Below the pieces are notes generated by a model that did not search any database, had not been told where the DNA came from, and saw only the letters and a program-made list of their open reading frames with translations. A DNA stretch of 63,807 nt, filler included, from Octopus bimaculoides (taxonomy: Eukaryota): NCBI RefSeq assembly GCF_001194135.2. It is 6 parts of 6 records of this genome, joined end to end, with 100 filler letters (N's around TTAATTAATTAA, not from the genome) between each part and the next. Parts side by side here need not be neighbours in the genome. Positions count along the whole stretch, not along the records: positions 46,843 to 58,562 come from NC_068985.1; 5 more parts are not named here. The stretch is one strand, 5' to 3'. Position 1 is the first letter of the stretch. Every line of letters starts with the position of its first letter. The position numbers and the translations under genes are program-made. This document shows positions 1 to 63,807 of the stretch, in pieces.

Positions 1-790
<790 letters not shown>

Positions 791-1645
791 TTCATTATAA
801 TTGGAATGGCTCCGGGAGTATCTTTGTGTTTTACACAGTGTAGACCGATGAAATGAATTAGCTGTCAAGTACCAGGATCGATGGTGTCGATTAAGCCTCC
901 TTCCCTTTAAATTGCTTGCCCTAAATAAGAAATCATTGTACATAATGGATAATAAAGGGGGTTTACAAGTGATTTATTGACAGTAGTGTTGCTGTATTCA
1001 GCACCCCTGATCATGCAGGTCTCTGATCAAAATATTAAATCCATGACGAATATGCATTTTAGGAGTACCTAGATTTCTATCAAAATGATTTACGTGAGAT
1101 TTGACCGTTATTTCTATCACATTTGGCGACTATTTAAAGGCCTGACGATATTTAGTAACGCAGTAAAATAACTTTAGTAAAGGTAAAAAAAAAACCCAAA
1201 GTGTTCAGGGATTTGAAATTATACTTTGAAAGATGCAAGTGATTAAATTGCAGAATTTAAAGGTAACACTACGTAAGTTACTGGACGGAATCAAGCTTCT
1301 AATTAAGTGTCGTGCAGTTTAATGGGAAAAGAGAACACTAAATTTTGTTGGAAAAGTGGGTAAGACTGTTGACATTCTGCCATTGCTTAGTCTCGGGGGT
1401 ATGTGTTGATAAGAAAGTTTAAGAAAAAAATTTATTTTGTCCTTTTTTTCAGGAACTGCCGCTAGCATACAATATCATTAACGATGCCATCTTTTCGTTC
1501 TTTTTTATTTAGTCTTCAAAACCATTTCTACCAAATATCAAAGGTCACATCTATTTAGTAATATTATTTATTTATTTATCACCATGCTCCCTTCAACTGC
1601 ACCAGATACAGCTTTATCGTTGTAGTTGCTTTGTTATTGTTTATA

Positions 1646-1726
<81 letters not shown>

Positions 1727-2506
1727 GANNNNNNNNNNNNNNNNNNNNNNNNNNNNNNNNNNNNNNNNNNNNNNNNNNNNNNNNNNNNNNNNNNNNNNNN
1801 NNNNNNNNNNNNNNNNNNNNNNNNNNNNNNNNNNNNNNNNNNNNNNNNNNNNNNNNNNNNNNNNNNNNNNNNNNNNNNNNNNNNNNNNNNNNNNNNNNNN
1901 NNNNNNNNNNNNNNNNNNNNNNNNNNNNNNNNNNNNNNNNNNNNNNNNNNNNNNNNNNNNNNNNNNNNNNNNNNNNNNNNNNNNNNNNNNNNNNNNNNNN
2001 NNNNNNNNNNNNNNNNNNNNNNNNNNNNNNNNNNNNNNNNNNNNNNNNNNNNNNNNNNNNNNNNNNNNNNNNNNNNNNNNNNNNNNNNNNNNNNNNNNNN
2101 NNNNNNNNNNNNNNNNNNNNNNNNNNNNNNNNNNNNNNNNNNNNNNNNNNNNNNNNNNNNNNNNNNNNNNNNNNNNNNNNNNNNNNNNNNNNNNNNNNNN
2201 NNNNNNNNNNNNNNNNNNNNNNNNNNNNNNNNNNNNNNNNNNNNNNNNNNNNNNNNNNNNNNNNNNNNNNNNNNNNNNNNNNNNNNNNNNNNNNNNNNNN
2301 NNNNNNNNNNNNNNNNNNNNNNNNNNNNNNNNNNNNNNNNNNNNNNNNNNNNNNNNNNNNNNNNNNNNNNNNNNNNNNNNNNNNNNNNNNNNNNNNNNNN
2401 NNNNNNNNNNNNNNNNNNNNNNNNNNNNNNNNNNNNGTGTGTCTGTGTATGTGTGTGTATACACACATATGCATGTATATATGTATGGATAAATATGTAT
2501 ACATTT

Positions 2507-2543
<37 letters not shown>

Positions 2544-2632
2544 CGTATATACATACACACATATGTATATATATGTGTGTGTGCATATATATATGCATGT
2601 ATATCTGTATATATATACACACACACACACAC

Positions 2633-2701
<69 letters not shown>

Positions 2702-3563
2702 ACATATACAAACATACATCTATCCATGCATACGTCTAACATTTTCTTTTACAGCGGAAGAAAGGAATGCCAATTTGTGATTGTTGTTCTTATTATGCCC
2801 TTTAAACGTTGTAGCGCGAGTAGAAACTAGTAGAAATACTCCAACATTGCTCGGGTGCCGAAATGATGATGACAATGACGACGACAACGACGACGACGAT
2901 GATGATGATGATGATGATGACAATGATGATGATGATGAAGATGATGATGATGATGGTGACGACGACGATGATGATGATGATATTGATGATGATGATGATG
3001 AACATCATCGTCATCGTCGTCGTCAGCAACTTTTTATGCTGTTTTGTTTTTATTATTTTACTAGTTGCAGTCATTGGCCTACTCTAAGAATTTTAGACGA
3101 AAGCCTGGCACTTGTGATTTGTGCACACACGCTAGGTTATGAGAACGTAAACAAACCAACAACAGCTATCAAGCAGTAGCATGGGGACAAACACGAAGTT
3201 TTGTGGATGCATATAAATACACATATGCATACNNNNNNNNNNNNNNNNNNNNNNNNNNNNNNNNNNNNNNNNNNNNNNNNNNNNNNNNNNNNNNNNNNNN
3301 NNNNNNNNNNNNNNNNNNNNNNNNNNNNNNNNNNNNNNNNNNNNNNNNNNNNNNNNNNNNNNNNNNNNNNNNNNNNNNNNNNNNNNNNNNNNNNNNNNNN
3401 NNNNNNNNNNNNNNNNNNNNNNNNNNNNNNNNNNNNNNNNNNNNNNNNNNNNNNNNNNNNNNNNNNNNNNNNNNNNNNNNNNNNNNNNNNNNNNNNNNNN
3501 NNNNNNNNNNNNNNNNNNNNNNNNNNNNNNNNNNNNNNNNNNNNNNNNNNNNNNNNNNNNNNN

Positions 3564-3600
<37 letters not shown>

Positions 3601-3601
<1 letters not shown>

Positions 3602-3752
3602 GACGAGCTTCTTTCAGTTTCCGTTTAGCAAATCCACTGACAAGGCTTTGGTCGACCCGAGGCTATAGTAAAAGACACTTGCCCTAGGTACCACGCAGTG
3701 GGTCTGAACCTGGAACCATGCTGTTGTTAAGTAAGCTACTTACCACACAGTC
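3601..3752 (-). mobile_element. tRNA-derived SINE, family A, head portion
   Basis: gacgagcttctttcagtttccg...acttgccctaggtaccacgcagtgggtctgaacc...cttaccacacag matches the copies at 6677, 22995, 29455 and 40657. Confidence 0.8.
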
Positions 3753-4243
3753 ACTCATGCACCTATATATCATATATCATATTATATTATATATATATCT
3801 ATATATACATACTCGTTTTGTATCTATCCATTCATCCATCAATCCATGCATCCATCCATACATACATTTTCCATCCATTTATCCATACATGCATGCATAC
3901 CTCCATCTGTACATACATATATACACACATACATTCGAAGGGTTTCTTTGAATTTCTTCCTACCAAATCCACTTACAAAGATTTAGTTATAGTAGAAGAC
4001 ACCTGCACAACTTGGAACGACGAGATTGGGAACCAAACTTCTTACCTCAAAACCACGCCCGTGGCTCTGTAATTATAGTAATTATATTTTCATATATTTA
4101 TAGTGAAATACAGTTATATGTTGCTAGTTGAGTTTTTCAGGTTTTAATGACGTGTGAAGCTTTTAAACTGTTTCTATCGATAACTTCAATTTTGTTATTA
4201 AATAAATCCAATTTTTACATTTTACATTATATATTTCTTGTAG

Positions 4244-4271
4244 TCCTAACTTGGTATGCAATACAAAAAAT
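4244..4271 (+). CDS. Candidate 28-nt micro-exon (unassigned)
   Basis: Acceptor tttttacattttacattatatatttcttgtag and donor AAT|gtaagt; open as xLTWYAIQK (phase 1 to 2). No recognisable homology. Confidence 0.2.
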
Positions 4272-6149
4272 GTAAGTCTAATGGAAATTCGTTTTATTCA
4301 ATAAGAACTCTAGGGGAGTCAGCATTAGTTGTTCTAGATTCGGGACTCTGCTGAAAAAGATGTTTGCTTAGCCCAGCACGTGAGCATGCAACATGAGAAA
4401 ATATAGACTTTACAGTTTGACGCCAGCAACGTTGAGGGGCTGTCTATGATGCTTGGTGGTCATAAATAAAGAGTATCACTTGAAACTGAAAGCGTTTGAA
4501 ATGTAATAGTGTATATGATGGGATGCGTGGAATGAAAACATCTCCGTTGAAACAACCAGTGATAATACTGTCTTTGATCATATTGAGCATAAAAGTTTCG
4601 ACGACTTATCTTGTACTGTTGCAGAGTTTGGCGCATCCAAATACAACGTGAAAATTCCCACAGAACTTTTGCATTCTGAGCATATCCATAACAAAATCAT
4701 ATTCAGTATTGAGAGGTAGATCAGAGGAAGATGTAGGAACCCCGAATGCAGCAGATACTAAAAGACCCTATGAAAATTTCCTAAGGATGTGTTATAACAT
4801 CAAGAACAATAACATATCAAGCAAAGAATTTCACAAAATTACCACCAGTAGAAAATGTTGCGTTGCTAAAGCTGCACCCACTATAAAAATAAAATGCAGC
4901 AGCACAAAACAAAACCAACAGTGACGCCACTGCTCTAATAAGAAGTAGAAATGATAGTAATAACAATATTAACAGCAGCTATATCATGGCACCTTTTAGG
5001 CCAAACAGAATAGAAAATCATTTTGTATATATGATTATCGACAGAAATACACATAGGGTATATCGTTAGATCAAGCTGAACAGAGTTCAAGAAATATTCG
5101 TTCCAACATATATTTTGTGAGATACATCCGAATTATTTCCCACTCGGTAAACCAAGTCCAGAAGTACACCGCATCCCCACAAAGAACTGAAGATTTTACA
5201 ATAATACCGATTTATCTGGGACGGAGATGGACCCTACAAAACATCTCGAACATATCAATAAAATTAATCTTCCTTTTGGTCGTGAAATTAATAATTTTGT
5301 AAGCCTTTACCAAGCTACTACAAATAGAAGATTTTTGAAAGAACATCCTTTTCACTGGTTGGGATACTTTTTTGTTGATCTCACTTATAACAGANNNNNN
5401 NNNNNNNNNNNNNNNNNNNNNNNNNNNNNNNNNNNNNNNNNNNNNNNNNNNNNNNNNNNNNNNNNNNNNNNNNNNNNNNNNNNNNNNNNNNNNNNNNNNN
5501 NNNNNNNNNNNNNNNNNNNNNNNNNNNNNNNNNNNNNNNNNNNNNNNNNNNNNNNNNNNNNNNNNNNNNNNNGTGGAGAAGAAGAAGAAGAAGAAGAAGA
5601 AGAAGAAGAAGAAGAAGAAGAAGAAGAAGAAGAAGAAGAAGAAGAAGAAGAAGAAGCCATTTATTGCTACCAAATTACATGAGAGCATCTTCTAAACATG
5701 TGACATTGCCACTCAGTTACAAACAAGTTAAAGAATTATCATCGCATTTGCCCTGTTTCGGAATTTTATCTTACAAGTTGTGTGAGAAAAACCGCAAGGA
5801 GCAGATACATATTTAGCAGCAGTATCATAAGACGAGTCTATCAATTGTTAATAATACTCTTTTAATCCTAAGCAAAAGAAGTAATCGCGCCAAAGTATTA
5901 CTTTTACTGCAAACTAGTTATTGTAGAAAAGTCAATGACAAAAACTGTAGAAAGAATTATTACCTTGTATACTTAAACCTTCGTAAGACAACACAAACTG
6001 CTACATGCATTTATTTGCACATAGAAAAATATGTACGTACGCATACAGCCACATATATATATATACCTACATGCATATGTACAGATATATTTGTATATGC
6101 ATGTATGTACATATTCACATGCATATTATATATAAATACAGACATGGGT

Positions 6150-6664
6150 CTCGTGTGTTAAAATTAACACTCAGTGAAACATTAGCGACATTCTGGAAAT
6201 GGAACTGCTTCCATGGGCAAATAACCACTTTCAAGACGCACTTTGGAGCTTCCAACAGGACTTTGGAGCTTCCAACAGACACAACACTAGATTTAGAAAT
6301 ACATTCCGTCTTTCAAAGGCAAAGATGTATGGCACTCAAAAGTCCTTATCTCCATCCGTTGAATTTTTCTGTTTGGTCCAGTTTGGAGACTAGGGTCCCG
6401 AGCACTCCTCATGCTTTGCCCGAAGATTTGAAGGCAAAAAATGTACCACGAATAGGCTTCGATTCTGTAAAAGCAGTTGTGTGCCGTGTGTGAAGCATTT
6501 GTACCGAGAATTAATGGTGTGACTTGTTTATATCGAATAAATATGGTAATGTCATAATTGTGTTTACTTTATCATTGCATTGCAGCACTCTGACCTCAAA
6601 TATAACAATATTTTGCTTTGGCAGAATTGATAACAGTTGGTTGCCTTAATTTTGGGACACACTC
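6150..6664 (+). mobile_element. Tc1/mariner-superfamily (DD37D/maT-like) transposase 3' remnant with probable right TIR
   Basis: Frameshifted ELLPWANNHFQDALWSFQQD...SPYLHPLNFSVWSSLETRVPSTPH..EDLKAK resembles the FQQD...SPDLNPLDYSVW catalytic region. It ends ttttgggacacactc followed by TA. Confidence 0.7.
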
Positions 6665-6676
6665 TATATATATATG

Positions 6677-6870
6677 GTAAGAAGTATGCTATGTGGTAAG
6701 AAGTATGCTTCTCAGAAGTTTGTTTCCGGGTTCAGTCCCACTGTGTGGCACCTTGAGAAAGTGTCTTCTACTATTGTCACGGGCCGACCAAAGCCTTGTG
6801 AGTGGATTTGCTAGATGGAAACTGAAAGAAGTCTGTCGCAAATATCTATGTGTGTGTGTGTGTGTGTGTC
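6677..6870 (+). mobile_element. tRNA-derived SINE, family A, head plus (TG)n
   Basis: gggttcagtcccactgtgtggcaccttgagaaagtgtcttctact...ggaaactgaaagaag; B-box-like GGTTCAGTCC. Confidence 0.8.
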
Positions 6871-6899
6871 TTTCGACTAAAATTCCTCAAGGCGGTGCT

Positions 6900-8330
6900 C
6901 CTGCATGGCAGCTGACCTCTCTGATAGTTCTCACTTTTCTTGTCTGTCGCAAACAACGCTATCCAGTTTGTTACGCGTTTATTTGGCAGAACTTTTGATG
7001 GCAATGTTCCACTGATGTTTGTATATGTATTCAATGACAGGGATTTCTCTATAATTTTACCAGGGCAGTCTTTCTTCGTTCTTTTTTTCGGATTGCTTTG
7101 TATATTGTTTTAGCAGAAATATTGTGTCGCACTGGTAGTGCCTTGATGACATCTTGGGTCGACTGCTAATGGCACGTGCGATGCCTTCCATAGAGATATT
7201 GCAAAATCTATATTTTCAGTTGCATCTTGTGGCTTCAAGAGTTTCGCTGTTTCTTTTTGTCTGGAGGGTATTTTGCATCACTCTCCTTTTCTTGGATTGC
7301 AAATGCAAATCCATCGATGTGTGATGAAAGGTCGCGATCACGAGTCCAAAAGAGGACGCACTTCATGTCACTGCTACATTCGTTTGCATGTTTTCGTGAA
7401 ACATGCCCATGCGTGGTCTTTTTTGGTAAGCTGAGCTTTTCCCATCCAGGTCTTCTTTGAGGTATGTTAGTCCGGCTGTTTGGGGATTGCTCGAGAAGTC
7501 GTCAGGAAGACATGACATTCTGTTCAGCTCCAAGTATTTATTTTTGCTGCTGTTGTTTAATGGGTTCTGTCTGAGAGAAACCATGAGACATTGAAAAGCT
7601 TTCTGTTCTGATTTCAAGTTCGTCTTCCTTCATCTCAGAGTCTGTGGGTATCACTGTTCATGAGGAATTTTCCATTTTTATGTCAGATTCTGGCGGCTTT
7701 TAATATCTATGGAGGAGATTTCCTTCGAAGAACAGTCAAGTATCTTAAATGCTGGAATCAGCTCTAGTACTGCAAATATATTGTGGAATATTGTCTTGTT
7801 GCAAGAGAAGCGTTCAGACTGCTGTAGTTTTCTAAATCAGGTATAATATTTTCAGATCACTCTACCTTTATTCACAGTACCTTCGTGAATGTTTTCATTA
7901 ATACCTAGGTATTTGTAGCATTCTAAAAACAAAAACGATAAAGAAACTGTTGATGGAGACTTTTCTCTTTCCTTTTTTTTTCTATTTTCCACGCTTAACA
8001 AATATGAACATTACTATGCCATCAGGAAAAGTTATTACCTCCAGCTGTGATTTTTTTCCGAGCCTTAGTAACATTTTAATATAAATCTTGGGAAATTGAG
8101 GGTTACACCGATATCTCTAGCAGTTGTAGATCGTAGCATATAGACACTGGACTTTTTTTCTATTAAAAGCAATTGATTTAGTGCTAAAATCACCAGATAT
8201 GCAGGAAAAAATATCTCCTTGGAATATTCCCTTTGAAATAGATATAACCTCAGAGACGATCGTTCCGCTTTCAAGTTATAAGAGTGAGGATAGTTGCTCA
8301 GGTGTAAGTAATTCTCTTAATGGCAACTGC
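6900..8330 (-). mobile_element. Old, heavily decayed R4/Dong-like LINE (RT to thumb region)
   Basis: Minus-strand remnants SEVISISKGIFQGD (about 8200-8260) and AFKILDCSSKEISSIDIKSRQNL (about 7690-7760) align by eye with the R4-type RT and post-RT region; many stops and frameshifts. Confidence 0.6.
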
Positions 8331-8593
8331 AAAGATAGTAGGTATTTTAGCCAAGTGTAGAAATTCCGGCAGTCATGAGCATGGGCATGTCTGTATGCGT
8401 GCGTGTATGTATGTATATATATCTATGTGTATCTATATATATATATATATAAGTATGTATGTATGTATGCATGTATGACGTTTTCACCTCCTTAGAGTGT
8501 GTTGCCTCTTTTATTTTCTCTGAGATCTTTAGCTATAATCGCCATTAACGCAAATATGCTATATACGATATAGTTGTGATGATAGTGACGAAG

Positions 8594-8701
8594 GCTAAAG
8601 TCCCCAGAGATCAGCAACAATAAGTTAGAGCTAAAGTCCCCAGAGATCAGCAACAATAAGTTAGAGCTAAAGTCTCCAGAGATCAGCAACAATAAGTTGG
8701 A
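8594..8701. repeat. 36-bp tandem repeat, 3 copies
   Basis: Unit gctaaagtccccagagatcagcaacaataagttaga at 8594, 8630 and 8666; the third copy has 2 substitutions. Confidence 0.95.
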
Positions 8702-9073
8702 GACTATAATCTTTTACAGGACAAACATAAAAAACACTTTTGTGTATGTTTTTGTTCGCGTGTGCGCTCGCGCTTGCGTAAGGATTTAAAATAAATTTTA
8801 AAATATGAATGTATATAAGCACGTATATATGTATATGCATATGATTTAGTTACATTTCAACAGCTCTGATTCTGATTTTACGTTTTATTGTTGCTGTCAT
8901 TGTTGACACTGTTTTTGTTTTCGCACAGTATCATTTCTTCCGTCTTTCTATTATTTCCTGCGGGAATTTTTTCACCGGCCTCTTTCATTCACATTTTTTA
9001 TTATTCCAAAATATCTTTACTTCATTCATTATTCCGGTTTCTCAAGAAAAGTTAGTAAAGTCCTATAGATATG

Positions 9074-9484
<411 letters not shown>

Positions 9485-9486
9485 TA

Positions 9487-9690
9487 AGGCGGTGCCGTTA
9501 GCACGTTGGTCGAAATGCTTAGCGGTATTTTATCCGTCCCTAAGTTCTGAGTTCACATACGACCATGATCGACTTTGCCTTTCATCCTTTCGTGGTCGAA
9601 AAATTAAGTACTAATGAAACACTGGTGTCGTTGTAAGCGACTTTCCCCTCCCACCAAATGTTAGGCATTATGTTTTAGTAGAAAGGATTA
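9487..9690 (+). mobile_element. tRNA-derived SINE, family B
   Basis: aaggcggtgccgttagcacg...gaaatgcttagcggtatt...gactttgcctttcatcctttcg; same family as 18975, 24575, 47630 and 51400. Confidence 0.8.
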
Positions 9691-11033
9691 TAATAATAAT
9701 AATAATTATTATTATATTTATAGGATTTAGGATACTCCACAAGAAAGTATAGATACAAAAAAAGTGTGCCATTGAAGTAGATTGATAAGCTATTTTTTAA
9801 CCTGTGGAAGACACACGAGATGTCGAAATATCGTTCACTTGATAACAATGCACTCTTCTTTTTTTTTTTTTTTGCTTCTATACATTCTGGAGGAGTAACC
9901 TCAATCCTATAAATATTACCAAAAGGAAGTAGATTGACAAGTTTATTTTTCGAACCTGTAGAAGATGGGTATGCTGCCCTAAAAGATAAACGCAAATTAT
10001 AGTATATAATTTATGATGTTTATATATATGCATGTGTGCGTATGTGTGTGTGTGTGTGTTAATCAGTTTAATTTCCTCAATTTTTTATAAATTAAAAAAA
10101 AATATTTAATTTACCTTATTTTAAAAATTTTCTTCAATTTTTGATTTTTAACATTTTAATTTTTAATCCTTAATTCTTATATCTTAATCTTTTTAAATCC
10201 TTTTACTTTAATTTAATTTAAAATTATATTTGGCATTCAATTTTCTATTGTTTAAAAAATATTTTATTCCATTTTATTTCTATTTTTAACTTCACGTTTT
10301 CCCTCTATTTTTATTTAATATTCACTCTTATTGAAGTTTTCTCTACCTTCCAGTCATAATATAGTTACTACTGACTTTTCATGCATTCATTCATACTGCT
10401 GATATTTCATTCAGTCATTTTTACAACTGCTTGATGTAAAGCTGTTTACCAGAAAGCCCTCGATATTGCAAACACTTTACAAACATTTCGTTGACTATAG
10501 AGGTATCTAAATGTGCGTGCTGATACACATTGAATTGTGCTGAAAAATAATGTAACCGTTATTGCTAAAATGCTTCAGATATTATATATATTCGGAGGTA
10601 GTATATTTTATTATTATTTGTTTTTTCGTTTAACGCAAAACCCCTATTAATTTCGTTTCGGCTTTCCAGTAATAATTTTGATTTGCCTCTAGTGTTACTT
10701 AAGGCAACAATGTGATTAATTTGTCTTTTACGTACAATCCACTTAAGAGTTATGTATGCGAAATATTTGGTACGATGTATGAATATCCATTATATGTTTG
10801 TTATAATGTCTGGTAACTGTAATTCATGTCATTTTCTAATATGTTGTCTAGGGAATGCTTATAATGCGGGTGTAACCTGTATTAAACATTTGTATATCGA
10901 AGGCTTGCAACATTGGTTTCACTGTAAGAGAAAAGATTATTTACCAGGCATGAAATTTCTTAATCACTAGCCATTATTTACTCCAAATTATTCGCATATA
11001 ATCTTTCGTGATTCAGTGTATTTTTTACTCCAG

Positions 11034-11133
11034 GCTAAAGTATCTAACGCATTCGATTGGCTTCCCTGTCAGACATATGTATATACAATTATATGTGATG
11101 CCTTGCCGACAATGTAATCTTCGTATGACCAAG
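11034..11133 (+). CDS. Candidate internal exon (unassigned)
   Basis: Acceptor ttttttactccag and donor AAG|gtatgt; one frame fully open (LKYLTHSIGFPVRHMYIQLYVMPCRQCNLRMTK, phase 2 to 0). No recognisable homology. Confidence 0.3.
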
Positions 11134-11197
11134 GTATGTCTGCCCTGATGACTAGCCAGCGGTGTTACACTCGCCGAGCAATCACTCCATCCGAAGT

Positions 11198-11228
<31 letters not shown>

Positions 11229-12484
11229 NNNNNNNNNNNNNNNNNNNNNNNNNNNNNNNNNNNNNNNNNNNNNNNNNNNNNNNNNNNNNNNNNNNNNNNN
11301 NNNNNNNNNNNNNNNNNNNNNNNNNNNNNNNNNNNNNNNNNNNNNNNNNNNNNNNNNNNNNNNNNNNNNNNNNNNNNNNNNNNNNNNNNNNNNNNNNNNN
11401 NNNNNNNNNNNNNNNNNNNNNNNNNNNNNNNNNNNNNNNNNNNNNNNNNNNNNNNNNNNNNNNNNNNNNNNNNNNNNNNNNNNNNNNNNNNNNNNNNNNN
11501 NNNNNNNNNNNNNNNNNNNNNNNNNNNNNNNNNNNNNNNNNNNNNNNNNNNNNNNNNNNNNNNNNNNNNNNNNNNNNNNNNNNNNNNNNNNNNNNNNNNN
11601 NNNNNNNNNNNNNNNNNNNNNNNNNNNNNNNNNNNNNNNNNNNNNNNNNNNNNNNNNNNNNNNNNNNNNNNNNNNNNNNNNNNNNNNNNNNNNNNNNNNN
11701 NNNNNNNNNNNNNNNNNNNNNNNNNNNNNNNNNNNNNNNNNNNNNNNNNNNNNNNNNNNNNNNNNNNNNNNNNNNNNNNNNNNNNNNNNNNNNNNNNNNN
11801 NNNNNNNNNNNNNNNNNNNNNNNNNNNNNNNNNNNNNNNNNNNNNNNNNNNNNNNNNNNNNNNNNNNNNNNNNNNNNNNNNNNNNNNNNNNNNNNNNNNN
11901 NNNNNNNNNNNNCACACACGCACAAAAAAAGTTCATACACATGTCTATATACGCACATGCACAAGAAAAAACAGGGCTAAATGCAAAACAGAAAAATGTG
12001 TGAAAAAAGTGTAAAAAAATTAGCAATAAGAGTAAAACACATCTATATACGCACATACCGGCACACACACACACTTCCACACGCGCTCACAAAAAATTCC
12101 ATAAACACAGGAAAGATGCAGGGTGGAAGATAAAATACAGAAAAATTATGTGTAAAAAAATATATGTGTAAAAAATATATGTGTAAAAAAATTATGTGTA
12201 AAAACATATATGAGTAATAGAGCTATGAACATGTGTGTGTTTCAAGTGAAGGTGATGAGTATATAATTATAGGCGCATGTACGCCGGTGTGCGGCCGCGC
12301 ATGTGTATGTATGGACATGCGCGCTTACGCGATTACTATGAACATTTCTATTCCCTTACCTTTGCTCCCTCCCCTTTGTTAGCGGTCATTCTAATAGCTC
12401 TTTTGTCTTAATAACGGTCAATTACACAGTGATTTTCCTTTGTTTTAACTGTCATTTTCATAGCATCTTTTTTTCGATGGCTCA

Positions 12485-12543
12485 GTAACTGAAGAGATGC
12501 CGGCGTGGGTTTTCACTCCGACATCCGAAACACGGTGTTTTAT
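12485..12543 (+). ncRNA. Decayed type-I hammerhead ribozyme motif (PLE pseudo-LTR type)
   Basis: GTAA CTGAAGA [GATGCCGGCGTG GGTTTT CACTCCGACATCC] GAAA CA CGG TG T T TTAT: intact core boxes, long interrupted stem II, 3-bp stem III, GUU triplet, 4-bp stem I. Confidence 0.55.
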
Positions 12544-12683
12544 CATGGCTACCGAATAATTATCACGTATTATATTTACAGATAAATTCCTCTATTTACA
12601 TAATATCGAGATCCCTTTCATTCTTTTGTTGTATTGCCATTTCTATCAATATATATATATATACATGCATACATACATATATA

Positions 12684-12783
12684 NNNNNNNNNNNNNNNNN
12701 NNNNNNNNNNNNNNNNNNNNNNNNNNNTTAATTAATTAANNNNNNNNNNNNNNNNNNNNNNNNNNNNNNNNNNNNNNNNNNNN
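12684..12783. other. Scaffolding spacer: 44 N + TTAATTAATTAA + 44 N (assembly artefact)
   Basis: The same six-frame-stop linker inside an N run occurs at 12728, 26204, 35733, 46787 and 58607. Confidence 0.95.
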
Positions 12784-12828
<45 letters not shown>

Positions 12829-13500
12829 CTGGGTTAGCTAAAGCTGATTGCAATTTTCAAGCTACTACGTATATCGTCCTGTTACAATGTTACAAATGTT
12901 GAACAATTATGTATATATAAAATGTTAATTACATGGAATATTTATAATTTTCTGTTCGAGCTTACTATGTTTTTCAGTACAGCCATGGTTTTCAAAGTAA
13001 TCCGTTCAGTTTAAGAATCCTAATGCGTTTCACTAACTATTGTATAAGGAGAGAAGCTAAAAAAGATTAACAGAAATTTATGAAAACTTAAAGTAGCACA
13101 TTATAAAATATTTATGTGTGTGTGGTGTGTATACATACATACATACATACATACATACATACATACATACATGCATACATACATACATATATGCATGTAT
13201 ATATATGTATATATATGTATATGTTTATATGAATATGTTTATGTATACATTTATATGTAGATGTATCCGTATATATGTATGTGTATATATATATATATGT
13301 GTGTGTATGTGTGTGTGTGAAGGTAGATGTATATGTATATATACATTATTGTTATGGTTCTTGGTATTTTTAAACTTCGAAGTCACTGTCACCATTCTCC
13401 TTGTAAAAACTTAAACATGTGGTATACAGAGCAAATAATACAGTTTAATGTTAAATTGCTTTTATTTATAATTGACATAAAACAACGTGTGTGTGTGTGT

Positions 13501-13548
<48 letters not shown>

Positions 13549-13584
13549 TTTAGGAANNNNNNNNNNCAACGTGTGTGTGTGTGT

Positions 13585-13632
<48 letters not shown>

Positions 13633-13789
13633 TTTAGGAAATTTACTCCGTAAAATCATTTGACATATTCAATGAGCACAGTTAATGCCGCGTAAGAAAT
13701 TCGCTTCTTTAATACACTCAGATCGTCCCAAACTTACTGATGAAATAACACCGACGGAAATTGTATGAAAACTCAATGGATTGTATTTT

Positions 13790-14120
13790 TATTTCGGTGG
13801 CAAGTCCTGGCTTGGCTCTCCGTCGGTTGTGACGACGAGTGTTCCTGTTGCATTCGATCAACCGAAATTAACGTGTAAGAGGCTAGGCACTCCACAGACA
13901 CGCTTACTTTTAACGTAGTTCTCAGAGAGGTTCGACATGACAGTTTGTGACAAGGCTGGCCTTTTGAATAACACGTATAACTCGTTTTTTTGCCAGTAGA
14001 GTGAACTAGAGCAACGTGAAATAAAGTGTCTTGGTCAAGGGTACAGTGCACCGGGAATCGAACTCACGACCTTACGATCGTAAGTCGAATATCCTAGCCA
14101 CTAAGCCACGTGCCTTCACA
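13790..14120 (-). mobile_element. tRNA-derived SINE, family D
   Basis: The minus strand starts tgtgaaggcacgTGGCTTAGTGGctagg...gaGTTCGATTCCcgg (A and B boxes), then cccttgaccaagacactt. The body matches 20790-20970 and the head matches 25030. Confidence 0.8.
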
Positions 14121-41832: not shown

Positions 41833-42199
41833 NNNNNNNNNNNNNNNNNNNNNNNNNNNNNNNNNNNNNNNNNNNNNNNNNNNNNNNNNNNNNNNNNNNN
41901 NNNNNNNNNNNNNNNNNNNNNNNNNNNNNNNNCGCACACAATCCCGACACCACATCTTCTGGTGCATCTAAATTCACATCAATGTGTAAACTATTACGTG
42001 CAACGATTTCTAAATTGCAACAATCAACCAGAAAAGAACAACAACAAGAAGAAGAAGAACAGGAACAACTACAAATAAGACCATGCGCATACCAAAGCCA
42101 CCTACCATCTCCGCCCCACCACCACAACGACAACAAGAAGCATAACAAAAACAACAATAATGATGACGATGGCGGCATTTCAACGGTAAAAACAAGCAC

Positions 42200-42382
42200 T
42201 CGCTTGATTACCAGCATATCATCGTCACCATCATCACTATCATCATCACTATCATCATCATCATCATCATCATCATCATCGTCATCATCGTCATCGTCAT
42301 CATCATCATCATCATCACCATCATCATCATCATNNNNNNNNNNATCATCATCATCATCGTCATCATCGTCATCGTCATCATC

Positions 42383-42414
<32 letters not shown>

Positions 42415-42515
42415 CATCATCATCGTCATCATCATCATCATCGTCATCGTCACCATCATCACTATCATCATTATCATCATCATTATCATCATCATCATCG
42501 TCATCATCGTCATCG

Positions 42516-42556
<41 letters not shown>
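42200..42556. repeat. (CAT)n/(CGT) triplet microsatellite
   Basis: Read directly; contains a 10-N gap. Confidence 0.95.
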
Positions 42557-42626
42557 TCTCTCTATATAATTATTTATATAGATATATATACTTGTATAAA
42601 TACATATATGTGTATCTATATAAATG

Positions 42627-42658
<32 letters not shown>

Positions 42659-42707
42659 AATATATACATATATTAATGTGCTTCACTTATACAAATATAT
42701 TTATCTA

Positions 42708-42747
<40 letters not shown>

Positions 42748-43001
42748 NNNNNNNNNNNNNNNNNNNNNNNNNNNNNNNNNNNNNNNNNNNNNNNNNNNNN
42801 NNNNNNNNNNNNNNNNNNNNNNNNNNNNNNNNNNNNNNNNNNNNNNNNNNNNNNNNNNNNNNNNNNNNNNNNNNNNNNNNNNNNNNNNNNNNNNNNNNNN
42901 NNNNNNNNNNNNNNNNNNNNNNNNNNNNNNNNNNNNNNNNNNNNNNNNNNNNNNNNNNNNNNNNNNNNNNNNNNNNNNNNNNNNNNNNNNNNNNNNNNNN
43001 N

Positions 43002-43047
<46 letters not shown>

Positions 43048-43838
43048 TCGTATGTATATACAGATGTTTGTATTCATATATATACGTGTATGGTATAATT
43101 TATTTGATAACTCTATTACTGTTATAGAAATGAATGGAAGTTTACAAAAATGCCTACTGGCTTATGGAAGCGTCTTATATAAAGATTGTTTGATAATATA
43201 ATGACCCTGCCATTAATATTATTTATTGGACTGCGTGGCCCGAGTAGAAGAGCCATAAAACATTTTCTATTATTACACTTATGTTTCTACACAAGGATTT
43301 AAAAATATGTTTTCTAGTTACATTACATTCTTTGCATTTTGATTTTCTATATTATTATTAAGCAGTCCCCGCTCTCGCACCCGTTACCCGCTTCAGGATT
43401 AAAAAAAAATGAAATATACGGAAAGAAAATATACATGGGTTATATATTTTGTTTTTACTTTCAGAAATAGACCCATAAATTTAACTACAATCGATCGAAT
43501 TGTATACGCTTAGATATATGCAGACATACACACACAAGCATATGGCAATACATGGAAAGGCACGCATGCAATATGTATACTCATTTGTAAGTATACCTAC
43601 CTCTGTTAATATACGACGCATGCGTTTGTATACACACATGCATACATACCTATACATACATATATATGTACATATATATATAATGCAAAACAACGAAATG
43701 CAAACAGTGATCACGTATATGAACCAAAGAATTCTTGAATACATAGAGTAAACTCCAAGTCATATTGGAAGAAAGTTATTGAGCGAAACACAAGAAATAA
43801 AATCGTGGAAGTACCTAAGTTTGTACGTACACATGCGT

Positions 43839-43869
<31 letters not shown>

Positions 43870-44599
43870 NNNNNNNNNNNNNNNNNNNNNNNNNNNNNNN
43901 NNNNNNNNNNNNNNNNNNNNNNNNNNNNNNNNNNNNNNNNNNNNNNNNNNNNNNNNNNNNNNNNNNNNNNNNNNNNNNNNNNNNNNNNNNNNNNNNNNNN
44001 NNNNNNNNNNNNNNNNNNNNNNNNNNNNNNNNNNNNNNNNNNNNNNNNNNNNNNNNNNNNNNNNNNNNNNNNNNNNNNNNNNNNNNNNNNNNNNNNNNNN
44101 NNNNNNNNNNNNNNNNNNNNNNNNNNNNNNNNNNNNNNNNNNNNNNNNNNNNNNNNNNNNNNNNNNNNNNNNNNNNNNNNNNNNNNNNNNNNNNNNNNNN
44201 TATATATATTGCCTGTATGTATGTACATTCTCCATTTTTGGTTTGATTGGTGCTTTAGAGCATTATTGGATCAGCACCATGCTCGTTCGGTTGCAATATC
44301 GTAAAGAAAATGTATTTTTAAAAATACGGTGCCTTGTTCTTTTTTGTCATCGGTTGCGCAACCATTCACCCTTTAAATTTTAAGGCCTTGTATATTTTTA
44401 TTGTCCCCGGTATCATGATCATCGACAGCCAATGCAGATCGAAGCTTCGCTGTTTTCTAAGAATCAAAGTTTTTCTATAGTTTGATTCATGTGGTTTGCT
44501 TCATATCCTCTCACTCCAGTAATAGGAGGATGAGAACTGAAAATTTATTTTGGCAGTTCGGTTTGCGAACTTTCTAACAGAATAGTTATCATCTTTGCC

Positions 44600-45540
44600 T
44601 CTATGGAATTTTAATCATAAGTAGTTAAATTTCGTCACAGAATATCGGAATGGGTATTCAACTGAGGATTCGCGCGCAACTTTGTAAAATTGACTTCTTT
44701 TGTTCGACAACTGCTATTTTATGTTTTGGTTCAACCAGTATTCATGTTCGCTAAAAATATAATATTCAGTAAGAAAATGAAATGTAGAGAACTCGCGGTT
44801 GTGTAGGCCAAAATTCAAAGAGTGTTTGTGAATGAAAAACATCAGTCAGTTAAAAATTAGACCCCTGGGTGCATTCTTGGGTACCTGTGTATGGAATGAA
44901 TACTATCCAAGATAAGGAAGCAATAATTTGTTGAAGAATCTCGTCGATCTGTGTGTAAGTGGGAAATATCGTCTTACCCAGGATAAGACGTTCATGATTG
45001 TATATCGTATCAAATATTGTTGTAAAGCAGCTTAAAGTAGATTACCTTTATCTTCCTGGTTCTGAAATCATGGAACGATACTACTTGTAGGATCACAATA
45101 ATACATTGATGTAACAAAGAATGGCTATAATGAAAATGTCCATTTCTAAAGTTCGGACGAACCTTTTCTCTGAGTGTCGGATAGACGATACTTCCTTAAG
45201 CGTAACGTTTCCATTTTTTTTTCAGGTATGATATTTACCTGTACAGTAACTGAGGATTATGTCCACAAGCCATTGTCAGGTTGATGCTAGCAGCGATATT
45301 GAAATAAAATTCTTTATATATTTCAATGAAGTGCATCCATAGTAGAGACCGTGATGTTGAACGTGATCGGCAAACCATCATGGCTATACAGCCCACAAGT
45401 ATGGCGACACTATTCCTGAAAGTATCTAGGATGAATTGTCTTGAATTGTCAGATCAAATCTGTCATAGTTGCCGATGTAGCTATTATGGCGATTTGATGG
45501 GATTCCATTCTCGAATTATTAGGCATCGAAAATAGCCAGC
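44600..45540 (-). mobile_element. Possible ancient CR1-like LINE RT relic
   Basis: Fragmentary minus-strand peptides VNIIPEKKNG, VIYF...DTIYNHERLI and TQGS...LMFFIH fall in the order expected for PIxKKG, VIYFDFxKAFDxVxHxRL and PQGSxLGPLLF. Many frameshifts. Confidence 0.35.
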
Positions 45541-45546
45541 AGAATG

Positions 45547-45599
<53 letters not shown>

Positions 45600-46284
45600 A
45601 ATAATAATAATAATAGATGCGCGTGTGTTGGTGTAAAGTTATCTCTGTCTATGCCTGTCTTACTCTCTTTATATATATATATATANNNNNNNNNNNNNNN
45701 NNNNNNNNNNNNNNNNNNNNNNNNNNNNNNNNNNNNNNNNNNNNNNNNNNNNNNNNNNNNNNNNNNNNNNNNNNNNNNNNNNNNNNNNNNNNNNNNNNNN
45801 NNNNNNNNNNNNNNNNNNNNNNNNNNNNNNNNNNNNNNNNNNNNNNNNNNNNNNNNNNNNNNNNNNNNNNNNNNNNNNNNNNNNNNNNNNNNNNNNNNNN
45901 NNNNNNNNNNNNNNNNNNNNNNNNNNNNNNNNNNNNNNNNNNNNNNNNNNNNNNNNNNNNNNNNNNNNNNNNNNNNNNNNNNNNNNNNNNNNNNNNNNNN
46001 NNNNNNNNNNNNNNNNNNNNNNNNNNNNNNNNNNNATATATATATATATACATATAAATATATATGTATATATACATCCATAAAAACATACATACATATT
46101 TACACGAAGATATGGACACACACACACACGGACACACATACATATATTACTATGTATATTTTTTTTTACTATCTAACAACTTATTACCAAATTTATGCAC
46201 TCCCTTCTTAACCCACATAAATATATATCTCATTATACATATTTCTGAACCCATCTCACTGTTCCTATCACTCTCCTTTTCACT

Positions 46285-46344
<60 letters not shown>

Positions 46345-46493
46345 TGCTCTCTTCCCCTATTTCCCGCAAAAGGTGCTCTGTGAGTCAAGCGCAGTGAACA
46401 GAAAATTCTACAAATATCTTAATAAATCAAATTATCGCTATTGCCGAAAATGGAATGGACAATTTCAAGGAGGCTGAGAGCAATATATTGCAG

Positions 46494-46621
46494 ATACCAA
46501 GCAGAATGCAATGTTATAATCATGGGTATTCATTCAAGGGGATTGGAGTTCTTCTGTAATTACAATACAAAGTGTGTACCACAGCATCATGGATGCTGTT
46601 CACAAAGACGTACATGCGAAG
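46494..46621 (+). CDS. Candidate Cys-rich exon (unassigned)
   Basis: ttgcag|A...GAAG|gtactt; open as YQAECNVIIMGIHSRGLEFFCNYNTKCVPQHHGCCSQRRTCE with phases 2 to 1, like exon 51681. The acceptor is weak. Confidence 0.2.
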
Positions 46622-46642
46622 GTACTTATACAACACACACAC

Positions 46643-46698
<56 letters not shown>

Positions 46699-46842
46699 AT
46701 AAATTAATAGATAGATACACATATATATATATGATTCATGTANNNNNNNNNNNNNNNNNNNNNNNNNNNNNNNNNNNNNNNNNNNNTTAATTAATTAANN
46801 NNNNNNNNNNNNNNNNNNNNNNNNNNNNNNNNNNNNNNNNNN

Positions 46843-47517
46843 GGAAACAGGTTGTTATTTTCCAGGTGCTTACTCAATCTCAGCGATATTATTGCAGTAA
46901 AGGCTTTGTAGATCGTAGGGAGACAGGTTATAGGTCTATAGTTTTGTGGTTTCTCCGTTTCCGTGGATTTGGGAATTAAGATGGTTCTCCCTTTCGTGAA
47001 CCATTCAGGCATTGTCTCTGGCTCTGCTAGTATGTTGTTAAAGTTTTCTGCCAGTTTTTATGCATTCCTGGTAGGTATTTTAACCAGAAGTTGGGGATCT
47101 TGTCGTGTCCAGGTGCCTTCCAGTTGCTTAGTCTTTGCAGTGTCTGGGTGACCTCTTCAGTTGTTACAGGGGCCCAGAGTTGCTCAGGTGCTAAGTTCGT
47201 TGTTTTAATGGTCCTTTTCTGGGGTTGTTGCTTCACCGACCATATTTGTTTCCAGAATTCTTCCAGTTCTTCTGCTGTTGGTGCTGCAGTAATGTCTATT
47301 TTATTTTTACCCAGTTCTTGGTAGAGTTTTTTGGGGGTTGGATTTGAACCGTTTGTTTTGTTCAAAGACACGTTCGCGTTTCTCATACCGGCAGATCCTT
47401 TGTGCTTTGGCAAGGATATCTTGCTTTAGTTTTTCTTTTGCCTCAGGTAAGTCTTTTTCTGTAATGCTGTATTTGTACAGTATTTTTGTTTTCTTCTTGT
47501 TACTTAGTTGTGTTTTT
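46843..47517 (-). mobile_element. R4/Dong-like LINE fragment (pre-RT and RT N-terminus), cut by a gap
   Basis: KKLYQELGK...EELEEFWKQIW...LSNWKAPGHDKIPNFWLK...PEWFTKGRTILIPKSTETEKPQNYRPITCLPTIYK. The 5' junction is in (TAA)n. Confidence 0.9.
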
Positions 47518-47540
47518 ATTATTATTATTAATATTATTAA

Positions 47541-47630
<90 letters not shown>

Positions 47631-47869
47631 AGGCGACGAGCTGGCAAAATCTTTCGCACCGAGGTTGATGTAACCGACATCCTCCTCACCTCAAAATTGC
47701 TGATCTTGTGCCAAAGTTAATAAAAATTATTGTTGTTGTTTACTTTTAAACTGCTCGTTTGCTACAATCACTTGCCGCGACATAGGGCGAGTGAAGGATA
47801 AGAGATGCTACAGTATGACAGAAAGCTTGGGGAGAGGAATTGGCAAGGGCAGTAGCGAAATATCTTCAT

Positions 47870-50634
47870 GTTGTACAACACGGAAATATAAAATGAAAAG
47901 GTTTTCTGTGAACAGTACTTGTCAGCAGAATCTTTCGGATTTCTCTATGACATGGTCCTCAGCTATATTTTTATAGCTATATTTTTATCAGCGGGAACAC
48001 TTACATCTATTAGTATACCAGTATTTTCCTCCCTGTCTTTAACGATTATGTCTGGTCAATTAGCTTGGGTCATTCTGTCGGTGTTGACTGGAAAATCCTA
48101 GAGGATAGTGACATTTTTACCTCCAGCGACTGGCTTATGATGACGTTCATACCAGTAAGCAGGAATGCCGATTTTGTAGTGTCTACATATTTTCCAATTA
48201 AAACCTGTCCTACCATATCGTGGCGGTTTTTGTATTCATTTGGTGTCAGTACAGGACATCCCGAGACGCGATGGTGTATTGTTTCCTCAAATGTGTTGCA
48301 GAATCTGCATTTAGAGTAAGAACCGTTTTGAGGAACGTTAGCCTGGTAGTTTCTGGTAACCCAGCTTTGATCATGTGCCGCCAATAGGAAACATTCAGTA
48401 TCTGCTTTTCGTCTTGAGCTTCTCATCCGCTGATGCGTTGTTGCTTGGCCTACGTAAGCATTTCGACTTCGAAGAATATACTGTCCACGAGTAGATTCTA
48501 GCTCCACCTCACCCCAGTTTCTTTCTGCCCGTTCTTTTTGTAGTCTGCTTTATCCGTTTTGCTTGTTCGGTGACAGGGATTTCAGGTTCTTCATCTAATT
48601 CAAGGTTAATGCCAAGTTCCCTTGCGAATTCGCAAGCTCCCTTGACAATAGCATGTGACATTTTGCTGCTTTCTCTTTGCACACAAGCCGCAGCATCCAG
48701 TCCTCTATACTAGATAAGTACCTGATCATTGCTATTATAGAGTTGTTATAGTACAGTTCTACCTGCATCATCCTTTCCCCCCCCCATTACTTCTAGGTAG
48801 ATACAGACGATCAACCTCTGCTTTTGAATGATGCATGTTCTTAGACATTAGTAGTTTCCTTATCTTCCTGTCTAGGCGTTGAAGTTCCGTAGCATTCCAG
48901 TTAATGATTGGACTGTATTGGACTACTGGAAAGATCTTATATATCTCAAGGGTATTCAGTTATGGGGGACAGTAATGAATGCTTTCCTGTAGTCTGTCCA
49001 TGCCATACTCAGGTTCGTCTTTTTGCTCCGGTAATTCTCTGTAATCCTTTTATTTATGAGTAATTGATCTTTGCAGCTATATGAATTTCTTTTACAACCT
49101 TTTTGAGCTAGTGGAAAGATTGAGTTCTATTCATGTAAAGCGTATATTCTGTCAGTTAATATGGATGTGAGGATCTTGTAGGTGGTGTTGAGACATGTTA
49201 TGGGTCGGTAATTCTTCGGAATTTCTGTGTCTTCAGTTTTTCTAAGAAAGTATGTTATTCTTCCAGTCAGCCAGGCAGGTGTTTGCTCTAGGATCTGGAT
49301 GACACCAGTCAGAGATGCAGCGAAATGTTGGTGTACTTCTGTCAAACAATTCAGCCAGAATTTAGGGATCCGGTCAAATCCTAGGGTTTTCCATTTATGA
49401 GACTTTCTAAGAACACATCTTAGCTCTTTTATTCCTATTGCCTTCCATTTCTGCTCTTCAACTTCATCCAGTTTCACTTTCTCACGCTCTATCCAGTCAG
49501 TTTCAGCATTATATCCTTTTTTTTTGTTGCTCTATATCTTCTTCCAGAACTCTTCTATTTCCTCAGGCTTAGGTGGCTCCTTGACTTCTATCTTACTTTT
49601 GCCAATTTCCCTTAATAATTTCTTAGCATCCGTCTTGAATACTTTGTTTTCTCGATAAAATTTGATTCTTTTATCATACCTTCTACATCATTGAGCCTTC
49701 GCTGTTTCAACAGTCCTTTGCTTGCAGGGAAGTTTATAAAATTTTTGACTTTATATTTTTGCTTGATATTTTGCTCAATATTTACTATCTCTAGTTCATC
49801 GAGAACTGATACATCCGCCCGCAGAGATTCAATCTCTTTTTGTATTGCTGCTTTCCACTTAGGAAGTTTTTTTATATGATTGGTCCTTTTCCGTGTCGTC
49901 CTGATACATAGTTGAGCAGTTACAACTTTACCAGTGGACTAGATGTGGTTATTTAAGGTTGTTAGGTCATTTCTCTTATTTCTTAAGATCTAAGAGCAAC
50001 GTTATACATCATGATTATGTTTCTCCATAATCTGTATGTTTGTATAATGAGGTTATTGTCTGGGTTTAGTTGGGCTGTATAGAAAGCTTTCAAAACATCT
50101 CTGTAATCCTCTCTAGTATATTTTATGCGTTTTTCTTTAGGTGGTGTTTTTGGTGGCTTCACTGCCTGTCGAGGGCTAGGGTTATCCTAGTTCTGGCTAC
50201 CTGGTAGTTTTTTCTTTTTTTTTTTGGAAGTTTGTTCCAGCAGCAGACTTTTTGACCTCAGTCTGCTTCCCCACTGGGTAACGCGCTCCTTGTTATCCCG
50301 AGCGATGACGGATCCGGCATGAGATTTTGCTTGTCATTAAAACATTGACGGTGACATTAGGAGACGGGTTTTTTTTGTTTAGAGTTGACTTTTTTGACAT
50401 GACATCGTTTTTGTTTTCTTCGAATGGATATATTTATCGTATAGTAGTTGCATGAAACTAATAGATCAGCATTCGGCTCTAATTTTTTTGATAGCTATGT
50501 TTCTGGGCATAAATCTTTAGTGATGTTTTAATCTGAGTGACTCATTTGCTTCTTTTATCAGAGTGACTAATTTGCTCCTTTGTGGAAAGTCGCTTTGTTT
50601 TTGTTTCGATTTCCGTCGCTTGTAACACGTGTTT
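47870..50634 (-). mobile_element. Near full-length R4/Dong-like LINE with internal RT deletion
   Basis: N-terminal region, RT start (PKNYRPITCLNTTYKILT...AWTDYRKAF), thumb region, CCHC knuckle (KCRFCNTFEETIHHRVSGC) and REL remnants, in that order. QGD and YxDD motifs are missing at a junction near 48930. Confidence 0.85.
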
Positions 50635-50672
50635 TATTATTATTATCATTACTATTATTATTGTTGTTTTTG

Positions 50673-50789
<117 letters not shown>

Positions 50790-50796
50790 CATTATT

Positions 50797-51357
50797 ACTG
50801 AGAGAGCAGCACATGTCATCAAGGTGACACTGAGATATAAATACACGAAGCCCAATGTACCCATCATGAATACCCCCTCAGATAAAGCTACACTAGGCAC
50901 ATGCATCACAACCATATGTGCGCAACATTGTGATTTCCTTAACAAGATAAATAGCGCTGGACTTTGCAGGTGGGGCCCAGTTAGAATTTCCTTCAGCTCG
51001 AGTAGCCCATCCCGCACAAAAGGTCCCTGAATAAGGTTTGTTTAAGAATGTTGAACGAAACACCCATGTTTCCAGAGGTGAATTATTCAAACCCCAAAGA
51101 ATTCCTTTCAACAAATGGCTTTGATGCGCACCCCTGCCAACTATTTCTACTCATGATTAGAGATGCACATATTGTCAGCCAAGGGACATGGCTAAATGGT
51201 AAAAGTCAAGCAAGTGAGAAGCAAATCTGTGGTATTCAGTAGAATATTTGCTGTAGCCCATCTTTTATACCAAGACAAAACAAGTACATGATAACACTTC
51301 CAATCAGTTAAGATCAGAGGCCATGAAAGCCACTGCCTGGCACTGCATCAGAGCATA
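50797..51357 (+). mobile_element. Interspersed repeat, SINE-like (family E)
   Basis: gagagagcagcacatgtcatcaaggtgacactg...gcaggtggggcccagttagaattt...gcactgcatcagagcat between (ATT)n tracts. I recognise it as a recurrent octopus repeat, but there is only one copy in this window. Confidence 0.5.
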
Positions 51358-51399
51358 TTATTATTATTGTTGTTATTTTTGTTGTGGTTGTTGTTTTTA

Positions 51400-51599
51400 T
51401 GAAGGCGGTGAGCTTGCAAAATTGTTGGCACCGAGGTCGATGTAATCAACGTCATACCCCTCACCTCAAAATTGCTGTTCTTGTGCCAAAGTTAATAAAA
51501 AATCATTATATAAATTAAGCACCAGTGAAACACTGGGGTCAATGTAATCGACTCATCCCCTCCCCCAAAATGGCTAACCTTGTGGTAAAATTTGAAACA

Positions 51600-51600
<1 letters not shown>
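51400..51600 (+). mobile_element. SINE family B, two partial copies
   Basis: aaggcggtgagcttgcaaaattgttggcac...; taaattaagcaccagtgaaacactggggtcaatgtaatcgac...aaaatttgaaac. Confidence 0.7.
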
Positions 51601-51656
<56 letters not shown>

Positions 51657-51680
51657 GTCGTTATCATTATTATATTCCAG

Positions 51681-51832
51681 CACGGGTACAATATTGCAGT
51701 ATATCAACTTCGGGGTATCTCAAAAACATTCGTGCATTGATTTTATCGATACGTTCAATGATACTTGGGTAATCAATTATAAACAATGTGGCTACGGAAG
51801 CGTAAATATACCATTTATTAGATGTGCAAATG
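51681..51832 (+). CDS. Exon: probable C-terminal half of a divergent SRCR domain
   Basis: ttccag|C...AATG|gtaagt, 152 nt, open as TGTILQYINFGVSQKHSCIDFIDTFNDTWVINYKQCGYGSVNIPFIRCAN. It ends in phase 1 and splices in frame to 52703. Confidence 0.7.
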
Positions 51833-52702
51833 GTAAGTAATGAATACTGGCTAAATATGAATGTTTGAAAAAGGAAAATTAAATGTTTTTGTCGAGTGTA
51901 TTATAAAATTTTAGAGTTCCAAAAATTAACTACTTTAGTTCGGCAACTGGTGGTTAACCAAGAGACGTAAGATGGCATTATTTTCAAAGTGGTGCGCCTT
52001 GTGGTTTTGTAATGCTTTCTGTTGATTTAGGGCGCCTTATTCGTCTAATATTTAAAATATTAGATTTAGTGACTATTTTACATTAGATTACTGCTTTCTA
52101 GAATTGTCTTATTCTGTAAAACATTTTTCCCCGAAGTTATATTTACGTTATACTCTTTATATTTGTTAACTCTTCACAAACGGACACCTTCGTTCTCTTT
52201 CATATTAAGCACTTCTAAGTAATTCCAGACATCAATGTTTGTATTTAATTGTGATAAAATTTATAAATTGAAATAAAATACGTAAGTTTTAAAAAAGAAA
52301 CTATATATATATTTTACGGAAAAGGATCAAAAGGGTTGAAATAAATTTAATCATTAGCAAACCGAGCTGTGAGAAAAATACAAGAATGTAAACATATTGC
52401 CTTTATGCTTTCGAACAATGAGGTAAGGATTCTCTTGATGGATTATTTCTTGTTTGTTGACTTCTCCTTAGAGAAGATGTACCTGATTTCTTTCCCCAAT
52501 CAAGAGTAAAATACTAAAACTGAATGTTAAAAGACAATGAAATCCTCACAACGCCAATGTTAAATTAATAGAGAGTTCAGAACTTTAGAGTTTTTTTAAG
52601 GCGTACTGTTACTAACAGGGTAAGCCCGAAATGAGAACTTAATTACGAAATATTCAATTTTTTTTTCTAACAATCTTTTGTAATTTTGACGTTTTTCTTT
52701 AG

Positions 52703-52838
52703 AAATCTACCGAGTCATTGGAAAGGATGAAAACGAAGGTCGTCTAGAGGTAAATATAAATGGAGTTTGGGGAAATCTATGCAGTACTTCGTGGAACAAC
52801 ACGGGTGCAACACTTGCCTGCAATGCGCTTGGATTTGA
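52703..52838 (+). CDS. Exon: N-terminal half of an SRCR (scavenger receptor cysteine-rich) domain
   Basis: gtttttctttag|AA...TTTGA|gtaagt, 136 nt. (E)IYRVIGKDENEGRLEVNINGVWGNLCSTSWNNTGATLACNALGF matches the SRCR consensus EGRVEV...G.WGTVC...W....A.VVCRQLGF. Confidence 0.9.
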
Positions 52839-53148
52839 GTAAGTAATAGCGTTTACCTTTTGCAATACTTTCGTAATTTTTTTTTTCTTTTGTTATAATG
52901 GATAATAGCATTCTTTACCGTTAAATACTGAAACTAAGACGACATTGTGTGAATTTACTCGATCATCATCATCAACTATTTTTAATATTCTTATTTTACC
53001 ACTCGCATACAAACAATTGTTGAATATAAAAAGCCTACAGTCTTAGAAGAGTACTTCATTCATTGTTGAAGACAGACAGCCAATAAGCAATTCAGGTTAG
53101 TGTTTGTAGCAATGTTTATATACATACATAAATACATACTTATGTGTA

Positions 53149-53199
<51 letters not shown>

Positions 53200-53202
53200 A
53201 CG

Positions 53203-53245
<43 letters not shown>

Positions 53246-54096
53246 NNNNNNNNNNNNNNNNNNNNNNNNNNNNNNNNNNNNNNNNNNNNNNNNNNNNNNN
53301 NNNNNNNNNNNNNNNNNNNNNNNNNNNNNNNNNNNNNNNNNNNNNNNNNNNNNNNNNNNNNNNNNNNNNNNNNNNNNNNNNNNNNNNNNNNNNNNNNNNN
53401 NNNNNNNNNNNNNNNNNNNNNNNNNNNNNNNNNNNNNNNNNNNNNNNNNNNNNNNNNNNNNNNNNNNNNNNNNNNNNNNNNNNNNNNNNNNNNNNNNNNN
53501 NNNNNNNNNNNNNNNNNNNNNNNNNNNNNNNNNNNNNNNNNNNNNNNNNNNNNNNNNNNNNNNNNNNNNNNNNNNNNNNNNNNNNNNNNNNNNNNNNNNN
53601 NNNNNNNNNNNNNNNNNNNNNNNNNNNNNNNNNNNNNNNNNNNNNNNNNNNNNNNNNNNNNATACATATATATATATATATAAACATAATCATAAATATG
53701 GGTTGTTATATCAATGGTCCAGTCTTATCAATCGATCAGATGATCGACTGAAAATATGGGTACTATTACCGACAGGTAATTATCTTCAGAGCCAAAACAA
53801 CTCAACTTCCTGGTATAGTAATCCCTTATTAATCCTTCTTTGTTCACATGTGCATATATATAATCTCTATTTCAAGCTTTGATTCGATACTCACTACCAT
53901 GATTTCAAACCACCCTGTTATTTAAATGCTTATTATTCATTTATACTTGGCAAAAATCTCGAAGCTTGTTCCGGTCTAGAATTTATTACATTAACCTTGA
54001 ATGCAAAAATCTAGTAAAATTCTTCTAAACACAGATCACATTTTGGGGTTCCAGATCTGTATGGTTTTGCAGAACAAATCATTAGTCAATACTTAT

Positions 54097-54190
<94 letters not shown>

Positions 54191-54406
54191 ATACATACAC
54201 GCACACATACTCACACACATTTATATATATTTACAAGCATACATATGCATGTTCAAACTTGTACATATATATATATACATATACATATAGGTATATGTAT
54301 ACATACATGTACATATATATTGACATGCATACATACATATATGTACATATACATACTTATATATATATATGTGTGTATATATGCATATATATATGTATAA
54401 GTATGA

Positions 54407-54453
<47 letters not shown>

Positions 54454-54455
54454 AG

Positions 54456-54492
<37 letters not shown>

Positions 54493-54751
54493 ATAAATAT
54501 GTATGAATATATGAATGTATGCATGTGTATATATACACATATATATATGCATATATATATATCTATGTGTATGTGTGTGTGTGTGTGTGTGTAGTAACAA
54601 AAAGGGAGGAGAAGAATTTCGATTATCTCCACGTGGTGAGTTGTAATGCAAGAATATGCATATATCAAGTAAAAAAATGGAAAATGCACACAGATTTCAT
54701 AGTTTTAATATATTTTTTAATATATTTTATAAGTAAAAGAGTATTGTGTGT

Positions 54752-54784
54752 TGCCGACCGGTTTCGCTTTCGCTAATCATGACA
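54752..54784 (-). ncRNA. Minimal type-I hammerhead ribozyme relic in the 3' region of the Penelope-like element
   Basis: TGTC ATGATTA GC GAAA GC GAAA C CG G TC GGCA: GAAA-capped stem II, palindromic ACCGGT stem III, GUC triplet, 4-bp stem I; two substitutions in CTGATGA. Confidence 0.7.
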
Positions 54785-57192
54785 TTTAAATTATTGTAAT
54801 TTCGTATTTTCTTAAGAAGATTTTAGTCCATGTTGTGTGTGGAGAAGTTTGTGAATGAATGATACAAGAAGTAGAAAAATCTAAGTGGAGGTAATCGGCG
54901 ATCGTTATTATTGGGGACAGGGGAGGTAATTGTTCNNNNNNNNNNNNNNNNNNNNNNNNNNNNNNNNNNNNNNNNNNNNNNNNNNNNNNNNNNNNNNNNN
55001 NNNNNNNNNNNNNNNNNNNNNNNNNNNNNNNNNNNNNNNNNNNNNNNNNNNNNNNNNNNNNNNNNNNNNNNNNNNNNNNNNNNNNNNNNNNNNNNNNNNN
55101 NNNNNNNNNNNNNNNNNNNNNNNNNNNNNNNNNNNNNNNNNNNNNNNNNNNNNNNNNNNNNNNNNNNNNNNNNNNNNNNNNNNNNNNNNNNNNNNNNNNN
55201 NNNNNNNNNNNNNNNNNNNNNNNNNNNNNNNNNNNNNNNNNNNNNNNNNNNNNNNNNNNNNNNNNNNNNNNNNNNNNNNNNNNNNNNNNNNNNNNNNNNN
55301 NNAATGAGATGGAATATTTACAATGATGGGTATGTGATCATGAATTAAAATATATACTGAGACCAAAGTTGGTTATGCGATCATATTTAGTCGTGTTCTG
55401 TATTTTTTGATGAACTAATTTTCTTTATTTAAACTTTATTGTACAGAAATTGATTCTTTGCACTGGTAGACGGTGAAACTGTGAAGTTTGGTTGGATATT
55501 ACCTGCACATCTCTCTATGTGTTCACTCAAAGGAATCTGGTTGTATTGCGGGAACCGTAGCTGTTCCTTATGTGGTGTGGTTTTCCGTCTCAGTGTCATA
55601 CTCGTCTGTCCTGTATAGTGATGACCACAAGACGAACAGCTTATAACATAAATTAGTTTCTCAGAAGTACAAGTGAAGTTGGTTTTAATCGTGAACCTCT
55701 CTCCTGGCTTGAATAGGAATTCAGAGGCTTCCAATAGGTTGGGGTATGTTCCACAGTTTGGGCATCCACATTTTTTAACCGTTGATTTCGTGGTTGTTGT
55801 GTAAAGGTTCGCATTTGTTAGAGGTCTTTTCAGCGATTTGTGTTGCTTTTTGCATTTGATGAATTTGTTTTCAGAATGTTATTCATTTTGGCATAGGTAG
55901 GTTTTGTACAAGAGTGTTGTATGCCTCATTGTTTCTAGGGTCGTGAGTTGATATATACGGTAGTGTTTTGATATGAAAAGTGGTGTTGCGCTTCGTTACC
56001 CTTAGTGTTTTAATGCCTAATTTCTTAGCACGCTTACTTCCATCGTCCATAAGTGAGGGTGGATATTGTCTTTCAGTTAGTACTGTTCTGAGGTCTTGAA
56101 GACGAAGGTCCCGAGTATTTCCATCAGACACTATTGTGCAAGTCCTTTTTGCTACATTAAAGGGGACATTTCTTTTGGTGTGTTTCGGATGGCATGAGCT
56201 AAACAGGAGACATTGATTCGAGTCCGTTGGTTTATGAGAAATGTCATAGGGAGCTGTTCTTTGCTATATTGAATTGTAAATTGAATGTTAGGGATTATAT
56301 TAGTTAGTATTGATTTAAATTCCAACAGTTTATCAAAGGTTTCCTTCTAAATGATAAAGTAGTCATCCAGGTATTTTTTCCATATTTTTGCTATGACACT
56401 TCATATATGGTGAATTCAAAATATCCCTTTATTAGGTTCGCAAGTACAGAGGCTGCTTTCGTTCCCATCGCAATTCCACATTTTTTACGATAGTAGATGT
56501 CACCAAATAGGAAATAATTCTTCTGAAGTATAAATTTTAAAGTTTCAATAATAAAAACCTGGTTTATGCGTTCCAGAAGTACTTCGGGATACTTTTCCAG
56601 TCAAAGTTTTATTGCTTCTATTTCATAGTCATATGGGATGTTGGTGTAAAGATTAAATTAACAGCATCGAAGGAAACCAATAATGTCTCTTCATTAGTTG
56701 TTTTTGGTAGGTGCTTAAGCATGTCTGAATCATCTCTAACGAACCTTTTGATATATTTCAGCAAGTATTTCAGTAGGATGTCTAGAAAATTGCACAGGCT
56801 GGGCTAGCTATAATGGGTCTTAACTTTAAATCTTTTGGCGCTAAGCTTTTTATGTATTTGCCTGGTAATTGTTTGCAGGCTTCATTAATCATCTTGCTCT
56901 TGAGTATTTTAGGTAGGCCGTAAAAAACATTAGGTTTACATTTAACGTTTGTGATGTAATCTATTTCTTTTTCTGTGGGGCCTTTTCCATGTAGATGAAT
57001 TAAGGATGCAACATTTTTCATTGTATTTTGTTGTTTATAGTTTACAGCTTTTCCGCAGAAGGTATCGTTTTCTAGCATGGATAATATTAGGTTTTTGTAG
57101 TACTCTGTGTCCATCAGAACTATAGTACTTCTTTTGTCTGCTTCTTTAATTGTCAATTCTTAGTCGTTTTGTAGCTCAATTAGATTTTTCCA

Positions 57193-57609
57193 ATGAAGTA
57201 CTTGTATGCTGTCAACTTAATGTGACAGTCCCCTGAAGGGAATAGTACTACTGTTGGTTAGACCTAGGAAGCTGCACCGCTTCCTGTCGGCCTTGACACA
57301 TTTCCTGTGTCCTTATGTTTACAAGAGGCAGACAAGTACCTCCACCCAGCTAAGCCTGCATCCAGAGACATGTTTCTGAGTGTTTGCTCGTCATTAGTCT
57401 GGAGTAGCATGACCTGCTTGTCTCCCTCTTGTAAACAAGGACACAGGAAATGTGTCAAGGCCGACAGGAAGCGATGCAGCTTCCTAGGTCTAACCAACAG
57501 TAGTATTATTCTTTTCAGCGGACAGTCACATTAAGTTGACAGCATACAACTACTTCATCGTATCACTACTGCATAAATCTCTCTGAGAGATTTAGAAATG
57601 TATTATTTC
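57193..57609 (+). mobile_element. 417-bp fold-back insertion with a 12-bp target-site duplication, inside the PLE ORF
   Basis: TAGATTTTTCCA at 57181-57192 and 57610-57621. Inverted arms at 57193-57338 and 57415-57558 differ by 9 substitutions and one 2-nt indel. Removing the insertion restores the PLE frame. The strand is inferred from an AT-rich tail only. Confidence 0.9.
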
Positions 57610-58529
57610 TAGATTTTTCCATTCGAGATTGTTGAGGTTTGAATTAATTTTTCGCTGATGGAAAGTATTTGAGAAATTTTGAATATGGTCGCAGAAGTTA
57701 ACTGTTTTATTCCTAACTTTAAGCGGAAGATAATTGCTTCTGTTTTTCATTAGTGATTCATCCTCATTGCTGTAGTTAATTAGCGCTTCTGTGAGTCGTA
57801 GTTTTCTTCAGAATTCCAAAATATTGTCTTTAATTCCATTCTGGTTAGATCTTCGTGGGGTTCGGATAAATTTTAATCCCTTAATTAGTATACTGATTTT
57901 TGTTGCAGAGATAGTTTTCATTGATAAATTCATTACTTTGGGTTTCTCCTGTATGTTTTGTTCCAACGTGTGCCCCTGTTTCTCTAGACTCGGTCTAAAA
58001 GATGTTTACTGTAATTTGATTGGTAGAATTATCAGTGCTCTTAATTATATTAGGATTGCTGGGAGCCTGATTTTGCTATCTGGGTAAATTGGTTGGAAAT
58101 ATATAGTTCGGGTTTCTTCGTTGGTATAAATTATCGGGGTTCATAATTATGTTTGAGATGCTGAGGGGTTGGTTTTGCTGTCTGGGTAAATAGGTTGGAA
58201 TTCCGTTAGTCGAGTTTCTTCGATGAGGGGTAGAAGTCCCTTGGATCTTATTTGTTGGTGAGGAGAAATAATTACTCCTAAACCAAGGTTGGTTTCTTCT
58301 TGTATTTCATATTAGATTTAGAGTGGTTTACTTCCAAGCGAGAAATTAGTTTTGTGCGTTTGTGTACTTTAGATGTTTATAGATTGATCTAGTTGGACCT
58401 TTATTTCTGTAGATGTATTTGTTCTAGACACTTTCAGGAAGGGGTTATCTGAACTGTAGTCTCTTTAAAACGGAGTTTCGTAACTAAAGAACTGTGTGTG
58501 AGTGTACACTTACACACACACACACACAC

Positions 58530-58562
<33 letters not shown>

Positions 58563-60068
58563 NNNNNNNNNNNNNNNNNNNNNNNNNNNNNNNNNNNNNN
58601 NNNNNNTTAATTAATTAANNNNNNNNNNNNNNNNNNNNNNNNNNNNNNNNNNNNNNNNNNNNTACTTGATTTATCTCTTTCTTAAATGGCTCTACCCTCC
58701 TGATCTTGGTATTTTATAAGGGCCTTTATATAAATAACCCTTCTAAACAAGTACCACTAAGAAACTATAAATATCATGTAAGGAGTAACAATAATAACTT
58801 CTTAAACATATAATATAACCCTTAGTTTATATACAGAAAGATTAGTGTAAAATATGAATGTTCCATAACTTAAATATTCCTTTAGCTGATACCAGACATC
58901 AGTCTTTTATTGATATTAGCTAAATAAGTTAATATATAATTTTCAGTCTAATATATTTTGAATTATTATACTTTTTCTATAAATCTTCTCTATTGGTGTT
59001 AATAAGCTACATATACTTTACCATAGTATTAGTAATTAAGCTATTTTATTCCTTTTCTCTGGTGTTCTGCCCTACTTGATTATTTTATTTCATTTCTTTA
59101 TTTTATTTATTCATAAAATTAAGTTAATCTTTGTACATCTATAAATTCATACTTAGCTTATATAAAACTATACTGGTATATTCACTACTTATAAAAAAAA
59201 ACTTAGATTATAATTTTATTAATATATAATTAGCATGTTCTTTTACCTCAATACTCCTTTATTAATATCAGTATATACCAATTAATCAATATTCACAGAT
59301 ACCGTTTGATGAGTTAGTATTTAAGTGTACAATATATATAAATATTAAACTATTTCTGGATAATTTCTTTTCCTCCCTCTACTGTGGTAAAAGTTTGGTA
59401 TATACTCAAAAGTATTCATAAATTTCTCTCCTTTTGTTAATATATTCTTCTTAATAACCCTCTGAATAGCCATAAACTTTAACTGTATACAATATAGTAG
59501 CATTGTTTAAAACATTTAACTATAGTACTACATGACAAGACTTCCCCTGTTTCATTATCAATGGTCTACTAGTGGGCGACCCCCTTAGTTCTCAGCTAAC
59601 ATCTTGTTTTGAGTTTTCCTTTACCAAACATGATATTGCTTCTAATAAATCTTGATTTTTATGACTATACCAACTGTGATTTCTGTCTGCTCCCTCAGCC
59701 CTACCCCTAGCAGATACTGCCCTTTATTCTCTCAGCCTTAGATATACAAGGATTTGATAAACTAATCTATAAATTAAAACTGACCCCATAAAAACAAATA
59801 AAATCAGTGACAGGCAGAGTTTTCTTGATAATTTAGTAACTTCTATGCTGTAGTAGAGGCAACATGTTCTTTGTCAATCTCCTTAACTTCTTGGAGATTT
59901 TAGGTATAATTATACTAATGTGTCCGTCTGTTCTAATTTAATTAAATTCTATGTCTTTGTGCAGCTGAGGATTGCTCTGCATTTTAAATTGATATAATGA
60001 TTGCATTGTTCAATTAAATGGAGTTGCATGAAACAACCATACAGCATTACCTCTGGATATCCTTGTTG

Positions 60069-60107
<39 letters not shown>

Positions 60108-60566
60108 GTTTATGTATTTATTGGCTGATTTCATTTGTTTACTTCTACCACTTAAATACATATTTGTTACTATTTAATAAATAAATATAATGGAATGTTT
60201 ACTGGCTTTTTATATCCTCCATTTTCTTACTTGCCTTGTATATTTATATATGTGTGTGTGTGAGAGAGAGTGTATATGTATATGTATTCATGTATTCATG
60301 TATATATACATTGGGGAACTGTTTATTAACAAGTTATATCTATTAATTAACCAAAAAGACACATCTGCATTGTTGGATGCTCCTGAACCAGCTGTTAAGT
60401 ATCCCAAACATAAGGGATCAATGCTAGATGTGTTGAAACAATTGTTGTGATTAATAAAAAATCTCGTATCTTCCATCTTCCATTTACCATATATATATAT
60501 ACATATATCATTTTTAGAAAAACATAAATCTGGAGAAGAAGCACACTCTAGAAGTAGAGCAGTTTA

Positions 60567-60705
60567 TATTTTTTCCTGGTGAAGGCCAGTTTATGGGGTT
60601 ACCCAGTTTTAGTATCAAGATATGCGTTGGCATCCCAGTGGGTTTAAGTGTGTTCAGAAATTCAACAGGGTATTGAATATAAACTGGCCTTCACCAGGAA
60701 AAAAT

Positions 60706-60706
<1 letters not shown>
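60567..60706. mobile_element. 140-bp element: perfect 28-bp inverted arms around a copied Helitron helicase segment
   Basis: Arms 60567-60594 and 60679-60706 (tattttttcctggtgaaggccagtttat and its reverse complement). Inner 60601-60677 matches 61312-61388 at 69/77. Confidence 0.9.
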
Positions 60707-60746
<40 letters not shown>

Positions 60747-62720
60747 CTAGCTGAATGACCCGACATTGCCCAGCTTACTGCTGTTCTTACTCAGATTAGT
60801 AAACAATAAATATAAAGATATATTCTCATAATTATTTCAAAATATCTATATTTTATGAAAAAATATCCAAATTGTTATGATAATAGAATTTCCAACTGAA
60901 AACCTGTCAATGTTGAAGCATCTCAGGGTAAACAATATTCATTGTGTAATTTTTTGTTGATGTCCAAATGAATAAATCCTTGCTGCTTCCAAGTCACGAG
61001 CAAGCAACATAGAGTTGGCCATGAGAGAAGCATGTAGTAGAGAGATGAAGTCCAACTACATTGAGGGATTGACTCTGAGACTTGTTAATTGAAATACCAA
61101 AACTTAGTTTGACTGGAAACTGAAGTATCTTAAATTCAAATGGAACATCTATAGGTATGAAAGGAATTTTTGGAATAAAGACATTTTCTGCTTTGTGACT
61201 ACCTGCTGTGATTGTTGCCTGTAGGACATGGGGCTTCATGGAAGTAACAGTTAAGTGAGTTTCATTACACAGGTGAGATAGATCAAGATTTTTAAGCAAC
61301 ATAATGGGAGCACCCAGTATTAGTGCCAAGTTATGCTGTGGCATCCCAGTGGGTTTGAGTGTGTTCGGAAATTCAACAGGGTATTGAACAACCTGAACTT
61401 GATCAACTGCTGTCAATTGATCGAAAAGTCATTTCTGATGTCTCTGTTGACTTTTGAAGTTCATGATTGAGTTCATCATTTCATTAGATGGGGCCTGTTT
61501 AGCTCTTTCACATAGCCAGTATACACCAGTGTAATTGACAGATAAGTTAGGAAATACTTTATCCATAAAAACCTTAAAAGAAAGTATCAATTGATCACAT
61601 GTAATTTCATGTTGCTGAAGTCTTGGGTTGAATGTTAATATCCCATTATCAATCTTATGAAGCTTGTACAATCACCTTGTAGAAGTATTCTCATGTTGCT
61701 TGTAAGATGAAGTTTTTTTCACATGTCGCCAAAGTTACGATTTTTGTAAGCATACATTGACCTCATCAGCTTTTGATCCTTTGGGTATAATTGGCAATGT
61801 TTAACAAAAATCTCCAGCAAGAAGAACTGTTACTCCTCCCATGGGCATGCTACTGTTTTTTATGTCCTGGAAGGTATGGTCAAGTACCTCTAGAGCTCCA
61901 CGATGTGACATAGTGCACTCATCCCAAACAACATTGCAGAGTTTTTGGAAATGTTGCACATTTGAGATTCTTCCCCTGCAAGGTTTAGATGGAGCTTGAA
62001 CATAGAATGAACAGTTCTTTCCCCCATTGAGGAGGGTAGCTGCAATACCAGAAGATGCAACATTGGAAGATTAGATTTTATTTCCTCCCATTTAGGACTG
62101 CAAGTGAAAGTGATAAAAAGATCTGGTTTTCCATGTACCCTGACATTTGTCATAGCATATTGTGTTTATCTGTGCATATACCATGGACCACCTGTGAATG
62201 ATGATGGGAGGATTATAAGGTGCCCCAAGTTTTGAATATCACCATCTGTCCTCAGAGCATCCTGGAGATGAACATAATTTCTAACCCTTAACTCTTTTTG
62301 ATTCTTATCAATGTAGAGGAGACACTCTCTCTCTCTCAACATTAGCATACACATCAACCAGGTATTGCTGAAAAAGATCATGATACATGTGTAACTGATT
62401 TAATTGTTCTGGTCTTAACATCAGTTGGTAAGAATAGAAGTCATTTGACGACACCTTTTTGTTTGTAATTGGCTCTCGTGTTGCAGGGTTAATGTGTGGA
62501 ATATTGAAATGATACTCATCTTGTCCATTCTACAGAATACAAGGATGCTGGAAAGCATCATAAGAAGGGTGGATCTCTGAAATATGTTTAAGCTTGTTAT
62601 CTTAAGCACAAATGAGAATATCACAATTTTCATGGGGATCACCCACCATAAGGATGACTACTTCATTAGTTGTGGGCTCATTGAAACAGTGTAAAATGTC
62701 CTTTACTACAGACATAACAA
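60747..62720 (-). mobile_element. Helitron RepHel pseudogene with canonical 3' end, internally deleted
   Basis: ISEIHPSYDA, FQQYLVDVYA, GKPDLFITFTCSPKW, VASSGIAATLL, VWDECTM, GGVTVLLAGDF, QFPVKLSFGISINKSQSQSL and FSHGQLYVACS. The minus strand ends with a GC-rich subterminal segment and CTAG|T at 60747. The 5' end was not identified. Confidence 0.9.
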
Positions 62721-63517
62721 ACACGGAAATACACACTAAACAGACATATACACTCATACACATGTATATATATATGTATAAATGTGTGTATGTTTAACTG
62801 TCTGAGGCCTAATGTATAAAAATTATCACACATACAGTCACACACACATACAGTCTGACATACATATACAAAGACAGACATATACTCACAGATACATACA
62901 CACTCATATAGAAAATGTAATATCATTGTCATCATCATAGTGGTGGTATAAAATGTCGTTTAAGATAGCTGAATTAGAGAAAGATTATAATATTAAATTT
63001 CTGTATTGCAAATATGTAAATGCAAATAAAGTTTATTTGGCAGCTGAAAGATTACTGAATCTTTTGATACCCCATACATCACATACATTTACTGAAACAG
63101 ACACATAGAGACATACAATACTGCACACCACAGACATATCTCTGTCCCTCTGTGTGTGTCTCTCACTTTAGAGGTGTGTGAGTGTGTGTGTGTGTCAGTC
63201 ATATATTCACTCACACACACATATTTCTCAGTCATCAGCCTAAAGTACATATCGAATGCGCAAACACACACACACTCACAGACACATACACACTCATACA
63301 GAAAATATGATGCCACCATAGTGGTATAAATTCAGCAAATAAACTTTTGAATGCATAAGGAACATATGCGTGTGCAAACACACACACACAGCTTTATATA
63401 TATATATACATACATATGTATACATAGATATGTATGCACATATACATATATATATAAATAGATACATATATATACACACACACGTGTATAGAAACATATA
63501 TATGTATACATACATAT

Positions 63518-63807
63518 CATCATCATCATCATCATCGTTTAACGTCCGCTTTCCATGCTAGCATGGGTTGGACGATTTGACTGAGGACTGGTGAAACCGG
63601 ATGGCAACACCAGGCTCCAGTCTGATTTGGCAGAGTTTCTACAGCTGGATGCCCTTCCTAACGCCAACCACTCAGAGAGTGTAGTGGGTGCTTTTACGTG
63701 TCACCCGCACGAAAACGGCCACGCTCGAAATGGTGTCTTTTATGTGCCACCCGCACAAGCCAGTCCAGGGGCACTGGCAACGATCTCGCTCGAAAATCCT
63801 ACAGGAG
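63518..63807 (-). mobile_element. 3' end of a SINE/LINE with a (GAT)n tail (RTE-type tail suspected)
   Basis: (cat)n cgtttaacgtccgctttccatgctagcatgggttggacg...ggatgcccttcctaacgccaacc; the same terminus occurs at 35455-35515. Confidence 0.55.

What the first reader, a model, noticed from the sequence alone, without database searches (positions are those of the whole stretch)
57181..57621. 417-bp hairpin element with a 12-bp TSD: a possible retroposed fold-back RNA
Seen: a perfect direct repeat TAGATTTTTCCA (57181-57192, 57610-57621) brackets the insertion, and removing it restores the PLE reading EWKNL|IELQND*ELTIKEADK. The first 366 nt form one hairpin: arms of 146 and 144 bp, 9 mismatches plus a 2-nt indel, and a 76-nt loop with further pairing (tccaga/tctgga). 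Each arm also contains local stems (aggaagc/gcttcct, gacaca/tgtgtc). A 51-nt unpaired tail follows, containing a 10-bp palindrome (57574-57594) and ending tattatttc. There is no ORF, tRNA head or hammerhead. Established: variable 7-20-bp TSDs typify target-primed reverse transcription, whereas MITE TIRs reach both termini. Inference: a non-coding, almost fully double-stranded RNA mobilised in trans, a class I cannot name. A Mutator-like MITE with an extra tail is the main alternative. In a pre-mRNA it would be a strong ADAR/Dicer substrate.
Basis: partly seen in the sequence, partly recalled or inferred. Interest (0 to 1): 0.75.

Follow-up and report, generated by a model that had tools for sequence, protein, structure and literature searches.

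The report
Head-to-head Penelope-like retroelement stub insertion
The 417-bp "hairpin" is most likely an ordinary footprint of a Penelope-like retrotransposon in an octopus genome: two truncated copies of the element's 3' end inserted head-to-head, one with an extra "tail", not a new kind of fold-back RNA or a MITE.

Summary
A 417-bp insert (57193-57609) sits between perfect 12-bp repeats. Removing it restores the reading frame of a decayed octopus Penelope-like element (PLE), and related PLE copies read straight through the site. The inverted arms are 144 and 142 nt, and one end carries a 51-nt tail.

One reader statement is wrong. The loop holds a PLE-type minimal hammerhead motif on the minus strand (57403-57361), with one core substitution. 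No dinucleotide shuffle reproduced it (0 of 20,000), and it has the same layout as a hammerhead beside a PLE ORF in Octopus vulgaris.

Published PLE biology describes this anatomy: head-to-head 5'-truncated copies, a tail at one end only, short TSDs of differing length (8-10 bp reported), and a hammerhead upstream of the 3' end. The PLE protein nicks and extends both target strands, from two reverse-transcription start sites that delimit the tail.

Best reading (about 0.65): two cDNAs primed from the two nicks and joined head-to-head. The hairpin would then have formed at integration, not in the RNA.

The main gap is that I found no other copy or parent element; octopus genomes could not be searched at the DNA level. 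Interest is low.

The parts
57181..57192 (.). Left copy of the 12-bp target-site duplication TAGATTTTTCCA. On the minus strand it encodes W-K-N-L of the host PLE.
57610..57621 (.). Right copy of the 12-bp target-site duplication.
   Evidence: Homologous PLE proteins and DNA carry this segment only once.
57193..57416 (-). Copy A: a 224-nt 5'-truncated 3' end of a PLE-type retroelement, sense on the minus strand. It holds the hammerhead motif and ends at 57193 (...GCATACAAGTACTTCAT-3') without a tail. 57193-57336 is the left arm of the hairpin.
   Evidence: Arms. Orientation is inferred from the hammerhead strand. The monomer RNA folds at -74.5 kcal/mol, z = -2.8, with hammerhead helices I and II in the MFE structure. 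The frame is open from 57416 to the TAG at 57264-57266.
57361..57403 (-). Minimal type-I hammerhead-like motif: UCCAGA-CUAAUGA-C-GAG-CAAACA-CUC-A-GAAA-CAUG-UC|UCUGGA. Helix I is 6 bp and helix II is 3 bp. Helix III is one A-U pair closed by the palindromic loop CAUG. Core position 5 is A instead of G, so this copy is probably inactive.
   Evidence: It is the only descriptor hit in the piece. Shuffles gave 13 of 5000 with the loose descriptor and 0 of 20,000 with the strict one. The layout matches the canonical-core motif at L003 11175-11217, beside a PLE ORF end.
57417..57558 (+). Copy B: a 142-nt 5'-truncated copy of the same 3' end, sense on the plus strand. It forms the right arm of the hairpin.
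   Evidence: 8 mismatches plus a 2-nt indel against the left arm.
57559..57609 (+). The 51-nt "tail": a 3' extension present on copy B only. I read it as the stretch between a proximal and a distal reverse-transcription start site.
   Evidence: for the sequence. The interpretation comes from PMC3846280, PMC8557442 and PMC11167929.
57574..57594 (+). A perfect 10-bp stem with a 1-nt loop inside the tail, in A/C-rich surroundings. It may correspond to the stem-loop where PLE reverse transcription starts.
   Evidence: (I10). The comparison with the Anolis PLE is an inference.
55303..58504 (-). Host element: a decayed Penelope-like element with many stops and frameshifts. It has a GIY-YIG ORF at 55429-55734 and a DUF8422-type N-terminal region around the insertion site. 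Its upstream side abuts (TA)n/(TG)n microsatellites, and its downstream side is cut by an N gap.

Best explanation
The insert is a very short product of Penelope-like-element (PLE) retrotransposition. It landed inside an older, unrelated PLE in an octopus genome.

**Proposed steps (all inferred; none observed here)**
1. A PLE reverse transcriptase/GIY-YIG endonuclease nicked both strands of an AT-rich target 12 bp apart. The top strand was cut at CCA^TTC and the bottom strand at CTA^ATT.
2. Each 3'-OH primed reverse transcription of the 3' region of a PLE RNA, or of a PLE-dependent non-autonomous RNA.
3. The top-strand primer started at the proximal internal start site. It copied 224 nt, running through the hammerhead (copy A, 57193-57416, sense on the minus strand).
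4. The bottom-strand primer started at a distal start site 51 nt further 3'. It copied 51 + 142 nt (tail plus copy B, 57417-57609, sense on the plus strand).
5. The two 5'-truncated cDNAs were completed and joined head-to-head at 57416/57417.

**What this accounts for**
- The two arms are the part of the RNA that both cDNAs copied.
- The "loop" is the extra 80 nt that only the longer cDNA copied.
- The "tail" is the stretch between the two start sites.
- The 12-bp TSD comes from the staggered nicks.

On this reading the hairpin is a DNA-level by-product of integration and not a property of the mobile RNA. The arms now differ by about 6%, which fits a few million years of neutral decay since insertion.

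**Shown here:** the anatomy, the TSD and empty site, the hammerhead-like motif, and its strand.
**Inferred:** the two-sided priming, the two start sites, and the PLE origin of the arms.
For: **1. True 12-bp TSD and precise empty site.**

**2. The inverted repeat starts at the first base of the insert but stops 51 nt short of the other end.** Nothing pairs with the tail. The PLE literature describes this asymmetry:
[quoted passage not shown] **3. Published mechanism.** Purified Anolis PLE protein cleaves and extends both strands. It starts reverse transcription at two internal sites, and the tail is the stretch between them (PMC11167929).

**4. Hammerhead-like motif in the loop, minus strand 57403-57361.**
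- It is the only hit in the 11.7-kb piece.
- Loose descriptor: 13 of 5000 shuffles of the element gave a hit.
- Strict descriptor: 0 of 20,000 dinucleotide shuffles of the element and 0 of 1000 of the piece gave a hit.
- It shares its layout with a canonical-core motif overlapping a PLE ORF end in O. vulgaris (L003 11175-11217). The layout is an unpaired N, a 3-bp helix II, a 6-nt loop, A-GAAA, and a 1-bp helix III with a palindromic loop.
- It matches the published description of metazoan and PLE hammerheads (PMC4209133).

**5. Orientation and geometry fit.** The motif is in sense in the longer copy. Its cleavage site lies 174 nt upstream of the tail-less 3' end and 225 nt upstream of the tailed one. 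This is the same order, and a comparable distance, as in Anolis PAc.

**6. Reading frame.** The frame in which the L003 ORF reads through its hammerhead is also open in copy A for 50 codons. This is weak support, about p = 0.09 by chance.

**7. Target.** Both nicks sit at A^(A)TT in an AT-rich target. That is compatible with the ATT preference reported.

**8. PLE machinery is available.** PLEs are numerous and recently active in Octopus (PMC13282606), and the insert lies within a PLE.

**9. Arm mismatches look unconstrained.** The 8 mismatches are 4 transitions and 4 transversions, with no excess of pair-preserving changes.
Against: - **No other copy and no parent.** I found no full-length PLE carrying these arms. 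This includes 85 kb of sampled O. sinensis and O. vulgaris DNA and the rest of the piece, the protein databases searched with the element's ORFs, and the public metagenome, viral and prokaryote DNA scans. The PLE origin of the arms therefore rests on the hammerhead motif and the architecture alone.
- **The hammerhead has A at essential core position G5 and a C-A opposition at 10.1/11.1.** Rfam does not report it even at E <= 10. Rfam also misses the canonical-core control in L003.
- **My strict descriptor was written after I had seen both motifs.**
- **The tail is 51 nt, longer than the published 30-40 nt.**
- **There is no palindrome or microhomology at the inverted junction 57416/57417.** Such palindromes are often seen in rotifer PLEs.
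- **No reads could be laid,** so a mis-join inside the insert in this gapped short-read assembly cannot be excluded.
Confidence: 0.65

Rival explanations
1. The hairpin is intrinsic to the mobile unit. On this reading, an octopus family of hammerhead-bearing, non-autonomous retroelements (retrozyme-like) has an RNA that is itself a near-perfect 144-bp hairpin or rod. The 51-nt segment would be a terminal loop or a head. PLE reverse transcriptase would copy the RNA in trans as a whole 417-nt unit.
For: - The whole insert folds as one hairpin with z = -28.
- Metazoan retrozyme circular RNAs are small (about 170-400 nt), carry a hammerhead and depend on PLEs (PMC7229834; preprint 10.64898/2026.07.22.740005).
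- In a circular form, the tail would close the rod at the end opposite the hammerhead loop.
- Three of the four transition differences between the arms would be G-U pairs in the plus-strand RNA.
Against: - Known retrozymes are tandem direct repeats with a hammerhead in every unit. They are not single inverted duplications at 94% complementarity.
- Four of the eight arm differences are transversions that break pairing.
- A hammerhead in the apical loop of a perfect hairpin would cut the RNA into two paired halves.
- The one-sided tail and the repeat starting exactly at the insert's first base are already explained by documented PLE integration, with no need for a new RNA class.
- No second copy was found to show that the unit moves as a whole.
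Confidence: 0.13
2. A non-autonomous DNA transposon: a Mutator-like or fold-back MITE with long inverted repeats that gained an extra 51 bp at one end.
For: - Long, near-perfect inverted repeats.
- A perfect TSD.
- Mutator-family and MITE families are annotated in O. vulgaris.
Against: - The inverted repeat does not reach the right terminus, and nothing in the first 51 nt complements the tail.
- From general knowledge, 12 bp is longer than the 8-11 bp of MULEs and longer than the TSD of any other cut-and-paste superfamily.
- A sense-oriented PLE-type hammerhead lies in the unique middle part.
Confidence: 0.07
3. A SINE- or LINE-type insertion. The 51-nt stem-loop tail would be a LINE-derived 3' recognition module, and the inverted arm would come from twin priming or snap-back by a LINE reverse transcriptase rather than a PLE one.
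For: - The 12-bp TSD is typical of target-primed reverse transcription.
- The tail holds a stem-loop followed by a short unstructured end, as in stringent-type LINE/SINE tails (general knowledge).
- LINE fragments lie in the same piece.
Against: - There is no tRNA, 5S or 7SL head.
- The tail has no similarity to any LINE sequence in the piece or in the sampled loci.
- The hammerhead motif points to PLEs.
- Twin priming gives adjacent segments, not widely overlapping ones. It also does not explain why one arm stops exactly where the tail begins.
Confidence: 0.07
4. An assembly artefact, or a collapsed larger structure. PLE inverted and tandem structures are known to mis-assemble, so the true insert could be longer, for example a full PLE lying between the inverted ends.
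For: - The piece is a gapped scaffold, with N runs at 53246-53661 and 54936-55302.
- PMC8557442 warns that such PLE structures cause problems in short-read assemblies.
Against: - Both outer junctions are validated by the perfect TSD and the restored host frame.
- The arms differ at 8 sites plus an indel, so they are not one sequence used twice.
- There is no gap inside the insert.
- Even if the interior were collapsed, the PLE interpretation would stand.
Confidence: 0.05

Closest known systems
Penelope-like element insertions with inverted pseudo-LTRs and a one-sided tail (Penelope/Poseidon, Neptune, Naiad; Arkhipova and colleagues; Frangieh et al. 2024)
   Same: - Head-to-head arrangement of 5'-truncated copies.
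- An optional extension at the 3' end of only one copy.
- A short TSD whose length varies between insertions.
- An AT-rich target.
- A sense hammerhead motif upstream of the 3' end.
- Insertion into another PLE.
   Different: - Both copies here are extremely short (224 and 142 nt), with no ORF or full pseudo-LTR pair, so the result mimics a MITE or a hairpin-RNA locus.
- The tail is 51 nt rather than 30-40.
- The hammerhead has A at core position 5.
- The autonomous parent has not been identified.
Metazoan non-LTR retrozymes (Cervera and de la Pena 2020; Li, Clavereau and Pollet 2026 preprint)
   Same: - Small, non-coding, low-GC elements with a type-I hammerhead.
- Thought to derive from PLE pseudo-LTRs and to be mobilised by PLEs.
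- TSDs longer than 4 bp.
   Different: - Retrozymes are tandem direct repeats with one hammerhead per unit, and they are expressed as circular RNAs.
- This locus has one hammerhead and an inverted, not tandem, duplication.
- Expression could not be tested.
5'-inverted L1 insertions made by twin priming
   Same: Both target strands prime cDNA synthesis, which gives an inverted 5' segment joined to a direct 3' segment within one TSD.
   Different: - L1 twin-priming segments are essentially adjacent along the RNA, with small overlaps or deletions. They do not form 142-nt overlapping arms.
- L1 has no second, internal start site that produces a tail.
- L1 has no hammerhead.
MITEs and fold-back elements with long terminal inverted repeats
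   Same: Small size, no coding capacity, and a long near-perfect hairpin when single-stranded.
   Different: - The inverted repeat is missing at one terminus.
- The TSD is 12 bp.
- The unique centre carries a retroelement ribozyme motif.

Membership tests
Penelope-like element (PLE) insertion unit | Inverted 5'-truncated copy adjacent to a direct copy, head-to-head, with 3' ends pointing outwards | tested here: met
   Arms 57193-57336 and 57417-57558 are 94% complementary. One copy extends 80 nt further inwards. The feature is defined in PMC8557442 and PMC3846280.
Penelope-like element (PLE) insertion unit | Optional 30-40-bp tail at the 3' end of only one of the copies | tested here: met
   The 51-nt extension 57559-57609 is on the right copy only, and nothing complements it at the left end. 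It is somewhat longer than the published range.
Penelope-like element (PLE) insertion unit | Short TSD whose length varies between insertions | tested here: inconclusive
   One exact 12-bp TSD was verified against homologues. Published examples are 8-10 bp. Variation among copies cannot be judged from a single copy.
Penelope-like element (PLE) insertion unit | Minimal type-I hammerhead motif in sense orientation in the terminal repeat region | tested here: met
   Motif at 57403-57361 on the minus strand, with 0 of 20,000 shuffles giving a hit. It has the same layout as the L003 control. Caveats: the core has a G5-to-A change, and Rfam reports neither this motif nor the control.
Penelope-like element (PLE) insertion unit | Sequence continuity with a full-length element encoding a PLE-type RT and a GIY-YIG endonuclease | not testable with these tools
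   No octopus genome could be searched at the DNA level. There were no matches in 85 kb of sampled loci or in the protein databases.
Metazoan non-LTR retrozyme | Tandem direct repeats of about 170-400-nt monomers, each with a type-I hammerhead | tested here: not met
   The insert has a single hammerhead motif and an inverted duplication, not a tandem one.
Metazoan non-LTR retrozyme | Expression as small circular RNAs | not testable with these tools
MITE / Mutator-like non-autonomous DNA transposon | Terminal inverted repeats at both termini | tested here: not met
   The right terminus (the 51-nt tail) has no complement at the left terminus.
MITE / Mutator-like non-autonomous DNA transposon | Fixed TSD length typical of the superfamily (8-11 bp for MULEs) | tested here: not met
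   The TSD is exactly 12 bp with unambiguous boundaries. The superfamily ranges are from general knowledge.
SINE | Pol III-type head derived from tRNA, 5S or 7SL | tested here: not met
   ARAGORN found no tRNA. Rfam gave no match at E <= 1.
SINE | 3' tail shared with a partner LINE | tested here: inconclusive
   The tail has no similarity to LINE fragments in the piece or the sampled loci. Only a few LINE sequences were available.

The most novel reading that the evidence does not exclude
The 417-nt unit may be the mobile form of an undescribed cephalopod family of hammerhead-bearing, almost fully double-stranded non-autonomous retroelements. These would be copied in trans by PLE reverse transcriptase and would seed long dsRNA hairpins in a lineage known for massive ADAR editing.
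Probability: 0.12. Interest if true: 0.6.

Novelty: new member of a known kind. Interest (0 to 1): 0.22.

Why it matters
**For mechanism.** If the reading is right, this is a compact natural example, in a mollusc, of behaviour shown in vitro for an Anolis PLE in 2024: priming from both target strands, and two internal reverse-transcription start sites that generate the "tail". The ends, tail length, TSD and junction of both cDNAs can all be read within one 441-bp stretch.

**For annotation.** Such mini-insertions look like MITEs or hairpin-RNA loci and will be misclassified by MITE finders. Rfam also misses the PLE-type hammerheads in octopus; it missed both this motif and a canonical-core control.

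**Possible but untested.** Octopus genomes hold many PLEs. If head-to-head stubs like this one are common, they could be a steady source of long perfect dsRNA when transcribed, and so of ADAR or RNAi substrates. Nothing here tests that.

Tried and rejected
**Searches for other copies or the parent element**
- Rest of the piece and five fetched loci (L001-L005, 85 kb; four octopus loci plus one 1-kb TARA contig): none found.
- Exact-pattern scans with three conserved arm segments against metagenome, viral and prokaryote collections: none found. These collections are unlikely to hold cephalopod DNA.
- Protein-level search with the element's longest ORFs, hoping that ORFs had been called on other copies. 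The word-indexed search found nothing. The HMMER search of 1.8 billion representatives gave only two low-complexity repeat proteins, which are spurious.
- Exact look-up of the flanking window ORF: not on record.
- Third protein search, using the L003 PLE C-terminal gene to reach related octopus PLE 3' ends: mostly bivalve and metagenome PLEs plus one O. sinensis orthologue, so no parent was found.

**Tests of the hammerhead motif**
- Rfam on the region and, with lax settings, on the loop alone: no hammerhead. This is uninformative, because the canonical-core control in L003 is also missed.
- A covariance model built from the single L003 hammerhead was too sequence-specific. It missed both this motif and the L001 control, so it says nothing either way.

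**Ideas considered and dropped**
- Local alignment of the insert against the 3' region of the L003 PLE: chance level. The shared ACTTCAT is not significant.
- Helitron reading (3' hairpin plus CTAG): rejected, because there is a true 12-bp TSD and no 5' TC end.
- Inverted repeats in the sampled octopus loci as local precedents: mostly microsatellite noise. One real 200-bp pair was not resolved.
Full report
**1. Observation**

- TAGATTTTTCCA occurs at 57181-57192 and again at 57610-57621, and brackets a 417-bp insert.
- The insert opens with an inverted repeat. The arms are 57193-57336 and 57417-57558 (144 and 142 nt), with 8 mismatches and one 2-nt indel.
- The arms enclose 80 unique nucleotides and are followed by 51 nt that pair with nothing at the other end.
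- Either strand folds at about -275 kcal/mol, z = -28.
- The local stems and the 10-bp palindrome in the tail are real.
- The insert is richer in G+C than the piece around it, 44% against 35%.

The 12-bp repeat is a genuine target-site duplication.

- Deleting the insert and one repeat restores the minus-strand reading ...NNLEWKNLIELQND*ELTIKEADK of a decayed Penelope-like element (PLE).
- Seven homologous PLE proteins are colinear through this segment with no gap, and W and L are invariant.
- Two Octopus sinensis paralogues read straight through at DNA level: GAATGGAAAGACCTTGTCGAGC against GAATGGAAAAATCTAATTGAGC.
- The best protein matches are from Octopus sinensis, O. bimaculoides and O. vulgaris, so the host is an octopod.

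**2.

Read on the minus strand, the loop is UCCAGA-CUAAUGA-C-GAG-CAAACA-CUC-A-GAAA-CAUG-UC|UCUGGA (57403-57361).

- CUAAUGA is the CUGAUGA box with A at position 5.
- GAG/CUC is helix II, and GAAA follows it.
- Helix III is a single A-U pair closed by the palindrome CAUG.
- UC is the cleavage dinucleotide.

Cervera and de la Pena describe this architecture for metazoan and PLE hammerheads: a helix I of about 6 bp, and a 1-2-bp helix III capped by a small palindromic loop that works in dimers (PMC4209133).

How strong is the motif?

- A loose descriptor finds it as the only hit in the piece, and 13 of 5000 shuffles of the element give any hit.
- A stricter descriptor is modelled on a control motif that overlaps the end of a PLE ORF in O. 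vulgaris (L003 11175-11217: UGAAC-CUGAUGA-A-UGC-UUAAAU-GCA-A-GAAA-GUAUAC-UA-GUUCA). It finds only the control and this motif.
- With the strict descriptor, 0 of 20,000 dinucleotide shuffles of the element and 0 of 1000 shuffles of the piece give a hit. I wrote this descriptor after seeing both motifs, so the p-value is optimistic.
- A third PLE-type motif, with palindromic loop CAGCTG, lies 3' of a PLE gene in O. sinensis (L001 16094-16148).
- Rfam reports no hammerhead for this loop. It also misses the canonical-core L003 control, so that negative carries no weight.
- A single-sequence covariance model was likewise uninformative.
- G5 is catalytically essential, so this copy is probably inactive. 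In the Anolis system, hammerhead cleavage is not needed for insertion in vitro.

**3. Comparison with what is known**

The PLE literature describes this anatomy.

- PLE insertions are strongly 5'-truncated. [quoted passage not shown] Hammerheads typically lie in the pseudo-LTRs (PMC8557442).
- Frangieh et al. 2024 showed that purified Anolis PLE protein cleaves and extends both target strands. It prefers AT-rich DNA with an ATT motif, and it starts reverse transcription at two adjacent internal sites in a stem-loop. The genomic tail is the stretch between those sites (PMC11167929).

**4. Model**

Mapped onto this insert:

- The top-strand 3'-OH (...TTTTTCCA-3') primed a cDNA from the proximal start site. 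This gave copy A (57193-57416, sense on the minus strand, 224 nt), which runs back through the hammerhead.
- The bottom-strand 3'-OH (...AAAATCTA-3') primed a cDNA from a distal site 51 nt further 3'. This gave the tail plus copy B (57417-57609, sense on the plus strand, 193 nt).
- The two were joined head-to-head at 57416/57417.

Several observations fit this model.

- The inverted repeat begins at the very first base of the insert, but the other end has a tail.
- The "loop" is simply the extra length of the longer copy.
- The hammerhead is single and in sense.
- The TSD is 12 bp.
- Both nicks fall at A^(A)TT.
- The tail contains a perfect 10-bp stem-loop in A/C-rich surroundings, which recalls the stem-loop at the Anolis start sites. 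This is an inference.
- The single-copy RNA is only moderately structured, z = -2.8 and -2.25. The template need not have been a long hairpin.
- The frame in which the L003 ORF reads through its hammerhead (..SEPDECLNARKYTSSMKIDI*) is also open in copy A from its truncation point to a TAG that both arms share (QVMLLQTNDEQTLRNMSL...AAS*). This is weak support for copy A starting in the C-terminal coding end of a parent ORF.
- The arm differences are 4 transitions and 4 transversions, which shows no selection for pairing.

A rough age follows if the arms were identical at insertion. About 2.9% change per arm, on the clock implied by the O. vulgaris repeat paper (JC 0.09 for about 25 My), gives roughly 8 My. 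An intact TSD is compatible with that age.

**5. Limits**

- I could not find a second copy or the parent element.
- Five fetched loci totalling 85 kb held no match.
- ORF-based protein searches were negative or spurious.
- The public DNA scans were negative.

The PLE origin of the arms therefore rests on the architecture and the hammerhead motif. It remains open whether the source was an autonomous PLE or a PLE-dependent non-autonomous (retrozyme-like) RNA. A mis-join inside the insert cannot be excluded without reads, although both outer junctions are secure.

**6. Rivals**

| Rival | Confidence | Main points |
|---|---|---|
| Intrinsically hairpin-shaped, hammerhead-bearing retroelement | about 0.13 | The most interesting alternative. 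It needs a new RNA class to explain what PLE integration already explains. |
| MITE or fold-back DNA transposon | about 0.07 | Fails the both-termini TIR test and the TSD-length test. |
| SINE/LINE origin with twin priming | about 0.07 | No Pol III head and no LINE match. Does not explain the tail boundary. |
| Assembly artefact | about 0.05 | Arms differ at 9 positions and the junctions are validated. |

**7. Verdict**

Retroposition by target-primed reverse transcription is supported. A fold-back RNA of an unnamed class is not.
- The most likely identity is a minimal head-to-head PLE insertion with a one-sided tail. That makes it a new member of a known kind.
- Interest is low. Its value is as a clean natural illustration of two-sided priming and dual start sites, and as a warning for MITE and hairpin-RNA annotation in cephalopod genomes.

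Noticed in passing
window 55411-55445 (minus strand): Right at the stop of the host PLE's GIY-YIG ORF lies a decayed relic of a hammerhead (UGUAC..AAUAAA.GUUUAAAUA.AAGAAAAU..UAGUUCA). It aligns with the L003 hammerhead, which sits at the same position of its ORF. This suggests that this octopus PLE lineage carries its hammerhead overlapping the ORF's 3' end.
   Followed up: partly
window 58505-58562: The upstream end of the host PLE abuts (TA)n and (TG)n microsatellites. This is in line with the microsatellite insertion bias reported for PLEs. The downstream side is cut by an N gap (54936-55302).
   Followed up: partly
L003 11175-11217 and L001 16094-16148: These are PLE-type minimal hammerheads with a canonical CUGAUGA core and palindromic loop III (GUAUAC, CAGCUG), in O. 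vulgaris and O. sinensis. Rfam 15 did not report the L003 motif even at E <= 10; the L001 motif was not scanned. In L003 the annotated ORF reads through the ribozyme.
   Followed up: partly
L001 8161-8209 (-), L001 22614-22663 (+), L003 18665-18713 (+): Three copies of a dispersed GC-rich repeat (GCCAGATYTGACTGGGCCTGATGAAGCCTTCYGGCTTCACAGACCCC...CCGTCCAACCCATGCTAGC). Each holds a CUGAUGA box followed by a stem-loop but no GAAA. It is probably an abundant octopus SINE and not a hammerhead.
   Followed up: no
L001 14102-14316 and 15010-15205: A pair of inverted repeats of about 200 bp and about 90% identity encloses 693 bp. The enclosed stretch encodes a GIY-YIG-like motif (VIYQCTVHNIVNYSNSYYIGSTTKFKQRY). 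No TSD is evident. It could be another PLE inverted structure, or two inverted repeats inserted into a PLE.
   Followed up: partly
window 47027-47413, 48070-48507, 49127-49477 (all minus strand): Fragments of non-LTR retrotransposon ORFs with weak RVT_1 and zf-RVT matches. They are separated by long (TTA)n arrays at 47516-47630, 50634-50797 and 51600-51673.
   Followed up: partly
window 51181-51293: A 113-bp stretch is 89% identical to L004 9718-9831, next to a PLE copy in O. sinensis. It is a dispersed repeat of unknown class.
   Followed up: no
window 58090-58260 (minus strand): The 5' region of the host PLE contains an internal duplication of about 100 nt. The translated segments are ..EETRLTEFQPIYPDSK.. 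and ..EETRTIYFQPIYPDSK..
   Followed up: no
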